Positions 1 through 64,000 of a DNA stretch of 64,000 nt are shown in pieces. A program made the translations under genes and the position numbers. Within the stretch, counting starts at the first letter, position 1. The number at the start of each line of letters is the position of its first letter. The stretch lies in assembly GCA_963744975.1 (NCBI GenBank), contig CAVUVR010000002.1, positions 2,785,069-2,849,068 on the forward strand, written 5' to 3'. The notes beneath the pieces are model-generated. The model ran no database searches and was not told the DNA's origin. It saw nothing but the letters and a program-made list of their open reading frames with translations. The DNA is from an uncultured Alphaproteobacteria bacterium. Its GTDB lineage: Bacteria > Pseudomonadota > Alphaproteobacteria > Rhizobiales > Xanthobacteraceae.

Positions 1-730
1 CGATCTGCACTTCGCACCACGCCCCGGGAAACGGTGACAAACCGTTGACATGTCGTAGCACATCGCTCCTAGGTTTATCCCAATCGATCCGCGCGTCCGC
101 CTTCTCTATCTTGGCAGCGTACGTATGTTCATCAGGTTGCTTCTTGAAATTTAGTTTGCCGCGATCGAGCGTGTCCATTACGCGTACCATTAGATCGGCG
201 CCAAGCTGCTTCAACTCGTCATGCAGATCGGCTGCCGTCATAGTGTGCGTAATTTCGACAATGCTTTTGCCCCTAATCTTGACCACATCACCTGTGTCAA
301 GACCGGCATCCATTTTCATTACCATCACGCCACTTTTGGGGTCGCCGTTCATGATGGCGCGATTGATCGGCGCGGCACCGCGCCAGAGCGGCAGTAGCGA
401 CGCGTGCAAATTGAAACAGCCGTGCCGAGGAATATTGAGAATATTCTTTGGCAGGATCATGCCGTAGGCAACGACCACCGCTGCATCGGCGTCGTGCGCG
501 CGAAATTCGACTTCAGCTTCCGGCGTTTTTAACGTCGTCGGTGTCAGCACGGGAATATTGCGCGCGCGCGCTTCCTGCTCCACCGGCGTCGGCTGCAGCT
601 TCATGCCGCGCCCGGCTGGCTTTGCGGCGCGGGTATAAACCGCCACAATCTGATGACCATGCTCTACCAACGCGCGCAGCGTCGGCACCGCGAATTCCGG
701 CGTGCCCATGAAGATCAGGCGGAGTGGCAT
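1..730 (-). CDS. fmt: Methionyl-tRNA formyltransferase, 3' end runs off the window
   Basis: Not in the ORF track (no stop in window). Hand translation from ATG at 730: MPLRLIFMGTPEFAVPTL...VVVAYGMILPK...NLHASLLPLWRGAAPINRAIM...GLSPFPGAW, the classic Fmt motifs. Confidence 0.97.
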   Translation of the reverse strand, partial: MPLRLIFMGTPEFAVPTLRALVEHGHQIVAVYTRAAKPAGRGMKLQPTPVEQEARARNIPVLTPTTLKTPEAEVEFRAHDADAAVVVAYGMILPKNILNIPRHGCFNLHASLLPLWRGAAPINRAIMNGDPKSGVMVMKMDAGLDTGDVVKIRGKSIVEITHTMTAADLHDELKQLGADLMVRVMDTLDRGKLNFKKQPDEHTYAAKIEKADARIDWDKPRSDVLRHVNGLSPFPGAWCEVQI

Positions 731-748
731 TCAATGTCTCGATTATGG

Positions 749-1177
749 CTACGGGACGCTGCCGGTTGCAAAGGGATCAATCACTTCGAGGCCGATGTCG
801 AGAAAATCCTCGGTATCTCGCGTGGCCAAAGCCATTCGATTGCCGAGAGCAATGGCCGCAATCATTGCGTCCATTGGCTCCAATCGCCGCCCCATCCGCG
901 CGCGCGTCGCAGTAATGCGGCCAAACTGCAAGGCGGCAGCTACGTCAAAGTTCAGCACGCGACCGCGGTAGCCTTCAATCAATCGATCGACAGCAGCGCT
1001 CAAATGTTGCTTCCGCGGACTTGTTGCAAGGCGTTCGATTCCGTAACGCAATTCCGCGATCACTGGCGTGCAGATGTATTGGTTCTGGATCGCCTGAGCG
1101 TTGAGCCACGCCATAACCGCCGGATCAGGATTTGGTCGCCAGGCTTCGGAGATGATGTTGGTGTCCAGGACTATCAT
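749..1177 (-). CDS. vapC: PIN-domain toxin, VapC/FitB-like
   Basis: MIVLDTNIISE start, acidic PIN residues, DAMIAAIA and LATRDTEDF motifs; overlaps the upstream antitoxin stop by 4 bp. Confidence 0.92.
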   Translation of the reverse strand: MIVLDTNIISEAWRPNPDPAVMAWLNAQAIQNQYICTPVIAELRYGIERLATSPRKQHLSAAVDRLIEGYRGRVLNFDVAAALQFGRITATRARMGRRLEPMDAMIAAIALGNRMALATRDTEDFLDIGLEVIDPFATGSVP

Positions 1178-1419
1178 TCGAAATCAGGCGGTGGCGATTC
1201 CGGTCCTTCATATTCGAATGTCAAATCGTCCGTGCGAAACTCGGAAGGCACCAGATTGAACAGCCAGGTACCTAGTTTCACGCCATCTTCCGGGAGAGTA
1301 AGACCTTTGCGGATCAGCGATTTGGCTTCTTCGGAAAGATTTTGCTTGTGAGTTCGCGCACGCTCTTCGAGGAGGCGTTTGAGGTCCGGATCGATGTTAC
1401 GAATGAGAAGGTCCGTCAT
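1174..1419 (-). CDS. Ribbon-helix-helix antitoxin, FitA/VapB-like
   Basis: MTDLLIRNIDPDLKRLLEERAR...SEEAKSLI resembles FitA/Arc RHH. Start at 1419 chosen for the GGAG RBS. Confidence 0.85.
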   Translation of the reverse strand: MTDLLIRNIDPDLKRLLEERARTHKQNLSEEAKSLIRKGLTLPEDGVKLGTWLFNLVPSEFRTDDLTFEYEGPESPPPDFE

Positions 1420-1430
1420 GGCAGCTCCGC

Positions 1431-1448
1431 TTGATATCAATGATATCA
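1431..1448. promoter_or_regulatory. Tandem palindromes TTGATATCAA / TGATATCA, probable TA autoregulatory operator
   Basis: Two adjacent palindromes 12-29 bp upstream of the antitoxin start, similar to the TGCTATCA/TGATAGCA half-sites of FitAB operators. Confidence 0.6.
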
Positions 1449-1478
1449 ATGCTACCTTCGAGGGTCAATACGGCGTTG

Positions 1479-2006
1479 CTACTCTGCCGCCCGCTTCGCT
1501 GCCTTCGCAAATTTCTTCAGCACGCGGTCGCGCTTCAGCTTGGAGAGATAATCCACGAACAGCACGCCGTTGAGGTGGTCGATCTCGTGCTGGATGCAGG
1601 TGGCGTACAGGCCTTCGGCGTCTTCCTCGTGCAGCTTGCCGTCGAGATCGGTGAAGCGTACCCGCACCCGCGCCGGCCGTTCCACCTCCTCGTAATATTC
1701 CGGGATCGACAGGCAGCCTTCCTCGTAGGTCGACAGCTCCTTCGACGACGAGAGAATCTCCGGATTGATGAAGACGCGCGGCCGCGGCGTGCTCTCGCCG
1801 TCGTCTTCCTTCTTGGCGAGATCCATGGTGATCAGTCGGATCGGCTGCGCGACCTGGATCGCCGCAAGCCCGATACCGGGCGCGGCATACATGGTCTCGA
1901 ACATGTCGTCGGCGAGTTTGCGTAGCTCCGTCGTGACTTTTTCGACGGGTTTGGAAATGAGCCGCAACTGCTTGTCGGGAAGGATGATTATTTCACGAAT
2001 GGCCAT
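1479..2006 (-). CDS. def: Peptide deformylase
   Basis: [13 protein letters not shown] and QHEIDHLNG motifs; start trimmed to MAIREII. Confidence 0.98.
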
Positions 2007-2072
2007 GGCGGGCGATTTAATCTGCTGGTCTGGCGCGGTCAATGCGCTCCGCGCCGGCAGCTTGACCCGGCC

Positions 2073-2128
2073 TTAACCATGAACTTTAACCCGACGCTAA
2101 CCATCAAAATCAACTCGGTATTAACCAT
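2073..2128. promoter_or_regulatory. Cluster of CtrA-like TTAACC(AT) half-sites
   Basis: TTAACCAT 2073, TTAACC 2086, CTAACCAT 2097 and TTAACCAT 2121. 2086-2100 forms TTAA-N7-CTAA, one mismatch to the full box. Confidence 0.4.
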
Positions 2129-2156
2129 AAAAATTAGCGCTCTATTCAGCATAAAT

Positions 2157-2171
2157 GTTCCCTCTTCGTTC
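2157..2171 (+). promoter_or_regulatory. Alphaproteobacterial LexA (SOS) box
   Basis: Exact GTTC-N7-GTTC (GTTC CCTCTTC GTTC) 33 bp upstream of rmuC. Confidence 0.75.
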
Positions 2172-2203
2172 GTGTTTACCTCCGAATCGGCTACAAAGGC
2201 TGA

Positions 2204-3415
2204 ATGAACGATATCCTTTTAATGATCGGCGACACGCCGGTCACCACCGGCGCGGCGCTGATCGGCTTCGGCACGCTGGCACTTCTGCTGCTTCTGGCCA
2301 TCGCGGTCGTGATCGCGCGCTCCGGCAGCCGCGGCGCAGCACTGGCGATGGCGCAGGCCATCCGAGCCGACGAGCTGGAGGAGCGCCTCTCTGAGATGAT
2401 GCGCGCCCAGTCCGAGGCCACCGGCCGGGTCGATGCCATGGGACAGCACCTTGCCGGCCGGCAGGCCGAGATGGCGCGCGCGGTCAGCGAGCGGCTGGAT
2501 TCGGTGACCCACCGGGTCGGCCAGTCGATGGAGCAGACCACGCGTAACACCATGGAAAGCCTGAGCGCGCTGCACGAGCGGCTCGGCATCATCGACAACG
2601 CGCACAAGAATCTCACCGACCTCACTTCGCAGGTGACGACCTTGCGCGACGTGCTCGCCAACAAGCAGTCGCGCGGCGCGTTCGGCCAGGCGCGGATGGA
2701 GTCCATCGTCCAGGACGGCATGCCGAAGGATTCCTATGCCTTTCAGCACACGCTCTCCACCGGCAAGCGACCGGATTGCGTGGTGTTCCTGCCCGATCAG
2801 CGGCCGCTGTGCATCGACGCCAAATTCCCGTTGGAGGCGATGACCGCGCTGCACGATGCGCGCAGCGATGACGAAAAGAAGCTCGCGACCCAACGGCTGC
2901 GCACCGACGTGATGAAGCATGTGAGCGACATTGCCGAGAAATACCTGATCCCCGGCGAGACCCAGGATACCGCGCTGATGTTCGTGCCGTCGGAATCGGT
3001 CTATGCCGAAATCCACGACGGTTTCGACGACGTGATCCAAAAAGCCTATCGCGCCCGCGTCGTACTGGTATCGCCGTCGCTGCTGATGCTGGCGATCCAG
3101 GTGATGCAGCAGATCCTCAAGGACGCGCGGATGCGCGACGCCGCAGACCAGATCCGCACCGAGGTCATGCATCTCGGCGACGACCTCGGCCGCCTACGCG
3201 AGCGCGTGCTGAAGCTGCAGAACCATTTTGGCCAGGCCAACGAGGACGTCCGCCAGATCCTGATTTCCGCCGACAAGATCGAAAAGCGCGCCGGCAGGAT
3301 CGAGGAACTGGATTTCAGCAAGTCCGATGCGCCCGCCGAGACGCCGCGGATCGTCAAATCGGATCGCCCCGAACTGTTTCCGCCGCTGCCGCGCAAGCTG
3401 CAGGCGGGGGAGTAG
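2204..3415 (+). CDS. rmuC: DNA recombination protein RmuC
   Basis: N-terminal TM and coiled coil, RGAFG, RPDCVV, IDAKFP and ALMFVPSE motifs. Confidence 0.95.
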   Translation: MNDILLMIGDTPVTTGAALIGFGTLALLLLLAIAVVIARSGSRGAALAMAQAIRADELEERLSEMMRAQSEATGRVDAMGQHLAGRQAEMARAVSERLDSVTHRVGQSMEQTTRNTMESLSALHERLGIIDNAHKNLTDLTSQVTTLRDVLANKQSRGAFGQARMESIVQDGMPKDSYAFQHTLSTGKRPDCVVFLPDQRPLCIDAKFPLEAMTALHDARSDDEKKLATQRLRTDVMKHVSDIAEKYLIPGETQDTALMFVPSESVYAEIHDGFDDVIQKAYRARVVLVSPSLLMLAIQVMQQILKDARMRDAADQIRTEVMHLGDDLGRLRERVLKLQNHFGQANEDVRQILISADKIEKRAGRIEELDFSKSDAPAETPRIVKSDRPELFPPLPRKLQAGE

Positions 3416-3420
3416 ACCCT

Positions 3421-3558
3421 CGTGTCCCGGACGCGGTGCGGCATTCTTCATGCCGCTCCGCAGAGCCGGGACCCCGGTTAAGTAAAGCAAGCTGGGTCCC
3501 GGCTCTGCAGCGCACCACGCCGCGAAGTAGCGACGTGCTGCGCTGCGTCCGGGACACG
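3421..3558. repeat. REP-like element, family A (CGTGTCCCGG...CCGGGACACG)
   Basis: Inverted termini; homologous to copies at 15628, 21413, 32404, 47802, 56535 and 61452. Confidence 0.85.
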
Positions 3559-3570
3559 CCGCACCAACTT

Positions 3571-3596
3571 GAAACCGCGAGGCCAGCGCGCCCGTA
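3571..3596 (+). promoter_or_regulatory. Possible ECF-sigma promoter (GAAACC-N16-CGTA)
   Basis: One mismatch to the GTAACC/CGTA motif before the precursor genes; 33 bp upstream of ccdA. Confidence 0.4.
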
Positions 3597-3628
3597 GTTG
3601 ACACACGGTCAACCGATGGTGCGATGCG

Positions 3629-4363
3629 ATGATCCACGATGTCTCGATTCCTGCGGCACTGATTGCCGGCATCGTCAGCTTCCTGTCGCCCTGCGTGCTG
3701 CCGCTGGTGCCGCCCTATCTGATCTATCTCACCGGCGCGACCATCGAGCATGTCGCCACCGGCGAGCAGGCGGCAGCCTCGAAACGGGCGGTGATGCTGT
3801 CGGCGCTGCTGTTCGTGCTCGGTTTTTCCACCGTCTTCATCGCGCTCGGCGCCAGCGCCAGCGTTGTCGGCGGCCTGATCCGCGCCTGGTCGGCGCAGCT
3901 CTCGATTCTAGCCGGGATCGTCATCATCGTCATGGGCCTGCATTTCCTGGGGCTGACCCGGATCGCCCTGCTGATGCGCGAGGGGCGGCTGTCGATTGCA
4001 AAGCCGGTCGGGCTCGGCGGCGCCTATGTGATGGGCCTTGCCTTTGCGTTCGGCTGGACGCCCTGCATCGGACCGATCCTCGCCGCGATCCTGTCGGTCG
4101 CAGCTAGCGAAGCCACGGTGACGAAAGGGGCCGGATTGCTCGCGGTCTATTCCGCAGGGCTTGGCATTCCCTTCCTGCTGGCGGCCTTCATGATCGAGCA
4201 ATTCTCGTCGCTGCTGGCGCGGCTTAAGCGGCATCTGGCCAGCGTCGAACGCGCAATGGGTGTATTGCTGGTGCTGACCGGAGTCGCGTTTCTCACCGGC
4301 AGCATGTCCGGCATCAGCATCTGGCTGCTCGAGGCGTTTCCGGCGCTGCAGAATTTCGGCTGA
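3629..4363 (+). CDS. ccdA: CcdA/DsbD-type transmembrane thiol-disulfide electron transporter
   Basis: SPCVLPLVP and WTPCIGPIL Cys motifs, about 6 TM segments. Confidence 0.9.
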   Translation: MIHDVSIPAALIAGIVSFLSPCVLPLVPPYLIYLTGATIEHVATGEQAAASKRAVMLSALLFVLGFSTVFIALGASASVVGGLIRAWSAQLSILAGIVIIVMGLHFLGLTRIALLMREGRLSIAKPVGLGGAYVMGLAFAFGWTPCIGPILAAILSVAASEATVTKGAGLLAVYSAGLGIPFLLAAFMIEQFSSLLARLKRHLASVERAMGVLLVLTGVAFLTGSMSGISIWLLEAFPALQNFG

Positions 4364-4369
4364 AGGCGC

Positions 4370-4395
4370 GTAACAATCAGACTGTCGGGGACGAA
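4370..4395 (+). promoter_or_regulatory. ECF-sigma promoter (GTAACA-N16-CGAA)
   Basis: Matches the sigmaF/EcfF-type consensus; 50 bp upstream of doxX. Confidence 0.65.
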
Positions 4396-4444
4396 ACTCC
4401 CGCATCGCATCAAATGCTTTTCAACAATCGATCAAGGGGGGCTT

Positions 4445-4909
4445 ATGAATTTCATCGTCAATCTTCTCATCGTCCTGCCGGCGCGGATCGCGTCTCACTT
4501 CGCATGGGCCGGGCCGCTGGTGATGCGGCTGGTGGTCGGCTACGTCTTCATGCTGACCGGCTGGGGCAAGCTCAATAACCTGCCGCAGATGATCCAGAAT
4601 TTCACCGAATGGGGCATCCCGTTTCCCAACATCCTCACCCCGTTCGTATCCGGCGTGGAATTCTTCGGCGGCATCCTGCTCATGCTCGGCCTGTTCACCC
4701 GGATTCCGGCAGCGATGCTGGCCGTGGTCATGCTGGTCGCCATCAAGTCGGCGAAATGGGAAAATGTCGATTCGCTGGAAACGCTGCTGGGGTTCGAGGA
4801 AACGACTTATTTTGCTGCGTTTCTTTGGCTCGCGATTGCCGGCCCCGGCGCCGTCTCACTGGATCGGCTGCTGCTGCGCGCAAGCGGAAACGAGGACGCG
4901 CCGCAGTGA
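4445..4909 (+). CDS. DoxX-family membrane protein (BufD-like)
   Basis: RLVVG..F...GWGK, E..GG..L.LGL.TR and GPG..SLD DoxX motifs. Confidence 0.9.
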   Translation: MNFIVNLLIVLPARIASHFAWAGPLVMRLVVGYVFMLTGWGKLNNLPQMIQNFTEWGIPFPNILTPFVSGVEFFGGILLMLGLFTRIPAAMLAVVMLVAIKSAKWENVDSLETLLGFEETTYFAAFLWLAIAGPGAVSLDRLLLRASGNEDAPQ

Positions 4910-5010
4910 TCGGGATGGCCTCACGTTTCGGTGACAAGGGCGGAAACGCTGAGCCCGGCTTTGCCCGCCTCTCGTAGCTCTCCTGACTGATCGACATCCC
5001 GGGAGACGTC

Positions 5011-6807
5011 ATGAAACTCGTCCGCGCACTGGCTTTCGCCGTTGCAGCTTTCGCAACGTCACCATCTTTCGCGGCCGAACCCATCCAGTGGAATGGCTGG
5101 AGCGACGCGTTGTTTTCCCGCGCGGCCGCCGAGAAGCGGTTTGTGATTCTCGATCTCGAAGCGGTGTGGTGCCATTGGTGCCATGTGATGGAAAAGACCA
5201 CCTACGCCGACCCCGACGTCACCGAATTGCTGGCCTCGAAATACATTCCGGTCCGGGTCGATCAGGATGCGAACCCCGACCTCTCCAGCCGCTACGGCGA
5301 CTGGGGCTGGCCGGCAACCATCGTATTCGCCCCTGATGGCACTGAGATCGCCAAGATCCGCGGCTATATCGAACCGGCGCGGATGCAGGCCCTGCTCAAG
5401 GCGATCATCGACGATCCATCGCCGGGTCCTTCCGTCGGCGAAGCGTTTGAGATCAAGCCCTCCGCATCGATCTTCCTGGGCAAGCAGCAGCGCGCCGAAC
5501 TGGTCAAGAATGTCGACGAATCCTACGAAGACAAGCTCGGCGGCTGGGGTGAAAACCAGAAATACATCGACCCCGACAGCATGGACCATGCGATGGCCCG
5601 CGCGGAGGCTGGCGACGAAGTCGCCGCCAGGCGCGCGCGGCAAACCTTTGACGCCGCGATCGCGCTGATCGATCCGGTGTGGGGCGGCGTGTTCCAGTAT
5701 TCGGAAGGCGGCAGCTGGAGCAAGCCGCATTTCGAAAAAATCATGTCGTTTCAGGCGCAGTACTTAAGGCAATACAGCCAGGCCTATGCGCTCTGGAAGG
5801 ACGAGAAATATCTCACTGCGGCGCGCGACATCGAACGCTATCTCGCGGACTTCCTGATCAGCCCGGACGGCGCCTTCTATGTCAGCCAGGACGCCGATCT
5901 CGACCACGATACCGATGGCCACAAATATTACGCGCTTGGCGACGCCGAGCGGCGCAAACGTGGCATGCCGCGCATCGACAAGAACCTTTACGCGCGGGAG
6001 AATGGCTGGGCGATCAGCGGTTTGACCGCATTCTACAACGTCACCAACGACGCAAAAGTGCTGGCGATCGCCGAACACGCCGCGAAATGGGTCAACGCCA
6101 ACCGGGCCCTGACCGGCGGCGGTTTCCGTCATGGCGACAAGGATCGCGGCGGGCCGTTCCTGGGCGACAGCCTCGCGATGGGACAGGCGTTTCTCGATCT
6201 CTACGCCGCCACCGGCAACCGCGAATGGCTCGCGCAAGCCGCCAAGGCCGGCGATTTCATCGGCGCAAATTTCAAGGACGAGGCCGGCGGCTTCTTCTCA
6301 TCGAAAACCAGCGAGGGCAAAGTCGGTGTGTTCGCCAGGCCGCCGAAACATTCCGACGACCAGATTCAGGTCGCCCGCTTCATGAACTTGCTGGACCGTT
6401 ATTTCGGCAACGACGCCTACAAGGACCATGCGGCGCATGCGATGCGCTACCTGACGAGCTTCTCGAGCGAAGGTGCGCGGCCGATGCCGGGCGTGCTGCT
6501 TGCCGACGAGGAACTCGCGGTGGAGCCGACGCACATCACCATCGTCGGGCACAAGGACGATCCCCGCGCCCTGGCCCTGCATGCGACCGCACGGGCGTTC
6601 CCGGCGCGCTACAAGCGGCTCGAATGGCTCGATCTGCGGGAGGGCAAGCTGCCCAATCCCGACGTCGAATATCCCGACCTCGGCGAGCCCGCGGCGTTCG
6701 CCTGCAGCAACCGGATTTGTTCGTATCCGTCGTTCAAGGCCGAAGAGCTTGCAGCGACGGTGAAGCAGATGGCGAAGCTGAAGCCGTCGCGCGCGGCTTC
6801 GAACTGA
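5011..6807 (+). CDS. Exported thioredoxin-domain protein, YyaL/SSP411 (DUF255) family
   Basis: Signal-peptide-like N-terminus, WCHWCHVME CxxC, GWPAT, D...GG.F.YS...W..PHFEK motifs. Confidence 0.88.
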   Translation: MKLVRALAFAVAAFATSPSFAAEPIQWNGWSDALFSRAAAEKRFVILDLEAVWCHWCHVMEKTTYADPDVTELLASKYIPVRVDQDANPDLSSRYGDWGWPATIVFAPDGTEIAKIRGYIEPARMQALLKAIIDDPSPGPSVGEAFEIKPSASIFLGKQQRAELVKNVDESYEDKLGGWGENQKYIDPDSMDHAMARAEAGDEVAARRARQTFDAAIALIDPVWGGVFQYSEGGSWSKPHFEKIMSFQAQYLRQYSQAYALWKDEKYLTAARDIERYLADFLISPDGAFYVSQDADLDHDTDGHKYYALGDAERRKRGMPRIDKNLYARENGWAISGLTAFYNVTNDAKVLAIAEHAAKWVNANRALTGGGFRHGDKDRGGPFLGDSLAMGQAFLDLYAATGNREWLAQAAKAGDFIGANFKDEAGGFFSSKTSEGKVGVFARPPKHSDDQIQVARFMNLLDRYFGNDAYKDHAAHAMRYLTSFSSEGARPMPGVLLADEELAVEPTHITIVGHKDDPRALALHATARAFPARYKRLEWLDLREGKLPNPDVEYPDLGEPAAFACSNRICSYPSFKAEELAATVKQMAKLKPSRAASN

Positions 6808-7008
6808 CGCCGGCGTTGCAGTGCAAAAACGACTATCGTCTCGTTTGCCGGCTGCGCAACAGGCCTAATCCTTTGAAGAATCAGGATTTTTGGACCTGCG
6901 GGCTGTGCAGGCCTTTCTTTGCCACGCAACGAAATACTTTTTACGGGGCGGTGTTAGGCATAGACGGGCTGTCGAACTCAAAAAAACGAAACTTTCTTTT
7001 GAAACCGC

Positions 7009-7034
7009 TGTAACCAAATCGCTCGATGCTCGTA
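7009..7034 (+). promoter_or_regulatory. ECF-sigma promoter of precursor 1 (TGTAACCAAA-N12-CGTA)
   Basis: Same motif and spacing as 7519-7544. Confidence 0.75.
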
Positions 7035-7165
7035 CCTAATTCTGGATGGATTTCCAAGGAGCCGGGTTTCCCCTCGCGATTTGAAATGCATCCGGACTTT
7101 TCGTCGTGCGGTTCTGTGAACGACGGCATCGCATTTTAGTATCAACAATCTTCGAGGAGATCGTC

Positions 7166-7429
7166 ATGAAGTTGGATTCCAAATCAGGTGCTACGCTCGC
7201 TGCCGCCGCCGCCACTCTGTTTCTCGCCGGCGCCGCTGTATCGACCGGATCGACGACGGCGTATGCCGCGGACGGCAAGTGCATGGCTGCCAATGCCTGC
7301 AAAGGCCAGAGCGCCTGCAAGGGCGGCGCGAATTCCTGCAAGGGCCTGAACGCCTGCAAGGGTCAGGGTTTCGCGAAGATGTCGGAAGCCAAGTGCAAGG
7401 CCACGGGCGGCGCGTTCGTCAAGAGCTGA
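7166..7429 (+). CDS. Cys-rich exported RiPP precursor 1, bufferin (BufA2)-like
   Basis: GAGGAG RBS, Sec-type signal ending AYA-A, six Cys in repeated CKG units (C-x5-C-x5-C-x6-C-x5-C-x12-C); upstream of DUF692. Confidence 0.85.
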   Translation: MKLDSKSGATLAAAAATLFLAGAAVSTGSTTAYAADGKCMAANACKGQSACKGGANSCKGLNACKGQGFAKMSEAKCKATGGAFVKS

Positions 7430-7449
7430 TCGTTATTATTCAATCCGGA

Positions 7450-7480
7450 GGCCTGGCATTCCATGCCGGGCCTTTGTTTT
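7450..7480 (+). terminator. Intrinsic terminator after precursor 1
   Basis: GGCCTGGCAT-tcc-ATGCCGGGCC stem (one G.U) followed by TTTGTTTT. Confidence 0.8.
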
Positions 7481-7518
7481 CAAACAGCCCGCGGCAGGCA
7501 AGATTATTTTATGCGTCG

Positions 7519-7544
7519 TGTAACCAAACCAGACCTTACACGTA
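7519..7544 (+). promoter_or_regulatory. ECF-sigma promoter of precursor 2 / MNIO operon (TGTAACCAAA-N12-CGTA)
   Basis: Same motif and spacing as 7009-7034. Confidence 0.75.
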
Positions 7545-7630
7545 TTTGATCTTGGTGCAGCTCTATCGGACCTCGCAATGTCGCGGTTCGAATTCGGTGC
7601 ATCCTCGGCAAACCCCTGGAGGAAATTAAC

Positions 7631-7888
7631 ATGAAGGTTACTTCGAAATCCGGTGCCACGATTGCTGCGGCGGCCGCCACCCTGTTTCTGGCCGGCGCCA
7701 CCATGACGACGGTTGCCCATGCGGCCGGTGAAGGGAAATGCGTCGGCGTCAACGCCTGCAAGGGCCAGAGCGCCTGCAAGAGCGCGGCGAACGCCTGCAA
7801 GGGGCAGAACGCCTGCAAGGGCCAAGGGTTTTCGGCCATGACCAAGGACCAGTGTGCTTCGTCCAAGGGCAAGTTTGAGCCGTCCTAG
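7631..7888 (+). CDS. Cys-rich exported RiPP precursor 2, bufferin (BufA2)-like
   Basis: Paralog of 7166-7429 with identical six-Cys spacing and a GGAGG RBS. Confidence 0.87.
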   Translation: MKVTSKSGATIAAAAATLFLAGATMTTVAHAAGEGKCVGVNACKGQSACKSAANACKGQNACKGQGFSAMTKDQCASSKGKFEPS

Positions 7889-7899
7889 ACATTGTCTGG

Positions 7900-7930
7900 A
7901 GACGGGGCAGGCGTAGGCCGCGCCCCGTCT
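7900..7930 (+). other. Intergenic GC-rich hairpin without U-tract between precursor and MNIO
   Basis: AGACGGGGC / GCCCCGTCT 9-bp stem with a 13-nt loop. Confidence 0.65.
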
Positions 7931-7992
7931 TCATGATAGCATCCTTAGGACCCTTGGCCCACGGCCTGCCTTGGCCGCGAGCGGAGCAAGCA

Positions 7993-8883
7993 ATGAACGT
8001 TGCGGGCAAATTGCCGCAAACATCTGTTGCGGATCGCGGAAGCTTTTCCGCGAAGCCGCCCTTCCTTGGCTTCGGGCTCGGCTTGCGGGCGCAGCACTAC
8101 GACGAAATTCTCGCCGGCCATCCGCCGATCGACTGGTTCGAGATCATCAGCGAGAATTACATGCTGCCGGGCGGCCAGCCGCTCCGCATGCTCGAACAGA
8201 TTCGCGAACGCTATCCGGTAGTGATGCACGGCGTTTCGCTGTCGATCGCCTCGACCGCACCGCCCGATTTCGACTATCTGCAAGGCCTGCGCGACCTTGC
8301 CCAGCGCGTCGAACCGAAATGGGTGTCGGACCATCTGTGCTGGACCGGCGTGCACGGCAAGAACCTGCACGATCTGCTGCCGATTCCCTACACCCGCGAA
8401 GCGCTCGACCATGTGGTCAGCCGCGTGCAGCTGGTGCAGGACTATCTCGGCCGCGCCATCGTGCTGGAGAACGTTTCGACCTATGTGCAGTTCAATAACT
8501 GCGAGATGACGGAGTGGGAGTTTCTCGCCGAATTGTCGCGCCGCTCCGGATGCTGGCTGCTGTTCGACGTCAACAACGTCTATGTCAGCGCCTTCAACCA
8601 TGGTTACGATCCGCATAGCTTCCTTGAAGGCATCCCGGCGGACCGCGTCGTCCAGTTCCACATGGCCGGCCACAGCCATATGGGAACGCATATCATCGAC
8701 ACCCACGATCATCCGGTGTGTGACGACGTCTGGGATCTCTACGCCGCGGCGCTCAAGCGCTTCGGCCGCGTCTCGACCATGATCGAGCGCGACGACAACA
8801 TCCCGCCGCTTGACGAACTCGTCGCCGAAGTCAATCGGATGCGCGAGATGGCGGCCAAAATACTGCCGCGGCCTACCGGATGA
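7993..8883 (+). CDS. DUF692 multinuclear non-heme iron oxidase (MNIO, BufB-like)
   Basis: EIISENY, HGVSLS, SDHL, LENVS, DVNNVY, HMAGH, IDTHD and IERD motifs. Start placed at ATG 7993 after GGAG. Confidence 0.95.
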   Translation: MNVAGKLPQTSVADRGSFSAKPPFLGFGLGLRAQHYDEILAGHPPIDWFEIISENYMLPGGQPLRMLEQIRERYPVVMHGVSLSIASTAPPDFDYLQGLRDLAQRVEPKWVSDHLCWTGVHGKNLHDLLPIPYTREALDHVVSRVQLVQDYLGRAIVLENVSTYVQFNNCEMTEWEFLAELSRRSGCWLLFDVNNVYVSAFNHGYDPHSFLEGIPADRVVQFHMAGHSHMGTHIIDTHDHPVCDDVWDLYAAALKRFGRVSTMIERDDNIPPLDELVAEVNRMREMAAKILPRPTG

Positions 8884-9665
8884 GCGACTTTGCGCGGCAG
8901 CAGGATGATTTTCAGCGCGGCATCCTGAGCGGCGACGATTCCATCCTCGCCGAGATCCTCGACAGCCCGAAGGAGAAGCGCGAGGTACTGTACGGCGTTT
9001 ACCGGCACGCTTACGGTTCGCGCCTGGTCGATGCCCTGCGCAACGATCACGAACTTCTTCACGTCTATCTCGGCGACGAGACCTTCGACGCGATGGGGTA
9101 TGCCTATGCGGCGGCAAAGCCGTCGCATCATCCGAACCTGCGCTGGTTTTCGCAGGGCCTGCCGGATTTTCTGAAAACCACCGGACCTTACAGCGACCAT
9201 CCGATTCTTGCCGATCTCGCCGCACTCGAGAAAGCGTTGAACGACGCGTTCGACGGTACCGATGCGCCGGTGCTTGGATTGGCCGACATGGCCGGCTTTG
9301 CGCCGGAGCGCTGGAACGATCTCAAGTTTCAGCCACACCCCACTTCATGCCGGCTCGATGTGTCCACCAACGCCTCGGCGATCTGGCTGGCGCTCAAGAA
9401 CGATGAGACGCCGCCCGACGCAGTCGCGCTGGAACAACCGGGCCGCCTGCTGGTTTGGCGTCAGGACGTGACGCCGAGGTTCCGCGAGCTTTCCGTCGAA
9501 GAGGCCATGATGTGGGATGAGGCGGCGAACGGCATTCCGTTCGGCGTGCTCTGCTCGATGCTCGCGACCTACGACGATCCTGACGGCGCGGCCGCGCGCG
9601 GCGCCGGCTATCTGCACGGCTGGGTCACGTCGGGACTTCTGACCGGTGTTTCCAGCGACGATTAA
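8880..9665 (+). CDS. DUF2063-type MNIO partner protein (BufC-like)
   Basis: ATGA overlap with DUF692; VYRHAY..RL..AL, LG...F and DLAALE.A motifs. Confidence 0.9.
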   Translation: MSDFARQQDDFQRGILSGDDSILAEILDSPKEKREVLYGVYRHAYGSRLVDALRNDHELLHVYLGDETFDAMGYAYAAAKPSHHPNLRWFSQGLPDFLKTTGPYSDHPILADLAALEKALNDAFDGTDAPVLGLADMAGFAPERWNDLKFQPHPTSCRLDVSTNASAIWLALKNDETPPDAVALEQPGRLLVWRQDVTPRFRELSVEEAMMWDEAANGIPFGVLCSMLATYDDPDGAAARGAGYLHGWVTSGLLTGVSSDD

Positions 9666-9676
9666 GGGGTCGGCGC

Positions 9677-10465
9677 GTGAGCACGGACACCGGCCGAAAT
9701 TTTATCGAGCACCTGAGCTGGGACGAGGTCGCCCGTCGCATCGACAACGGCGCCGCCGCGATTTTGCCCGTTGGAGCCGGCGCCAAGCAGCACGGGTTTC
9801 ATCTGCCGATGAATACCGACCGGATTCAGGCCGAATGGCTGGCCGCCCGAATCGCCGACCGCATCGATGCCGTGATCTGGCCGACGGTCGCTTACGGATA
9901 TTATCCGGCCTTTGTCGATTATGCGGGAAGCGCGAGCCTGTCCGCGCAGACCTTCGAATCCGTGATTCACGAGCTCGCCTCGGGCATCCTGGGATATGGC
10001 TGCCGCGCGTTGTTCGTGCTCGATACCGGCGTCAGCACGCTTGCGCCGGTCGATCGCGCGCTGGCGCGACTCGGCAATTCCGAGGCGCTGCATCTGAAGA
10101 TTCATGAAGGTCCGCGCTATCGCCGCGCCGCCGCCGAGCTTGCCGAGCAAAGTCACGGCAGTCATGCCGACGAACTCGAGACCTCCATCATGCTGGTGCT
10201 GGCGCCGCATCTGGTCGACACCGCGCGTGCGGAAGCGAGCCCTGCCCTCAAACTTGAAACGCCCGGCCCGCTGACACGATCGGATCCGAGCTCGCCCAAT
10301 TACAGCCGCTCCGGCAGTTTTGGCGATCCGACGCTGGCGACCCGCGCCAAGGGCGAGATCCTGCTGGCGGCGATGGTCGATGACATGATCGAGCAGGCCT
10401 CGGCCTTCATCGCCGCAACCGCGAAAAACGCTGCCTCCGGCCAGCATCGATGTACGTCATCATGA
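9677..10465 (+). CDS. Creatininase / MftE-family protein with atypical metal-ligand set
   Basis: LPVG..KQHG.HLP..TD, HADELETS and G.FGDP..AT..KG motifs; GTG start 11 bp after the DUF2063 stop. Confidence 0.85.
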   Translation: MSTDTGRNFIEHLSWDEVARRIDNGAAAILPVGAGAKQHGFHLPMNTDRIQAEWLAARIADRIDAVIWPTVAYGYYPAFVDYAGSASLSAQTFESVIHELASGILGYGCRALFVLDTGVSTLAPVDRALARLGNSEALHLKIHEGPRYRRAAAELAEQSHGSHADELETSIMLVLAPHLVDTARAEASPALKLETPGPLTRSDPSSPNYSRSGSFGDPTLATRAKGEILLAAMVDDMIEQASAFIAATAKNAASGQHRCTSS

Positions 10466-11439
10466 CACGATTTCGCGCATCGCTCGCTTTGTTCGTTGCC
10501 GCGGCGTTGTTGCTGGCTGGCGCGCTCCCGACTCGAAGTCGTGCGCAATCCGAGTTGATGCGAAGCGATCGGATGCCCTACGACGCATTCGACCGAATGC
10601 CGAAGACTGACCTCAATGTACCCTCCGGCGTCATCCATATCGCGTTCGGCGCCGGCGAGTTCGCTCTGCCGAAGGAACAAATCCTGCAATGGGCCGCGGC
10701 TTCGGCGAAAGCCGTCTCGACCTATTACGGCCGCTTTCCCGTGAACTCGCTGCGGCTGCTGTTCGTCCCGGTCGAAGGATCGCGCGTGCGCGGCGGCACG
10801 ACGTGGGGCTATCGAGGTGCTGCAATACGGATTCCGCTCGGCCGCGACGTCGACATGGACGATCTGAAGCGCGACTGGGTGCTGGTGCACGAAATGGTGC
10901 ATCTGGCGCTGCCCGACATGGAGGACCGCTATGCCTGGCTGTCGGAAGGGCTGGCCGTTTATGTCGAACCGGTCGCGCGGGCGCAGGCCGGCGACCTCAG
11001 CGCAAAAGAAATCTGGCTTGCGATGATGCGCGATATGCCAAAGGGCCTGCCGCAGGCTGGCGACCGCGGCCTCGACAATACCGATACCTGGGGCCGCAAA
11101 TACTGGGGCGGCGCGATGTTCTGCCTGTTCGCGGATATCGAGATTCGAAAGCGGACCAACAATCGAATGGGCCTGCAGGACGCCATGCGCGGCGTTATTG
11201 CCGCTGGCGGCAATCACGAGGTGGATTGGTCGATCGAGCGCGTTTTGGCAACCGCGGACAAGGCGGTCGGCGTAGATGTGCTGACGAAGCTGCATGACGA
11301 ATGGGGAGCGAAGCCGGTGACGCCCGATCTCGATGCGCTGTGGCGCGATCTGGGTCTGCGCGTTCGCGACGGCGGGGTCGAGTTCGACGATGCGGCACCG
11401 CTTGCCGCGGTACGCGCGGCGATTACGAGAGCGCCGTAG
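10462..11439 (+). CDS. Exported zinc metallopeptidase (gluzincin, M1/M61-like)
   Basis: Signal peptide, HEMVH...WLSEGLAVY; ATGA overlap with the creatininase stop. Confidence 0.8.
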   Translation: MTRFRASLALFVAAALLLAGALPTRSRAQSELMRSDRMPYDAFDRMPKTDLNVPSGVIHIAFGAGEFALPKEQILQWAAASAKAVSTYYGRFPVNSLRLLFVPVEGSRVRGGTTWGYRGAAIRIPLGRDVDMDDLKRDWVLVHEMVHLALPDMEDRYAWLSEGLAVYVEPVARAQAGDLSAKEIWLAMMRDMPKGLPQAGDRGLDNTDTWGRKYWGGAMFCLFADIEIRKRTNNRMGLQDAMRGVIAAGGNHEVDWSIERVLATADKAVGVDVLTKLHDEWGAKPVTPDLDALWRDLGLRVRDGGVEFDDAAPLAAVRAAITRAP

Positions 11440-11443
11440 CCAT

Positions 11444-11531
11444 GTAGCCCGGATGGAGCGCAGCGCAATCCGGGGGCCTCGTGCCGACTGCGAAGTCTGT
11501 CCCGGATTACGCTGCGCTCCATCCGGGCTAC
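11444..11531. repeat. GTAG-type REP pair (GTAGCCCGGAT...ATCCGGGCTAC)
   Basis: Inverted arms between convergent genes. Confidence 0.8.
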
Positions 11532-11540
11532 GAACAACCA

Positions 11541-14500
11541 TCAATGCGCCTCGTCCCAGTTATTCGCCGCCCGCGCATCGACCTGCAGCGGCACCGACAG
11601 CAGCACGGCGGGGAACGGCGCGTCCTGCATGGTGTGCTGCACCACCGGCAGCGTCGCCGCGACTTCGTCGTCGGGCACTTCGAAGATCAGCTCGTCATGC
11701 ACCTGCAGCAGCATCTGAGCCGAGAGTTTTTTCGCGGCCAGCGCATCCTCCATCCGGATCATGGCGCGGCGGATGATGTCGGCGGCGGTGCCTTGCAGCC
11801 GCGCATTGATGGCGGCGCGTTCGTTGAAGGAGCGCACCGAGGCGTTGCTGGCCTTGATGTCGGGGTAATGACACTTGCGGCCGAACAGCGTCTCGACATA
11901 GCCGTGCTTGCGGCAGAATTCGCGCGTTTCGTCCATATAGGCGCGGATGCCGGGGAAGCGTTCAAAGTATTTCTTGATGTAGGCGGAGGCTTCCTCGCGG
12001 GCGATGCCGAGCTGGTTGGCCAGGCCGAACGCCGAGATGCCGTAAATGATGCCGAAATTGATCGCCTTCGCCCGGCGGCGAACCTCGCCCGGCATGTCCT
12101 TGACCGGCACGCCAAACATTTCCGACGCGGTCATGGCGTGAATGTCGAGCTTGTCCTGGAACGCCTGCTTCAGCACGGGAATGTCGGCGATCTCCGCCAG
12201 CAGCCGCAACTCGATCTGCGAATAATCCGCCGACACCAGCTTGTGGCCGGGTGTCGCGATAAAGGCGCGGCGGATTTTGCGGCCGTCCTCGGTGCGCACC
12301 GGAATGTTCTGCAGGTTGGGCTCGTTCGACGACAGCCGCCCGGTGGTGGTCGCCGCCAGCGCGTAGGTGGTGTGGACGCGATGGGTCTGCGGATGCACAT
12401 AGGTCGGCAGCGCGTCGGTGTAGGTCGATTTCAGTTTCGACACCTGCCGCCATTCCAGGATCTTTTTCGGAAAGTCATGGCCCTGCTCGGCAAGCTCATC
12501 GAGCACCTGCGCGGTGGTGGACCATGCGCCGGTCTTGGTCTTGCTGCCGCCGGGCAGTCCCATCTTGCCGAAGATGATGTCGCCGATCTGCTTCGGGCTG
12601 CCGACATTGACCGGCTCGCCGGCAATCTCCTGGATCTCCGCTTCGACCCGTGCCGCGGTCTGCGCGAAATCGGCCGATAATCGCGACAGCACCTGGCGGT
12701 CGATCGAGATGCCGCGCCGCTCCATCCGCCCGAGCACGCCGACCAGCGGCCGCTCCAGCGTCTCATACACCGCGGTCATGCGCTCGGCGGCGAGCCGCGG
12801 TTTCAGCACCCGCCACAGCCTCAAGATCACGTCGGCATCCTCGGCGGAGTAGGCGGTGGCGCGGTCGATCGCGACCTGATCGAAACTGAGCTTGTTCTTG
12901 CCGCTGCCGGTGACCTCACTATTGCTCAGCACGGCGTGGCCGAGCCGGCTCTCGCTAAGCGCATCCAGCCCATGCGAGTTGCGCCCGGCATCGAGCGCAT
13001 AGGACATCAGCTCTACGTCGTCATGGTTGCGGATGGTGATGCCGTGCTGCGCCAGCATCACGGCCGAGAATTTGATGTCGAAGCCGATCTTGAGCAGCCC
13101 CGGCGATTCCAGCAGCGGTTTTAGCGCATCGAGCGCGTCCGATGCCTTGATCTGGTCCGGCGCGAGGCCGGCGGCGAACAATCCTGCACCATCACCGGAC
13201 TGCTTGTGGCTGAGCGGGATATAGCAGGCGTCGTTGGGCCCGAGCGCCAGCGCGATGCCGCACATCTCCGCCTGCATCGGATCGATCGAGGTCGCCTTGG
13301 CGTCGATGGCGACGTGGCCTGTGTCGAGGATCCGCGCGATCCAGGCGTTGAGGTCGGCGATCGTGCGAACGGTCTGGTATTTGTTGCGATCGATTTTGGT
13401 GTGGCGCGCGGCTTCCGTCCGCGCTGCCGCAAGCGCTTGCGGTGTCAGCGCGATCGCGCCGCGGTCCGCTTTCGCCGGAGCTTGCGGCCGCTTCTGGTCA
13501 CCAAGGGGAAGCTCGCCGACGCGGGATGAAAAAAGATTGGTGCCCTTGGCCGCATCATCGGGTTCACCCCCCAGCGACGCCGTCGACGGTGAATCCGGCG
13601 GCATTCCCTTCGAGGCAAAGGGACTCTTCAAATCCGTCGCGGCGTCGATGCCCGACGGATCGATCTCGCCATATTCGGCGACGCGCCGGGTCAGCGTGGA
13701 AAATTCCATTGCCTTCAAGAAGGCAATCAGTTTGCGGGCATCGGGTTCATGTACCGCGAGTTCATCGAGTGGCACGTCGAGTGCAACCTTGTCGTCGAGC
13801 AAAACAAGTTGTCGTGATGTCAGGGCTAGTTGCTTATTTTCCACTATTTTGGCGACCGTTCCTCCGATCACTCGCGACAAATTGCGAGCCCGCAGTATGA
13901 GTGTGCAAAACTCATTTCCTGCGCTCGCTAGTCTTTCGATCGTTTCGGTATCGGCGGTTGGGTTTCCCTTCTTGTCCCTGGGTAGAGCCGTCTCACCAAA
14001 TTTTGTTTCCAGTACTTTTCCAACCTGCGCAGCTGAACTCGGCTTTATCGGCTCGCCAGCAATCTTAGTGATCTGCTTTTCGAGCGCGGACAGCTTGGCC
14101 TTCAATTCTTCTTCGATCTTCTCAGGATGATCTTCTGCAGAAAGAATTCGATCAAGCGATCCCAATTCAGCGATTAATGTGCTTGCAGCCTTCGGGCCCA
14201 CGCCTGGAACGCCCGGGACGTTATCGACAGAATCTCCGATCAGCGCCTGGACCTCGACCACCTTCTCCGGCGGCACGCCGAATTTTTCGATCACCTCGGC
14301 AATGCCGAGCCGGCGATCCTTCATGGTGTCGTACATGGTGACGCAGTCGGTCACCAGCTGCATCAGGTCCTTGTCCGAGGAGACGATGGTGGCGCTGGCG
14401 CCGCGCTCACAGGCGATCCGCACATAGGTCGCGATCAGGTCGTCGGCCTCGAAACCGGCCTGCTCCAGGCACGGCAGGTCGAACGCGCGCACCGCCTCGC

Positions 14501-14876
14501 GGATCAGCGGAAATTGCGGGATCAGGTCGTCGGGGGCGGGCGGCCGGTGCGCCTTGTAGGCGGGATAGAGCTTGTTGCGGAAGGTGACTTCGGACTTGTC
14601 GAAGATGATGGCGAGATGGGTCGGCCGGTTATCCTCCGGCATGTCGCGCAGCAGCTTCCACAACATGTTGCAGAAGCCGAGCACGGCATTGACCTGCAGC
14701 CCGTCGGACTTGCGGTTGAGCGGCGGCAGCGCGTGATAGGCGCGGAAAATATAGGAGGACCCGTCGACCAGGAAGATGTGGTCGCCCTTGCCCGGGGCTT
14801 TGACGGCAACGGGCTTTGCGGCGGCGGATTTGGCGGCGGCGGGTTCCGCAGCGGGTTTTTGCGAGGATTTCGGCAT
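11541..14876 (-). CDS. polA: DNA polymerase I with an internal thumb-like insertion
   Basis: LVDGSSYIFRAYH 5'-nuclease, 3'-5' exonuclease region, TGRLSS.EPNLQN, DYSQIELR, AKAINFGIIYG and QVHDEL motifs; 1111 aa, longer than usual. Confidence 0.98.
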   Translation of the reverse strand: MPKSSQKPAAEPAAAKSAAAKPVAVKAPGKGDHIFLVDGSSYIFRAYHALPPLNRKSDGLQVNAVLGFCNMLWKLLRDMPEDNRPTHLAIIFDKSEVTFRNKLYPAYKAHRPPAPDDLIPQFPLIREAVRAFDLPCLEQAGFEADDLIATYVRIACERGASATIVSSDKDLMQLVTDCVTMYDTMKDRRLGIAEVIEKFGVPPEKVVEVQALIGDSVDNVPGVPGVGPKAASTLIAELGSLDRILSAEDHPEKIEEELKAKLSALEKQITKIAGEPIKPSSAAQVGKVLETKFGETALPRDKKGNPTADTETIERLASAGNEFCTLILRARNLSRVIGGTVAKIVENKQLALTSRQLVLLDDKVALDVPLDELAVHEPDARKLIAFLKAMEFSTLTRRVAEYGEIDPSGIDAATDLKSPFASKGMPPDSPSTASLGGEPDDAAKGTNLFSSRVGELPLGDQKRPQAPAKADRGAIALTPQALAAARTEAARHTKIDRNKYQTVRTIADLNAWIARILDTGHVAIDAKATSIDPMQAEMCGIALALGPNDACYIPLSHKQSGDGAGLFAAGLAPDQIKASDALDALKPLLESPGLLKIGFDIKFSAVMLAQHGITIRNHDDVELMSYALDAGRNSHGLDALSESRLGHAVLSNSEVTGSGKNKLSFDQVAIDRATAYSAEDADVILRLWRVLKPRLAAERMTAVYETLERPLVGVLGRMERRGISIDRQVLSRLSADFAQTAARVEAEIQEIAGEPVNVGSPKQIGDIIFGKMGLPGGSKTKTGAWSTTAQVLDELAEQGHDFPKKILEWRQVSKLKSTYTDALPTYVHPQTHRVHTTYALAATTTGRLSSNEPNLQNIPVRTEDGRKIRRAFIATPGHKLVSADYSQIELRLLAEIADIPVLKQAFQDKLDIHAMTASEMFGVPVKDMPGEVRRRAKAINFGIIYGISAFGLANQLGIAREEASAYIKKYFERFPGIRAYMDETREFCRKHGYVETLFGRKCHYPDIKASNASVRSFNERAAINARLQGTAADIIRRAMIRMEDALAAKKLSAQMLLQVHDELIFEVPDDEVAATLPVVQHTMQDAPFPAVLLSVPLQVDARAANNWDEAH

Positions 14877-14956
14877 GGCCGCAATTTAAGGATTTTTGCG
14901 CTGAATGACAGTCTATGCAGTGCGAAAAGATGTCGTCGTCCCGGCGAAAACTCGGT

Positions 14957-15089
14957 GTCGTCCCGGCGAAGGCCGGGACCCATACTCCGTGTCGCCGATG
15001 TTCGGGTTGGCGTCAGTCGCCTTGTTGAACGGCCTCACTGCAATCATGACCGCCAGGGGTTATGGGTCCCGGCCTTCGCCGGGACGACG
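14957..15089. repeat. CGTC-type REP doublet, family B, gene-free (76-nt spacer)
   Basis: GTCGTCCCGGCGAAGGCCGGGACCCATA ... TATGGGTCCCGGCCTTCGCCGGGACGAC. Confidence 0.88.
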
Positions 15090-15164
15090 GAGAGAGTGTG
15101 GATGCGCATCGCTCCTTCCTTTCGGCCAAGCGTCATCGCTGCCCGCAAATGCCTTCGCGTGAAT

Positions 15165-15553
15165 GGGAGGTTCAGGGGACCTCGCTCTCTCCGATAAGAG
15201 AGGGAGGCGGAACGCCGAAAGGCGCACCTTGGTAACGGCCGCGGCTTGATTTCCGGATTGCCGAAAATCAGAGGCACACGGCAACGCCTTTCAGCGTCCC
15301 TGCCGCGGCGACTTCTTCGACCCTGGGACCGGTTCTTCCGAGCGCGGGCGCGAGCAAGCTCGCCATCCAGGCAGGTTTCCCCACCCTTCACCCGTCTCGT
15401 CCAGCCATTGAAGGCAGCGCCCCGTAGTGGGCACGGACGGTTACCCTGGGCCCCCCGGGTGCGCAGAGGGACGTCCCCTCCACGCCCGCAGGCGCCGCAT
15501 CCCGCCCCGCGCTACAAGCGTCCCGGCAACGCCCCTTTAACAGGGACGGGATG
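15165..15553 (-). ncRNA. Candidate large structured non-coding RNA or RNA-based repeat element, family not recognised
   Basis: At least 8 predicted helices, G.U pairs that work only on the minus strand, two GAAA loops, a G(CUUG)C loop and a 6-bp pseudoknot. The promoter ends exactly at the 5' stem. The 3' end is approximate. Confidence 0.65.
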
Positions 15554-15559
15554 CCTAGG

Positions 15560-15587
15560 AATTTAGCTTAGTAGGAAGATATGTCAA
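15560..15587 (-). promoter_or_regulatory. Sigma70-type promoter TTGACA-N16-TAAATT
   Basis: Perfect -35 and a TAnnnT -10; predicted start ~15553. Confidence 0.65.
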
Positions 15588-15627
15588 GCGGGAGAAACAT
15601 TAAATTTTTGCGGCCGAAACAAGGCCT

Positions 15628-15767
15628 CGTGTCCCGGGCGCGGTGCGGCATTCTTCATGCCGCTCCGCAGAACCGGGACCCCGGTTTCTTCAGGCGCAAG
15701 CAAACCGGGACCCCGGCTCTGCAGCGCACCGCTTCGCGAAGAGCTACGCGCTGCGCTGCGTCCGGGG
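15628..15767. repeat. REP-like element, family A
   Basis: Homologous to 3421-3558. Confidence 0.85.
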
Positions 15768-15788
15768 AACGATGACTGTGGATGGCAA

Positions 15789-15947
15789 TCAGCCCTTGGC
15801 CTTGCCCTTGGCGCGGTCCAGCGCCTCCTCGGCGGTTCCGCCCTTTGCGGAGCCGCTCTTGCCGTTCTCCGTCACGGTCGCGTTGGTCTCGGACGATCCG
15901 CTCCGCTTCTCGACGGTCACGGTTTTCTCTTCTTTCGTTACGCTCAT
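15789..15947 (-). CDS. Small 52-aa hydrophilic hypothetical protein
   Basis: Hand translation MSVTKEEKTVTVEKRSGSSETNATVTENGKSGSAKGGTAEEALDRAKGKAKG; GC3-rich host-like codons; below the ORF-track cutoff. Confidence 0.55.
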   Translation of the reverse strand: MSVTKEEKTVTVEKRSGSSETNATVTENGKSGSAKGGTAEEALDRAKGKAKG

Positions 15948-16108
15948 GTCTCAGGGCCCTTTCAGAGTTAGAACAAACCCAACACCGAACCGGACAACTG
16001 GTTCATGCCTCCAATAAATCTTTCGCAGACGATGGATGCCCGGATCAAGTCCGGGCATGACGGCGAGTGCGTTGAAAGTCTTGGCGCGTTACAAGCGAAC
16101 AACATGTC

Positions 16109-16222
16109 GTAGGGCGGATTAGCCGATCACGTCCGCCGTGGCTCAACGAGCGAAGGCGGAAGGCGTAATCCGCCACGCCCTCCAGATCACGTGGCGGATT
16201 ACGCTGCGCTAATCCGCCCTAC
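16109..16222. repeat. GTAG-type REP pair (GTAGGGCGGATTAG...CTAATCCGCCCTAC)
   Basis: Inverted arms; a further GCCCGG/CCGGGC unit lies at 16035-16062. Confidence 0.8.
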
Positions 16223-16225
16223 GAA

Positions 16226-17296
16226 TTACTCCGCCGCCTGCAACGCAGGCTCGGGCTTCCTCGGGGCGATCCAGAACGCCGCGGGGCGTTCGAACAGGAA
16301 GTTCGCCATGGTGCCGCGCGATATCCACCAGATCGCCAGCGCGCCCAAAATGCCGGCGATGGTGACGAGCAGCGAGACGATGCCGATGTCGTGGATCAAG
16401 CCGAACTTGAGCAGCAGCGTCCGCGTTGCCGCCATCGGCAGGAAGAACGCGAGATAGATGACGATGGAATGCTCGCCGCAGTAACGCAAGCCATCGAGCC
16501 ATCGCGCTTGCGCCAGCAGCGTGCCAGTGACGACGATGGCGCTGCTGCCTGCGAGGCCCAGCGCCAGCGACATCACAGGCCATTCGCTGAAGCCGGAATG
16601 TACCAGGCCGCCATTGACCAGCGTCCATAACGCGAGCCCCGCCAGCGCAAGCGCCGGGCGCGCCCGCGCGCGGTCGGACAGCGCGAACACGTAAGCCGCG
16701 AACAGATAGCCGGAATAGAAATACACAAAGCGCGCGCAGAATTCATCGATCACGGTCCAGCCGGTCGCGACGTGCAGCATTTCCAACGCGGCGGCCATAA
16801 GCCAGATCGCCAACGGCGGTGCACGGCGCGTTACCTTGGTGACAACGAAGAACACCGGCAGCAGATAGATGAACCACAGCGTCCCGAACGGCTCGATGAA
16901 GGATTCCAGGTACAGGAAGCCGACATGGCTCCAGCCGGATTCAGCCGCGAACGAGGGCGCCTTGAAGCCGAACTGGATGGTCACCCACAGCACATAGAAA
17001 TAAGCGAAGTGCACCACCTTGCGGTCGAGATAGGTGCGCCAGTCGCGGTCGATCACGACCGACAAAAACAGCCCGGAGATCAGGAAAAAATCCGGCATCC
17101 GGAACGGCTTTGCGAACGCCACCAGGGCATGCATGAAGCCGCTCTCGCCGGCGGCGGCCTCGACGCCCAGCACCGAATGCATCATCACCACCATGACGAT
17201 GCAGATGCCCTTGGTATAGTCGACCCAGTCGATTCGCGCCGAATGTCCGGCGGATGTGCCGTTTAGCGTCATCGGTGTGTCGTTTCGGCGTGGCAT
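16226..17296 (-). CDS. Acyltransferase family 3 membrane protein
   Basis: RIDWVDYTKGICIVMVVMMH, FRMPDFFLISG and LWFIYLL motifs; multi-TM. Confidence 0.9.
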   Translation of the reverse strand: MPRRNDTPMTLNGTSAGHSARIDWVDYTKGICIVMVVMMHSVLGVEAAAGESGFMHALVAFAKPFRMPDFFLISGLFLSVVIDRDWRTYLDRKVVHFAYFYVLWVTIQFGFKAPSFAAESGWSHVGFLYLESFIEPFGTLWFIYLLPVFFVVTKVTRRAPPLAIWLMAAALEMLHVATGWTVIDEFCARFVYFYSGYLFAAYVFALSDRARARPALALAGLALWTLVNGGLVHSGFSEWPVMSLALGLAGSSAIVVTGTLLAQARWLDGLRYCGEHSIVIYLAFFLPMAATRTLLLKFGLIHDIGIVSLLVTIAGILGALAIWWISRGTMANFLFERPAAFWIAPRKPEPALQAAE

Positions 17297-17452
17297 GGCC
17301 GCATCTTCGGCGCAATCGGTTTCATTCTCCTTTATTCATTCAAATGATGTGCCGGTTTCCGCGGCTTTTCTGGTTTCCCCTCAGGCTCAAAATGCTCTAA
17401 GACGCGCCCACAATCGACCGATCGCGTTAACCATCATCGACAGGCTGTTTTC

Positions 17453-18772
17453 ATGCGAATTGCCATGATTGGCACGGGTTATGTGGGGCTGGTGTCCGGC
17501 GCCTGCTTCGCCGATTTCGGCCACCAGGTCACCTGCGTCGACAAGGACGGCGACAAGATCGCGTCGCTACGCCGCGGCGAAATTCCGATCTTCGAGCCCG
17601 GCCTAGACGCGCTAGTCGCGGACAATAGCAAAGCCGGACGGCTGGATTTTACGACCGACCTTTCCGCTCCGGTCGCCGAGGCCGACGCGGTGTTCATCGC
17701 GGTCGGCACGCCGTCGCGCCGCGGCGACGGCCACGCCGACCTGAGCTATGTTTACGCCGCCGCGCGCGAGATCGCCGCGGCGCTGCGCGGCTTTACCGTG
17801 GTGGTCACCAAATCGACCGTGCCGGTCGGCACCGGCGACGAGGTGGAGCGGCTGATCCGCGAGACCAACCCGGCGGCCGAGTTCGTGGTCGCGTCCAATC
17901 CGGAGTTCCTGCGCGAGGGCGCCGCGATCCGCGACTTCAAGTTTCCCGATCGCATCGTGGTGGGGACCTCGGATGAGCGTGCGCGAAAAGTGCTCGGCGA
18001 CATCTACCGGCCGCTGTCGCTGAACCAGGCGCCGCTGATGTTCACCGCGCGGCGCACGGCGGAGCTGATCAAATACGCGGCCAACGCCTTCCTCGCCACC
18101 AAGATCACCTTCATCAACGAGATCGCCGACCTCGCGGAAAAAGTCGGCGCAGATGTGCAGGAAGTCGCGCGCGGCATCGGGCTGGACAATCGCATCGGCT
18201 CGAAATTCCTGCATGCCGGGCCGGGATACGGCGGATCGTGTTTTCCCAAGGACACCCGCGCACTGGTGAAGATCGCTCTGGATCACGATGTGCCGCTGCG
18301 GATCGTCGAGGCGACGCTGGCGGTCAACGAAAACCGCAAGCGCGCGATGGCGCGCAAGGTTTTGAGCGCGGTCGGCGGCTCCTTGCGCGGCAAGACCATC
18401 GCCGTGCTCGGCCTGACCTTCAAGCCCGACACCGACGACATGCGCGAGGCGCCGTCGATCCCGCTGGTAACCGGGCTCTTGGACATGGGCGCGAAAGTGC
18501 GCGCCCACGATCCGGTCGGCATGGAGCAGGCGCGCCGCGAATTGCCGGATATCGACTATTGCGACGACCCGTACGCCTGCGTGCGCGGCGCCGACGCCAT
18601 GGTGGTGGTGACCGAATGGGTGCAATACCGCACGCTCGACCTGGAGCGCCTGAAGCGCGAGATGGCGCAGCCGGTGGTCGTCGACCTGCGCAATATCTAT
18701 CGGCCCGAGGACATGGCCGCGCTTGGGTTTATCTATGAGAGCGTGGGGCGGCCGGCCGAACCGCGGGGGTGA
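17453..18772 (+). CDS. ugd: UDP-glucose 6-dehydrogenase
   Basis: IGTGYVG Rossmann, KSTVPVGT, SNPEFLREG, GGSCFPKD and FKPDTDD motifs. Confidence 0.96.
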   Translation: MRIAMIGTGYVGLVSGACFADFGHQVTCVDKDGDKIASLRRGEIPIFEPGLDALVADNSKAGRLDFTTDLSAPVAEADAVFIAVGTPSRRGDGHADLSYVYAAAREIAAALRGFTVVVTKSTVPVGTGDEVERLIRETNPAAEFVVASNPEFLREGAAIRDFKFPDRIVVGTSDERARKVLGDIYRPLSLNQAPLMFTARRTAELIKYAANAFLATKITFINEIADLAEKVGADVQEVARGIGLDNRIGSKFLHAGPGYGGSCFPKDTRALVKIALDHDVPLRIVEATLAVNENRKRAMARKVLSAVGGSLRGKTIAVLGLTFKPDTDDMREAPSIPLVTGLLDMGAKVRAHDPVGMEQARRELPDIDYCDDPYACVRGADAMVVVTEWVQYRTLDLERLKREMAQPVVVDLRNIYRPEDMAALGFIYESVGRPAEPRG

Positions 18773-18786
18773 TGCTAAACATCCTT

Positions 18787-18913
18787 CGTCGTCCCGGCGA
18801 ACGCCGGGACCCATACTCCGCGGCCGTCGTGCTTTGGGAGAATAGTCGTTTCAAGTTCCCTGCCCAATAACGGACGGCGGGGGTTATGGGTCCCGGCGTT
18901 CGCCGGGACGACG
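18787..18913. repeat. CGTC-type REP doublet, family B (69-nt spacer)
   Basis: Arms match 35759/36115. Confidence 0.9.
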
Positions 18914-18918
18914 TGCGG

Positions 18919-21409
18919 ATGGATTCCGATTTGACCCGCAGCTTCGACACACCTCTCCCCATCGACGCCGTGTTGGACGATCTTGCGCGCGCGCTCGCTC
19001 GCAACAACGCCGCGGTGCTGGTAGCGCCGCCGGGCGCGGGCAAGACCACGCGGGTGCCGCTGGCACTGCTCGACGAACCGTGGATCGGGAAGAAGAAAAT
19101 CATCGTGCTGGAGCCGCGGCGGATCGCGGCGCGCGCCAGCGCCGAGCGGATGGCGAAGACGCTTGGCGAACGCGTCGGCGACACCGTCGGCTACCGCGTC
19201 CGCTTCGGCTCGAAGGTGTCGCGCTCAACCCGCATCGAGGTGGTCACCGAGGGCATTTTCTCGCGGCAGATTCTCGACGATCCGGAGCTGAGCGGCATAG
19301 CGGCCGTGCTGTTCGACGAATTTCATGAACGCTCGCTCGACGCCGATCTGGGCCTGGCGCTGGCGCGCGACGCGCAAACGGGCTTACGCGAAGACCTGCG
19401 TATCCTGGTGATGTCGGCGACGCTGGACGGCGCGCGGGTCGCAAAATTGCTGGGCGACGCGCCGGTCATCGCCAGCGAGGGCCGCGCTTTTCCGGTCGAG
19501 ACGCGCTACCTCGGCCGCAAGCCCGATGCGCCGCTGGAGCGGCAGATGGCGGATGCGATCGGAACCGCGCTGCGCGCCGATCCAGGCTCGGTGCTCGCGT
19601 TCCTGCCGGGTGCGGCGGAAATCCGCCGCACCCAGAATTTTTTGAGCGAGCGCATCCACGATGCCTCTATCGAGATCGTGCCGCTGTTCGGCGCGCTCGA
19701 GGCGAGCGTGCAGGACCGCGCAATTCAGCCCGCGCCCAAGGGGTGCCGCAAGGTGGTGCTGGCGACCTCGATCGCGGAGACGTCGCTGACCATCGAGGGC
19801 GTGCGCATCGTGGTCGACTCCGGCGTCGCCCGCGTGCCGCGCTACGAACCGGACATCGGCCTCACGCGCCTTGAAACCGTGCGCGCCTCGCGCGCCGCGG
19901 TGGATCAGCGCCGCGGCCGCGCCGGCCGCACCGAGCCCGGCGTCTGCTACCGGCTATGGGACGAGCCGCAGACCGCGTCGCTTGCGGCCTACATCCAGCC
20001 GGAAATCCTCAGCGCCGACCTGTCGTCGCTGGTGCTCGATCTGGCGCAATGGGGGGTCAGCGATCCCGCGTCGCTGGCATTTCTGGATTCGCCGCCCGCC
20101 CCCGCATTGAACGAAGCGCGCAGTCTCTTACGCGAACTCGGCGCGCTGGATGGCGATGGCCGCATCACCGCGGAAGGCAAAAGCCTGCGCGCGCTGGCGC
20201 TGCCGCCGCGGCTGGCGCGCATGACCGTGGATTCGCACCGGCTCGGCGCCGGCCGGGAGGCGGCGGAGATCGCGGCCATCTTGACCGAGCGCGGCCTCGG
20301 CGGCGACAGCGTCGACCTCGACGCGCGGCTCGATCAATTCCGCCGCGACCGTTCGCAGCGCGCCGCGAGCGCGCGTAGCCTCGCGGAGCGCTGGGCATCG
20401 CAGGTCGCCGCCACCGAGGGGGCATCCTCCTCCGATGATGCGCCATCCACCGGCGTGATGCTGGCCTTTGCGTTTCCCGATCGCGTCGCGCGCAACCGCG
20501 GCAACGGGACGTTTGTGCTTGCCAACGGACGCGGCGCCGCCGTCGATCAGGCCTCGGCGCTGGCCCGCGCGCCCTTTATCGCGGTCGCCGAACTGACCGG
20601 CACCGCGGCGAGCGGGCGCATCATGCTGGCCGCGCCGATCGCGCAAGCAGAACTCGAGTTGCGCTTCGCCGAACACATCGAAAGCGCCGACGAGATCACG
20701 TTCGACCGTAACGCCATGGCGCTGCGAGCGCGGCGCAAGCGGACCTTGCACGCGATCACGCTGTCTGAAGCCCCGTTGACGCTGATACCATCGGCGGAGA
20801 CTGCGCGGGTGCTGGCCGACGGGTTGGTCGCAGCCGGGCTCGAAAAATTGCCGTGGTCAAAACCGTTGCAGCAATGGCGCGGCCGGGTGATGTTCTTGCG
20901 CAAGGCCGAGGGCGAACCCTGGCCGGATTTGTCCGACATTGCGCTCGCCGCACAGCGCGAAAGCTGGCTGGTGCCGGCGCTGTTCGACAAGACCTCGCTG
21001 AAGGAGATTTCGAGCGGCGATCTGTCGGACGCGCTGATGGGGCAGCTGCGCGTGGGAATTGCGGGCGCGGCTTGAGCGCGAGGCGCCGACGCATTTCGAG
21101 GCGCCGACCGGCACTCAGCTTCCGATCGACTACGAGGCCGAACAGGGCCCCACCATCGCGGTGCGCTTGCAGGAACTGTTCGGACTCACCACCCACCCGT
21201 CGGTCGCCAAAGGCGCGGTGCCGCTGGTGCTGGAACTGCTGTCGCCCGCGCATCGCCCGGTGCAAGTGACGCGCGACCTGCCGGGTTTTTGGCGCGGCAG
21301 CTACGCCGCGGTGCGCTCCGACCTGCGCGGCCGCTATCCGCGGCATCCCTGGCCGGAGGATCCGGCCGGCGCGATGCCGACCAAGCGGGTCAAGCCGAGG
21401 GGGACGTGA
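18919..21409 (+). CDS. hrpB: ATP-dependent RNA helicase HrpB, split by a +1 frameshift at ~21050
   Basis: APPGAGKTT, DEFHERS, MSATL, TSIAETSLT and QRRGRAGR motifs. The C-terminal domain continues in the 21059-21409 frame; removing one base restores L-P-W-E-L-R. Confidence 0.93.
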
Positions 21410-21412
21410 CCC

Positions 21413-21568
21413 CGTGTCCCGGGCGCGATGCAGCGCGTAGCTCTTGCGAAGCGCTGCTTCGCAGAACCGGGACCCCGGTTTCTTTGAGTCGCGAGCAAGC
21501 AACCGGGGCCCCGGCTCTGCAGCGCACCGCTACGCAAGAGCTACGCGCTGCGCTGCGTCCGGGGCACG
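21413..21568. repeat. REP-like element, family A
   Basis: Homologous to 3421-3558. Confidence 0.85.
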
Positions 21569-21685
21569 ATAGACGTTAACGCTTCGCTCATCCTTTTCAA
21601 CGAAATAGCACCCTCCCGCGCCGCCGTTAGCAGCGGTTTGCCGGCGGATGTGGTGAGATCGCCGGTCTTTGAGTGAGGTTGCGTC

Positions 21686-22198
21686 ATGCGTAACATCCTG
21701 ATCTTCGCGGCCTTGCTGGTCGGCCTCGGCACCTTCATGGCGCAGATGGCGGACAAGATGACCGCGGCGCCCGCGCTCGCCAAGACCACGTCCGGCAAAG
21801 CTTCGCCCGCCGTCGCGCCAACCGGCACGCGTACCCTCAGCATCCCGCGCGACGCCCGCGGGCACTTCCAGGCCGAGGGCCGCATCGACGGCCAGCGCAT
21901 CGACTTCATGGTCGACACCGGCGCGTCGGTCATTGCGCTCAATGAAAAATCCGCCGCACGCTTCGGCCTGCGTCCGCAGCGCGGCGACTACAACTCAACC
22001 GTCGCCACCGCCAACGGCACCATCAAGGCCGCGCGCACGCGCCTTGCCATGGTGGAACTCGGCGGCCTCATCGTACGCGATGTCGACGCCATGGTGCTGC
22101 CCGACGAGGCGCTGTCGGAAAACCTGCTCGGCCTGTCGTTCCTGTCCAAGCTGAAGCGGTTCGAATATGCCGGCGGCAAGATGGTGCTGGAGCAGTGA
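21686..22198 (+). CDS. Clan AA retropepsin-like aspartic protease (TIGR02281-type)
   Basis: N-terminal anchor, GHF, VDTGAS and LLGLSFL motifs. Confidence 0.9.
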   Translation: MRNILIFAALLVGLGTFMAQMADKMTAAPALAKTTSGKASPAVAPTGTRTLSIPRDARGHFQAEGRIDGQRIDFMVDTGASVIALNEKSAARFGLRPQRGDYNSTVATANGTIKAARTRLAMVELGGLIVRDVDAMVLPDEALSENLLGLSFLSKLKRFEYAGGKMVLEQ

Positions 22199-22202
22199 CG
22201 GT

Positions 22203-22324
22203 GTCGTCCCCGCGAAGGCGGGGACCCATACGCCGTGTCGTCTCAATTTGAAGAATGCGTCGCAACGCTGCACTGTAATCACGCATGCCAGGGGTTATGG
22301 GTCCCCGCCTTCGCGGGGACGACG
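22203..22324. repeat. CGTC-type REP doublet, family B (65-nt spacer)
   Basis: Arms with compensated changes (GTCCCC/GGGGAC). Confidence 0.88.
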
Positions 22325-22414
22325 CCGTAAATAATCGCTCGCCTGCCTTTCGCTTAGCCCGCGCATTGGCTATTCCAGCCCGGAACATTTCCTCTTAAGC
22401 CGGGCTATCAAATT

Positions 22415-23914
22415 ATGTTCCCGAAACCGCAGTCCGTCCTGGCACCCAACACCTACGCCTTTGAATCCGAGCCGATGGTGAAGCCGACCGGGTTTCGCGA
22501 ATACGACGCGCGCTGGCTGTTCGGCACGGAAATCAACCTGATGGGAATCCAGGCGCTGGGCATGGGGCTCGGCGCGTTGATCGCGGAATTGGGACAAAAG
22601 CAGGAAATCGTCACCGGGCACGATTTCCGCAGCTATTCGGCGTCGATCAAATATGCGCTGATTTCCGGCCTGCTGGCATCGGGCTGCAAGGTGCATGACA
22701 TCGGCCTGTGCATGACGCCGATGGCGTACTTTGCGCAGTTCGAACTCGACGTGCCCTGCGTGGCGATGGTGACGGCGTCGCATAACGACAACGGCTGGAC
22801 CGGCGTCAAGATGGGCGCCAACCGTCCGCTGACCTTCGGCCCCGACGAGATGCAGCGGCTGAAGCAGATCGTGCTCAATGCCGAGTTCAGGAACAAGGCC
22901 GGCAGCTCCTATCAATTCCACGAAAACTTTCCGGCACGCTACATCGCCGACCTCACCGGAAATCACGTGCTGAAGCGCAGATTGAAAGTCGTGGTCGCCT
23001 GCGGCAACGGCACCGCCGGCGCATTCGCGCCGCAGGTGATGCAGGCGATCGGCTGCGATGTGGTGCCGCTCGATACCGAGCTCGACTATACCTTTCCGAA
23101 CTACAATCCGAACCCCGAAGACATGAAGATGCTGCACGCGATCCGCGACGCGGTGCTGCAGCACAAGGCCGACGTCGGCCTCGGCTTCGACGGCGACGGC
23201 GACCGCTGCGGCGTGGTCGACAACACCGGCGAGGAAATTTTCGCCGACAAGGTCGGCGTCATGCTGGCGCGGGATATGTCGGCTATCACCAAAAATGCGC
23301 AGTTCGTGGTCGACGTGAAATCGACCGGATTGTTTGTCACCGATCCGGTGCTGCAGAAACAGGGGGCGAAAGCCACCTACTGGAAGACCGGCCATTCCTA
23401 CATGAAGCGGCGCACCCACGAACTCGGCGCGCTGGCGGGTTTCGAAAAATCCGGCCACTTCTTCTTCAACGCGCCGCTCGGCCGCGGCTATGACGACGGC
23501 CTGATCTCGGCGATCGCGATCTGCGAGATGCTGGATCGCGCGCCGGGCAAGTCGATGGCGGATTTGAAGGACGCGCTGCCAAAGACCTGGTCGTCGCCGA
23601 CCATGTCGCCGCATTGTCCGGACGAGATCAAATACGGCGTGGTCGAGCGCGTGGTGGCGCATTTCGAGGCTATGCAGAAGAAGGCTGAGAACGTCGCCGG
23701 GCAAAAGATCCGCGACCTCGTCACCGTCAACGGCGTGCGCGTCACCGTCGCGGACGGCAGCTGGGGCCTGGTGCGGGCGTCATCCAACAAGCCGGAGCTG
23801 GTGGTGGTGGTGGAAAGCCCGGTCTCCGAACAGCGCATGCGCGACATGTTCGAGGCGATGGATTCTGTGCTGCGTACGCATCCCGAGGTCGGCGAGTATA
23901 ATCAGAAGATATAG
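22415..23914 (+). CDS. Phosphomannomutase/phosphoglucomutase
   Basis: TASHN phosphoserine loop, FDGDGDR, FEKSGH and VRASSN motifs. Confidence 0.95.
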   Translation: MFPKPQSVLAPNTYAFESEPMVKPTGFREYDARWLFGTEINLMGIQALGMGLGALIAELGQKQEIVTGHDFRSYSASIKYALISGLLASGCKVHDIGLCMTPMAYFAQFELDVPCVAMVTASHNDNGWTGVKMGANRPLTFGPDEMQRLKQIVLNAEFRNKAGSSYQFHENFPARYIADLTGNHVLKRRLKVVVACGNGTAGAFAPQVMQAIGCDVVPLDTELDYTFPNYNPNPEDMKMLHAIRDAVLQHKADVGLGFDGDGDRCGVVDNTGEEIFADKVGVMLARDMSAITKNAQFVVDVKSTGLFVTDPVLQKQGAKATYWKTGHSYMKRRTHELGALAGFEKSGHFFFNAPLGRGYDDGLISAIAICEMLDRAPGKSMADLKDALPKTWSSPTMSPHCPDEIKYGVVERVVAHFEAMQKKAENVAGQKIRDLVTVNGVRVTVADGSWGLVRASSNKPELVVVVESPVSEQRMRDMFEAMDSVLRTHPEVGEYNQKI

Positions 23915-23918
23915 ACTT

Positions 23919-24040
23919 CGTCGTCCCCGCGAACGCGGGGACCCATACGCCGTGTCTTTTCCGCTTAAACGATGCCGTTGGACGGCCGACCTTAATCACG
24001 CATGCCAGGGGTTATGGGTCCCCGCGTTCGCGGGGACGAC
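23919..24040. repeat. CGTC-type REP doublet, family B (65-nt spacer)
   Basis: Inverted arms between convergent genes. Confidence 0.88.
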
Positions 24041-24050
24041 CCGGTGAGAG

Positions 24051-24554
24051 TCACCCCATTGCCGGGATCGGCAGCGCCGTCACCGACTTGATCTTCTCCA
24101 TCGCAAACCGCGAGGTGACGTTCTTCAAGCTGACCGCGCCGATCAGCTTCTTGTAGAACACGTCGTAGCTCGCCATGTCGGCGACGACGACGCGCAGCAT
24201 GTAATCGACGTCGCCGGCCATGCGATAGAATTCCATCACCTCGGGCATGGCGCTGACGGCCTCGGCGAATTTCTTCAGCCAGCCTTCGGAATGGTCCGCG
24301 CTCTCCACCGAGACGAACACGGAGATGCCGAGTCCGATCTTGTTCTGATCGACCAGCGCCACCCGGCGCAGGATCACGCCATCCGCCTCCAGCCGCTGGA
24401 TCCGCTTCCAGCAGGGCGTGGAGGACAGCCCGACCCGGTCGCCGATCTCGGCGACCGACAGCGAGGCATCCTCCTGCAGCACGGTCAGAATCTTGCGGTC
24501 GATGGCGTCGAGACGCCGGTTGGGCTCCAGGACGTGAACGGCGAGATCGGTCAT
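24051..24554 (-). CDS. Lrp/AsnC-family transcriptional regulator
   Basis: LDAIDRKIL HTH, GLSSTPCWKRIQRLE, GDVDYMLRV. Confidence 0.95.
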   Translation of the reverse strand: MTDLAVHVLEPNRRLDAIDRKILTVLQEDASLSVAEIGDRVGLSSTPCWKRIQRLEADGVILRRVALVDQNKIGLGISVFVSVESADHSEGWLKKFAEAVSAMPEVMEFYRMAGDVDYMLRVVVADMASYDVFYKKLIGAVSLKNVTSRFAMEKIKSVTALPIPAMG

Positions 24555-24615
24555 GGGAAGAACTTTGTTCCGTTTATGAGGTCAATATCCCTCATATAGA
24601 GAAAATTCTTCTATA

Positions 24616-25584
24616 TCAAGCCCGATTTCCGGCCCGTTCGCCGCAGCCGGCCGCCTCGCCGCCTAAAAGCGCTTCCACTTCAGGACGTTGCGGACAGGCA
24701 AAGGCGCCGCCGAAGCGGGTGCATTTCAGCGCCGCGGCGGCCGAGGCGAAGCGCAGCGCGCCGGGCACGTCCTGTTTTTCGGTAATGGCGAGTGCGAATG
24801 CGCCATGGAAGATGTCGCCGGCCCCCAGCGTGTCCACGGTATGCACCGGGAAGGCCGGCGTTTCCCGGAGCTGCTTTTGCTCGTCGAGCCAGAGCGTGCC
24901 GCGCGGCCCGCGCGTGCCGGCCAGGAACGAATGCGTCAGCCTCGCCATTTTCTTCAGCGCCTCGGCATCGTCGGCAATGCCGGCGGTGGCCTGCAACGCC
25001 TCGCTGGAGAAGATCAGATGCGACGACGCCGTCAGCAGGCCCTCGCGCATCGACATCGCGCGATCGACGTCGACCACCACCGGAATGCCGCGCTTGCGCG
25101 CCTCGGCGCAGAGGTCGGTGCAAAACTCCGCGCAACGGTTCTCGGTCAGGATCGCGTCGCAATCGCGCAGCAAGGTGTCGGTGTCGGGCAGATGCACCTT
25201 CCACAATTCCGGATCGCGGAAGGTGACGATGGTGCGCTCGCCGCTGGGGTCGATCATGATATTGGAAATCGGCGTCACCAGCCCCGGCATGTGCACGAGG
25301 TGCGTGGTGTCGATGCCCTCATGCGCCAGCTTCTCGAAAATATATTTTGCCGACGTCTCGCGCGAATCGCCCATCGGGCCGCAGATCGAGGCGCGGCCGC
25401 CAAGCCGCACGATTCCGATCGCGGCATTGAGCGCGTTGCCGCCGGCGATTTCATCGAAATGGTTGGCGTTGACCTTGAGTCCACGCTCCGGCAATTCCTG
25501 AATGCGGAACGTCAGATCGCGCACGGGCATGCCGATGCATAAAATGCGTGGCGGAATTTTCGGGGCGGCGGCGTGGAAATTCAT
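24616..25584 (-). CDS. PfkB-family sugar kinase
   Basis: GGNALNAA and VDTLGAGDIFHG signature motifs. Confidence 0.92.
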   Translation of the reverse strand: MNFHAAAPKIPPRILCIGMPVRDLTFRIQELPERGLKVNANHFDEIAGGNALNAAIGIVRLGGRASICGPMGDSRETSAKYIFEKLAHEGIDTTHLVHMPGLVTPISNIMIDPSGERTIVTFRDPELWKVHLPDTDTLLRDCDAILTENRCAEFCTDLCAEARKRGIPVVVDVDRAMSMREGLLTASSHLIFSSEALQATAGIADDAEALKKMARLTHSFLAGTRGPRGTLWLDEQKQLRETPAFPVHTVDTLGAGDIFHGAFALAITEKQDVPGALRFASAAAALKCTRFGGAFACPQRPEVEALLGGEAAGCGERAGNRA

Positions 25585-25648
25585 CGGTGCGTCCTCTGAC
25601 GGACCTGAACTCCCATTGTTAACCGATTGAACCACGGACTAGTTCCCG

Positions 25649-26599
25649 CTATGCGCGCAAGTCGGGGCTCGGCTGCAGCCAGCGGCCGAGCAAATGGTGA
25701 GCGATCGCAAAGGGATGCGGACCCGCTAGGCCGTCGGGATGCTCCCGTTTCAGCATCAGCATGGCTTCAGTGCGGTCGAACCAGCGCGCGTCCTCCAGCT
25801 CCGTTCGGTCCACGACAATGTCCTCGTTGGTGGCGTGCGCAACACATCCGATCATCAGGGATGACGGATAGGGCCAAGGCTGGGTCATGTAGTAGCTCAC
25901 GTCGGTGCAGCGAATCCCGGATTCCTCAAAAATTTCGCGGCGCACGGCGTCCTCGATGGTTTCCGCGACCTCGACGAACCCGGCAAGACACGACCACATC
26001 CCGGGCGGAAAGTGCTTCTGCCGCCCCAGCAGGCATTTGTCGCCCGAGGTCACCAGCATGATTACCACCGGGTCGGTGCGCGGAAAATGTTCGGTCTTGC
26101 AATTCGGACAATCGCGCTTCCAGCCGCCCTGCTTCATCGCCGAGCGGGTGCCGCAATTGGCGCAAAAACCGTGGCGCTGATGCCAGCTCACCATCGACTT
26201 CGCCATCGCGATCGCGGAAAGCTGATCCGGCGGCACCACGCCCTGCATCGCCATGCCGCGCAGCTCGGTGACCGCGACGTCGTTGCGCGTCAGCAATTTT
26301 TCCACGGCCTCGGCCTTGATGCCCATGCCGAATACGGCCGCGCCGTCGCGCAGGCCTAAAAAAATCGTGCCGGGATTGGCGCCGAATTTCAGGGCCTCGT
26401 CGATGGTCAGCAGCGCGCGCGGGCCGTCGGCTTCCTGCTTCACCACCAGCGAGTCGCGATACACCACATAGGCGCGGGCGTCGCCGCGGCTCTCCAGCGC
26501 GTACAGTTTTTCCTCGTCGGTGCGCAGATGCGCCGCGCGGTCGAGGATATGGCTGATGAAGGCGGGTTGCCCCAGCGGAAACGAATCGAATGCACTCAT
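25649..26599 (-). CDS. nudC: NAD+ diphosphatase
   Basis: Zn ribbon FCANCG..C..C, FPRTDP, Nudix box GFVE..ET.E..V.RE..EE, QPWPYPSSLM. Confidence 0.95.
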   Translation of the reverse strand: MSAFDSFPLGQPAFISHILDRAAHLRTDEEKLYALESRGDARAYVVYRDSLVVKQEADGPRALLTIDEALKFGANPGTIFLGLRDGAAVFGMGIKAEAVEKLLTRNDVAVTELRGMAMQGVVPPDQLSAIAMAKSMVSWHQRHGFCANCGTRSAMKQGGWKRDCPNCKTEHFPRTDPVVIMLVTSGDKCLLGRQKHFPPGMWSCLAGFVEVAETIEDAVRREIFEESGIRCTDVSYYMTQPWPYPSSLMIGCVAHATNEDIVVDRTELEDARWFDRTEAMLMLKREHPDGLAGPHPFAIAHHLLGRWLQPSPDLRA

Positions 26600-26602
26600 G
26601 AA

Positions 26603-27022
26603 TCAACCAAGCCAGATCTTGCGGCGAAGCGCGCTGATGAAATTTTGCACTTCTTCGGCGTCATGCGCCAGCGGCGGCATCACGCCCCAGACCGGACGCG
26701 GCCAGGCCGGGTCGCTGGAGCGGCGCGCGATGACATGCACGTGAAGCTGCGGCACCAGATTGCCGAGCGCGGCGATATTCAGCTTGTCGCATTTGGTGAT
26801 GTCCTTCAGCGCGCGGGCGACGCGGCTGATCTCGGTCATTAATTGCCCCTGGGCTACCTCGTCCAGATCGATGATCTCGGTCACGTCGGGCCGGCGCGGC
26901 ACCAGCAGCAGCCACGGGTAATGCGCATCCTTGATGACAAGCACGCGGCACAGCGGCAGGTCGCCGATGTCGATGGTGTCTTGCTTGAGCCGGGAGTGCA
27001 GCGACCAGTCGGGGGCGGACAT
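26603..27022 (-). CDS. HIT-family protein
   Basis: QLHVHVIAR HIT-like motif, YPWLLLVP, LNIAALGN. Confidence 0.9.
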   Translation of the reverse strand: MSAPDWSLHSRLKQDTIDIGDLPLCRVLVIKDAHYPWLLLVPRRPDVTEIIDLDEVAQGQLMTEISRVARALKDITKCDKLNIAALGNLVPQLHVHVIARRSSDPAWPRPVWGVMPPLAHDAEEVQNFISALRRKIWLG

Positions 27023-27033
27023 CTGTTCTCCTC

Positions 27034-27260
27034 GTCATGGCCGGGCTTGTCCCGGCCATCCACGTCTTACCTTTTTCGCGCAAACAACACCCGTCATGCC
27101 CGGCTTTATGCCGGGCATCCACGTCTTTCTTCAAGCAAAACCTCAACGCTGCCGTCATCCTGAGGTGCTCGCCGTCTTCGGCGAGCCTCGAAGAATGGCC
27201 GCATACGCGCCTGTGGCCATCCTTCGAGGCCGCGCAAGCACGCGGCTCCTCAGGATGACG
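27034..27260. repeat. REP cluster: GTCATGGCCGGG/GTCATGCCCGG units plus a family D doublet (CGTCATCCTGAG...CTCAGGATGACG, 27153-27260)
   Basis: Palindromic units; the family D doublet recurs at 40220 and 58763. Confidence 0.8.
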
Positions 27261-27319
27261 GCTGAATCTGTGGCTCGGACCCGCTTGCTTTCCGGCGCTT
27301 TTGGCCCCAAATAAGGGCC

Positions 27320-27415
27320 GGGAGATTGGCGGTGGACGAGCCACTCGCCAACCGGGTCAGGTCCGGAAGGAAGCAGCCCTAACGAGGTCCGGATCGGGTC
27401 GCTCGTCAGTCTCCT
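27320..27415 (+). ncRNA. ffs: SRP 4.5S RNA
   Basis: Conserved domain IV TCAGGTCCGGAAGGAAGCAGC, terminal GGAG/CTCC pairing, usual position upstream of dnaX. Confidence 0.95.
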
Positions 27416-27522
27416 ACCTGTTTTTTTCGGGCGAATCGCGCAAGACGGACACCGGTTTTGCGCTCGATTCCCTTCAAGTTCCGCAAGCCGGCTTCGAGAG
27501 ACAATCATTTGCGGATCGATCG

Positions 27523-29373
27523 ATGACCGACGCTGGCGCTCCTGCAATGCCCCCCGACGACCCCGACGGCGCCCATCAGGGCGGCTTCGATCTTGGCGCC
27601 GAGCCGATGCCCCCTGCGGGTGCGGGCACCCCCTACCGCGTGCTGGCACGCAAATATCGCCCCGCCGGCTTTGACGACCTGATCGGCCAGGAGGCCGTGG
27701 TCCGCACCGTCTCCAATGCGTTCGAAACCGGGCGTATTCCGCAAGCCTGGATCCTGACCGGCGTGCGCGGGGTCGGCAAGACCACCACGGCGCGGATCCT
27801 CGCCCGCGCGCTGAATTACGAACTGCCGGACGGCTCGATCAAGCGCCCGACCATCCACATGCCCACGCTCGGCGTGCATTGCCAGGCGATCATGGAAAGC
27901 CGGCACATGGACGTGCTGGAAATGGACGCAGCATCCCATACCGGCGTCGACGACGTACGCCAGATCAATGACAGCGTGCGCTATGCGCCTGCCAGCGCCC
28001 GCTACAAGGTCTACATCATCGACGAAGTCCACATGCTCTCGACCGCGGCGTTCAACGCGTTCCTCAAAACGCTGGAAGAGCCGCCGGAGCACGCCAAATT
28101 CGTGTTCGCCACCACCGAGATCCGCAAAGTACCGGTGACGGTGCTGTCGCGCTGCCAGCGTTTTGACCTGCGCCGGGTCGACGCCGACGTGCTGATGGCG
28201 CATCTCGCCAATATTGCGAGCAAGGAAAACGTCGACGCGGAACCCGAGGCGCTCGGCATCATCGCCCGCGCCGCGGAAGGCTCGGTGCGCGATTCGCTGT
28301 CGCTGTTCGATCAGGCGATCGCGCATGCCGCGGGCGTGGTGCGCGCCGATGCGGTGCGGCAGATGCTCGGGCTTGCCGACCGCACGAGGGTGATCGACCT
28401 GTTCGATTCCCTGGCGCGCGGCGACATCGCCAGCGCCTTCAAGGAATTCCGCGAGCAATACGACACCGGCGCCGATCCGATCGTGGTGCTGAGCGATCTC
28501 GCCGAATTCGTCAATTTCGTCACCCGCGTCAAAATCGTGCCGGCCACTGCGGATAACGTCGCGTTCGGCGAAACCGAGCGGCTGCGCGCCCGCGATTTTG
28601 CCGCAAAACTCTCGGTGCGCGTGCTGTCGCGGATGTGGCAGATGCTGCTGAAGGGCATCACCGAGGTGCAGGCTGCGACCCGGCCCGCGGCGGCGGCCGA
28701 AATGGTGCTGGTGCGCATCGCCTACGTCGCGGACATGCCGACGCCGGACGAAGCGATCCGGATGCTGGAGCAGAACGGCGGCGCGTCGCCGGTGGTCGGC
28801 AGTGCCGCGCCACGCAGCGCGCCGGCCGCCCCGTCCTCATCCATGCAATCGCCGCGGACATCTTCCGCGCCGCGCGCGAGCGCCGAGGCCTCGCCGCGTC
28901 CGCAGATGACCGAGCCGATGGCCGATGCGCAGTCGGCGCCGGCGCTGAAGCTGAACAGCTTTGCCGAACTGGTCGCGCTCGCCGCGGAGAAGCGCGACCT
29001 GATGACCAAGGCCGCGCTGGAGGCCGATGTCCGCCTGGTGCGAATGGAAGACGGCCGGCTCGAAGTGGCGCTGGAGCGCAGCGCCGCGCGCACGCTGATC
29101 AACGACCTGTCGCAAAAACTCGAGCAATGGACCGGCCGGCGCTGGACCGTGATCGTGTCCAACGAAGCGGGCCAGCCGACGCTGCGCTCGCAGGCGCTGC
29201 TAAAGCAAACCGAGCGCGAGCGATCGGCGGAATCCGATCCGCGCGTGAAAGAAGTGCTGGCGAGATTTCCCGGCGCGAAAGTGGTCGAGGTCCGAAAACT
29301 TGCCCCCGAGCCGCCGGAATCAGATGCCGGCGGTGAAGACCCCGCCGAGTTTTCAGACAGCGACGATCAATAA
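27523..29373 (+). CDS. dnaX: DNA polymerase III subunit gamma/tau
   Basis: LARKYRP, G.RGVGKTT, DEVHML and SRC motifs; start trimmed because the ORF-track extension runs through ffs. Confidence 0.96.
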   Translation: MTDAGAPAMPPDDPDGAHQGGFDLGAEPMPPAGAGTPYRVLARKYRPAGFDDLIGQEAVVRTVSNAFETGRIPQAWILTGVRGVGKTTTARILARALNYELPDGSIKRPTIHMPTLGVHCQAIMESRHMDVLEMDAASHTGVDDVRQINDSVRYAPASARYKVYIIDEVHMLSTAAFNAFLKTLEEPPEHAKFVFATTEIRKVPVTVLSRCQRFDLRRVDADVLMAHLANIASKENVDAEPEALGIIARAAEGSVRDSLSLFDQAIAHAAGVVRADAVRQMLGLADRTRVIDLFDSLARGDIASAFKEFREQYDTGADPIVVLSDLAEFVNFVTRVKIVPATADNVAFGETERLRARDFAAKLSVRVLSRMWQMLLKGITEVQAATRPAAAAEMVLVRIAYVADMPTPDEAIRMLEQNGGASPVVGSAAPRSAPAAPSSSMQSPRTSSAPRASAEASPRPQMTEPMADAQSAPALKLNSFAELVALAAEKRDLMTKAALEADVRLVRMEDGRLEVALERSAARTLINDLSQKLEQWTGRRWTVIVSNEAGQPTLRSQALLKQTERERSAESDPRVKEVLARFPGAKVVEVRKLAPEPPESDAGGEDPAEFSDSDDQ

Positions 29374-29392
29374 CACTCATAAGGAAAGACTC

Positions 29393-29713
29393 ATGGCTGA
29401 TTTTCTCGGCATGATGAAACAGGCAGCGCAGCTGCAATCGAAAATGCAGGCCATGCAGGAAGAACTCGACCGCGTCGAGGTCGAGGGCATATCCGGCGGC
29501 GGCCTCGTCACCATACGCATGACCGCGAAGATGGAAGTGAAGGCGGTCAAGATCGATCCCTCGCTGATCAAGGTTGACGAGCGCGAGATCCTCGAGGACC
29601 TCTTGGTCACCGCGCATAATGACGCGCGCCGCAAGGCGGAAGCCGCCATGCAGGAAAAGATGCAGGCGCTGACCGGCGGGCTGCAATTGCCGCCGGGGCT
29701 GGGCCTTACCTGA
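29393..29713 (+). CDS. ybaB: Nucleoid-associated protein YbaB/EbfC
   Basis: [26 protein letters not shown]; between dnaX and recR. Confidence 0.95.
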
Positions 29714-29714
29714 A

Positions 29715-30320
29715 ATGCCCACTGCGGTTGCCGGTCCCGAAATCGAACGCCTGATCCAGCTGCTGGCGCGGCTGCCCGGTCTCGGTCCGCGCTCGGCGCG
29801 GCGCGCGGCGCTGCACCTGATCAAGAAGCGCGAGGCGCTGATGACGCCGCTGGCCGGCGCGCTGCAGGTGGCGATCGACAAGATCGAGGTCTGCAAGACC
29901 TGCGGCAATATCGACACGCAAAATCCCTGCACGGTGTGCACGGATCTGCGGCGCGACCCGGCGATCATCGTGGTGGTCGCCGACGTCGCCGATCTGTGGG
30001 CGCTGGAACGCGCCCATGCCACAAATGGATTCTACCACGTGCTCGGCGCCACGCTGTCGCCGCTCGATGGCGTCGGCCCGCAGGATCTCACCATCGACGC
30101 GCTGGTGGCCCGCGCGCATGACCCGCGGGTGACGGAGATCATCCTCGCCCTGAATGCGACCGTCGACGGCCAGACCACCGCGCATTACATCACCGACCTG
30201 TTGCAGGACGCGAATGTGAAGGTGACGCGGCTGGCACATGGCGTGCCGGTCGGCGGCGAACTGGACTATCTCGATGAAGGCACGCTGTCGGCCGCGATGC
30301 GGCAGCGCACGTTGTTTTGA
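29715..30320 (+). CDS. recR: Recombination mediator RecR
   Basis: [11 protein letters not shown] HhH, C4 zinc finger, [18 protein letters not shown]. Confidence 0.97.
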
Positions 30321-30324
30321 ACAC

Positions 30325-30436
30325 CGTCATTGCGAGCGAAGCGAAGCAATCCAGAGCCCCCCTCCCTTCCCTCCCCCGCTTGCGGGGGAGGGTTAGGGTG
30401 GGGGATTGCTTCGTCGCAAGGGCTCCTCGCAATGAC
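30325..30436. repeat. Composite REP: family C (CGTCATTGCGAG...CTCGCAATGAC) enclosing a C-rich/G-rich family H unit
   Basis: Nearly identical to 59946-60064. Confidence 0.85.
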
Positions 30437-30456
30437 CAATAACTGGAAGAGGACTT

Positions 30457-30885
30457 ATGACTGGAAGTGACTTCGGAAAATGTGCGGCGCTGGCAGCGGC
30501 CATCGTGCTTATGGCTGCGATTGAAGCACCGGCGCAGCAGGCCGAGCCGCCGGCGAAGGCGGGCAAGCTGATCAACGCAGGCGATATTCTGTCGGGGCAA
30601 CTCAACGCGATGCGGATGCGCGGGGCTAAGAAAGGCAAGCGCGTCAACACCTATCAGCTGGTCAGCGAGCCGCGCCGGCTGCCGCCGCCGAACGGGCTCT
30701 GCAACCTCGAGACCGGACCGGAAACATTCCAGATCGTCACCAATAGCGACGCGCAGACCGCACAGCTGAAGGGATTCATCGGCAAGGAAATCTCGTTGAA
30801 GGTCGACGAGGTCGCCTGCGCTGAGGATGCCGGGCAGATGAGTGAAGCCGTGGTGACAAAGTGGAGCGTGGTGACGAAGCATTAA
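30457..30885 (+). CDS. Hypothetical exported protein
   Basis: GAGG RBS, signal-like N-terminus, host codon usage, two Cys. Confidence 0.7.
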   Translation: MTGSDFGKCAALAAAIVLMAAIEAPAQQAEPPAKAGKLINAGDILSGQLNAMRMRGAKKGKRVNTYQLVSEPRRLPPPNGLCNLETGPETFQIVTNSDAQTAQLKGFIGKEISLKVDEVACAEDAGQMSEAVVTKWSVVTKH

Positions 30886-30898
30886 GTTGAAGCAAATC

Positions 30899-31013
30899 GT
30901 AGGGTGGGCAAAGGCGCTCTTGCGCCGTGCCCACCATCCCGTCGCGCATGTTGAGCGGCAATGGTGGGCACGCCGTCGGACGCATTCGCGTCCGACAGCT
31001 TTGCCCACCCTAC
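30899..31013. repeat. GTAG-type REP pair, family E (GTAGGGTGGGCAAA...TTTGCCCACCCTAC)
   Basis: Recurs at 49587, 57050 and 58709; its terminal CTAC supplies the ampG TAG stop. Confidence 0.85.
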
Positions 31014-32374
31014 ACCCGCACTGTCCCCAGCCCCTCGAAATGCCCGCGGCGCTGCAGCCACGCCAGCAGGATCAGGCTCGGGATCGCCGAGGCCGCACAC
31101 AGCGCGAAATATGCGGTCCAGCCGGTTGCCTCCGCCAGATATCCGCTGCCGAGCGCGAATATGGTGCGGCCGAACGCCGTCATGGCAGTCAACAGCGCGT
31201 ATTGTGTCGCCGTATGCAGCGGATTGTTGCATAGCGCGGACAGGTAGGCGACGAAAGTCACGGTACCGAGGGCGCTGGTGAAGTTCTCGGCGGTGATGGC
31301 AAAGGTGAGCCAGCCCGTGTGAGCGCCGACTACCGCCTGCCATGAGAAGGCAAGAATGGCGACGGTTTGCGTTATACCGCCAATCCACAGGCTGGTGCTG
31401 AGCGGATAGGCGCGGGCCACGAAGCCGCCGGCGAACCCACCGAGCAGGGCCGCGGCGAAACCGACACCTTTGATGATGGTGGCGAGTTCGATCCGCGAAA
31501 ACCCGATCTTGAGCACGAAGGTCGTGGTCATGGCGGCCGCCAGCGCATCGGCGAGCTTGAACAGGATGACGAACAACAGGATCGCGATCGCCGCGTCGCG
31601 TGCGAAAAAATCCCGCAGGCTGGCGACGGCGGTAAGAGTCAGCCGGTTCAGCGCGTTGTCACGCTGCGTGCCGACCTCGGCAATGGCTTGAACGGAATTA
31701 TCGGGTTCTGTGGCGGCGAGCGTCGCAGCAATTCCGATCAGAACAAGCAACGCCATCAGGAGATACGTGGCGTTATATGCAGCCTGCTTGTCCAACCCCA
31801 ATCCTACGAAACCGCTGACTAGAAAAAGAGCGCCTGCCCCCGAAACCAGTGCCGCTATGCGATAGGCTGCGACGTAAGACGCCATGCCGGCGGCCTGCTC
31901 GTTATCCGGCAGGCTTTCAACACGGAAAGCGTCGATGACGATGTCCTGCGTGGCAGAAGCAGTGGTGACCAACAGCGCCGCAAGCGCCACCAAAGCGGGG
32001 GAACGCGATGGATCGGACACGGCAAGAAGAACGATCGCGGCCATCAATATCAGTTGCGTCAGCACCAGCCAGCCACGACGGCGGCCGAGCAGCCGCGACA
32101 ATATCGGGACCTCGAGTGCATCGACCGCGGGAGACCATGCGAATTTCGCCAGATAGGGCACGCCGACCGCTGCAAACAAGCCGATGGTCTTGATGTCGAC
32201 GCCACTCTCGGTCATCCAGGCTTGCAGAGTCTGGCCGGCAAGCGAGAAAGGCAACCCGGCCGAGAACCCCAGTAACATAACGATCAGAACGCGGGGCTGC
32301 AGATACACCACCACTCCCTCGCGCCAGGAAGCGCGAGGTTTTGGAACAATGGAGGCGTCGGGAGTGCTGGTCAT
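31010..32374 (-). CDS. ampG: AmpG-family MFS muropeptide permease
   Basis: LGFSAGLP, KFAWSP.VD, SATQDIVIDAFR and ATQYALLT motifs. Confidence 0.9.
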   Translation of the reverse strand: MTSTPDASIVPKPRASWREGVVVYLQPRVLIVMLLGFSAGLPFSLAGQTLQAWMTESGVDIKTIGLFAAVGVPYLAKFAWSPAVDALEVPILSRLLGRRRGWLVLTQLILMAAIVLLAVSDPSRSPALVALAALLVTTASATQDIVIDAFRVESLPDNEQAAGMASYVAAYRIAALVSGAGALFLVSGFVGLGLDKQAAYNATYLLMALLVLIGIAATLAATEPDNSVQAIAEVGTQRDNALNRLTLTAVASLRDFFARDAAIAILLFVILFKLADALAAAMTTTFVLKIGFSRIELATIIKGVGFAAALLGGFAGGFVARAYPLSTSLWIGGITQTVAILAFSWQAVVGAHTGWLTFAITAENFTSALGTVTFVAYLSALCNNPLHTATQYALLTAMTAFGRTIFALGSGYLAEATGWTAYFALCAASAIPSLILLAWLQRRGHFEGLGTVRV

Positions 32375-32403
32375 GCCGCAGTGCTAGCAGATTCGCGGGG
32401 GCT

Positions 32404-32548
32404 CGTGCCCCGGACGCAGCGCAGCGCGTAGCCCTTGCGGAGCGGTGCGCTGCAGAGCCGGGCCCACGGTTACTTGCAACTCGAAGAAGAAACCGGGGTC
32501 CCGGCTCTGCGAAGCGGCATGAAGAATGCCGCATCGCGCCCGGGACAC
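32404..32548. repeat. REP-like element, family A (reverse orientation)
   Basis: Reverse complement of the family A copies. Confidence 0.85.
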
Positions 32549-32552
32549 CAGC

Positions 32553-33179
32553 TCAATCCAGCTTCGCCTCCATGCCGCGCTTGACGCCGGGGCGCGCCAT
32601 CAGCGCGTCATACCAGCGCCCGACGTTGGGGAAATCCGAAAACGCCACCTTGTGGCGCTCGTGCCGCCAGGCCCAGCCGAGAATCGCGAAATCGGCGACC
32701 GACAGGGAGCCAGCGACGAACTCACGATCCGACAGCCGGCGGTCCAGCACGCCATAGAGCCGCCGCGTCTCCGCCGAGTAGCGCTTCAGGCCATAGGCGC
32801 GGTCCTGCTCGTTGGTCAGCGCGATGAAATGATGCACCTGGCCCGGCATCGGCCCGAAGCCGCCCATCTGCCACATCAGCCATTCCAGCACCGGAATGCG
32901 CTCGATCAGCGGTCCCGGCAGGAACTTTCCGGTCTTCTCGCCGAGATACAGCAGGATCGCGCCGGACTCGAACACGCTGACGCGCTTTCCACCCGGCCCA
33001 TCGGGATCGACGATCGCGGGAATCTTGTTGTTCGGGCTTATGGCCAAAAATTCCGGCTTCATCTGGTCGCCCTTGGTGATGTCGACGGGAACGACCTTGT
33101 AAGGCAGCCCCATCTCCTCCAGCGCGACGCTGATTTTGCGGCCGTTCGGTGTGTTCCAGGTGTGCAGTTCGATGGTCAT
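32553..33179 (-). CDS. Glutathione S-transferase, YfcG-like
   Basis: [28 protein letters not shown]; start trimmed to MTIELH. Confidence 0.93.
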
Positions 33180-33243
33180 GCTCGTCGTACCCCGCGAAAG
33201 CGGGGTATCCAGTAACCCGGAACGTGACGGCGTTACAACCCAC

Positions 33244-33364
33244 CGTCGTCCCGGCAAACGCCGGGACCCATAACCACCGTATTTGTTGTGAGTCCGAATG
33301 TTTCAACGCTTCAAACCAAATCGCACCGACGGTGTGTATGGGTCCCGGCGTTCGCCGGGACGAC
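33244..33364. repeat. CGTC-type REP doublet, family B (64-nt spacer)
   Basis: Inverted arms in a divergent intergenic region. Confidence 0.86.
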
Positions 33365-33448
33365 AGGGTGTTGATGGCGCGGGATAAACTCTGGAATGTG
33401 CGGCCCTGGGCCGATAGATTGCGCCCGCCCCCACCAGAGACATCAGCC

Positions 33449-34012
33449 TTGTCCAAATCAGCCTCCCGCGCCCGCCTCGCCGAGATCATCCGCAAGCGAT
33501 CGTTCGGACGCGGCGAGATCACCCTCGCCTCCGGCCGCAAAAGCGATTTCTATTTCAACCTCAAGCCGACCATGCTCGACCCCGAGGGCGCGGCATTGCT
33601 GGCGGAATTGAGTTTTGAGGCGCTGAAGGATGACAACCTCGACTATATCGGCGGACTGGAAATGGGCGCGGTGCCGATCGCGGGTTCGATCGCACAGCTG
33701 TCATGGCTGAAGGGCCATCCGATCGCGGCCTTCTTCGTGCGCAAGAAGCCGAAAGAGCACGGCGCACGCCTCGCGGTCGAGGGGTTGGCCAAGGACGAGA
33801 CCCTGCAGGGCAAGCGCGTCGTCATTGTCGAGGACGTCACCACCACCGGCGGCTCCGCCATCAAGGCCGCCGACGCGGTGCGCGATGCCGGCGGCGAAAT
33901 CGCGCTGGTGTTCACCATGGTCGACCGCGAAGAAGGCGCCACGGAAAATTTTGCGGAGGCCGGGCTGGCGTTCCGCTCGCTGTACAAGGCGAGCGAGTTT
34001 TTGAAGGGGTGA
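33449..34012 (+). CDS. pyrE: Orotate phosphoribosyltransferase
   Basis: [24 protein letters not shown] motif [10 protein letters not shown]; TTG start inferred. Confidence 0.93.
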
Positions 34013-34017
34013 TTTCT

Positions 34018-34165
34018 TCTCCCTCGCCCCGCTCTTGCGGGGAGAGGGTTGGGGTGAGGGGCTCTTCGATCCGCGAATACCGAAGTTGAAGTGAGCGCAG
34101 TGCCTCGCCCCTCACCCGGATTGCTTCGCAATCCGACCTCTCCCCGCGCAGAGCGGGGAGAGGTG
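34018..34165. repeat. Family H REP doublet (CCCTCTCCCCGC..GCGGGGAGAGG)
   Basis: Palindromic units; homologous to 39125-39351. Confidence 0.8.
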
Positions 34166-34323
34166 AAGAGCAACCTGCATTTCTTTTCGGCAATCCGGCG
34201 CGCGGTCACCGCTCGTTTACCATCCCCGCTTATGGTGAATCCCGGCTGAAGCGCGGTTCGCGGCGGCCGGTGTGTTGCGTTGGGGTGGAGTTCGCGTTGC
34301 GTAAAGAGTTGCGTGTTCAGCGC

Positions 34324-35094
34324 ATGCGGCGCCGCATGATGCTTGTCGCCATGGTAGTCTCGGGACCTGTCGCGCTAGGGCCGCGCGTGGCGTCCGCCGA
34401 AGGCTTGTTCGACTTCTTCTTCAGCCCGCAGAAGCAGCAACAGCGCCAGGCTCCGGCGCAAGCCAGCTTCTTTGCCGATCCGTTCGGCCTCAACCAGCAG
34501 CCCGCGCCGCCAAAGCCGGTGGCAACCGCGGGCTCCGGACCGGCGTTCTGCGTGCGCAGCTGCGACGGCAAGTATTTTCCGATTTCCTCGCGCGGCGCCG
34601 CGACGCCGGCGCAGATGTGCCAGGCGTTTTGTCCCGCCAGCGCGACCAAGGTCTTCTTCGGCAGTTCGATCGACGGCGCGTCGTCCTCTACCGGCGAGCG
34701 CTACGCCGACAGCGACAACGCCTTCGCCTACCGCAAGGCGCTGCGCGCCGATTGCACCTGCAACGGCCGCGATCCCGCCGGCCTCGCGCCGGTGGATCTG
34801 ACGCTCGACAGTTCGTTGCGTGCCGGCGACGTCGTCGCCACCACCAGCGGCCTGGTGGCCTATACCGGCGTCCGCCTCGGCACCAGCCAGGCCGCGGATT
34901 TCACGCCGGTCGCCTCCTATCCAGGCCTCACCGCGGAGGTCCGTGCCCGGCTCGGCGAGATGAAGGTCGCACCGGTCGTCGCCGAGACGGTCGCCAATGA
35001 CGCGCCGCTTGCAGAGGTCAGCCGCGACGTGCTCCCCGTGACCGTCGTTCCGAAAACCTCGGCGGCACGAGCGAAACGCGCGGAAGCCAATTAG
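34324..35094 (+). CDS. DUF2865-type exported Cys-containing protein
   Basis: FCVRSCDGKYFP..CQAFCP..Y....NAF.YRK....CTC pattern; start approximate. Confidence 0.75.
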   Translation: MRRRMMLVAMVVSGPVALGPRVASAEGLFDFFFSPQKQQQRQAPAQASFFADPFGLNQQPAPPKPVATAGSGPAFCVRSCDGKYFPISSRGAATPAQMCQAFCPASATKVFFGSSIDGASSSTGERYADSDNAFAYRKALRADCTCNGRDPAGLAPVDLTLDSSLRAGDVVATTSGLVAYTGVRLGTSQAADFTPVASYPGLTAEVRARLGEMKVAPVVAETVANDAPLAEVSRDVLPVTVVPKTSAARAKRAEAN

Positions 35095-35095
35095 G

Positions 35096-35208
35096 CGTCA
35101 TTGCGAGCCAACGGGTCGCGCGAACGCGCGCCCGATGACAGACTCCGCGAAGCAATCCAGAGGCAAGCGACGACTGGATTGCTTCGTCGCTACGCTCCTC
35201 GCAATGAC
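35096..35208. repeat. REP doublet, family C
   Basis: CGTCATTGCGAG...CTCGCAATGAC. Confidence 0.85.
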
Positions 35209-35213
35209 CGGTG

Positions 35214-35645
35214 TCACCGCCCGACGATGACGCCGATCACATTCGGCGCCGCAAGATACTTGTCCTCGATCGCCGCGCGCGCCGCTGCGCGATTTTCCGG
35301 CGTCAGCAGCCCGCGTTTTTCGGCCAGGATCATCCAGCAAAAACCCCACCAGTCCGTCAGCATGCCGTTGTCGTCGACGAGGTCGTAACCCTGCCCGGCG
35401 GCAAAAATCCGCGCCTGCGCCTCGTCCAGCGCATCGAGAAAGGCGTGGTCGGCGGCGGAGAACAGCTCGTCACTGAAATCATCTGTCGTGTAGCCCCACA
35501 CCGACAGGCACACCGCGTTGAACTCGCGGTCGAACTGGTCGTCATCCACGGGCTTGCGCCGCGAGACGGTATGCAGCCGCGACAGCGAGCGCGCGAAGTC
35601 GGCAATGCGGGTGAGCGCGAATTGATCGAAGGCGATGGTGGACAT
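35214..35645 (-). CDS. Hypothetical protein
   Basis: GAGG RBS, host codon usage; no family recognised. Confidence 0.7.
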   Translation of the reverse strand: MSTIAFDQFALTRIADFARSLSRLHTVSRRKPVDDDQFDREFNAVCLSVWGYTTDDFSDELFSAADHAFLDALDEAQARIFAAGQGYDLVDDNGMLTDWWGFCWMILAEKRGLLTPENRAAARAAIEDKYLAAPNVIGVIVGR

Positions 35646-35730
35646 GTAGTCCTCGCAAGCTTGAACAGACCATAGATGTTGTGTCGGCGATGCGCCGAAT
35701 CACTATGATATATCAAAGACTTGCTAAAGT

Positions 35731-35745
35731 GTTCTTAATTTGTTC
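35731..35745. promoter_or_regulatory. Alphaproteobacterial LexA (SOS) box
   Basis: Exact GTTC-TTAATTT-GTTC in an AT-rich divergent promoter region. Confidence 0.75.
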
Positions 35746-35758
35746 TATTACCTCTTTA

Positions 35759-36152
35759 CGTCGTCCCGGCGAACGCCGGGACCCATAACCCCTGGCGCCA
35801 AAATTATCGCAGGGAGTCGCCGCGCATGAACACCGCAGGCCCTTGGTACGTCTACATTCTCGCAAGCGGCCGGCACGGAACGCTTTACATTGGAATCACC
35901 AATAATCTTCGACTGGAGCAGCATCGCGCCGGCCGCGGCTCAAAGTTCGTCAAGCAGTACGGGGTCTACCGCCTTGTCTATGTCGAAGAGTATTCATCGC
36001 CGCTCGAGGCAATCGCACGAGAGAAGCAGTTGAAGAACTGGCAGCGCGACTGGAAAATCCAGTTGATCGAAGAGAATAATCTGCACTGTGGCGATCTGTC
36101 CCACCTGCTCTGAGGCCAGGGGTTATGGGTCCCGGCGTTCGCCGGGACGACG
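35759..36152. mobile_element. REP-bounded GIY-YIG cassette (candidate coding version of family B REP doublets)
   Basis: Perfect 38/38 inverted arms at 35759-35796 and 36115-36152 enclosing only the nuclease gene. Mobility is inferred. Confidence 0.6.
35826..36113 (+). CDS. GIY-YIG nuclease (YhbQ/UPF0213-like)
   Basis: WYVYIL...GTLYIGIT, AIAREKQLKNW.R.WK; GGGAG RBS; appears two residues short between NNL and the conserved R. Confidence 0.88.
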   Translation: MNTAGPWYVYILASGRHGTLYIGITNNLRLEQHRAGRGSKFVKQYGVYRLVYVEEYSSPLEAIAREKQLKNWQRDWKIQLIEENNLHCGDLSHLL

Positions 36153-36158
36153 AGAACC

Positions 36159-36389
36159 TCACATCCCCGACACCATCTTGTCCCCACAATAATTGGCGTA
36201 GAACTTTCCGCCACACTGCCGGCGCATCGCGGCGCAGCGCGCGGCGGGGGAGGCATTTTTCGCGACGCTGAACGAGCAGCCGAGGCCGTCGGCGCTGCGG
36301 CCGGCCTTGCCGGCGGCAAACGCCGCGCTGGTGGCGGTGATGCAGAACAGCAGCAAGGCTGCGGCGGCGATTTCGATGGTCAGTCTCAT
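36159..36389 (-). CDS. Small exported four-Cys hypothetical protein (76 aa)
   Basis: AGGAG RBS, signal peptide MRLTIEIAAAALLLFCITATSAAFA, four Cys in the mature part. Confidence 0.65.
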   Translation of the reverse strand: MRLTIEIAAAALLLFCITATSAAFAAGKAGRSADGLGCSFSVAKNASPAARCAAMRRQCGGKFYANYCGDKMVSGM

Positions 36390-36603
36390 GGCGCGCTCCT
36401 CTAACATTGCCTTGAAAACTCGCTTGGCCCAACGTCTCCGGATGCCATCATAGCAGCAATCGCGGCGCCCCGCAGGCGGCCGGAAGCGGCCCGGTCCTTG
36501 CATAAAAGCCATGCATTGCAGCGCACAAGCGCGGCAATGGGGCGGGTTTCGATCCCGCCATAATCCGCGTATGATTCCGTGCGGCGCACTCCGGGATTCC
36601 GAT

Positions 36604-39120
36604 TTGCCAGATCAATCGCAGCCAGCAAAATACCCTCCGCTCAACGCCCCGGTCGACGAACTGGCGCTGGGCGAGATCAAGAGCGCGATTCTCGCCAAGC
36701 TGACGCTTGCGATCGGCAAGGACGCGGCGATGGCCACGCGCCACGACTGGTACAAGGCGGCGGCGCTGGCGCTGCGCGACCGCATCGTGCACCGCTGGCT
36801 GATCAGCGACAAGCAGAGCTACGACGAAGGCCGCAAGCGGGTCTATTATCTGAGCCTCGAGTTTCTGATCGGCCGGCTGTTCACCGACGCGCTGAACAAT
36901 ATGGGGCTGCTGCCGGTGTTCGAGGCGGCGCTCGGCGATCTCGGCGTCGACCTCGCCGATTTGCGCAAATGCGAACCCGACGCGGCACTCGGCAATGGCG
37001 GCCTCGGGCGGCTCGCGGCCTGCTTCATGGAAAGCATGGCGACGCTGGCGATTCCCGCCATCGGCTACGGTATCCGCTACGATTTCGGCCTGTTCCGCCA
37101 GATCATCTCGCATGGCTGGCAGCAGGAATATCCCGACGAATGGCTCGGCTTCGGCAACCCCTGGGAATTCCAGCGGCCGGAGGTGGTCTATCACGTCCAC
37201 TTCGGCGGCAGCGTCGAACAATCCACCGAGGCGAACGGCCGCAATCGCACCATCTGGCATCCGGCGGAAACCGTGCAGGCGGTGGCCTACGACACCCCGA
37301 TCGTCGGCTGGCGCGGCGCGCACGTCAACGCGCTGAGGCTATGGTCGGCGCGCGCGCCGGATCCCCTCAAACTCGACGTCTTCAATACCGGCGACTATCT
37401 CGGCGCCAGCGCCGAGCAGGCCCGCGCCGAGTCGATCTGCAAGTTCCTGTATCCCAACGACGAAAGCGCGGCCGGGCGCGAATTGCGGCTGCGCCAGGAG
37501 TATTTCTTCGTCGCGGCGTCCTTGCAGGACCTGATCAAGCGGCATCTCGCCTCCGAAGGCCAGTTGCGCGGGCTCGCGCAAAAGGCCGCGGTGCAGCTCA
37601 ACGACACCCATCCGAGCCTCGCCGTCACCGAGCTGATGCGCATCCTGATCGATCTGCACAACTTCCCCTGGGACGAGGCCTGGCAGATCACCACGGCGGT
37701 ATTGTCCTACACCAACCACACGCTGCTGCCCGAGGCGCTGGAGACCTGGCCGCTCGAACTGTTCGAGCGCATGCTGCCGCGCCATCTCGATATCATCTAC
37801 CGCATCAACGACGCGCATCTGAAGCTGGCCGACGCCTGCTGCCCCGGCGACGTCGAATTCCGCGCCTCGGTGTCGCTGATCGACGAAAAGTCCGGACGCC
37901 GGGTGCGGATGGGGCAGCTGGCGTTCGTAGGCTCCCATCGCATCAACGGCGTCTCGGCGATGCATTCCGACCTGATGAAGGAGACCGTGTTCCACGATCT
38001 CAATCATCTCTATCCCGGCCGCATCACCAACAAGACCAATGGCATCACCTTCCGGCGCTGGCTGATGCTGGCCAACCCCGGATTGACCGGCCTGCTCCGC
38101 GAGGTGTGCGGCGAGGCGGTGCTCGACGATCCGTCGCTGCTCGCGCGCCTCGAGCCGCTGGCCGGCGACAACGCGTTCCAGCAGAAGTTCCGCGCTGTAA
38201 AGCATCGCAACAAGATCGCGCTGGCGCGGCTGATCGGCGAACGGCTCGGGGTGCAGATCGATCCCGGCGCGCTGTTCGACGTCCAGATCAAGCGCATCCA
38301 TGAATACAAGCGGCAGTTGCTCAATCTGCTCGAGACGGTGGCGCTGTATCACGCCATCAAGGACGACCCGCAGCGCGACTGGGTGCCGCGGGTAAAGATT
38401 TTCGCTGGCAAGGCGGCGGCGAGCTATCGCTACGCAAAGCTGATCATAAAACTGATCAACGACGTCGCCGAGGTGATCAACAACGATCCCGCGATCGGCG
38501 GCAAGCTCAAACTCGCCTTCCTCGCCGACTACAATGTCAGCCTCGCGGAAGTCATCATTCCCGCCGCCGATCTCTCCGAGCAGATTTCCACCGCCGGCAT
38601 GGAAGCCTCCGGCACCGGCAACATGAAGCTCGCGCTCAACGGCGCGCTGACCATCGGCACGCTGGACGGCGCCAATCTCGAAATCCGCGACTATGTCGGC
38701 GCGGAAAACATCGCGATCTTCGGCATGGAAGCGCAGGACGTGGTGGTGCGGCGCAAGCAGGGGCTGGACGCCACCGACGTAATCTCGAAGTCGGCACCTC
38801 TTGCGCGCGCGATCGCCGCGATCGAGCGCGGCGATTTTTCGCCCGACGATCCCAGCCGGTTCGAATCGGTCGCGCACGCGCTGCGCCACCTCGACCATTA
38901 CATGGTCAGCGCCGATTTCGACGCCTATTACGACGCGCAGCGCGGCATCGACGCGCGCTGGCAGGTGATGCCGGCCTGGACCAGGGCCAGCATCTTCAAC
39001 GTCGCGCGGATGCCGTGGTTTTCGTCGGACCGCACCATCCGCGAATACGCCGACGATATCTGGAACGTCCCGGTGCAGCCGACCGCGCAGCCTTCGCCGG
39101 CGCGGCTGGCGAAGGGGTAG
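36604..39120 (+). CDS. glgP: Glycogen/starch phosphorylase
   Basis: GNGGLGRLAACF, QLNDTHP, KRIHEYKRQ and EASGTGNMK (PLP Lys) motifs; start uncertain (36571 or 36604). Confidence 0.97.
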   Translation: MPDQSQPAKYPPLNAPVDELALGEIKSAILAKLTLAIGKDAAMATRHDWYKAAALALRDRIVHRWLISDKQSYDEGRKRVYYLSLEFLIGRLFTDALNNMGLLPVFEAALGDLGVDLADLRKCEPDAALGNGGLGRLAACFMESMATLAIPAIGYGIRYDFGLFRQIISHGWQQEYPDEWLGFGNPWEFQRPEVVYHVHFGGSVEQSTEANGRNRTIWHPAETVQAVAYDTPIVGWRGAHVNALRLWSARAPDPLKLDVFNTGDYLGASAEQARAESICKFLYPNDESAAGRELRLRQEYFFVAASLQDLIKRHLASEGQLRGLAQKAAVQLNDTHPSLAVTELMRILIDLHNFPWDEAWQITTAVLSYTNHTLLPEALETWPLELFERMLPRHLDIIYRINDAHLKLADACCPGDVEFRASVSLIDEKSGRRVRMGQLAFVGSHRINGVSAMHSDLMKETVFHDLNHLYPGRITNKTNGITFRRWLMLANPGLTGLLREVCGEAVLDDPSLLARLEPLAGDNAFQQKFRAVKHRNKIALARLIGERLGVQIDPGALFDVQIKRIHEYKRQLLNLLETVALYHAIKDDPQRDWVPRVKIFAGKAAASYRYAKLIIKLINDVAEVINNDPAIGGKLKLAFLADYNVSLAEVIIPAADLSEQISTAGMEASGTGNMKLALNGALTIGTLDGANLEIRDYVGAENIAIFGMEAQDVVVRRKQGLDATDVISKSAPLARAIAAIERGDFSPDDPSRFESVAHALRHLDHYMVSADFDAYYDAQRGIDARWQVMPAWTRASIFNVARMPWFSSDRTIREYADDIWNVPVQPTAQPSPARLAKG

Positions 39121-39124
39121 TTTT

Positions 39125-39351
39125 CACCTCTCCCCGCTCTTTTGCGGGGAGAGGTCGAATCGCATCGTAAGATGCGATTCGGGTGAGGGGCGAGGCACCG
39201 TGTTGCCGCGGTGAAAGTTTATCGGGTCGTATCCTTGGATCAGAGCGACCCGAAAGACCTGTCCGCGTGCGAGGATAGTGCCTCGCCCCTCACCCGAAGC
39301 CTGCGCTACGCTCCGGCTTCGACCTCTCCCCGCGAAAGAGCGGGGAGAGGT
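39125..39351. repeat. Family H REP doublet with unique central spacer
   Basis: CCTCTCCCCGC hairpins at both ends, GGGTGAGGGG/CCCCTCACCC inner arms. Confidence 0.8.
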
Positions 39352-39384
39352 TAATGAGCGCTGCTCCGCCAAGTGGGAATTCTC

Positions 39385-40209
39385 ATGCTCACCAAGACAC
39401 CGCATTTGTTCGACGACGCAACGCGCGTTGCGGCCGGCGACAGCCGGTGGAGCGGCCATACCAGCGAGGACTACTGGGCGTTCGTCGGTCCGTTCGGCGG
39501 CGTCACCGCGGCGACCATGCTGCGGGCGATCATGGAGCATCCGCAGCGCTCGGGCGATCCGCTCGCGCTCACCGTCAACTTTTGCGCGCCGATCGCGCAG
39601 GGGCCGTTCGATCTCGATGTCCGCCTGATCAAGGCCAACCGCTCTACGCAGCACTGGTCGGTCGAACTCACGCAAGGCGGCGCCGCCGTCGCGACCTTTG
39701 CGACCGCGGTGTTCGCGGTGCGGCGCCCGTCATGGTCGCACCAGCCGGCGCCATTTCCACAAGCGCCGCCGTTCGAAACGGTGCGGCCGTACCCGAAAAG
39801 CAGCCTGAAGATGTCGTGGGTCAAGCAATACGACTTCCGCTTTGTCGAGGGCGAACCGCAGCTCGCCGGCGCGCCTCACCTTGAGCCGGCGAGTGCATTC
39901 TCGAAATTGTGGATCGGCGACGCCACGCCGCGGAAAATCGACGTGCTGTCGCTGCTGTCGATGTCGGACGCCTTCTTCGGCCGCATCTTCCACGTCCGCA
40001 ATGAATTCGTGCCGTTCGGCACGGTGTCGCTGACGACGTATTTTCATGCCGATGCCGACGATCTTGCGGCCGAGGAGATCAGCCACGTTCTCGCCACTGC
40101 CGATGCCAAAACCTTTCACAAGAGTTTTGGCGATCAGCACGGCGAATTGTGGTCGCCGAACGGCCACCTGCTCGCGACCACGACACAGATGGCGTATTTC
40201 AAGGCGTAA
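39385..40209 (+). CDS. Acyl-CoA thioesterase, TesB-like double hotdog
   Basis: GPFGG.TAA, SDAFF..IF, TVSLTTYFH, G.LWS..G.LLA motifs. Confidence 0.85.
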   Translation: MLTKTPHLFDDATRVAAGDSRWSGHTSEDYWAFVGPFGGVTAATMLRAIMEHPQRSGDPLALTVNFCAPIAQGPFDLDVRLIKANRSTQHWSVELTQGGAAVATFATAVFAVRRPSWSHQPAPFPQAPPFETVRPYPKSSLKMSWVKQYDFRFVEGEPQLAGAPHLEPASAFSKLWIGDATPRKIDVLSLLSMSDAFFGRIFHVRNEFVPFGTVSLTTYFHADADDLAAEEISHVLATADAKTFHKSFGDQHGELWSPNGHLLATTTQMAYFKA

Positions 40210-40219
40210 ATAGCACCGC

Positions 40220-40331
40220 CGTCATCCTGAGGTGCTCGCCGTTCTTCACGGCGAGCCTCGAAGGATGGGCCACAAGCGCTTGCGGCCATCCTTCGAGACG
40301 CCGCGCAAGCGCGCGGCTCCTCAGGATGACG
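40220..40331. repeat. REP doublet, family D
   Basis: CGTCATCCTGAGG...CCTCAGGATGACG. Confidence 0.85.
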
Positions 40332-40564
40332 GTTGAGTGTGTGGCGGGATTTCCGGGTTCGCCCGCGCAAGTGCGCGCGTGCCCTGGAATGACGAAGACG
40401 TTTCGAGTCACTCCAACGTGATTGCTTCGAGCGTTCGCGTGATGAGGTTCAAATTCATGCATGATGCGCGTTATTTGATCTGGCATTAGCGAACACCAAT
40501 ACGTATCTCCTCAATCAGGAAGGAAATTCGACCCAGGGACAACACTCCGCAAAAGGAGCCATCC

Positions 40565-40771
40565 ATGGCGAATGTTCTATCCACTGGGGCCTGGCTTTCT
40601 GCCCCGACCAGAAAACCCTCATTCTTCGCACGATTGTTGCGCGCTCAGATCGACGCGCGTCAGCGGCACGCCGATCGTGTGGTCGAGCAATATCTCGTCA
40701 TCCACGGGGGTAAGCTGACCGACGACGCAGAGCGTCAAATCGAACGTCTCATTTTCAAAGGCGGCCGGTAG
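40565..40771 (+). CDS. Small hypothetical protein (68 aa)
   Basis: AAGGAG RBS and an isolated AT-rich upstream region. Confidence 0.6.
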   Translation: MANVLSTGAWLSAPTRKPSFFARLLRAQIDARQRHADRVVEQYLVIHGGKLTDDAERQIERLIFKGGR

Positions 40772-40910
40772 CATGATCACGCTCATCATCGTGCAAACGG
40801 CGCACAAGGTCGCGCGCTTTGCGAGAGAAATTCGTGAGATATGGCACGAAACTCGAAGGCTCCGTCGCAGCCTTCCCGGCCCAACCGAGGAGTAGCAAGC
40901 CTCAGCGCTG

Positions 40911-40991
40911 CGTCATTGCGAGCGAAGCGAAGCAATCCGGAGGCCGCAAGATAGACTGGATTGCTTCGTCGCTGCGCTCCTCGCAATGACG
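40911..40991. repeat. REP doublet, family C
   Basis: CGTCATTGCGAG...CTCGCAATGACG downstream of pckA. Confidence 0.85.
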
Positions 40992-40999
40992 ATGCGGTC

Positions 41000-42616
<1,617 letters not shown>

Positions 42617-42765
42617 GAAGTTTCCTCCTCGAACCCGCGTAGTTCAGCGCGATTGCCGCAAAACGCGCTCGTCGCGGTGACCGTCAATATAGCCTTCCGG
42701 CCGCGGTCCGGCGACCTAATACTGAGGAACGCCGCGCTTGCCAAGCCGATCCTGTCAAATTTGGT

Positions 42766-43521
42766 TTATTCGAGGACACCTTGTGTGCTCGCCGCGGTGC
42801 GGGCTTTTTCGACAAGTTCTTTCAAGACCTTCCGCAGTGCGGCAGGAGTGACAATCCGCCGCGGAAAATCCAGCCGCAGCGTTTTAGACCCCGCCTGCAT
42901 GTCCATGCCATCGGGGTCGCAGCCGGTGCAACGCCAATCCGCTTGCTCTGCGCCAAGCAGCTTTGCGGCATAGAGATTCATCGCGTCGCGGTGATCGGCA
43001 TTCATGTGCTCTATGGCGCTCTGCTCGGCCTCCAGCAGCGCGTCGGCATCGGAAATGTCGGTCAGAAGCTGCTCGGCTGTGAGGTCGACGATCCGGCCAA
43101 ACCCCGCGACCAGATGCGCGCCCGTCGGCTTTATCCGGAAAAATGAAAAATCCTTAAAATTTACAAAGGCTTCGGCAGAAGGATGGGCGTTGAGATAGCG
43201 CCGGCGTAAGATTGCCTCTTCGGCCTCCCTCGCCTGTTCCGCCCGGCCCGCCAGCATGACCCGCGCGCCCTCCAGGGGATCGCCTTCGGCCCGCTCGTCC
43301 AGCATCAGCGAGACCCTGGAATCAGCCAGGAGGTTTCTCGTATGCAGCGCCAGGCGCGAAATCAGCAGGATTGGCGAGCCATCCCAGCTGCTTGCCACAT
43401 TGACCAGCGAGCAATAGGGATCGCCGCTGCCCGGCGCTAGCGTCGCCAGCGCGCCCTGCCGGCTGCGCCGCAGCAGCGAGCGGGCCAGTTGGGAAGCGCT
43501 GAAATCGGCGGTTTCCTGCAT
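42766..43521 (-). CDS. HugZ-like pyridoxamine-5'-phosphate oxidase fold protein with DUF2470-type C-domain
   Basis: LISRLALHTRNL, HLVAGFGRI, HMNADH motifs. Confidence 0.85.
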   Translation of the reverse strand: MQETADFSASQLARSLLRRSRQGALATLAPGSGDPYCSLVNVASSWDGSPILLISRLALHTRNLLADSRVSLMLDERAEGDPLEGARVMLAGRAEQAREAEEAILRRRYLNAHPSAEAFVNFKDFSFFRIKPTGAHLVAGFGRIVDLTAEQLLTDISDADALLEAEQSAIEHMNADHRDAMNLYAAKLLGAEQADWRCTGCDPDGMDMQAGSKTLRLDFPRRIVTPAALRKVLKELVEKARTAASTQGVLE

Positions 43522-43730
43522 CGGTCAGTTCCAGTATCTCATTGCAAAACGTGCCTTATTTCGGCTAAACCGTTGCCTATATAGGCCGGAAACCGAGTGT
43601 ATTCATGGGTTTCCGGAACTCGGTCACACTTCAGCCCAGCTTGCATTGCTCGTTGATCGAGTTCGAAGCCCACTTATACGGCACATCGCTGGAATCGCCG
43701 TCATCTAAGCCACTTTCGGAAAGCAGGCTC

Positions 43731-44432
43731 ATGCCCACAATCGCTTTGGTCGACGACGACCGCAACATTCTCACATCCGTCTCGATCGCGCTGGAAGCCG
43801 AAGGCTACCGCATCATGACCTACACGGATGGCGCCTCCGCGCTCGACGGATTCCGCACCAGCCCGCCCGACCTTGCCATCCTCGACATCAAGATGCCGCG
43901 CATGGACGGCATGGAGACGCTGCGCCGCCTGCGGCAAAAGTCCGACCTGCCGGTGATTTTTCTCACCTCCAAGGATGAAGAGATCGACGAATTGTTCGGT
44001 CTCAAAATGGGCGCCGACGATTTCATCCGCAAGCCGTTCTCGCAGCGCCTGCTGGTCGAGCGCGTCAAAGCGGTGCTGCGCCGCGCAGCGCCGAAAGACC
44101 CGACCGCGGCGCCAAAGGAAACCGACGCCAAGGCGCTGGATCGCGGGTTGTTGCGGATGGATCCGGAGCGCCACACCTGTACCTGGAAGAACGAGCCGGT
44201 CACGCTGACCGTCACCGAATTCCTGATCTTGCAGGCGCTGGCGACGCGTCCCGGTGTCGTGAAAAGCCGCAACGCCTTGATGGACGCGGCCTATGACGAC
44301 CAGGTCTATGTCGACGATCGCACCATCGACAGCCACATCAAGCGGCTGCGCAAGAAGTTCAAGGTCGTGGACGACGATTTCGAGATGATCGAAACCCTCT
44401 ACGGCGTCGGCTACCGCTTCAAGGAAACCTGA
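43731..44432 (+). CDS. chvI: OmpR-family response regulator ChvI
   Basis: [35 protein letters not shown]; followed by chvG-hprK-EIIA-HPr. Confidence 0.95.
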
Positions 44433-44466
44433 TACAGTAGGCGTGCCAGGGCGCGTTAAAAGAAAC

Positions 44467-44576
44467 CGTCATTCCGGGCGCGCGCCTCTTCGCGCGAACC
44501 CGGAATCCAGAGGTGAGACGATACTTCTGGATTCCGGGTTCGTCCCGCGCAAGGGCGCGGGCGCCCCGGAATGACG
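44467..44576. repeat. CGTC-type REP doublet (CGTCATTCCGGG...CCCGGAATGACG)
   Basis: Inverted termini between chvI and chvG. Confidence 0.8.
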
Positions 44577-44618
44577 GACCGAAAGTTGACGGAGCACATC
44601 TAACGGACGGTTTGGCCA

Positions 44619-46433
44619 TTGCTTGATCGAACTCAGCCTGATCCGAGCGTGAATGCCGAGGGTGCGAGCCTCGCGCTGGACGATGCTGCCGCCGTTGATG
44701 CACGGCCGCAAGCCCAGGGTTGGCAACGCCTGCTGGGCTGGCTGCGCCGCGCCGGACAGTTTTTCTTCGCACTGTCTTTCTCGAGCCTGACCCGACGCAT
44801 CGTTTCGCTCAATCTTGCAGGCCTGATCGCGCTGGTGGCAAGCATCCTCTATCTGTCGCAATTCCGCGCCGGCCTGATCGACGCCCGCGCGCAGAGCCTT
44901 CTGGTACAGGCCGAAATCATCGCCGGCGCCATCGCCGCCTCCGCGACCGTCGAGACCAACACCATCACCATCGATCCCGACCGGCTGCTCGACCTGAAAC
45001 CCGGCGAATCCTACGGCGCGCCGGATGAATTTTCCGGGCTGGATTTTCCGATCAACCCGGAGCGCGTCGCCCCCGTGCTGCGGCGGCTGATCTCGCCGAC
45101 CAAGACGCGAGCCCGGATTTACGACCGCGACGGCGTGCTGATTCTCGACAGCCGCAGTCTCTATGGGCGCGGCGACGTGCTGCGCTTCGAATTGCCGCCG
45201 CCCACCACCGAAAAACCAGGGATCGCCGAGCGTGCGATGATCGCGGTCCGCACCTGGCTCAATCGCGGCGACCTTCCGCTGTACCGCGAACTCGGACCTG
45301 AGAACGGCAAAGGCTACAGGGAAGTCCAGCAATCGCTCGACGGACAGAAGAGCAGCATGGTGCGCATCAACGACCGCGGCGAAGTGATCGTCTCGGTCTC
45401 GGTGCCGGTGCAGCGCTTCCGCGCCGTGCATGGCGCGCTGATGCTGTCGACGCAGGGCGACGACATCGATCAGATGGTCACCGCGGAGCGGCTCGCCATC
45501 CTGAAGGTGTTCGGCGTCGCCTCCGCAGTCATGATCGTGCTGTCGCTGCTCTTGGCGAGCACCATCGCCGGCCCGGTGCGGCGGCTCGCCGACAGCGCCG
45601 AACGGGTTCGCCGCCGCATCCGGACGCGCGTGGAAATTCCCGACTTCACCGGGCGCCGCGACGAGATCGGGCATTTGTCCGGCGCGCTGCGCGATATGAC
45701 CGACGCGCTGTATAACCGCATCGAGGCGATCGAGACTTTCGCCGCCGACGTGGCGCATGAACTGAAGAATCCGCTGACGTCGCTGCGCTCCGCGGTGGAA
45801 ACCTTGCCGCTGGCGCGGAACGAAAACAGCCGCTCCCGGCTGCTCGCCGTGATCGAGCACGACGTGAAACGGCTCGACCGGCTGATCTCCGACATTTCGG
45901 ACGCGAGCCGCCTCGACGCCGAGCTGCAGCGGCAGGACGAGGCGCCGGTCGATATCAGACGCCTGCTCAATACGCTCACATCGGTCGCCAACGAAACCCG
46001 GCTCGGCCACGACGTCGCCGTCGAGGCCCGCTTCGAGGGCAGTCCGAGGGATACGTTCTCGATTCCGGGACACGATTCGCGGCTGGGGCAGGTGATCTCC
46101 AATCTGCTGGTCAACGCGCAATCGTTCTCCAATGCCGGCGGCAAGGTCCGCATCGTCTGCCGCCGGGTGCGCTCCGAAATCGAAATCGTCGTCGACGATG
46201 ACGGCCCCGGCATCCGCGAGGACGCACTGGAGAAGATCTTCGAACGCTTTTACACCGACCGCCCGCATCAGGGGTTTGGCCAGAACTCCGGATTGGGCCT
46301 GTCGATTTCGAAGCAGATCATCGAAGCCCATCGCGGCCGCATCTGGGCGGAGAACCGCCCCGGCCCGATCAATGGTGACGGCGAGCCCACCGTGGCCGGC
46401 GCGCGCTTCGTGGTGCGGCTGCCCGCGCCATGA
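44619..46433 (+). CDS. chvG: Sensor histidine kinase ChvG
   Basis: Two TM, HAMP, AHELKNPL, D.GPG, GLGLSIS; ChvG-type periplasmic domain. Confidence 0.95.
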   Translation: MLDRTQPDPSVNAEGASLALDDAAAVDARPQAQGWQRLLGWLRRAGQFFFALSFSSLTRRIVSLNLAGLIALVASILYLSQFRAGLIDARAQSLLVQAEIIAGAIAASATVETNTITIDPDRLLDLKPGESYGAPDEFSGLDFPINPERVAPVLRRLISPTKTRARIYDRDGVLILDSRSLYGRGDVLRFELPPPTTEKPGIAERAMIAVRTWLNRGDLPLYRELGPENGKGYREVQQSLDGQKSSMVRINDRGEVIVSVSVPVQRFRAVHGALMLSTQGDDIDQMVTAERLAILKVFGVASAVMIVLSLLLASTIAGPVRRLADSAERVRRRIRTRVEIPDFTGRRDEIGHLSGALRDMTDALYNRIEAIETFAADVAHELKNPLTSLRSAVETLPLARNENSRSRLLAVIEHDVKRLDRLISDISDASRLDAELQRQDEAPVDIRRLLNTLTSVANETRLGHDVAVEARFEGSPRDTFSIPGHDSRLGQVISNLLVNAQSFSNAGGKVRIVCRRVRSEIEIVVDDDGPGIREDALEKIFERFYTDRPHQGFGQNSGLGLSISKQIIEAHRGRIWAENRPGPINGDGEPTVAGARFVVRLPAP

Positions 46434-46930
46434 CGACGCAGGCCAGCGTTCACGCCTCCGCCGTGTTGGTGGGAGACCGCGCGGTTCTGATCCGCGGTCC
46501 ATCGGGCTCCGGCAAATCGCGCCTCGCATTCGATCTCATCCTTGCCGGCCGCGCGGGGCAGATTCCGACAGCCGTCCTGGTCGGCGACGACCGCATCTTT
46601 CTGAAGAGCGCTCAGGGCCAGTTGGTGGTCCGGCCGGCGCGGGAGCTGGCGGGCTTGATCGAAATTCGCGGGCTCGGCATCCGCCGCTGCGATTTTGTCG
46701 AACAGGCGGCTGTGGGCTTGGTGGTGGATTTGTCTGCCGCTGACGCCGAACGCATGCCGGCATCCGAGGCGCTGCTTACGGCCATTGAAGGTGTTATATT
46801 ACCACGAATTCCCGTGGATTCGGCATTTCAGCCGTTGCCTTTAGTGGTGGCCGCGCTGGTCACCCGACCTTCTGCTGATTGCTCGAAGGGAATTGGTAAC
46901 CATATAAGCCCCACTATCGCCACCCAGTAG
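46430..46930 (+). CDS. hprK: Short-form HPr kinase/phosphorylase
   Basis: VHAS, G.SGSGKS, VGDD and IEIRGLG motifs. Confidence 0.9.
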   Translation: MTTQASVHASAVLVGDRAVLIRGPSGSGKSRLAFDLILAGRAGQIPTAVLVGDDRIFLKSAQGQLVVRPARELAGLIEIRGLGIRRCDFVEQAAVGLVVDLSAADAERMPASEALLTAIEGVILPRIPVDSAFQPLPLVVAALVTRPSADCSKGIGNHISPTIATQ

Positions 46931-47062
46931 ACTGGCGCCGACTCCCCCCGCACTACCAATAAATCAGGGAGAATCGCGACGATCCCCTCTTGCGCGGGGG
47001 CTCGGGATGGTCAAAGTGGCCCGTTCGTGCGGTGCACCAAAAGCACCCGCGAGGAGTTTCCG

Positions 47063-47464
47063 ATGATTGGTCTGGTACTTGTGACCCATGGGCGCCTTGC
47101 CGACGAGTTCAAGGCGGCGCTCGAACATGTAATGGGTCCACAAAAGCAAATCGAAGCAGTGACGATCGGCGCCGAGGACGATGCCGATCTGTGTCGAAGC
47201 GACATCATCGAAGCGGTCAATCGCGTCGATAGCGGCGACGGCGTCGCCATCCTCACCGACATGTTCGGCGGCACCCCTTCCAATCTCGCGATCTCCTGCA
47301 TGAGCCGACCCAAGGTCGAAGTGCTCGCGGGAATCAATCTCCCCATGCTGGTCAAGCTTGCCAAGGTCCGCGAGGAGCGCCCTTTGCCCGACGCCATCGC
47401 CATGGCGCAGGAAGCGGGGCGCAAATACGTCACCATCGCCAGCCGGGTTCTCGCCGGAAAATGA
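47063..47464 (+). CDS. PTS EIIA, mannose family
   Basis: LVTHG, LTDMFGGTPSN, GINLPML. Confidence 0.93.
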   Translation: MIGLVLVTHGRLADEFKAALEHVMGPQKQIEAVTIGAEDDADLCRSDIIEAVNRVDSGDGVAILTDMFGGTPSNLAISCMSRPKVEVLAGINLPMLVKLAKVREERPLPDAIAMAQEAGRKYVTIASRVLAGK

Positions 47465-47796
47465 CCGACGACGCGGCTTCGTCGGGCGACAATGCGAGGG
47501 CTGATGCCCCGTCATCGCCATCGGGCACTGTCACCAGAGAAATTCCCATCATCAACAAACGCGGCCTGCATGCGCGGGCATCCGCGAAATTCGTCAAGAT
47601 GGTCGAGCAGTTCGACGCCGAGGTCCTGGTCACCCGCGGCAGCGAGACCGTCGGCGGCACCTCGATCATGGGACTGATGATGCTCTCCGCCGGCCCGGGC
47701 ACCAGCATCGTGGTTTCCGCCACCGGCCCGCAAGCCGAAGCCGCGGTCGCAGCGCTGGCCGAGCTGGTCGGCAACAAGTTCAACGAGGAAGAGTGA
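47461..47796 (+). CDS. HPr/NPr phosphocarrier
   Basis: NKRGLHARAS (His) and SIMGLMML (Ser) motifs. Confidence 0.94.
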   Translation: MTDDAASSGDNARADAPSSPSGTVTREIPIINKRGLHARASAKFVKMVEQFDAEVLVTRGSETVGGTSIMGLMMLSAGPGTSIVVSATGPQAEAAVAALAELVGNKFNEEE

Positions 47797-47801
47797 TGCC
47801 T

Positions 47802-47945
47802 CGTGTCCCGGGCGCGATGCGGCATTCTTGATGCCGCTTCGCAGAACCGGGACCCCGGTTTCTTCGAGCAGCAAGCAACCGGGACCCCGGATCAGCAGCG
47901 CACCGCTCCGCGAAGGGCTACGCGCTGCGCTGCGTCCGGGGCACG
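47802..47945. repeat. REP-like element, family A
   Basis: Homologous to 3421-3558. Confidence 0.85.
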
Positions 47946-47953
47946 AAGCTCAC

Positions 47954-49564
47954 CTATTTCCCCGGCGGCGCCATCCAGATCTTCCACAGCGTCGACGGTC
48001 CGGCGTGGCCATGGAAAAATCGCTGCGTGGTGATCGCCAGCCGCTCGGCGCCGGGCGCGTTCGCCTCCATCCACGCCTCGCAGGTCGGCAGCCGGTAGTC
48101 GGTGGTGTCGCAGATGCCGATGAAGCCGAGGCGTTTTGCCTCCTCGAGCGAGGTCAATCCGGATGACCAGAGCTCGCCGGGCGTAAACGGTGCCGGATGA
48201 TCGGGGCTGTAGAACGTCATCGGCTCGCCGATTTCGGTGGTTCCTGCAACCACCGCCCATCGCGTCTTGAAGCGCACGCGCCAGGCTTCCGTCAGTTCGC
48301 GGGCCAGGCTCGACCGTGAAGCGTAGGTATTGGAAGCGTTGGGATTGCGCGCCAATTCGTATTCGGCGATCCGCGGCGACGCGCCAAGCACCGCCAGCGT
48401 GATCACGAGCCAAATCGCCGTGATGCGAAACAGCGCGATCTTCCGTATGCGCAGCGCGGGAATTGCGACCAGCGCCAGCGGCGTCAGGAAGAACAGCGAG
48501 ATGCCCCAATCGGTCTTCATATAGACCGTAAAAATCAGCGCGCCGAGCGGCGGCCCGACCGCGACCACGGCCTGGATGATCCAGACGTTGAGGGCCTGTG
48601 AAACATTTACGCCCGCATTCGCGCCGGGCGACCACGCGCGCCTGACAAACGTCAGCGGCGTCCGCCACCGCGTCGGCCAACACAGCGCCAGAGCGGCGAG
48701 CGCGACCGGTACCGCAAGCAACCCGAGATTATGTCCGACATAGCCGAGCACGAGTTGAACGTTTTGCGCGCGGCTCTCGAGGCCATAGACATCGCCGGCA
48801 TAGGTCAGCGGCACAAAATCCACTTCCCTCAGCCACAGAAGATGCGGGACCATCGCGACTGCAAGTGTCGCGATCGCCACCCACGGCGCCGGCGAGCGCA
48901 GAAACGACAGCCGGGCAGGATGCAGCAACGCCGCCAGCCCGACGGCGCCGATCATGGTCAGCACCCAGTATTTGGTCATCAGCGCCAGCGCGCCGGCAAG
49001 TCCAAGCCACAGTCCGGCACGCACGCTGCGTTTCTCAAAGGCGTTCAGATACGCCAGCACCAGCAGCGGCAACGTCACCAGCTGCAGCAGATCCGGATTG
49101 TATTTGAAGCCCTTGAAATTGAAGATCGGATACAGCGCCAGCATCACCACCGTGAAGAAGGCGCGACGCCGGTCGACCACGCGCAACGCGACCAGCCAGC
49201 AGATCACCAGGGCGCAGCCGAGCGTCGCCGTCGCCAGCGCATAGGTCGACCAGTCCGCGACCGGAAACAGCTTGAACCAGAGTCCCGCGACCCAGCCCGC
49301 GAGCGGCGGATGCTTGCCATAGCCGAACTGGAATTTCTGGCCCCAGGCGAAGGCTTCCGCGACGTCCATATGGACATCCTGCGCGGCCTTCAGGTTCGCC
49401 AGCACCAGCGTCCACAGCGCCGCATGCGCCGTCGCAAAGCCGATCACCAGCCAGAGGCTCGCCTTGGGATCGCTGGCAGACGCCGCAATCCACGCCGCCA
49501 GCCGCCGCAGCCGCGTCCGGCGGCGCGCGCGCGATGTTGCGGGTAAAAATGAGGACATGGACAT
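47954..49564 (-). CDS. ArnT/GT39-like membrane glycosyltransferase
   Basis: D.AEA.AWG......GYGKHPPL, KYNPD, GLA..LALMTKY motifs; multi-TM; start trimmed out of the REP. Confidence 0.85.
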   Translation of the reverse strand: MSMSSFLPATSRARRRTRLRRLAAWIAASASDPKASLWLVIGFATAHAALWTLVLANLKAAQDVHMDVAEAFAWGQKFQFGYGKHPPLAGWVAGLWFKLFPVADWSTYALATATLGCALVICWLVALRVVDRRRAFFTVVMLALYPIFNFKGFKYNPDLLQLVTLPLLVLAYLNAFEKRSVRAGLWLGLAGALALMTKYWVLTMIGAVGLAALLHPARLSFLRSPAPWVAIATLAVAMVPHLLWLREVDFVPLTYAGDVYGLESRAQNVQLVLGYVGHNLGLLAVPVALAALALCWPTRWRTPLTFVRRAWSPGANAGVNVSQALNVWIIQAVVAVGPPLGALIFTVYMKTDWGISLFFLTPLALVAIPALRIRKIALFRITAIWLVITLAVLGASPRIAEYELARNPNASNTYASRSSLARELTEAWRVRFKTRWAVVAGTTEIGEPMTFYSPDHPAPFTPGELWSSGLTSLEEAKRLGFIGICDTTDYRLPTCEAWMEANAPGAERLAITTQRFFHGHAGPSTLWKIWMAPPGK

Positions 49565-49586
49565 GGAACGTGCGTAGCGCGTTTTC

Positions 49587-49694
49587 GTAGGGTGGGCAAA
49601 GGCGCGTTCTTCACGCGCCGTGCCCACCATCTCGATCCGAATGCGGAGCGTAAATGGTGGGCACGGCGCCAAGGGGCGCCTTTGCCCACCCTAC
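49587..49694. repeat. GTAG-type REP pair, family E
   Basis: Homologous to 30899-31013. Confidence 0.85.
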
Positions 49695-49707
49695 GCACTT
49701 CGCCACG

Positions 49708-50046
49708 CTAAAGCTGCAACTGCACCCTGATCGCGCGGCCGACCACTTCAATTTCGTCGGCGCTGACGCGTCCGATCCGTTGGCGCAGCCGCGCTTTCGC
49801 CACCGTGGCGAGTTGGTCGGCCATTGCCTTGCTCGGCTTGCCGGCGACCGTGACATAGGCCTCCGATGGATACAGCCGACTGAGATTGCTCGTCACCGGG
49901 ACGACCTGCACCCGGTTCAACATGCGATTGGCGATATCGTTGCTGACGACCAGGGCAGGCCGGGTCTTGCGGATTTCTCCGCCAATCGACGGCTCGAACG
50001 CGACCCACCATACCTCGCCGCGCCGCGGAAATTCAGCGGGGCTCAT
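49708..50046 (-). CDS. MazF/PemK-family toxin
   Basis: RRGEVWWV.F.P..G.EI.KTRPALVVS, VVPVTS, MADQL.TV...RL. Confidence 0.92.
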   Translation of the reverse strand: MSPAEFPRRGEVWWVAFEPSIGGEIRKTRPALVVSNDIANRMLNRVQVVPVTSNLSRLYPSEAYVTVAGKPSKAMADQLATVAKARLRQRIGRVSADEIEVVGRAIRVQLQL

Positions 50047-50260
50047 CGGCCACGTCGCCAATCAGTCCCTCGCTCCACGCCAGCGCTTCCGCCTCGCGCA
50101 CTTCCTCAGCCGCCATGTCGGCATAGGCCGATTCCAGGCCCTGCGCCGTGACATGGGGCCGGGCCAGATCGTTGAGAAAGCGGCTGATGCGGCGAGGACC
50201 GATGCGCGTGCGAAGGCCATCATAGACATCGGCATCGATCGATATTGTCAGCTTCTTCAT
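50033..50260 (-). CDS. Antitoxin (RHH/CopG-like, 75 aa)
   Basis: MKKLTISIDADVYDGL...AYADMAAEE..EAEALAW; overlaps the toxin start. Confidence 0.8.
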   Translation of the reverse strand: MKKLTISIDADVYDGLRTRIGPRRISRFLNDLARPHVTAQGLESAYADMAAEEVREAEALAWSEGLIGDVADEPR

Positions 50261-50272
50261 CACTTGCTTCCT

Positions 50273-50293
50273 TATACGTATAGTATACGTATA
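50273..50293. promoter_or_regulatory. Tandem perfect palindromes TATACGTATA x2, probable TA operator
   Basis: 50273-50282 and 50284-50293, 11-bp period, just upstream of the antitoxin. Confidence 0.65.
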
Positions 50294-50383
50294 GGGAAGC
50301 CGATTGCAAGGGATGTTGATGTTGCAGCAGTAGTTTGTGCTTCTCGCTTGGCGAACCCCTCGCGTCGCTGCTAAGCCGCGCCC

Positions 50384-52190
<1,807 letters not shown>

Positions 52191-52280
52191 GGCGTTTTTG
52201 GATACATTTCCGCGAGAGCGCGTAATTTTCAACCATCGGGAAGCATAGAATTTTCATTCGAGAAATGTTACGTTCCGTCT

Positions 52281-52517
52281 ATGGCTACCACCGGTAAAAA
52301 GCCGACATCTCACGCTTACCACCAGCGCATGACCTCGCGCCGTGATCGATCGCCTGGGCAGGAGCCGAGTCCGGGACAGTTCCCCGTACCCGATCTGCGC
52401 GATCCCAAAGTGCTGGCGGAAATCCGCCGCGAAGCAAAGCTGATCGCGCAGCATCCGGAAAACGATGCGATCGATGACTGGATCGAGCAGGTCTACGATT
52501 GGGAATCTTGGAAATAG
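52281..52517 (+). CDS. DUF3018-like antitoxin
   Basis: VPDLRDP...EIRREA..IA.HPE..AIDDWIE; overlaps the downstream toxin start. Confidence 0.7.
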   Translation: MATTGKKPTSHAYHQRMTSRRDRSPGQEPSPGQFPVPDLRDPKVLAEIRREAKLIAQHPENDAIDDWIEQVYDWESWK

Positions 52518-52856
52518 CGCGCGGCGATGTCGTGCTGATGGTCGTTCCGAGCGATCTCGGCAGGCCTCGTCCCGGCATTGTTGTTCAAAGCGATGAATTT
52601 GCTGCTGACCTTTTTACCATTTTTGCATGCCCGGTTTCCTCTGACCTACAAGATAAGCGGCAGCTCCGGCCGCTGATCGAAGCTGCTCCAGAGAACGGAC
52701 TCCGTGTTCGTTCGCAAATCATGACCGATAGACTGGTCGCGTTGCGCCGCGACCGTATCCGTCGGGTGATTGGCCGCATCGATACCGAAGACGTCAGAGC
52801 AATTGGATCGGGCGCTTCTTCTGGTGCTCGGTCTCTCCAAATGGGTAGTTCGCTAG
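52508..52856 (+). CDS. MazF/PemK-family toxin with a +1 frameshift at ~52790
   Basis: RGDVV, G.PRP..VVQSD, S.IM.D.L. The shifted frame gives the typical end SEQLDRALLLVLGL. Confidence 0.82.
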
Positions 52857-52943
52857 TGACAGGCCGCAGGACGATTACCGGACCATGACCCCGACCGCCG
52901 TCCTCATGCTGACAGTCATCACACGCTATTTTGAGGACATGCG

Positions 52944-53186
52944 ATGAAGCTGACGTTCGATCGCGCGCACAACATCGCTTATCTGCGTTTTCGTCCCCGC
53001 GGCGCGCAGGTCGAGACCGTTCGCGTCAGTGACGAGCTGAATGTGGATTTGGCGCCGGACGGTTCTGTTTATGGCATCGAGTTGCTGAATGCAAATGAGC
53101 AATTACGCGCTGCGGACAATGGGAAACTCATGTTGGTCGATGGGGCCGATGGCCGCGAAGTGGAGCTTTCGCTGGAAGCTCAATGA
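52944..53186 (+). CDS. DUF2283-domain protein
   Basis: FD....AYLRF, VD...DG...GIELLNA. Confidence 0.85.
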   Translation: MKLTFDRAHNIAYLRFRPRGAQVETVRVSDELNVDLAPDGSVYGIELLNANEQLRAADNGKLMLVDGADGREVELSLEAQ

Positions 53187-53206
53187 GGTCGATCGGCGTA
53201 AAGCCC

Positions 53207-53401
53207 ATGAAGCCAACAATCAAATATCAGGCCGATGACAACGCCGCCTATATTCGACTATCAAGGGGCGATATTCTGGAGAGTTCCGAGGTCGCACCGA
53301 ACGTCGTATTCGATTATGACGTCGATGGTCGCATCGTCGGAATAGAATTGCTTAACGCCCGCGCGCAGCTGTCCTCCGAGCTTCTGACGGACGCCGTATA
53401 G
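53207..53401 (+). CDS. DUF2283-domain protein, second copy
   Basis: Y.....AAYIRL, S.EV...VV.DYD.DG.IVGIELLNA. Confidence 0.85.
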   Translation: MKPTIKYQADDNAAYIRLSRGDILESSEVAPNVVFDYDVDGRIVGIELLNARAQLSSELLTDAV

Positions 53402-53407
53402 ATATTT

Positions 53408-53560
53408 GCTCGCGAACCGTCGCGCGCTGCGCAAGGACATCACCGCAAGAAAGCGCAAGCTTCTGGAGAAGCAGACGGAAGGCAAGAAGAAGAAGCGGCA
53501 GTTCGCAAGGTGGATATCCCGCAGGAGGCGCTCATTGCGGCGCTGAAGGTGGATAGTTAG
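53408..53560 (+). pseudogene. Degenerate direct-repeat copy of the lepA 3' end
   Basis: Aligns to 52011-52190 with a 27-bp deletion and several small indels; ends GCGCTGAAGGTGGATAGTTAG. Confidence 0.92.
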
Positions 53561-53591
53561 ACTAACCGACGCAGCACTTCGGAGGAGTTGA

Positions 53592-54074
53592 ATGTTTCGC
53601 ATGATATGTTTTTGCAGCATCTGGCTTTTCATGCTCGCTGCCTCTGCTGCGGCCCAGGAGACTTTCGATGAGAAGTACGGGAAAATGATTACCGACGGCG
53701 CTGCAACCGAGGCGATCAAGCTCGCTCTGGCAAAGATCGAAACGGCCACCTGCGACTCTGGTAAGCCCTGTATGCGGGCAACCGCCGAAGAGTTTGCGCA
53801 ACCCCCCATCACTATAGAGGATGGCCGTGCAGCAATGATTTTCGCGATAAAATCAGCTCTTGCCGGATGGTGCGGCATCGATTGGAAGCGCAGCTTTCTG
53901 CCTATGATCGCGTTTGGTAAACACCAGAAGAAAATGAGCACGCGGCAGTTACAATTGATGTCGTTAATCCACGGTGACTTCCAGGCCCGACAGCTGGCGA
54001 TCTATACGAAGTCAGGCCCTTGCCCACCGACCTTGCAACGTCAGCTGGACAGTCAATTGCCTAAGCTCAATTGA
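53592..54074 (+). CDS. Hypothetical exported protein, lower GC
   Basis: GGAGGAG RBS, signal peptide, four Cys in the mature part. Confidence 0.7.
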   Translation: MFRMICFCSIWLFMLAASAAAQETFDEKYGKMITDGAATEAIKLALAKIETATCDSGKPCMRATAEEFAQPPITIEDGRAAMIFAIKSALAGWCGIDWKRSFLPMIAFGKHQKKMSTRQLQLMSLIHGDFQARQLAIYTKSGPCPPTLQRQLDSQLPKLN

Positions 54075-54202
54075 CAGAATTCTCAGGGCTGGCGGATTGC
54101 AGAACAACCTTCCTCGCAGCCGAGGGACCGCGCGTCTTGATCGAAGCCGTCAGATGCCTTACGCCTGCGTGACGCCAACCGAAGACATCAAGACGAGGCC
54201 CC

Positions 54203-55393
54203 ATGAACAAGCCGCCCGGTTTCGACCTCGTCGAGCGCGCGCGGGCGCTTGCGCCCCTGATCGCCCGGGAAGCCGACGAAATCGAGCGGACGCGGCGGCT
54301 GACGGCGCCGGTGGTGGCGGCGCTGGTCGAGAACGGGCTTTACCGGGCGCTGCTGCCGAAAAGCACCGGCGGCGCGGAAGTGGCGCCCGAGATCTTCATG
54401 CAGATGCTGGAGGAAATCGCCAAGGCCGATGCCTCCACGGCGTGGTGCCTTGGGCAGTGCGGCGTCTGCGCCATGACCGCGGCCTATCTCGATCCCGACG
54501 TTGCAGACGAGATTTTCAACACGCCGCCCGGCATCCTCGCCTGGGGCGCGATCGCCCATGAAATCCACGCCGTGCCCGGCGGCTATCGCGTCACCGCGCG
54601 CTGGGATTTCGCCAGCGGCTCGCGCCAGGCGAACTGGCTCGGCGCGCATGTGCAGGTCGTCGAGGCCGACGGCACCAGGCGGCGCAGGCCGGACGGCGCG
54701 CCGGAAATCCGTACCATCGTGTTTCCGGCGGCGAGCGCCACCATGTACGACGTCTGGGACGTGATCGGCCTCAGCGGCACCGGCACCGACTCCTACTCGG
54801 TCGAGAATCTGTTCATCCCCGAGAAATTCGCAGCCTTGCGCGATGAGCCCGCGGCGTTGCGCGAAAAAGGGCCGCTGTACCAGATCCTCACCTACACCAT
54901 GTTCGGCCTCGGCTTCGCGGCGGTGTCGCTCGGCGTGGCGCGCGCCACGCTCGATGCCGCCACCGACCTCGCGCGTGGCAAGGCGTCGGCCGGCATCAAG
55001 GCCATGCGCGAGAACAACGCCGTGCAGACCCTGATCGGCCGCACCGAGGGCAACCTGCGCGCCGCGCGCGCCTATCTCTATGCGACGGCCGCCGAGGCGT
55101 GGCGCGACCTGACCCACTCCGGCGAACTGAGCAACGAGCATCGCATCGCTCTTCGGCTGGCTTCGACCTGGACCATTCACCAGGCGGCCTCGGTGGTCGA
55201 TACCGCCTATCACATGGCGGGCGCCACCGCGGTATTTTCCGCCAACCCGTTCGAGCGCCGTTTTCGCGACATGCACGCCATCGCCCAGCAGATCCAGGCC
55301 CGCGACACCCACTACGAGGATGTCGGCAAGGCGATCCTGAGCGGCGGCGCCGAGGTCCTGCGCACGACGTCGCAGCGGATTTCCGGCGGTTAA
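54203..55393 (+). CDS. Acyl-CoA dehydrogenase-fold flavin-dependent monooxygenase (HsaA-like)
   Basis: A.ADASTAW, W.FASG...A.W, WDV.GL.GTGT, F..NP.ER.FRD.H. Confidence 0.88.
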   Translation: MNKPPGFDLVERARALAPLIAREADEIERTRRLTAPVVAALVENGLYRALLPKSTGGAEVAPEIFMQMLEEIAKADASTAWCLGQCGVCAMTAAYLDPDVADEIFNTPPGILAWGAIAHEIHAVPGGYRVTARWDFASGSRQANWLGAHVQVVEADGTRRRRPDGAPEIRTIVFPAASATMYDVWDVIGLSGTGTDSYSVENLFIPEKFAALRDEPAALREKGPLYQILTYTMFGLGFAAVSLGVARATLDAATDLARGKASAGIKAMRENNAVQTLIGRTEGNLRAARAYLYATAAEAWRDLTHSGELSNEHRIALRLASTWTIHQAASVVDTAYHMAGATAVFSANPFERRFRDMHAIAQQIQARDTHYEDVGKAILSGGAEVLRTTSQRISGG

Positions 55394-56511
55394 GCCGCCG
55401 TCTGCGCGGCCACCTTCGTGGTTTCCGCCACCAGCCGCTGCAGCGCCGCCTTCGAGGCGCGCTGGGTCTCGGCCAGCTTCTTCGCGGCAGCGAGCGGCAT
55501 CATCAACCGAATAAAGGCTTGCGCCAGCGGGTTTGCGCTTTCCACCTTGGCGCTGCGCAGCGACAGATGCGTGCCGCCATCGGCCAACGGCGTGAACTCC
55601 GCGGTCTGCCGGGCCACTGTGCCCATCGGCGTGCCGATGTGCCAGGTCACGTAGTCGAACGGCCGCCAGTCGACGATCTCGTGCACGGTTGAGCCCTTGC
55701 CATGCGCGCAGTGCTGAACCGCGCCGGCAACGACGCGTCCGCCGGCCAGCCCGGTCATGGTCATGCCGTCCAGCCCCTGCTGCCAGCGGATCTTCTTGTC
55801 GACGTCGGTCACATAAGCCCAGGCGACGGCCGGCGGCACCGGCAGGTCCACTTCCATCGATTCGAACGCCAGCGGCTCGTCGCGCTCGACGAAGATGCGG
55901 CGCGAGGCGCGCCATTTGGCAAACACCGGCGCGAGGTCATAGATGTAGCAAATCGTATCGCCGAACTCCTCCATGTGTTCGACGTGACGGATCGCACCTG
56001 CGAAAAAATCCGGCAGCCCGATAGCGTCGGCGGCCTGTTGGGTAACCAGTGCATAGGCCTTGATGCCGGTCGACTTCGTCACCGAGTTCTTCATCAGCCG
56101 GTGCAGCCGGATCACTTCCGGGCCCTGCAGCTCGCTCCGTCCCGCCAGCGTCTGCACGGCGTATTCGCCATGGTGCAGGAAGAATTTCAGGTCGAGGCTG
56201 CCCATGTTGCGGCACGCGTTGCAGGTGCAGGTCGTATTCAGCCGCATCGCGGCAAGCGTATTGGCAAAACTGCAATAGATGCGCTCGATGGCGTCGAGCG
56301 GAAACTGCCGCTGCGGCACGTTCGCGTCGGGCAGATGGGCCAGCGCCGCGTCGCCCTGCAGATTGGATAGCGTAATCGGCGCCCTGATCTCGGCGAAAAT
56401 GCTCTTGAACAGCGCGTCGAGCACGCCCTGCGCGTGCTCGAGCTCCGAAGAGGTCAAGAACATCGTATAGCCGGTGATGTCGGCGACGAGGAGAAAGCCT
56501 TTTTGCGGCAC
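55390..56511 (-). CDS. DUF2652 (cyclase-like) domain fused to an SRPBCC/START domain
   Basis: LVADITGYT.F, QGDA, LDLKFFLHHG, G..VI..HRLMKN, then a C-terminal polyketide-cyclase-like region. Confidence 0.78.
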   Translation of the reverse strand: MPQKGFLLVADITGYTMFLTSSELEHAQGVLDALFKSIFAEIRAPITLSNLQGDAALAHLPDANVPQRQFPLDAIERIYCSFANTLAAMRLNTTCTCNACRNMGSLDLKFFLHHGEYAVQTLAGRSELQGPEVIRLHRLMKNSVTKSTGIKAYALVTQQAADAIGLPDFFAGAIRHVEHMEEFGDTICYIYDLAPVFAKWRASRRIFVERDEPLAFESMEVDLPVPPAVAWAYVTDVDKKIRWQQGLDGMTMTGLAGGRVVAGAVQHCAHGKGSTVHEIVDWRPFDYVTWHIGTPMGTVARQTAEFTPLADGGTHLSLRSAKVESANPLAQAFIRLMMPLAAAKKLAETQRASKAALQRLVAETTKVAAQTAA

Positions 56512-56534
56512 AGTTTCCGCCTTTCAATGTCACG

Positions 56535-56593
56535 GCCCCGGCTCTGCAGCGCACCGCTTCGCGAAGAGCTACGCGCTGCGCTGCGTCCGGGGC
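56535..56593. repeat. Half copy of REP family A
   Basis: Right arm only. Confidence 0.75.
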
Positions 56594-56634
56594 AGGCCTG
56601 AAATACGGACAGTCTAGCAGAAAGTTGCGGCCGT

Positions 56635-56660
56635 GGAACCCGCGCGTGCCGCTGCGCGTT
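56635..56660 (+). promoter_or_regulatory. General-stress sigma (EcfG) promoter GGAAC-N17-CGTT
   Basis: Exact consensus 36 bp upstream of the 56696 start. Confidence 0.7.
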
Positions 56661-56695
56661 TCGATTCCAACGTCGGCACACATAGGGAGAGCACC

Positions 56696-57046
56696 ATGCC
56701 GCGCGGCGATAAATCGAGCTACACCGACAAGCAGAAACGCATGGCCGAGCATATCGAGGAAGGCTACGAGAAACGTGGGACGTCCAAGGACGAAGCCGAG
56801 CGTCGGGCCTGGGCGACCGTCAACAAGGAAACCGGCGGCGGCAACAAGAGCGGCTCCGGGCGCGGCGTCCCCGACACCAACGTCTCGGCGAAAAAGGGCG
56901 GCCGGATCGGCGGCCCGCGCGGCGGCAAGGCCTCCGCAAGCCGCCCGGCTGCGGCGCGCTCGCGCTCCGCGAAAAAGGCGGCGGCAACGCGCAAGCGCAA
57001 TGTGACGAAGCGCTCGGCAGCCCGCAAGACCGCGCGGAAGCGGTAG
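56696..57046 (+). CDS. Small basic protein (family often labelled plasmid stabilization protein) with K/R/A-rich tail
   Basis: MPRGDKSSYTDKQKR.AEHIEEGYE.RG...EAERRAWATVNK; GGGAG RBS. Confidence 0.8.
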   Translation: MPRGDKSSYTDKQKRMAEHIEEGYEKRGTSKDEAERRAWATVNKETGGGNKSGSGRGVPDTNVSAKKGGRIGGPRGGKASASRPAAARSRSAKKAAATRKRNVTKRSAARKTARKR

Positions 57047-57049
57047 ACC

Positions 57050-57164
57050 GTAGGGTGGGCAAAGCCGCCGGGCGCGAACGCGTCCGGCAGCGTGCCTACC
57101 ATTCAGCGCCAGATCCGGATGAAGATGGTGGGCACGGCGCGAAGGGCGCCTTTGCCCACCCTAC
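57050..57164. repeat. GTAG-type REP pair, family E
   Basis: Between convergent genes. Confidence 0.85.
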
Positions 57165-57171
57165 GGCTGTC

Positions 57172-57606
57172 CTAGTTGATCACGATCCGCGTGTTGCCGC
57201 GGCCGTCGCGTTCGATCAGCGAATACAGCGCCGCGGCATGCTGTGGATGCAGCCGCACGCAGCCATGCGAGGCGGGGCCGCCGAGCCGCGACAGCTCAGT
57301 GGTGCCGTGAATGGCAAAGCCGTGATAGAAGAAGATCGAATGCGGCATCGGCGAATTGTAATATCTGCGCGAGAACCAGCGCCGCGCCATCATTTGCGGC
57401 CTGAATACGCCGCTCGGCGTGCCGTAGCCGCTGCGGCCGGTCGAAACCGGCCAGCTGTAGCGCGGGTAGCCGTCGATGCTCACGTCCATGCGCTGGGAAT
57501 ATCTGTCAATATGGACCACGACACCGGCGCACGCCGGCGCCGATGTCGACATCACAGCGCCGGCAAATATCAGCCCTGCGAGCCATCGGCTCGACGGCCG
57601 TTTCAT
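57172..57606 (-). CDS. L,D-transpeptidase (YkuD domain)
   Basis: WPVSTG, AIHGT, ASHGCVRL catalytic motif; signal peptide. Confidence 0.92.
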   Translation of the reverse strand: MKRPSSRWLAGLIFAGAVMSTSAPACAGVVVHIDRYSQRMDVSIDGYPRYSWPVSTGRSGYGTPSGVFRPQMMARRWFSRRYYNSPMPHSIFFYHGFAIHGTTELSRLGGPASHGCVRLHPQHAAALYSLIERDGRGNTRIVIN

Positions 57607-57773
57607 GATCGCGCCCCTGCGTTTCAATTCTTGTTGAGGGCATGATGCGGTTTGGAGATGCAGGCTGTAAAGACCGCGAGCACGCACGCACCCCCGCAGT
57701 TTGCGGTTAAGCTTAACCCGCCGCTGTTCTCACCTGCTGATTTCGCGCACTACTTGCGTTATAATGAGTACCG

Positions 57774-58712
57774 ATGACCCCTCGCCTGATTCTCACCCTG
57801 CTGCTCATCTGTTTTGTCACCGCCTCCGCCGCGCTGGCGCAGGACAAGGGCATCGATCCCCGATTGTTGCCGCCGCTGCCCAATCCCAATGATCCCCATC
57901 TCGGCGCCAAGGAATTGTTCGCGCGCAAGATATTGCCGGCGGCGATGCCGACGCGCGTGATCGGCTTCTATGCCAAGGGCTGCATCGCCGGCGCCGAGGC
58001 GCTGCCGATCAACGGCGACACCTGGCAGGTGATGCGGCTGTCGCGCAACCGCAATTTTGCGCATCCCGATCTGGTCGCGCTGCTGAAACGGCTGTCGGTC
58101 AAGGCGCACAAGGATGCCGGCTGGCCCGGAATTCTGGTCGGCGACATGTCGCAGCCGCGCGGCGGCCCGATGATCACAGGCCATGCCAGCCACCAGGTCG
58201 GGCTCGATGCCGACATCTGGCTGACCCCGATGCCGAACCGGCGACTGTCGCGCGAAGAGCGCGAGGAGATGTCGGCGGTGATGATGGTGCGCGACGACCG
58301 CCTCGACATCGATCCGAAGGTCTGGACGCCGACCCATCTTTCCGTGATCCGCGATGCGGCGCGGGAGCCCGCCGTAGAACGCATCTTCGTCAACGCCGCG
58401 ATCAAGAAGGCATTGTGCCGTGAAGCCAAGGGCGACCGCAGCTGGCTTTTCAAGGTGCGGCCGATGTACGGCCACGACTATCATTTCCACATCCGCATCA
58501 AATGCCCGCCCAGCGGCGGCGAATGCGAATCGCAGCCGCCGCCCAAGGAGAGCGAGGGCTGTAGCGCCGGCGACCTTGCCTACTGGTTCAAGGATTCGGT
58601 GCTGCATCCAAAACCGCCGAAAATCCCGCCGAAACCGAAACCGCCGATGACGCTGGCGCAATTGCCCGCGGCATGCCGGCAGGTTTTGGCGGCGCCGGAC
58701 GCGAAGCCGTAG
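57774..58712 (+). CDS. mepA: Penicillin-insensitive murein endopeptidase
   Basis: IG.Y..GC, R.R.F.HP, GD.SQPRGG, GHASHQ.GLDADIW, H..HFHIR. Confidence 0.93.
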   Translation: MTPRLILTLLLICFVTASAALAQDKGIDPRLLPPLPNPNDPHLGAKELFARKILPAAMPTRVIGFYAKGCIAGAEALPINGDTWQVMRLSRNRNFAHPDLVALLKRLSVKAHKDAGWPGILVGDMSQPRGGPMITGHASHQVGLDADIWLTPMPNRRLSREEREEMSAVMMVRDDRLDIDPKVWTPTHLSVIRDAAREPAVERIFVNAAIKKALCREAKGDRSWLFKVRPMYGHDYHFHIRIKCPPSGGECESQPPPKESEGCSAGDLAYWFKDSVLHPKPPKIPPKPKPPMTLAQLPAACRQVLAAPDAKP

Positions 58713-58977
58713 GGTGGGCAAAGGCGCGTCTTCGCGCCGTGCCCACCATCCGTACACACCGCCGTCATCCCCGCGTAACGGCTTTGCCGTTATCGCGAGA
58801 GGTGCTCGCCATTCTTCACGGCGAGCCTCGAGGATGGCCCACGAGCGTCTGCGGCCATCCTTCGAGACGCGCGCAAGAGCGCGCTCCCTGGGGATGACGG
58901 CGGTGTGTGTGTGCGGCGATTTAAGGTGGTGGGCACGCCACCGGGCGCATGCGCGCCCGTCGCTTTGCCCACCCTGC
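58709..58977. repeat. Nested REPs: family E pair enclosing a family D doublet (58763-58899)
   Basis: E arms outside, D arms inside; the leading GTAG contains the mepA stop. Confidence 0.82.
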
Positions 58978-59154
58978 GAATAGGAGCCTTTGCCCGAGCC
59001 GGGCGATGCTGTAAGCTGACCTTAGCGATATCCCGGTTCGCCGTAAGCGGGCCTGGGACACCCGGAACGGCGCTTCCGTCTATCGCATTCATCGACAACC
59101 AACGCTTGCGTTGCGTGCGCTGACCGTGCCCGCGACCATGCACGGAGCGTCATC

Positions 59155-59934
59155 ATGCGTCGTTTTGCCGGCTTTCTCATTGCCTTCACGATTGTATTCG
59201 GATCGGCGCCCGCGCTGGCGCAGGACAAGACTCTGATGGTATTCGCCGCCGCGTCGATGAAGAACGCGCTCGACGATATCGACGCCGCCTACAGCGCGAA
59301 AACCGGCGTCAAGATCGTCGTCAGCTATGCCGCGAGTTCGGCATTGGCAAAACAGATCGAACAGGGCGCGCCCGCCGATGTGTTTGCGTCCGCCGACACC
59401 GACTGGATGGACTATGCTGCGGGTAAAAAGAACATCAACGAGTCGACGCGAGTGAATTTGCTCGGCAACGCGATCGTCCTGATCGCACCAAAGGATTCCA
59501 AAATCGACAGCGTCGCCATCGGACAAGGTTTTGATCTTTCAAAACTCGCCGGCGACGGCAGGATCGCGACCGGCGACGTCAAAGCCGTTCCGGTCGGCAA
59601 ATACGCCAAGGCGGCATTGGAAAAGCTCGGCGCGTGGAGCGCGGCCGCGCCGAAATTCGCGATGGCGGAGAACGTGCGCGCGGCGCTGCTGCTGGTGTCG
59701 CGCGGCGAAGCCGCACTCGGCATCGTCTACGCGACCGACGCCAAGGTCGAGTCCGGCGTGAAGATCGTCGGCACCTTCCCGGCGGATTCGCATCCCGCCG
59801 TCATCTATCCGGTGGCGGCGACCAGGACCGCGAAAGCGGAAGCCGCGGATTATCTCGCCTTCCTGCGCTCGACCGCGGCCAAGGCCATTTTCGAAAAATA
59901 CGGTTTTACGTTTTTGGTCAGCCCGACGACATGA
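59155..59934 (+). CDS. modA: Molybdate ABC transporter substrate-binding protein
   Basis: VFAAASM, ASSALAKQIEQGAPADVF, VP.GKYA, VYATDA. Confidence 0.95.
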   Translation: MRRFAGFLIAFTIVFGSAPALAQDKTLMVFAAASMKNALDDIDAAYSAKTGVKIVVSYAASSALAKQIEQGAPADVFASADTDWMDYAAGKKNINESTRVNLLGNAIVLIAPKDSKIDSVAIGQGFDLSKLAGDGRIATGDVKAVPVGKYAKAALEKLGAWSAAAPKFAMAENVRAALLLVSRGEAALGIVYATDAKVESGVKIVGTFPADSHPAVIYPVAATRTAKAEAADYLAFLRSTAAKAIFEKYGFTFLVSPTT

Positions 59935-59945
59935 CACCGTCATGT

Positions 59946-60064
59946 CGTCATTGCGAGGAGCGCAGCGACGAAGCAATCCAGGACCCCCTCCCTTCCCTCC
60001 CCCGCGAGCGGGGGAGGGTTAGGGTGGGGGGATTGCTTCGTCGCAAGGGCTCCTCGCAATGACG
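59946..60064. repeat. Composite REP family C::H within the mod operon
   Basis: Nearly identical to 30325-30436. Confidence 0.85.
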
Positions 60065-60080
60065 GGAGCACCGAGGTCAT

Positions 60081-60776
60081 ATGTCTGACATTTCTCCCAC
60101 GGAATGGACCGCGATCCTGCTGTCGCTGCGGGTCGCGCTGGTGGCCACGCTGGTGGCGACGCCGATCGGCATTGCGGTGGCATGGCTGCTGGCGCGGCGC
60201 GAGTTCTGGGGCAAATCCGTCGTCGATGCCTTGATCCATCTGCCGCTGGTGCTGCCGCCGGTGGTGACCGGTTATCTGCTGCTGCTGACATTCGGCCGGC
60301 GCGGCCTGGTCGGCGGCTGGCTCGCCGACCATCTCGGCATCGTGTTCGCGTTCCGCTGGACCGGCGCGGCGCTGGCCTGCGGCATCATGTCGTTTCCACT
60401 GCTGGTGCGCCCGATCCGGCTGTCCATCGAGGCGATCGACAAGCGGCTGGAGCAGGCCGCGGGCACGCTGGGGGCGGCGCCGTGGCGGGTGTTTACGACG
60501 GTGACGCTGCCGCTGGCGCTGCCCGGCGTACTCGCCGGCATGGTGCTGGGCTTTGCCAAGGCGATCGGCGAGTTCGGCGCCACCATCACCTTCGTCTCCA
60601 ACATTCCCGGCGAGACCCAGACCATTTCCTCGGCGATCTATTCGCTGATCCAGACCCCCGATGGCGACACCGCCGCATTACGGTTGGTGATCGTCTCCAT
60701 CGTCATCGCCATGGGCGCGCTGATCGCGTCGGAATTTTTCGCACGCCGCGCCACCCAGCGCCTGCACGGGAACTGA
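60081..60776 (+). CDS. modB: Molybdate ABC transporter permease
   Basis: LPLVLPPVVTGY, EQAA.TLGA, GEFGATI. Confidence 0.96.
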   Translation: MSDISPTEWTAILLSLRVALVATLVATPIGIAVAWLLARREFWGKSVVDALIHLPLVLPPVVTGYLLLLTFGRRGLVGGWLADHLGIVFAFRWTGAALACGIMSFPLLVRPIRLSIEAIDKRLEQAAGTLGAAPWRVFTTVTLPLALPGVLAGMVLGFAKAIGEFGATITFVSNIPGETQTISSAIYSLIQTPDGDTAALRLVIVSIVIAMGALIASEFFARRATQRLHGN

Positions 60777-60779
60777 CTG

Positions 60780-61445
60780 ATGTTGCGCGTGGAGGTCTTC
60801 AAACAGCTCGGTGAATTCTCCATCGAAGCCTCGTTCACCAGCGAAGGGCGCGTCACCGGCCTGTTCGGTGCCTCCGGAGCGGGCAAGACCTCGCTGATCA
60901 ACATGATCGCAGGCCTGCTGAAGCCCGATCGCGGGTTCATCGCCATCGATAACGAAACGCTGGACGACACTGCGGCGCGGCTGCACGTGCCACCCTATCG
61001 CCGCCGCATCGGTTATGTGTTCCAGGACGCGCGGCTGTTTCCGCATCTCGATGTCAGCCAGAATCTGGACTACGGCCGGCGCATGAACGGGCTGCCGCGC
61101 GACCGCTCAAGCGAAGCGCGCATCACCGACCTGCTCGACATCGGCGGCCTCAAGGATCGCCGTCCCGGTCAATTGTCCGGCGGCGAGCGTCAGCGCGTCG
61201 CGCTCGGCCGCGCGCTATTGTCGAAACCGAGATTGCTGCTGCTCGATGAGCCGCTGGGCTCGCTGGACGAAGGCCGCAAGGTCGAGATCCTGCCCTATCT
61301 GGTGCGGCTTCGCGACGAAGCCGGGATTCCGATGGTCTATGTCAGCCACGACGCGGCCGAATTGCGCCAGTTGGCGACGCAGATCGTGATGCTCCGGCAC
61401 GGCCGGGTAACCGCGCTCGGCGGAGTCAAGGTGCTGTCCAAATAG
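60780..61445 (+). CDS. modC: Molybdate ABC transporter ATPase (short, no TOBE domain)
   Basis: GASGAGKT, FQDARLFPHL, LSGGERQR, LLLDEP. Confidence 0.93.
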   Translation: MLRVEVFKQLGEFSIEASFTSEGRVTGLFGASGAGKTSLINMIAGLLKPDRGFIAIDNETLDDTAARLHVPPYRRRIGYVFQDARLFPHLDVSQNLDYGRRMNGLPRDRSSEARITDLLDIGGLKDRRPGQLSGGERQRVALGRALLSKPRLLLLDEPLGSLDEGRKVEILPYLVRLRDEAGIPMVYVSHDAAELRQLATQIVMLRHGRVTALGGVKVLSK

Positions 61446-61451
61446 CCACCA

Positions 61452-61583
61452 CGTGTCCCGGACGCGGTGCGGCATTCTTCATGCCGCTCCACAGAGCCGG
61501 GACCGTAACGAACACCGGCGCTTGGTACGGTCCCGGTTCTGCGAAGCAGCGCTGAAGGAGCGCTGCATCGCGCCCGGGACACG
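61452..61583. repeat. REP-like element, family A
   Basis: Between convergent modC and cvrA. Confidence 0.85.
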
Positions 61584-61589
61584 ATGCTC

Positions 61590-63384
61590 TCAAATCCCCG
61601 TCACCGACGCCCACATCCGCGCCAGCTTGCGCTTGAACTTCGCCATCCGCGTCTCCGGCACGACGTCTTCCTCATCCTCCGGCAAGCGCAGTCCGACGAC
61701 GTTCACCCGCCCGCCGCCGATGCTGCGCGCGACCAGAACGATGGAATCGAGCGCAAGCTCCGCGCCTTCCTTCGGCGCGCGATCGAGATGAATGTCGAAG
61801 TAATCCGCCAGCGTCAGTTTTGCCTGCTCTTCATCCACCGCTACGCCGTAAACTTCCGCAAGCTCGCCAAGCGTGTGCTCGCCGGATACCGTGAAATCGC
61901 CGAGCAGATGCGGATCGGGCGCCGTGCTCGGCGCCATGTCGACAAAGAAGCGGTCGAGCGCCTCGGCTTTTTCCGGCGGCGCCAGCAGATAGATGTAATC
62001 GCCGGCCGCGACCGGCTCGGCCTCGGCCGGCGACAAGATCTTCTCGTCGCGAATGACCAGCGTCGGCTTCGACCATGACGGAATCAGGCCGCGGCGCAGG
62101 TACAGGCTCTTGGAGCGGACGGAATAGCCGACCAGTTGCTGCTCGAGCTGGCCCGGCAGATCCAGTTCGATCCGCCGCGGCCCGCGATCGGAGCGCGGCA
62201 GTGCGACGTGGAGACGACGGGCCGCGGCGGCCAGCGTCCAGCCCTGCAGCAGCAGCGAGATGATGACGACGACGAAGGCAACGTCGAAATACAAGATAGG
62301 CCTTCGACAACCCGACCAGCATCGGGATCGACGCCAGGAAGATCGCCACCGCGCCGCGCAGGCCGGTCCAGGCGATAAACGTCTTCTCGCGCCAGTTGAA
62401 CTTGAACGGCGCCAGACAGAGAAACACCGCGATCGGCCGCGCCACCAGCATCAGCACGAAGGCGACCACGACCGCCGAACCGATGCTGCCGACCAGCCGC
62501 TGCGGCGATACCAGGAGGCCCAGCAGCACGAACATCACGATCTGCGCCAGCCAGGTCGCGGCGTCGAGAAAGGTCACCACCGAATTATGCGCGCGGGTCG
62601 GCCGGTTGCCGATGATGATGCCGGCGAGGTACACCGCGAGAAACCCCGAGCCGTGCACGATCTGCGCGCCGCCGAAAATCACCAACGCGGCGGTGGTGAC
62701 GAACGGCGCGTGCAGCCCCTGCGGCAGCGCGACGCGGTTCAACCCCAGCACCACCAGCCGCCCGCCGATCACGCCGACGATGGTGCCAAGCACGGCCTCG
62801 CGGACCAATTCCAGCACCACATGCGCGGCCGAGCTATCGCCGATCGAAATCAGTTCCACCAGCATCAAGGTGAGAAACACCGCAAACGGATCGTTGGTGC
62901 CGGACTCCGCCTCCAGCGTTGCGCCGACGCGGGGACGCAAGCGCAAGCCCTGCGCATGCACCAGCAAGAACACCGCCGCGGCATCGGTCGATGCCACCAC
63001 GGCGCCGACCAGCAGCGCCTCGGTCCAGTTCAGGTCGAGTGCGATCTTGGCGATGGGGGCGGTAATCAGCGCCGTCAGCAGCACGCCGACGGTGGCCAGC
63101 ACCATCGACGGCGCCAGCACCGCGCGGATGCTTTGGAAGCGCGTCTTTAAGCCGCCGTCGAACAGGATCAGCGCCAGCGCCACCGATCCCACAAGATAGG
63201 TGGTGCGGACATCGTCGAACCGGATCTGGCCGGGGCCGGAATCGCCGGCAAACATGCCGATCAACAGAAACACCAGCAGCAGCGGCGCGCCGAAGCGCAG
63301 CGCCAGCAGGCTCGACAGGATGCCGGCCATCACCAGAACTGCGCCGAGAAGAATGGCTATGCTGACCGAATCGAGAGAAGCCAT
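61590..63384 (-). CDS. cvrA: K+/H+ antiporter NhaP2/CvrA, split by a +1 frameshift at ~62294
   Basis: STDAAAVF, ESGTNDP, W.GLRGAVAIFLA; the C-terminal half continues in the 61590-62294 frame (YFDVAF...QGWT). Confidence 0.9.
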
Positions 63385-63535
63385 GAAACTCCGCAATCAC
63401 CGCAAAACCTTGCGATTGCATCCTTATCGTCGCCACACTTCGACGCCAACCCATTTCTGCCGGCCGACAACATTCCCCGTCATCCTGAGAGGATGTGACC
63501 CTATGCGAGGGACGGGCGATGTTGTCGCGTGGTTA

Positions 63536-64000
63536 GAGGCTGTTCAAGAAGGGCGGTGATAGGCAGCTGTATGCGTCCGATGGCTGTTATTATCGAGGCT
63601 GCGCCAGCAGGCGATGGCCGGTAAGGATGTTGTTTGCGAGGGCGAACCAGCGCAGCACGCAGAGAACCTTTTCACGGCCGCGGACGAGGAACTGGCGCAG
63701 GCCCCAGTTGCGGAAGCGGGCATTGATGCATTCACCCGGAGCGCGTCGCTTGTAGACGCCTTTGCCGTGAGGGCTTTTCATCCGTCTTCGCCAGGCTGCC
63801 ACTCCGGGGCCATCATCCGGGCGCGGAGCGTAGGGATCGGTATTGTGCTTGCTCTTGACGGCCGGGCCATACACCTTCACGCCGCTTGCCGCGGCCCATT
63901 CGATATCCTCATTCTTGTTGAAGCCGCCGTCGACGAGCTGCCGCTTCGGCAGTTTGCCAAAATCCCGCTTGATGGTTTCCCCCATGGGCCGCATCAGGCC
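63536..64000 (-). mobile_element. End of an IS1182-family-like insertion sequence, continuing beyond the window
   Basis: Transposase C-terminus plus putative terminal IR GAGGCTGTTCAAGAA at 63536. The exact end cannot be confirmed without the other IR. Confidence 0.7.
63590..64000 (-). CDS. DDE transposase, C-terminal part (5' end outside the window)
   Basis: LVDGGF, YKRR...E..NA.F...GLRQF.VRG..KV.....FALANN pattern. Confidence 0.85.
   Translation of the reverse strand, partial: GLMRPMGETIKRDFGKLPKRQLVDGGFNKNEDIEWAAASGVKVYGPAVKSKHNTDPYAPRPDDGPGVAAWRRRMKSPHGKGVYKRRAPGECINARFRNWGLRQFLVRGREKVLCVLRWFALANNILTGHRLLAQPR

Follow-up and report, generated by a model that had tools for sequence, protein, structure and literature searches.

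A thumb-like module of family A DNA polymerases within the 5'-nuclease domain of an alphaproteobacterial DNA polymerase I

The polA gene in the window, a stretch of 64,000 nucleotides, encodes a DNA polymerase I (Pol I) carrying an additional module in its FEN-type 5'-nuclease domain. By homology the module corresponds to the thumb of bacterial family A polymerases, with helices H, H1, H2 and I and the hairpin tip, and the enzyme has it in addition to its own thumb. Most likely, with a probability of roughly 55%, the insert gives the flap nuclease an additional grip on duplex DNA, as we infer from residue conservation and structure models. Pol I as a kind of enzyme is well known, while the variant with a thumb in the FEN domain is new.

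Apart from the insert, the gene product has the composition of an ordinary bacterial Pol I (Table 1). The protein is a PolA1, containing both a FEN 5'-nuclease and a polymerase domain matching the full profile. The metal-binding carboxylates of the nuclease (D38, D93, E143, D145, D146, D168, D170, D215 and D218) are invariant across 30 insert-bearing PolA, as is the GVPG.G motif. No further family A polymerase and no further FEN-type 5'-nuclease is encoded in the genome. The host is a Bradyrhizobium-like bacterium, and polA encodes its single-copy housekeeping DNA polymerase I. In the 3'-5' exonuclease-like domain the fold itself is present, with a degenerate Exo I motif (IDAKAT where DTET is expected in a motif alignment). 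This is no bar to membership in PolA1, since about half of the PolA1 enzymes have such Exo I substitutions (PMC12926913). A connection between the insert and the loss of the proofreading motif was rejected, since Exo I is also degenerate in the insert-less genus-mates (three of three examined) and some insert-bearing PolA keep DTET.

Table 1. Position of polA and its features in the window (nucleotide positions of the window, residues of the gene product).
Feature	Position	Strand	Residues	Basis or remark
polA	11544-14876 (ORF 11541-14876)	minus	1111 aa	
5'-3' exonuclease N-terminal (resolvase-like) domain	14277-14777	minus	34-200	PF02739, E = 2.5e-55
First part of H3TH/SAM-fold region, with GVPGVGPKAA	14085-14276	minus	201-264	PF01367 profile 1-66, E = 9.6e-23
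Recombination cassette	13797-14246	minus	~211-360	~450 nt; insert and FEN flanks both diverged from insert-less PolA of the genus
Thumb-like insert proper	13857-14126	minus	~251-340	helix H-like, H1-like, beta-hairpin tip, H2-like, helix I-like; PF00476 profile 4-97
Hairpin tip of the insert	13965-13976	minus	301-304	D301-K302-K303 invariant, G304 near-invariant; counterpart of T581-K582-T583-G at the thumb tip of M. smegmatis Pol1
C-terminal helices of 5'-nuclease domain resume	13677-13856	minus	341-400	alignment to insert-less PolA; AF2 in-context model resembling FEN-family structures
3'-5' exonuclease-like domain	12792-13379	minus	500-695	PF01612, E = 1e-21
Polymerase domain	11550-12695	minus	728-1109	PF00476 profile 2-381 of 381, 557.7 bits (whole protein)
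Native thumb segment	12432-12647	minus	744-815	paralogue of the insert

When aligned to insert-less PolA from its genus, the protein has 129 residues (228-356) where these have 45, corresponding to a net gain of 84 residues. The insert occupies a surface loop of the FEN domain which directly follows the H3TH motif, where the H3TH region ends, and its junctions read SAED/HPEK and NLSR/VIGG. This is not the place of a thumb subdomain, which is found between the exonuclease-like domain and the palm, where the native thumb of the protein is located. In the first-pass annotation, a 72-residue segment (13869-14084, minus strand) had been aligned without gaps to the native thumb segment with 22 identities. 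Both sets of coordinates translate to the respective segments and the number of identities is exact; 20,000 shuffles yielded 4.9 identities on average (SD 2.1) and never more than 15.

The assignment of the segment to the family A thumb, which had been made by hand, was borne out by Pfam, by a profile search against PDB sequences and by an AF2 model searched with Foldseek. Searched by itself, the insert scored 40.6 bits (E = 2.1e-10) against positions 4-97 of the Pfam family DNA_pol_A (PF00476), above the curated cut-off of 34.3, and aligned to the enzyme's own thumb with 32% identity (BLASTP, E = 4e-13). When PDB sequences were searched with a profile built from 23 inserts, the matches, with E-values down to 6e-11, were to polymerase thumbs: that of Bst scored 45.6 bits, that of Klenow 40, that of Taq 35 and that of M. 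smegmatis Pol1 33. In AF2, the insert by itself was modelled with a pLDDT of 90.1; in its context (residues 25-405) the pLDDT was 93.2 and the pTM 0.88, with pLDDT values of 90-97 across the insert. The best 50 Foldseek matches of the insert model were all chains of Taq, Bst or Klenow polymerase, most of them aligning across 85-105 columns with an rmsd of 2.2-3.8 A, while the in-context model matched ExoIX (TMt 0.90), FenA, Taq and T5 FEN. The helices predicted in the insert (16-38, 47-58, 75-83 and 87-101, with a beta bridge 65/71) are in register with helices 528-553, 562-569 and 589-599 and the hairpin 579-585 of M. smegmatis Pol1 (positions from PMC7102940). Sequence homology, helix-hairpin-helix topology and conserved DNA-contact positions are shared with the family A thumb. 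In contrast to the latter, the insert is cut off from palm and fingers and grafted onto the nuclease domain; at the base of its helix I, the palm-leading KLKSTY is replaced by RNLSRVIGG.

The GC content drops sharply within this conserved gene (49.6% for 13801-14040 compared to 68.3% for 12601-12660, in agreement with the values given before), as might be seen with an artefact, i.e. a chimeric assembly or a frameshifted annotation, or with a selfish element such as an intein. Such an origin is highly improbable. The frame is preserved, and the same in-frame architecture recurs in >40 independent assemblies, in some on long or complete contigs such as a 5.55-Mb contig of Bradyrhizobium sediminis; this recurrence excludes a chimeric assembly in practice. 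No Hint, intein or endonuclease family was detected in the protein up to E = 1 in the Pfam search, and the junctions lack the C/S...HN ends of inteins, as had already been noticed. An overlapping or antisense gene in the cassette was rejected as well, since each alternative or antisense frame is closed in at least one of the six cassettes examined. Moreover, the insert is under purifying selection as a protein: dN/dS is about 0.06-0.18, a level just as low as that of the remaining gene, with dS being saturated.

With regard to its origin, the insert is not a recent self-duplication, in line with the first-pass annotation: the few gapless identities to the own thumb are not accompanied by any other copy in the genome. 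A donor in the same genome was rejected: besides the insert and the native thumb, the search gave just two matches, both with E of about 1. A phage source, which had been suggested, did not find support. Searches of 50,697 phage records and 72,556 plasmids by tblastn found nothing matching the insert, and no candidate was confirmed in a scan of viral contigs. The best PDB matches were thumbs of bacterial Pol I, and a T7-type polymerase was absent among the 60 PDB matches listed for the insert profile. A search of 1.84 billion representative proteins with the insert gave 16 matches, and since the best native thumbs among them reached only 36-38 bits and 29-42% identity, no donor lineage can be named. 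With the insert profile, native thumbs from Alphaproteobacteria and from elsewhere scored alike (48-63 bits).

The DNA in and around the insert is compositionally foreign, with a GC3 of 47% in the cassette compared to 83% in the remaining polA. The earlier proposal of foreign DNA therefore stands for the composition of the insert, but its extent had to be revised: the foreign tract is larger (approx. 450 nt) and includes the diverged H3TH and C-terminal FEN helices on both sides. Nucleotide identity to the insert-less genus-mates amounts to 80-97% outside of this tract and to 33-73% between 14246 and 13797. The tract arrived as a polA recombination cassette, the donor being the polA of another bacterium which already contained the insert. 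Tree and identity comparisons show that the cassette is exchanged among alphaproteobacterial polA alleles by homologous recombination. The two trees are in strong conflict, AU tests rejecting each of them on the data of the other partition: delta lnL was 154 for the backbone tree tested on the cassette and 562 in the opposite case. Furthermore, for one polA (P0016) the identity is 96.7% in the backbone and 79.8% in the cassette, and for a second one (P0005) it is 95.8% and 96.9%, respectively. The low GC3 may not simply reflect a recent arrival, since it recurs in very divergent cassettes of different hosts.

Conservation within the insert is concentrated on positions which contact DNA in a genuine thumb. 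In M. smegmatis Pol1, the thumb contacts DNA via N558, S561, Q564, T581, K582, T583, T586, T587, D589 and R611 (PMC7102940). These residues map in order to K278, S281, Q284, D301, K302, K303, P306, T307, D309 and R331 of the insert, a mapping based on an equal-length profile match (insert profile 17-101 to M. smegmatis 532-616) and the secondary-structure register. Six of the eight invariant thumb columns of the insert are contact positions (hypergeometric P = 1.2e-5). Not all contacts are retained unchanged: the tip is altered from TKTG to DKKG, and one contact threonine is replaced by proline. Thumbs in general are most strongly conserved at these very positions, so that the retention of contact residues could partly reflect folding constraints.

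These features are consistent with a second duplex grip on the nuclease. The thumb forms an autonomous antiparallel hairpin of helices, the two ends of which lie next to each other, and could therefore be accommodated in a surface loop with the FEN fold left intact. K278, S281, D301-K302-K303, D309 and R331 correspond to residues by which a genuine thumb touches the backbone of the DNA on both sides of the minor groove, and would do likewise in the insert. The grip would be fixed to the H3TH, the element that already engages the duplex adjoining the flap junction (PMC11260460). In flap cleavage and nick translation, it is thereby expected to make the nuclease domain bind the downstream duplex with higher affinity or for a longer time. 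Instead of binding DNA, the insert might pack on the enzyme's own thumb or on the exonuclease-like module and so position the mobile FEN domain, or it might recruit a partner protein. Long antiparallel helical hairpins often mediate protein contacts, and a docking role would bear on how Pol I hands over DNA between its polymerase and FEN sites. This role in docking is nevertheless quite unlikely, as the conserved surface of the insert consists of the DNA-contact residues of real thumbs, with lysines added at the tip.

The insert is rare and patchy in its distribution. About 40 Pol I genes of Alphaproteobacteria were found to carry it; leaving out the genome of the window, it was present in one of 400 genomes of the genus, five of 200 of the family, two of 400 of the order and two of 400 of the class. 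It was hence not found in >99% of the genomes sampled outside the family, nor in 195 of 200 within the family. Any benefit of the insert is expected to be conditional, because most relatives do well without it. This rarity, together with the location in a surface loop and an amino-acid divergence which in close pairs is roughly 2-4-fold higher than elsewhere in the protein, might also be explained by a thumb-coding fragment caught in a permissive loop and tolerated there, kept without a DNA-binding function of its own since its loss or damage would misfold an essential enzyme. We regard such a passenger as unlikely: dN/dS is as low as elsewhere in polA, and the invariant residues cluster on DNA-contact positions and not only in the hydrophobic core. 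In addition, recombination with insert-less alleles should provide an easy route to clean loss, yet the cassette is kept across whole subclades, e.g. in MAGs of the Beijerinckiaceae. A different thumb, apparently captured independently at the same site, also argues against a passenger.

This second insert, a singleton referred to as type C, is located at the same loop in one unrelated alphaproteobacterium. It is thumb-like as well, retains KLSSTY and resembles the native thumb of an ordinary, unrelated PolA (46%) more than its own (39%). The widespread cassette is referred to as type A/B. From a FastTree analysis of a 71-sequence thumb alignment, we rely solely on the type A clade (support 0.995). 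Tentatively, thumbs might have been captured in the FEN loop at least twice independently (type A/B and type C), with the insert serving as a second, transferable grip on DNA, which is passed between polA alleles in the form of a recombination cassette and alters the hold on the downstream duplex in nick translation. If this scenario holds, the elusive complex of Pol I with a flap and downstream duplex would become easier to trap structurally.

Remodelling around the family A thumb is known from other polymerases. In T7 DNA polymerase, the thioredoxin-binding loop is an insertion in the thumb. A thumb insertion is also reported for T. brucei POLIB. Both resemble the polA described here in a modular remodelling around the thumb that alters DNA handling, but there the thumb receives the insertion, whereas here the thumb itself is inserted and the nuclease domain is the recipient. 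The FEN/Exo of the Plasmodium falciparum apicoplast (PfExo) likewise contains a FEN-family insertion restricted to some lineages, which was experimentally shown to change DNA binding and substrate range (PMC11260460). The insert of PfExo is 153 amino acids long, of low complexity, partly disordered and carries an Fe-S ligand (PMC11260460), unlike the folded, polymerase-derived module described here. The canonical PolA1 enzymes of E. coli, Taq and M. smegmatis (Pol1) share with the protein the three domains in canonical order, the FEN carboxylates, the full-length polymerase domain and the role of a single-copy housekeeping enzyme; the extra thumb-like module in the FEN domain sets the protein apart from them. 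In a survey of bacterial polymerases from 2026, the PolA1 architecture is given without such an insertion, and the word "insertion" has no occurrence in the main text (PMC12926913). No description of a FEN domain with an extra thumb was found in the literature searched (full text). The architecture is unusual, as the first-pass annotation had anticipated.

The finding bears on the way in which the polymerase and the 5'-nuclease of Pol I share one DNA in nick translation and Okazaki-fragment processing. Up to the M. smegmatis Pol1 study of 2020, there was no structure of a Pol I polymerase domain on a gapped primer-template with downstream duplex or flap (PMC7102940). A Pol I with a second thumb-type module on its nuclease represents a natural experiment on this sharing of DNA between domains. 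The nuclease is predicted to bind the downstream duplex tighter or longer, and the enzyme could help to trap that state. For enzyme engineering, the insert identifies a loop of the FEN domain which tolerates a folded, putatively DNA-binding module. The finding is also a clear case of domain shuffling inside one gene family, with a polymerase subdomain reused by the neighbouring nuclease, and provides an example of an essential housekeeping gene with a compositionally distinct cassette that is laterally exchanged.

The DNA polymerase I (PolA) of the window belongs to the canonical Pol I enzymes. Pfam places a 3'-5' exonuclease-like domain (PF01612) between a canonical 5'-nuclease (PF02739 and PF01367) and a polymerase domain of full length (PF00476, 557.7 bits, in two stretches). 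Since polA is the sole gene in the 5.95-Mb genome for either a 5'-nuclease (FEN) or a family A polymerase, the enzyme must work. The FEN carboxylates are invariant in all 30 of 30 insert-bearing proteins. The Exo I motif is degenerate also in three insert-less genus-mates (DTQA, ETRA and VAKA), and DTET is retained in PolA of other genera in the family. Judged from these motifs, proofreading was probably lost genus-wide and independently of the insert.

Coordinates of polA features in the window and of the polA gene carrying a second thumb-like insert
Feature	Coordinates	Strand	Remark
DNA polymerase I ORF, 1111 aa	11541-14876	-	ORF translation
Exo I motif, PolA residues ~519-528	13290-13320		IDAKAT in place of DTET, 3'-5' exonuclease-like domain
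Cassette, residues ~211-360	13797-14246	-	~450-nt polA tract
Native thumb, residues 744-815	12432-12647	-	part of the polymerase domain
P0051 polA (locus L045)	G724:C77:3360-6752		second thumb-like insert at FEN loop

The insert (residues ~251-340, after the H3TH motif of the 5'-nuclease) is homologous to the thumb of family A polymerases, yet located elsewhere than the thumb's place. The first-pass annotation had based this assignment on 22 identities in 72 gapless positions shared with the native thumb, a count reproduced exactly (20,000 shuffles: mean 4.9, maximum 15), as were the GC contents of 49.6% in 13801-14040 and 68.3% in 12601-12660. Both segments matched each other in BLASTP with E = 4e-13. 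A 127-residue piece across the insert (13800-14180) matched positions 4-97 of the PF00476 profile, which represent the thumb, with 40.6 bits (E = 2.1e-10) and thereby exceeded the curated cut-off of 34.3 bits. With a profile of 23 inserts, the 60 matches listed from the PDB were family A polymerases only, none of them T7-type, in their thumb regions (Bst 45.6 bits, E = 6e-11; Klenow 40; Taq 35; M. smegmatis Pol1 33); the thumbs of Pol nu/theta scored approximately 20 bits. The thumb homology, for which a profile search had been named as the test, was borne out by significant matches in both Pfam and the PDB.

An AlphaFold2 model of residues 236-362, calculated from an inserts-only alignment (pLDDT 90.1), is a beta-hairpin flanked on each side by a short helix and, further out, a long one. 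The first 50 Foldseek matches of this model were all polymerase chains of Taq, Bst or E. coli Pol I (85-105 columns, rmsd mostly 2.2-3.8 A, probability 1.00). Modelled in context (residues 25-405; pLDDT 93.2, pTM 0.88, 93-97 for the insert itself), the region matched FEN-family structures, namely ExoIX (target TM-score 0.90), M. smegmatis FenA, Taq and T5 FEN, so the nuclease fold is intact around the insert. The insert is a real feature of PolA.

The junctions were defined by alignment with insert-less PolA from three genus-mates. Residues 228-356 (129 aa) replace 45 aa of the insert-less proteins (...LLKRAGE-IKQPKRREA-LIENAEKARISRR...), a net gain of 84 residues. Differences from the genus-mates extend to the sequence on either side of the insert, with GVPGVGPKAASTLIAELGSLDRIL upstream in the window versus GVPGIGIKTAAQLIVEYGDLETLL in the genus-mates and RVIGGTVAKIVENKQLALTS downstream in the window. 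Compared with the insert-less genus-mates, nucleotide identity is 80-97% up to approximately 14247, only 33-73% within the tract and back to 80-90% below it. Outside the tract the protein is that of an ordinary genus member (27-30 identities per 30 residues in most alignment windows other than those of the variable linker and exonuclease-like region). Since the flanks diverged along with the insert, the foreign unit is the cassette of approximately 450 nt, larger than the insert alone.

Among 5.8 billion proteins searched, 31 insert-bearing PolA (838-1125 aa) were found, with insert identities from 96% down to 39%; Bradyrhizobium sediminis and a Tardiphaga MAG are among the carriers. Further MAGs, labelled Afipia, Microvirga, Beijerinckiaceae, Xanthobacteraceae and Hyphomicrobiales, came from a pattern scan of species genomes. 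With the window's genome excluded, the insert was present in 1 of 400 sampled genomes of the genus, 5 of 200 of the family, 2 of 400 of the order and 2 of 400 of the class; as these are samples, absence means not found in the genomes searched. The distribution is rare and patchy. A Beijerinckiaceae-type polA cassette was also seen on a 9.4-kb contig (L073, DASWMG010000251.1) of an actinobacterial bin, a MAG labelled Solirubrobacterales; this contig is probably mis-binned.

In five pairs with DNA, cassette dN/dS was 0.06-0.18, so the cassette is constrained as protein. Its synonymous sites are saturated (pS ~0.7) versus a dS of 0.6-0.9 in the rest of the same genes, so the cassette alleles are older than the backbones carrying them. 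Backbone and cassette identities were 96.7% and 79.8% for P0016, 95.8% and 96.9% for P0005, and 81.7% and 83.7% for P0012. The cassette data reject the backbone tree (delta lnL 154) and the backbone data reject the cassette tree (delta lnL 562); although this test, which sets each best tree against the other, is somewhat liberal, the differences are very large. The data are most simply read as a swapping of cassette alleles by homologous recombination within polA.

Cassette and backbone GC3 are 47 / 83 in the window, 51 / 79 in the other carrier of the genus and 57 / 85, 34 / 76, 42 / 82 and 35 / 70 in further low-GC3 carriers. Low values (34-58%) recur in highly divergent cassettes of GC-rich hosts (window, L039-L042, L045, L063, L066, L068, L075 and L076) and are absent from loci L069-L072, L038 and L044, where the cassette seems clade-fixed. 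GC3 is at equilibrium in one genome of another genus of the family (85 / 86) and in Beijerinckiaceae MAGs (87-98). Repeated import of cassettes from a lower-GC pool fits this pattern, and a Rhizobiales genome in which both values agree (L077, 54 / 56) may be a member of that pool. Decay of GC3 in sporadic cassettes with few recombination partners fits as well; GC-biased gene conversion or selection would then no longer sustain GC3.

Of the foreign, perhaps phage, origin proposed earlier, the foreign part stood and the phage part was unsupported: no relatives were found by tblastn in 50,697 phage records and 72,556 plasmids or in a viral-contig scan. The insert is not nearer to its own native thumb than to other thumbs, and no further copy was found in the window's genome. 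Native thumbs scored at best 36-38 bits in a set of 1.84 billion representative proteins. In a FastTree phylogeny of 71 thumb and insert segments, whose deeper placement is unreliable, the main inserts (type A) form one clade (support 0.995). A type B group (P0034, P0049 and genome G752) has flank features in common with type A, and both are probably of common origin.

In P0051 (1036 aa), from an unrelated alphaproteobacterium of another family, the insertion site is occupied by a different thumb-like insert. It ends in WRFYTKLSSTYVDLL, keeps the KLSSTY motif and is a singleton among the 5.8 billion proteins. It shares 46% identity with residues 513-598, the native thumb of an ordinary 881-aa PolA, and 39% with the native thumb of P0051 itself; GC3 is low here too (58 / 88). 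It looks like a separate, younger capture, which suggests that a thumb module lands preferentially in the loop after H3TH. P0050 is a 942-aa family A polymerase that lacks a 5'-nuclease; a long insertion in its polymerase domain ends in ...VHNS, and the protein looks like an intein-bearing phage-type polymerase unrelated to the PolA insert.

The thumb of M. smegmatis Pol1, in complex with DNA, touches the backbone of the duplex across its minor groove, with template-strand contacts by N558, S561 and Q564 and primer-strand contacts by T581, K582, T583, T586, T587, D589 and R611 (PMC7102940). Residues 532-616 of this protein align with the insert profile over a span of equal length, and the predicted insert helices coincide with its helices (PMC7102940) at an offset of 515. 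In this register, the ten contact residues have as their counterparts K278, S281, Q284, D301, K302, K303, P306, T307, D309 and R331. Of the eight columns that are invariant in the thumb part of the insert family, six (K278, S281, D301, K302, K303 and R331) are contact positions (hypergeometric P = 1.2e-5). As H3TH already engages the duplex beside the flap junction (PMC11260460), the insert, borne on H3TH, is proposed to give the nuclease domain a second grip on duplex DNA. Such a DNA-grip function is plausible; alternatively, the insert would be a tolerated passenger or a protein-docking element. A functional precedent is the lineage-specific insertion in Plasmodium FEN, which alters DNA binding (PMC11260460). 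In its account of Pol I architecture, a 2026 survey of bacterial polymerases describes no such insertion (PMC12926913), and a full-text literature search found no description of a thumb-in-FEN architecture. The insert-bearing PolA is a new form of a known enzyme.

Follow-up and report, generated by a model that had tools for sequence, protein, structure and literature searches.

A predicted large structured RNA with its own promoter forms a multicopy family in Rhizobiales and is linked to an undescribed mini-protein

Upstream of polA in the genome of an uncultured alphaproteobacterium (Rhizobiales; Xanthobacteraceae), the minus strand carries a segment that we take, with a probability of about 0.6, to be a solo copy of an undescribed, self-contained RNA gene family, whose RNA partners a small protein (here called CRR) and which behaves as an exchangeable cassette. 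The segment lies in the window, a 64,000-nt stretch of contig CAVUVR010000002.1 (assembly GCA_963744975.1) in whose coordinates all positions are given. Comparison of homologues shows a real, conserved, promoter-bearing family of putative structured RNAs. Judged from the aligned sequences, the family keeps more than 100 base pairs by compensatory change and is confined to Rhizobiales, where it is spread over many genera and can reach dozens of copies in a single genome. In the genomes compared, it is associated exclusively with CRR, an undescribed mini-protein family.

Results

Promoter, start and extent of the RNA gene

A promoter scan of positions 14800–15800 returned a single sigma-70-like site, with 10 of 12 positions matched, where shuffled sequences are expected to yield 0.1. 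This is the TTGACA-N16-TAAATT promoter at 15587–15560 that a preliminary description, made from the letters of the DNA, had proposed; the 1 kb scanned contains no other promoter-like site. Read on the minus strand, the order is AAAAATTTAATGTTTCTCCCGC, the -35 hexamer TTGACA (15587–15582), a 16-nt spacer, the -10 hexamer TAAATT (15565–15560), CCTAGG and CAUCCCGUCCC. In a comparison of 20 copies, the -35 hexamer always began with TTGA and its CA was at least 90% conserved; the -10 hexamer kept its T, its A and its last T throughout, and the spacer was free to vary. The A/T-rich tract AAAAATTTAATGTTTCT (15593–15609, minus strand) looks like an UP element; homology among the genomic copies begins at this tract, which forms the 5′ edge of the cassette, and similar A/T tracts are found upstream of the -35 hexamer in other genera. 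Most copies across genera have the form TTGACA-N16/17-TAnnnT, ending 6–7 nt ahead of the sequence CAUCCC, with which the conserved RNA block begins in 54 homologues from many genera. A second promoter class across genera reads cTTATCC-N18-TATnnT. The conservation of the promoter at a fixed distance from the block supports transcription from a fixed start, and we infer that the RNA starts at ~15553, as had been predicted. TTCCTA/TAGGAA half-sites were observed recurrently around both promoter hexamers.

In the window the RNA extends from ~15553 to ~15124, roughly 430 nt, and its length is about 430–480 nt across the family. The interval given at first (15165–15587, ~390 nt) had placed the end of the RNA too early, as conservation continues to ~15124. 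Two terminal hairpins, ACGCGAAGGCAUUUGCG(GG) and GGGCAGCG-AUGA-CGCUUGGCC (15124–15161, minus strand; pairs 470–485 and 486–505 in RNAalifold), form the 3′ edge of the cassette, and the homology of all copies, solo or protein-linked, ends there. No U-tract follows these hairpins, and no terminator was predicted at the ~15124 end. Since the sharp edges at 15609 and ~15124 are common to all type I copies (the class to which the window copy belongs, see below), the unit is a 486-bp cassette consisting of promoter and RNA.

The spacer upstream of polA consists of three unrelated repeats stacked on one another. Repeat A (15627–15771, minus strand, ~145 nt) abuts the cassette upstream and has 172 near-full copies in the genome; the RNA cassette follows; and repeat C, a REP-type palindromic doublet (14957–15089) with 34 near-full copies and many single arms, lies between the RNA and polA. 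The window RNA is a solo copy between two REP-like repeats, and repeat C comes after 5 of the 10 full-length RNA copies of the genome. A Shine-Dalgarno-like GGAAGGAG and an ATG at 15109 open a 21-codon frame (15044–15119, minus strand) that runs into the REP-like repeat. Its position is that of the CRR gene start in protein-linked copies, a tblastn-type search with the CRR profile found no trace of CRR in it, and it is probably not a gene. As originally noted, polA (DNA polymerase I; 11541–14876, minus strand; Pfam DNA_pol_A 1.6e-167, with 5′–3′ and 3′–5′ exonuclease domains) comes next downstream on this strand. The RNA is oriented towards polA, with the REP palindrome in between. Other copies adjoin mfd, an aldehyde dehydrogenase gene, pepN, cysQ-like genes and others; as the copies stand beside so many different genes, the polA neighbourhood is incidental, and a specific link to polA was rejected.

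Structure and covariation

The candidate RNA combines compensatory changes well above controls with G.U pairs that are strand-specific and a promoter of its own. The 5′ domain (15398–15553, minus strand) comprises helix P1, a second bulged stem-loop and a CGUCC/GGACG three-way element. P1 pairs 15553–15543 with 15507–15497 and caps a nested hairpin; it is the 11-bp stem CAUCCCGUCCC/GGGGCGGGAUG of the preliminary description and showed double changes in 6 of its 7 modelled pairs. The enclosure of GUGCCC/GGGCGC by CGUCC/GGACG, likewise predicted from the single sequence, returned as helices 7 and 8 of the 54-sequence alignment. For wider comparison, a covariance model, R1, covers the first 158 nt of the RNA, and the 5′ domain of the window copy matched it with 157.7 bits (E 6e-33). 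Among the 54 sequences, which come from many genera, 97.0% of cells could pair, compared to 83.0% with shuffled columns; none of 500 shuffles reached the observed value, and slid controls gave ~50%. Changes on both sides were found in 37 of the 43 pairs. This alignment was fitted to the covariance model, and alignments made with MAFFT only gave the same helices. Covariation among homologues, which the preliminary description had proposed to check, is very strong. The frequent G.U pairs in the alignment fit the promoter strand only.

The central junction (15325–15446, minus strand) is closed by a long-range helix between 15446–15439 (GGGUAACC) and 15330–15325 (GGUCCC). It contains a GAAA-capped hairpin (GGGUGGG-GAAA-CCUGCCU, 15386–15369), a second hairpin (GCGAG-CUUG-CUCGC, 15363–15350) and the invariant CGGAAG (15340–15335). 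Both hairpins had been drawn from the window copy, and the stems of both are compensatory between subfamilies. The closing helix was assessed by a regular-expression tabulation, for which no alignment is needed. Among 86 distinct copies, the pair A15441–U15328 occurred as A-U in 42, U-A in 17, G-C in 17, C-G in 3 and G.U or U.G in 5, with mismatches in 2, and the neighbouring pair as C-G in 69 and U-A in 15. All four Watson-Crick types are therefore represented at one long-range pair, which RNAalifold also returned as alignment pair 168–293, and the covariation reaches pairs ~110 nt apart.

The 3′ domain (15209–15310, minus strand) is built around a long helix of roughly 17 bp with a variable cap, pairing 15300–15284 with 15225–15209 and enclosing the helix GCCGUGUGC/GCCGCGGC and a hairpin at 15270–15247 (loop CAAU). 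The long helix was predicted by RNAalifold on 20 and on 38 sequences, and the minimum-free-energy fold of the window copy also yielded it. Its outer pairs covary (pair 344–458: AU 30, GU 6; pair 345–457: GC 17, AU 13, GU 8), which the two local GAAA/UUUC hairpins originally drawn in this region cannot account for; the long helix takes their place. Two further early proposals for this domain found no support in the wider alignment either. In 9 of 20 copies the GCCGCGGC/GCCGCGGC closure contains A.C mismatches, and the complementarity behind the CGGCAA/UUGCCG pseudoknot is lost in other genera, where the hairpin is lengthened to CCGG/CCGG and capped by a tetraloop. The UGAUUU/AAAUCA hairpin was confirmed. 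The 3′ hairpin CCUCCCUCUCU-UAUC-GGAGAGAGCGAGG (15180–15207, minus strand) covaries between subfamilies, with UA in 7 and CG in 7 at pair 430–439, in agreement with its first description.

Folding of the 391 nt marked in the preliminary description gave -211 kcal/mol (z = -3.35), compared to z = -1.64 for the opposite strand, so that the strand asymmetry claimed there, together with many G.U pairs, held up. Copies differ by indels of 1, 2 and 4 nt, which leaves no conserved reading frame, in line with the early remark that no credible ORF covers the element.

The linked protein CRR

Some RNA copies are directly followed by an ORF for CRR, a Cys4/Arg-rich protein of ~105 aa with the invariant pattern C-x4-C-R-R-x-R-x-C-x6-C. 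ORFs with the four invariant cysteines are 104–250 aa long and are opened by a Shine-Dalgarno sequence and an ATG after the last hairpin of the RNA. A CRR-type ORF was found after 5 of the 10 type I copies in this genome, after all 12 Afipia-type copies examined (from Afipia species and two MAGs labelled only Pseudomonadota) and after about half of the best matches from other genera. Where coordinates are listed, the CRR start lies 470–520 nt past the 5′ end of the RNA on the same strand. Genomes carrying CRR have 1–5 protein-linked copies, and most copies are solo.

In 150 genomes of the family, every CRR-positive genome was RNA-positive (52/52), and CRR was found in none of the 69 RNA-negative genomes; since these genomes are related and not independent samples, the nesting of CRR within the RNA distribution is suggestive and not statistical proof. 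In a further 29 RNA-positive genomes the profile search detected no CRR, so the RNA may work alone, or the CRR profile may be too weak.

CRR had no match in Pfam, NCBIfam, PHROGs or PADLOC. A profile search of 1.84 billion representatives gave 505 clusters, nearly all of 100–130 aa, and those with retrievable source names were called 'hypothetical protein' or were nameless. The AlphaFold model is helical and moderately confident (pLDDT 76.6), with no neighbour in the PDB. The arginine-rich CRRxRxC segment is plausibly a nucleic-acid-binding site.

Copies and distribution

The suggested BLASTN copy-number check, extended by nhmmer and covariance-model searches, revealed a dispersed multicopy family with 22 copies in the window's own genome (5.95 Mb in 2 contigs, 96.7% complete). 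Ten are full-length type I copies like that of the window, with pairwise identities of 72–96%. About twelve belong to type II, which shares the core but differs from type I in its promoter, 5′ module and 3′ end, has one additional hairpin and is shorter in the 3′ domain.

When the genomes of 185,579 species were scanned for an exact 20-mer of the 3′ domain, 103 stretches contained it, of which nhmmer confirmed 76 as real copies; the remainder were chance matches in unrelated phyla. Confirmed carriers were Afipia species (one divergent copy each), a MAG labelled Bradyrhizobium and several MAGs of uncultured alphaproteobacteria, in which copies are numerous. Of 150 further genomes from this GTDB family, 81 matched model R1, and these span 39 of the family's 62 genera. 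The best E-values reached 1e-31, and the matching genomes mostly had many copies, at least 19 in some of them. The window's own genus is mostly negative, with 2 of 24 relatives carrying the element. Across the order, weaker matches were found in 6 genomes from five other families, with 9–15 copies in two of them. A phage or plasmid origin was discarded: the element had no plasmid match, and three pattern matches in viral contigs had no support from the covariance model or the HMM.

In Afipia species the single copy stands beside rpoH, with the module convergent to rpoH-rluD, and looks vertically inherited. Copy C1:1155316-1155811 of the present genome has the same rpoH-rluD neighbour, which makes this locus look ancestral.

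Comparison with described RNA families

The preliminary description had seen no hallmarks of RNase P, tmRNA, SRP RNA or group II introns in the element and had named a confident Rfam match as the result that would remove its novelty; the Rfam search returned no such match. At the gathering score or E≤10, nothing matched the window copy, and across 14800–15900 at E≤10 only noise fell inside 15124–15553 (IRES_FGF1, E 7.7; BTH_s19, E 9). Thirteen diverged relatives gave nothing on the element at E≤0.01, and ARAGORN found no tRNA and no tmRNA. Among the Rfam 15 models, those for RNase P, tmRNA, SRP RNA, 6S RNA, group I and II introns, HEARO, OLE, GOLLD, ROOL, raiA, Rhizobiales-2 and the Bradyrhizobium sRNAs did not match. 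With no Rfam match, strong covariation and a dispersed multicopy family, the early suggestion of a novel large ncRNA, possibly that of a non-autonomous mobile element, is supported.

Two motifs named after the Rhizobiales are distinct from the element. Rhizobiales-1 is a hairpin repeat of roughly 60 nt (Weinberg et al, 2010; PMC2864571), and Rhizobiales-2 corresponds to RF01723 (Weinberg et al, 2010; PMC2864571), a model that does not match the element. The main text of later motif surveys from the Breaker laboratory does not mention these taxa. Rfam 15, Weinberg et al (2010) and keyword searches of the literature held no description of this RNA, a coverage that is incomplete and leaves room for an earlier description. 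As far as could be found in Rfam 15 and the surveyed literature, the RNA family and CRR are previously undescribed.

Proposed cassette exchange

Several observations suggest that the element behaves as an exchangeable cassette. At two loci of this genome the RNAs are 96% identical and the CRR proteins only 43%, and RNA subfamilies are mosaic among the genomic copies. Orthologous intergenic sites in sister species hold different subfamilies or even different types, with elements 56–87% identical versus flanks at 84–93%. At one site the element is present in the sister species and absent from this genome. A precise empty site was not recovered, the intergenic regions being wholly replaced between sister species.

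On the preferred reading, the RNA would be the functional partner of CRR, serving as a binding platform or within an RNP. A protein-linked copy would express RNA and CRR from one promoter, and the solo copies would act as additional RNA genes that supply more RNA. Recombination or gene conversion would exchange the cassette of promoter and RNA among intergenic sites, or copy it from one to another, without a transposase or reverse transcriptase.

Alternative explanations

The main rival, which we regard as unlikely though still worth weighing seriously, is a selfish mobile element in which CRR copies are autonomous and solo RNAs are mobilized in trans, the structure being kept for mobility and not for a cellular function. 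A copy number that varies among genomes from 0 to over 19, the patchiness even within the window's genus, the presence/absence difference and the exchange of types between sister species, and the intergenic position of the copies, often between convergent genes, all fit such an element, as does the ratio of 1–5 linked to many solo copies, which is typical of autonomous/non-autonomous pairs. The shared edges of the copies, however, have neither terminal inverted repeats (AAAAATTTAATG... and ...GATGACGCTTGSC are unrelated by inversion) nor target-site duplications (the flanks of 10 copies have no direct repeat in common). CRR, at ~105 aa, shows no transposase, HUH or recombinase signature; a search for the TnpB domain PF07282, which detected it in control genomes, found none in the 96.7%-complete genome, and RVT_1 had no match anywhere in it, so that neither a TnpB domain nor a reverse transcriptase is at hand. 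The divergence of copies within a genome, 10–28%, argues against a recent burst, and the apparently vertical inheritance of the single Afipia copy also speaks against mobility.

A bolder extension is that the family represents a new RNA-centred element which copies or converts itself into intergenic sites by means of its own structured RNA or DNA and the ~105-aa protein, and which would need no transposase, recombinase or reverse transcriptase of a known type, or else a new abundant Rhizobiales RNP; we consider this rather doubtful.

The RNA might instead be a long cis-acting 5′ leader of the CRR gene, riboswitch-like or autoregulatory, with the solo copies as relics, which appears improbable to us. 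The RNA precedes every CRR gene examined, with no terminator in between and a Shine-Dalgarno sequence after the last hairpin. Against this, most copies are solo and yet keep promoter and base pairing; the CRR profile search found no CRR remnants in them; and solo and linked copies end at one sharp 3′ edge, while type II copies have a distinct 3′ end of their own. With ~430 nt and three domains, the RNA is also far larger than known leaders. Orientation points the same way. In other genomes, the next gene has the orientation of the solo type I copy in 17 cases and is convergent with it in 21; the corresponding numbers for type II copies are 6 and 10. The RNA is upstream of and co-oriented with its neighbour consistently only in the CRR-linked minority, and a pure cis-leader reading fits only that minority. 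A mobile promoter donor was rejected separately: outside this genome, solo copies converge with the next gene (21) as often as they share its orientation (17) and are not promoter donors. Between tandem genes, solo type I copies are co-directional by 15 to 2.

A DNA-level intergenic repeat of the REP, MITE or BIME kind, whose apparent RNA structure would have no function, and a guide RNA are both effectively excluded. For the former, a very slim prospect, there is the dispersed, intergenic occurrence among true REP-type repeats. The unit is nevertheless 486 bp long and asymmetric, its consensus promoter keeps a fixed distance from the conserved block, its G.U pairs work on one strand only with a weaker z-score on the other, and covariation spans pairs ~110 nt apart. 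REP/REPIN sequences, which are palindromic units of 20–40 bp standing singly or as inverted doublets, were ruled out by the size and asymmetry of the unit, the REP-like repeats A and C being separate families, and MITEs by the end anatomy, which lacks terminal inverted repeats as well as target duplications. The idea of an IS200/IS605-type guide or scaffold RNA (TnpB/IscB omega RNA, HEARO-like) or a retroelement ncRNA, slimmer still, could appeal to the size, structure and copy number of the RNA and to the ORF beside some of its copies, as in HEARO, but it fails on a genome without PF07282 and RVT_1, on HEARO, group II intron and retron-type Rfam models that do not match, on downstream ORFs that are CRR, a 105-aa Cys4 protein and no nuclease, or unrelated housekeeping genes, and on a constant 5′ end that leaves no 5′ guide. 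Past the 3′ homology edge the sequence is variable.

Discussion

Few bacterial RNAs are large and intricately folded and also have protein partners dedicated to them. To our knowledge, RNase P, tmRNA, OLE, HEARO/omega RNA, ROOL and GOLLD each opened a line of biochemistry. The present family bears marks of function in its conserved promoter, more than 100 compensatory pairs, long-range helices and occurrence in dozens of genera, and its exclusive link to a Cys4/Arg-rich mini-protein family of 505 clusters offers a direct experimental handle. Cassette-like exchange without a known mobility enzyme raises a mechanistic question and may explain part of the fast intergenic turnover in soil Rhizobiales. 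With dozens of unannotated, strong predicted promoters in each genome, the family is also relevant to genome annotation and transcriptome interpretation in these bacteria.

Among known systems, HEARO RNA, the omega RNA of IscB (RF02033), is likewise large (200–400 nt), intricately folded and multicopy, with many stand-alone copies and others immediately upstream of an ORF. The RNA described here differs in that no Rfam model matches it and in that its linked ORF encodes a Cys4/Arg-rich protein of ~105 aa in place of an HNH/RuvC nuclease. A sigma-70 promoter of its own precedes it, its 5′ end is constant, with no guide segment at that end, and the element lacks IS200/IS605 ends in a genome that lacks a TnpB-type domain. 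Group II introns without an ORF and other structured mobile RNAs are also multicopy and hold their structure by compensatory change. The present RNA, unlike group II introns, has no domain V/VI signature and no Rfam intron match, occurs in a genome with no reverse transcriptase, which also sets it apart from retrons, and carries its own promoter and is not placed inside a host transcript.

Long structured 5′ leaders to which small arginine-rich or zinc proteins bind, such as the lambda N-nut system and the Com-mom leader of phage Mu, resemble the protein-linked copies, in which a structured RNA stands directly upstream of a gene and co-transcription is predicted, and by analogy a small basic Cys-/Arg-rich protein could bind the RNA. 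They differ in that most copies here have no partner gene and the RNA is 5–10 times larger, and neither the RNA nor the protein is homologous to theirs. OLE, GOLLD, ROOL and raiA RNAs share with it the size class, multi-domain organization, GNRA-capped hairpins, long-range helices and abundant covariation. OLE also works together with small proteins dedicated to it, a partnership that would have its counterpart here in CRR. In contrast to these four, the present family has no sequence or model similarity to them, is restricted to Rhizobiales, is linked to a different protein, and can reach dozens of copies in a genome where those have one, with no tie to prophages. REP/REPIN, RIME and Rhizobiales-1 sequences are, like this family, dispersed alphaproteobacterial intergenic repeats whose copy number varies between relatives. 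Those, however, are palindromic hairpins of 30–140 bp without promoters, whereas the unit described here is asymmetric, 486 bp long, and carries a promoter and more than 100 predicted covarying pairs.

Type II RNAs and spacer replacement

Between sister species, the entire intergenic spacer separating conserved convergent genes was found to be replaced at two positions on contig C2 of the genome that contains the window, namely C2:37544-38432 (compared with the homologous locus L074) and C2:968930-969910 (compared with L054 and L104). The replaced spacers carry a type I RNA, the full-length form present in the window, in one sister species versus a type II RNA, a variant with the same core, together with REP elements in the other. 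Type II RNAs were located at C2:37700-38204, C2:969222-969650, C2:4292145-4292640 and about nine further sites. Their promoter differs (cTTATCC-N18-TATnnT), with a first box similar to the DnaA box, TTATCCAC. The first stem, P1, has diverged, one additional hairpin is present, the 3' domain is shorter, and the RNA has a conserved end, GGCTGTTTGAAATT. None of the type II copies in the genome was linked to CRR, the ~105-aa Cys4/Arg-rich protein.

Linkage to CRR and candidate operators

At C2:1797400-1800360, a 2-kb tandem duplication displays the gene order RNA, CRR, nucleotidyltransferase-like gene, small helical-protein gene, RNA, CRR, and its two RNAs are 100% identical. By eye, the two intervening genes appear MNT/HEPN-like. 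In many homologues (L151, L149 and L134 among them; window 15559-15552), the promoter contains TTCCTA/TAGGAA half-sites, often palindromic (AGGAA-N4-TTCCT), on either side of the -35 and overlapping the -10/+1 region. These half-sites may constitute an operator for a regulator, perhaps CRR itself.

Other features and flanking repeats

The sole Rfam match at gathering score within the window was the bacterial small SRP RNA (RF00169; 27321-27417, plus strand, 54.4 bits). For polA (11541-14876), the longest frame comprises 1111 aa, but its 5'-nuclease domain begins at residue 34 and a gene call based on GC3 predicts 1087 aa, so translation probably starts downstream of 14876. The covariance model of the RNA's first 158 nt also scored weakly at 61650-61756 (minus strand; 14.1 bits, E 0.12); nhmmer did not confirm this match, which is probably due to chance.

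Repeat 'A' (~145 nt, 15627-15771; 172 near-full copies in the genome) is separate from the cassette of promoter and RNA and adjoins its upstream edge, and it also lies immediately upstream of two other RNA copies in the genome. Repeat 'C' (14957-15089), a palindromic REP-type doublet with arms CGTCGTCCCGGCGAAGGCCGGGAC, occurs genome-wide in 34 near-full copies and many single arms, directly 3' of five of the ten full-length RNA copies, and looks like the CGTC-type REP class.

Follow-up and report, generated by a model that had tools for sequence, protein, structure and literature searches.

A short gene for a GIY-YIG nuclease, lying between two inverted CGTC-tagged hairpin repeats in a Bradyrhizobium genome, very probably belongs to the Ssn family, to judge from its sequence, from the cognate repeats on either side and from comparison with the published description of the protein SsnA of Neisseria meningitidis. 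The pairing of such nucleases with hairpins has been known since Chenal et al. (2025, Nat Commun 16:2388, PMC11893778), and the locus is a new example of the Ssn/SRM system. Because that partnership is already published, the locus leaves the general picture unchanged; what it adds to the 2025 paper is a fixed genus-wide locus with repeated decay, two unique lesions in the protein, homotypic REPIN-like doublets of the repeat, and a correlation between the gene and repeat counts. It is also a clean natural setting in which to ask whether Ssn multiplies CGTC repeats as RAYTs multiply REPINs: canonical and lesioned paralogs, three compensated stem variants, 185 homotypic doublets and the top repeat density of 81 congeners are found together, and at the same locus some congeners have an intact unit, others a broken one, a solo hairpin or nothing at all.

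Layout of the locus

The features of the locus, and those of related elements in the window (the whole 64,000-nt stretch of DNA that was analysed, part of a genome of 5.95 Mb in 2 contigs), are collected in Table 1. The two arms are 38 nt long each, 100% complementary and separated by 318 nt, in which the gene, called here ssn copy 1, is the sole sizeable open reading frame. The left arm ends 29 nt before the ATG. Each arm consists of CGTC, an 8-bp stem GTCCCGGC/GCCGGGAC enclosing a GAAC loop, and then CCCATAACCCCTGGC; folded as single-stranded DNA (ssDNA) it forms a hairpin of -9.6 kcal/mol, in which CGTC stays unpaired on the 5' side of the stem. The CGTC tags of both arms point outward, and the arm cores are, in addition, 90% direct repeats of each other. 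An arm match did not occur in any of 100 shuffles, and a scan of the locus for promoters and terminators gave nothing above shuffles. The initial annotation, made from the letters of the DNA, had described perfect 38-nt inverted arms around a ribosome-binding site and a 95-aa GIY-YIG gene whose stop codon is 1 nt from the right arm, with five gene-free doublets bearing matching arms elsewhere in the window; every element of this layout is correct, and all five doublets were located.

Table 1. Features of the ssn locus and gene-free doublets (positions counted from the first nucleotide of the window; those of the doublets are approximate)
Feature	Position	Strand	Remarks
Gene-free doublet, tags outward	14956..15089
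Gene-free doublet	18787..18913		Whole element as ssDNA is one long hairpin, -57 kcal/mol, z -10.4
Gene-free doublet	22203..22324		Stem variant CCCCGCG/CGCGGGG
Gene-free doublet	23919..24041		CCCCGCG variant
Gene-free doublet	33244..33365
Left arm, Ssn-related hairpin repeat (SRM/REP)	35759..35796	+	Perfectly complementary to the right arm; folds as ssDNA
Parts of the left arm	35759-35762; 35763-35770 / 35775-35782; 35771-35774		CGTC tag; 8-bp stem; GAAC loop; these are followed by C and the tail CCATAACCCCTGGC
Ribosome-binding site GGGAG	35812..35816	+	9 nt 5' of ATG; read from sequence
ssn copy 1, 95-aa single-domain GIY-YIG nuclease gene	35826..36113	+	Sole sizeable ORF between the arms; Pfam GIY-YIG
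Right arm, identical repeat on minus strand	36115..36152	-

Probable kinship with the Ssn family

Ssn proteins are small (<150 aa) GIY-YIG site-specific ssDNA endonucleases (PMC11893778). SsnA of N. meningitidis, a 94-aa protein with a single GIY-YIG domain assigned to CDD cd10448 (GIY-YIG_unchar_3), binds the repeat NTS (CGTCATTCCCGCGMAVGCGGGAATCYRG) as ssDNA only and cuts a few nucleotides upstream of it, exclusively on the strand that reads CGTC and then the hairpin; three further homologs likewise bind and cut their own repeats, which makes four purified members in all (PMC11893778). 'Ssn-related motifs' (SRM), with the consensus HGTCWYN(0-2)YYVSBRHN(0-5)WNVSBRGN(0-2)RNCYNB, are present on both sides of 42% of homologs. 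The role of SsnA in natural transformation was established by experiment, its residues Y6, Y17 and E64 were mutated, and the authors already remarked on the IS-like look of NTS-ssnA-NTS and on its likeness to RAYT/REP (PMC11893778).

Copy 1 resembles these proteins in many respects. Its ORF matches Pfam GIY-YIG (PF01541) with an E-value of 2.4e-16 over residues 7-78 and contains no other domain; its single-domain length of 95 aa compares with ~94-97 aa in Ssn; Y10, Y21 and E66 correspond to Y6, Y17 and E64 of SsnA, and the spacing between the two tyrosines is 11 in both proteins. As with Ssn, inverted CGTC hairpins of a kind dispersed in hundreds of copies stand on either side of the gene, and homologs have a wide phyletic spread. 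The arm, read as CGTC, 8-bp stem, GAAC loop and C-C-A, is built like the Neisseria NTS with its CGTC, 8-bp stem, GMAV loop and C-Y-R, although the stems themselves differ (GTCCCGGC here, ATTCCCGC in NTS). Compared with the SRM consensus, the strict pattern fails at one place, position 5, where the arm has G for W, and the rest fits. Homologs 51-53% identical to copy 1 are flanked by NTS-identical repeats (e.g., locus L093, with TGTCATTCCCGCGAACGCGGGAATCCAG) and served as a proxy for the comparison with SsnA. Two further differences from the described Ssn systems are the arrangement of 85% of the hairpins in tag-outward doublets of ~120 nt and two lesions in copy 1, a 2-residue deletion and the substitution W88C.

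By homology, Ssn would bind the hairpin once it has formed in ssDNA and cut a few nucleotides 5' of the CGTC tag, and the cut would be confined to the strand reading CGTC then hairpin. Since both tags point outward, the predicted cuts would bracket the unit, and every gene-free doublet as well, on opposite strands. The initial annotation had proposed that a small GIY-YIG nuclease recognises or nicks these hairpins, which is very likely by homology, as purified relatives bind and cut ssDNA beside such hairpins (PMC11893778). It had also treated the CGTC repeats as an orphan REP class, a description that no longer holds because the Ssn/SRM pairing has been in print since 2025. Its statement that surveys found no dedicated transposase for CGTC REPs agrees with the 2013 catalogue of Di Nocera et al. 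(BMC Genomics 14:522, PMC3733652), which covers CGTC-tagged REPs of Bradyrhizobium and Rhodopseudomonas. The arms described here are CGTC-tagged palindromes of the catalogued kind; the survey sought transposases, and the small GIY-YIG genes went unremarked there (PMC3733652).

The AlphaFold model of copy 1 has the GIY-YIG fold with a mean pLDDT of 80, and its best structural matches in the PDB, found with Foldseek, are 1zg2, 1ywl, Slx1 and UvrC. Sequence and fold searches of the PDB revealed no Ssn structure, only the generic GIY-YIG relatives UPF0213, Slx1 and UvrC, and no NCBIfam model matches the copy 1 protein. The nearest solved structures by sequence are those of the UPF0213 / YhbQ type (PDB 1zg2, 1ywl; E 6e-7), which share size and fold with copy 1, but are ~30% identical to it and do not have the C-terminal N-P/L-x-W-x-D-L motif conserved in its family; we know of no UPF0213 / YhbQ-type protein whose gene is flanked by repeats. 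A homing endonuclease of the I-TevI type was considered and rejected, as the 95 aa comprise a nuclease domain only and the site is chromosomal and intergenic.

Association of gene and repeats

The arm occurs 319 times in the genome at <=6 mismatches, and in ~120 tag-outward pairs genome-wide the spacer measures 41-60 nt. A longer spacer of less than 1.4 kb is seen in just two such pairs; these spacers, of 318 and 337 nt, hold the two close paralogs, copy 1 and a second gene, copy 2, so that both close paralogs (2/2) are found inside a doublet. All of the small GIY-YIG genes in the genome, four out of four, lie between CGTC-tagged repeats, each with a different repeat type. Among 30 loci from relatives, most homologs bear arms of this sort, and the type of repeat shifts with the protein clade. 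A wider set of loci was taken from one scan of named genomes of many phyla (80 named loci, with no Neisseria locus among them); 43 of the 75 testable loci have flanking inverted repeats, defined as >=16 matched nt within 200 nt, as opposed to 1 of 141 shifted control windows.

Repeats as dense as they are here, at 76 per Mb, might be expected to land now and then on either side of a short gene. Such a chance juxtaposition is refuted by the control windows and is further at odds with the 2/2 close paralogs and 4/4 small GIY-YIG genes, so that we assign it a negligible probability. The link between GIY-YIG genes and CGTC repeats that had been noticed at this one locus is real and far beyond chance in the paralogs, in the relatives and against control windows, and the enrichment of REPs beside homologs, which the initial annotation had put forward as a check, is seen against those windows.

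Two paralogs and the lesions of copy 1

Copy 2 is a 93-aa protein encoded on the minus strand, 73% identical to copy 1 and its sole other close paralog in the genome. The gene (G000:C2:2984554-2984835), which lies outside the window, fills the doublet C2:2984491-2984903 (locus L002, ~1438-1850), is canonical in sequence, and has hairpin repeats on both sides. The stem of its arms is the variant CCCTGCG/CGCAGGG, which occurs twice in the genome, both times in these very arms. In G002 and G019, congeners that do not have the gene, this variant is abundant. The distance between the two copies is 163.7 kb here and 162.9 kb in congener G011.

In copy 1 the frame is open, and Y10, Y21, R29, H33, E66 and N85 are all kept. 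Just before the invariant R29, however, there is an in-frame deletion of two residues, both of which are present in 121 of 121 closest homologs (120 database proteins and copy 2), and position 88, occupied by Trp in 120 of 120 homologs, is Cys. The deletion accounts for a Tyr-Glu spacing of 45 instead of the 47 seen in SsnA. These are the signs of decay that the initial annotation had read from the sequence (two residues short before the Arg; NLHC), and they prove to be real and unique among the 121 closest homologs. Since all 121 closest homologs have the two missing residues and the Trp is otherwise invariant, copy 1 is possibly inactive, and early decay is plausible in view of the frequent breakage of its orthologs.

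It may be, then, that copy 1 is a relic, already dead or on the way there, and that any Ssn activity in the cell comes from copy 2, whose Tyr-Glu spacing is the canonical 47 residues, as between Y17 and E64 of SsnA. The uniqueness of the two lesions argues for this, as does the ortholog at the same locus, which has been broken independently in at least four other species. On the other hand, the open frame with all catalytic residues, the perfect arms and the retained fold of the model would all suit a gene still in use, and the arm type of copy 1 (the G variant) is abundant in the genome with 206 hairpins, whereas that of copy 2 is not. On balance, we regard the relic as a serious candidate, to which we give a little less than even weight.

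History of the locus in Bradyrhizobium

The closest database matches of the locus bear Bradyrhizobium names. With a 3.3-kb query around it, the same flanks were found in all 80 congeners searched. The unit is present with an open gene at the syntenic site in G013, G075 and G083, and is seen, by match span only, in G011, G024, G007, G050, G006, G096 and G023. Elsewhere the syntenic gene is broken, by an in-frame TGA stop in G047, a frameshift in G015 and an internal deletion in G092; G012 keeps a decayed remnant. The comparison of relatives for empty sites, which had been suggested at the outset, yielded two sites without any repeat, in G010 and G056, and a solo hairpin in G022, which judged by its flanks (88% identity) is the nearest relative (congener flanks range over 73-88%). 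The G022 hairpin (L042, G022:C14) lies at the site syntenic to 35759-36152 and has a tag on each side (CGCCGTCC-GGCGTTCGCCGGGACGACG); it looks like the outcome expected of a deletion between two hairpin cores, which could leave such a state because the cores are direct repeats. These alignments show the REP-ssn-REP unit to be an old one, passed on vertically at one fixed place in Bradyrhizobium, where it has often been broken or lost.

In outward appearance the unit is IS-like, with perfect 38-nt terminal inverted repeats, and could be taken for a recently arrived mobile cassette that carries the gene as cargo of a doublet. Its presence at the same place in G013, G047, G015, G075, G083, G092, G011, G024, G007, G050, G006, G096 and G023 makes this very improbable; moreover, the genome has no more than two copies, each of them syntenic with G011, and doublets have no flanking target-site duplications. 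The initial annotation had taken the perfect arms to suggest recent arrival or homogenisation. Recent arrival is rejected on synteny with congeners and on the divergence of their flanks, and the perfect arms point to homogenisation or selection. In G075 and G083, both arms of the unit have the derived stem variant CCTGGCG/CGCCAGG, and derived variants common to the two arms imply that selection or gene conversion keeps the arms alike; the perfect arms here are explained in the same way. A fixed syntenic locus and the lack of flanking REPs beyond the random level were two findings that the initial annotation had named as counting against its proposal; the unit does lie at one locus throughout the genus, and homologs of the gene are enriched in flanking repeats over shifted control windows.

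Arms and proteins have diverged together, T-variant arms being found with all copy-2-type genes, and G-type arms and their derivatives with copy-1-type genes. A check of co-phylogeny, also proposed initially, therefore finds co-divergence, which we do not count as evidence of co-evolution, since physical linkage makes arms and gene pass on together.

Doublets of the repeat

The repeat is the commonest CGTC-tagged hairpin repeat of this Bradyrhizobium genome, and it is genus-specific, being found in 24 of 24 congeners and in 0 of 16 other genera. In this genome it is represented by 433 hairpins, 370 of which are within 185 tag-outward doublets; tag-inward pairs number 3, tandem pairs 1, and a control search with the reversed pattern had 0 hits. 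Among 421 scored hairpins, 206 have the stem CCCGGCG/CGCCGGG (G variant) and 199 the stem CCCCGCG/CGCGGGG (C variant), so that 405 of 421 carry a compensated variant and hairpin pairing is conserved. With the stem private to the flanks of copy 2, the genome thus has three compensated variants, two of them abundant. Doublets are homotypic in 171 of 185 cases (86 G/G and 85 C/C; 11 of the 14 other combinations are G/C mixed), from which it follows that the doublet, and not the single hairpin, gets copied, as is the case with REPINs. The median identity of a doublet to its best-matching other doublet is 86%, and most doublets are therefore old; one dispersed pair with unrelated flanks is 97.5% identical.

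No target-site duplications were found at the 185 doublets, where flanking direct repeats are no commoner than in shuffles. A TIR transposon or MITE of the DDE type was rejected, there being no excess of target duplications and no transposase inside the unit.

Several details of the doublets deserve a separate record. One tandem array (G000:C2:1366837-1367552), the sole tandem amplification of the element in the genome, lies outside the window and contains four to five C/C doublets of 97-99% identity with a period of 150 nt. The 185 doublets genome-wide share a base bias that is symmetrical between their two ends: on the tagged strand, G is scarce (6-12%) and C frequent in the 3-8 bases 5' of the outward tags (35747-35758 and 36153-36164 are examples in the window). 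The bias could stem from a preference for certain cut sites or targets, or the element could have a weakly conserved extension there. An ssn homolog with 60% identity to copy 1, from the uncultured alphaproteobacterium MFD06714.bin.1.101 (locus L053, ~1440-1480), is flanked by the C-variant arm (TGTCGTCCCCGCGAAGGCGGGGACCCATA), the type of the 85 doublets that have no cognate gene in the present genome.

Does Ssn spread the repeats?

A parallel is offered by the RAYT/REPIN system (REPtron) of GTAG REPs, reportedly described by Nunvar in 2010, by Bertels and Rainey in 2011 and by Ton-Hoang in 2012. The likeness extends to a gene flanked by its own REPs, to inverted REP doublets as the replicating unit, to a gene of single or low copy number that is vertically inherited at a fixed locus, and to the lack of target duplications. 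The differences are in the enzyme, which here is a hydrolytic GIY-YIG nuclease and not an HUH Y1 (IS200/IS605-like) transposase, and in the tag, CGTC as opposed to GTAG. The statement of the initial annotation that the locus mirrors the RAYT/REPIN layout consequently stands for the inverted doublets and the fixed-locus gene, fails for enzyme class and tag, and is to be read as a likeness of layout only.

The gene is shown here to be a low-copy, vertically inherited companion of a large doublet family, and the 185 gene-free doublets are REPIN-like partner elements. If the parallel extended to function, Ssn would be a trans-acting enzyme that multiplies gene-free doublets, as RAYT does for REPINs; doublets would be released, or their copying primed, by cuts 5' of the outward tags, and the host's repair or replication would complete the process. 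This is the hypothesis of the initial annotation, and the same idea is offered as a hypothesis in the discussion of Chenal et al. (PMC11893778). We consider the seeding of doublet copying by such cuts, and with it the whole proposal, rather unlikely, for all that several observations favour it. The prevalence of outward and homotypic pairs is what replicating doublets would produce, and the dispersed 97.5% identical pair fits as well. None of the four Y1-transposase (Y1_Tnp) genes of the genome has a CGTC repeat within 800 nt, on which ground a RAYT acting in trans on these repeats was rejected (0/4). This genome, with its two ssn copies, has the highest repeat density of 81 congeners, 76 per Mb, 2.4 times the next (31.5). 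Across 80 congeners, the median number of hairpins per genome is 86 in those with an open full-length clade-A ssn (n = 33) and 26 in those without (n = 47; Mann-Whitney p 6e-7), a comparison that is not corrected for phylogeny and employs a search pattern taken from this genome, and is for both reasons a lead and not proof.

Other observations are difficult to reconcile with multiplication by Ssn. No strand-transfer step is known for GIY-YIG enzymes, which are hydrolytic nucleases. The published enzyme cuts in one strand orientation only (PMC11893778), which means that a single strand of a doublet offers just one cuttable site. Repeats persist in genomes without any Ssn match (58 in G019), the 85 C/C doublets here have no cognate gene, the T-variant arm of copy 2, with its 2 hits, has not spread beyond its own flanks, and most doublets are old. 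Finally, kinship and the origin of the search pattern confound the correlation of counts.

A different role, which we hold to be possible but on the whole somewhat improbable, is that of a domesticated Ssn that uses the dispersed hairpins as marks for the processing of ssDNA, be it from incoming DNA or from intermediates of replication or recombination, with the repeats having been spread by other means. The experimental role of SsnA in transformation of N. meningitidis (PMC11893778) favours such a host function, and so do the fixed syntenic locus and the retention, in two species, of both old paralogs at a distance of 163-164 kb. The gene has, however, been broken or lost in many congeners (the stop in G047, the frameshift in G015, the deletion in G092, the remnant in G012 and the solo hairpin in G022), and a full-length match is present in only 34 of 80, which argues against an important housekeeping role.

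The most far-reaching version of the idea that Ssn multiplies doublets, and a distinctly improbable one in our estimate, would be that Ssn and tag-outward CGTC doublets form a second, non-HUH replicator of REPIN type, in which a GIY-YIG nuclease drives the doublets, and that this genome records a burst of two homotypic lineages. Such a burst, if true, could be linked to the unusual Ssn variant with its 2-residue deletion and W88C, or to the presence of two paralogs.

Neighbouring sequences and other small GIY-YIG genes

Upstream of the unit, the AT-rich segment CACTATGATATATCAAAGACTTGCTAAAGTGTTCTTAATTTGTTC (window positions 35701-35745) is nearly invariant in congeners, whether or not they have the ssn unit. 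A divergent ORF of 143 aa (35214-35645, minus strand) has no Pfam match, and the AT-rich segment is probably its promoter or operator.

The third small GIY-YIG gene of the genome is a frameshifted ssn pseudogene of another clade (C1:830686-830978, in the region G000:C1:830500-831010, L003/L039). It is flanked by a second type of CGTC repeat (CGTCAxGGCCGGGC...CCATCCACGTCT), with ~128 hairpins in the genome. The fourth gene, more distant in sequence, encodes ~100 aa (C1:433945-434250, in the region G000:C1:433800-434400, L004/L036) and has on either side a large composite palindrome made up from the motif CGTCATCCTGAGG, of which there are ~291 copies in the genome.
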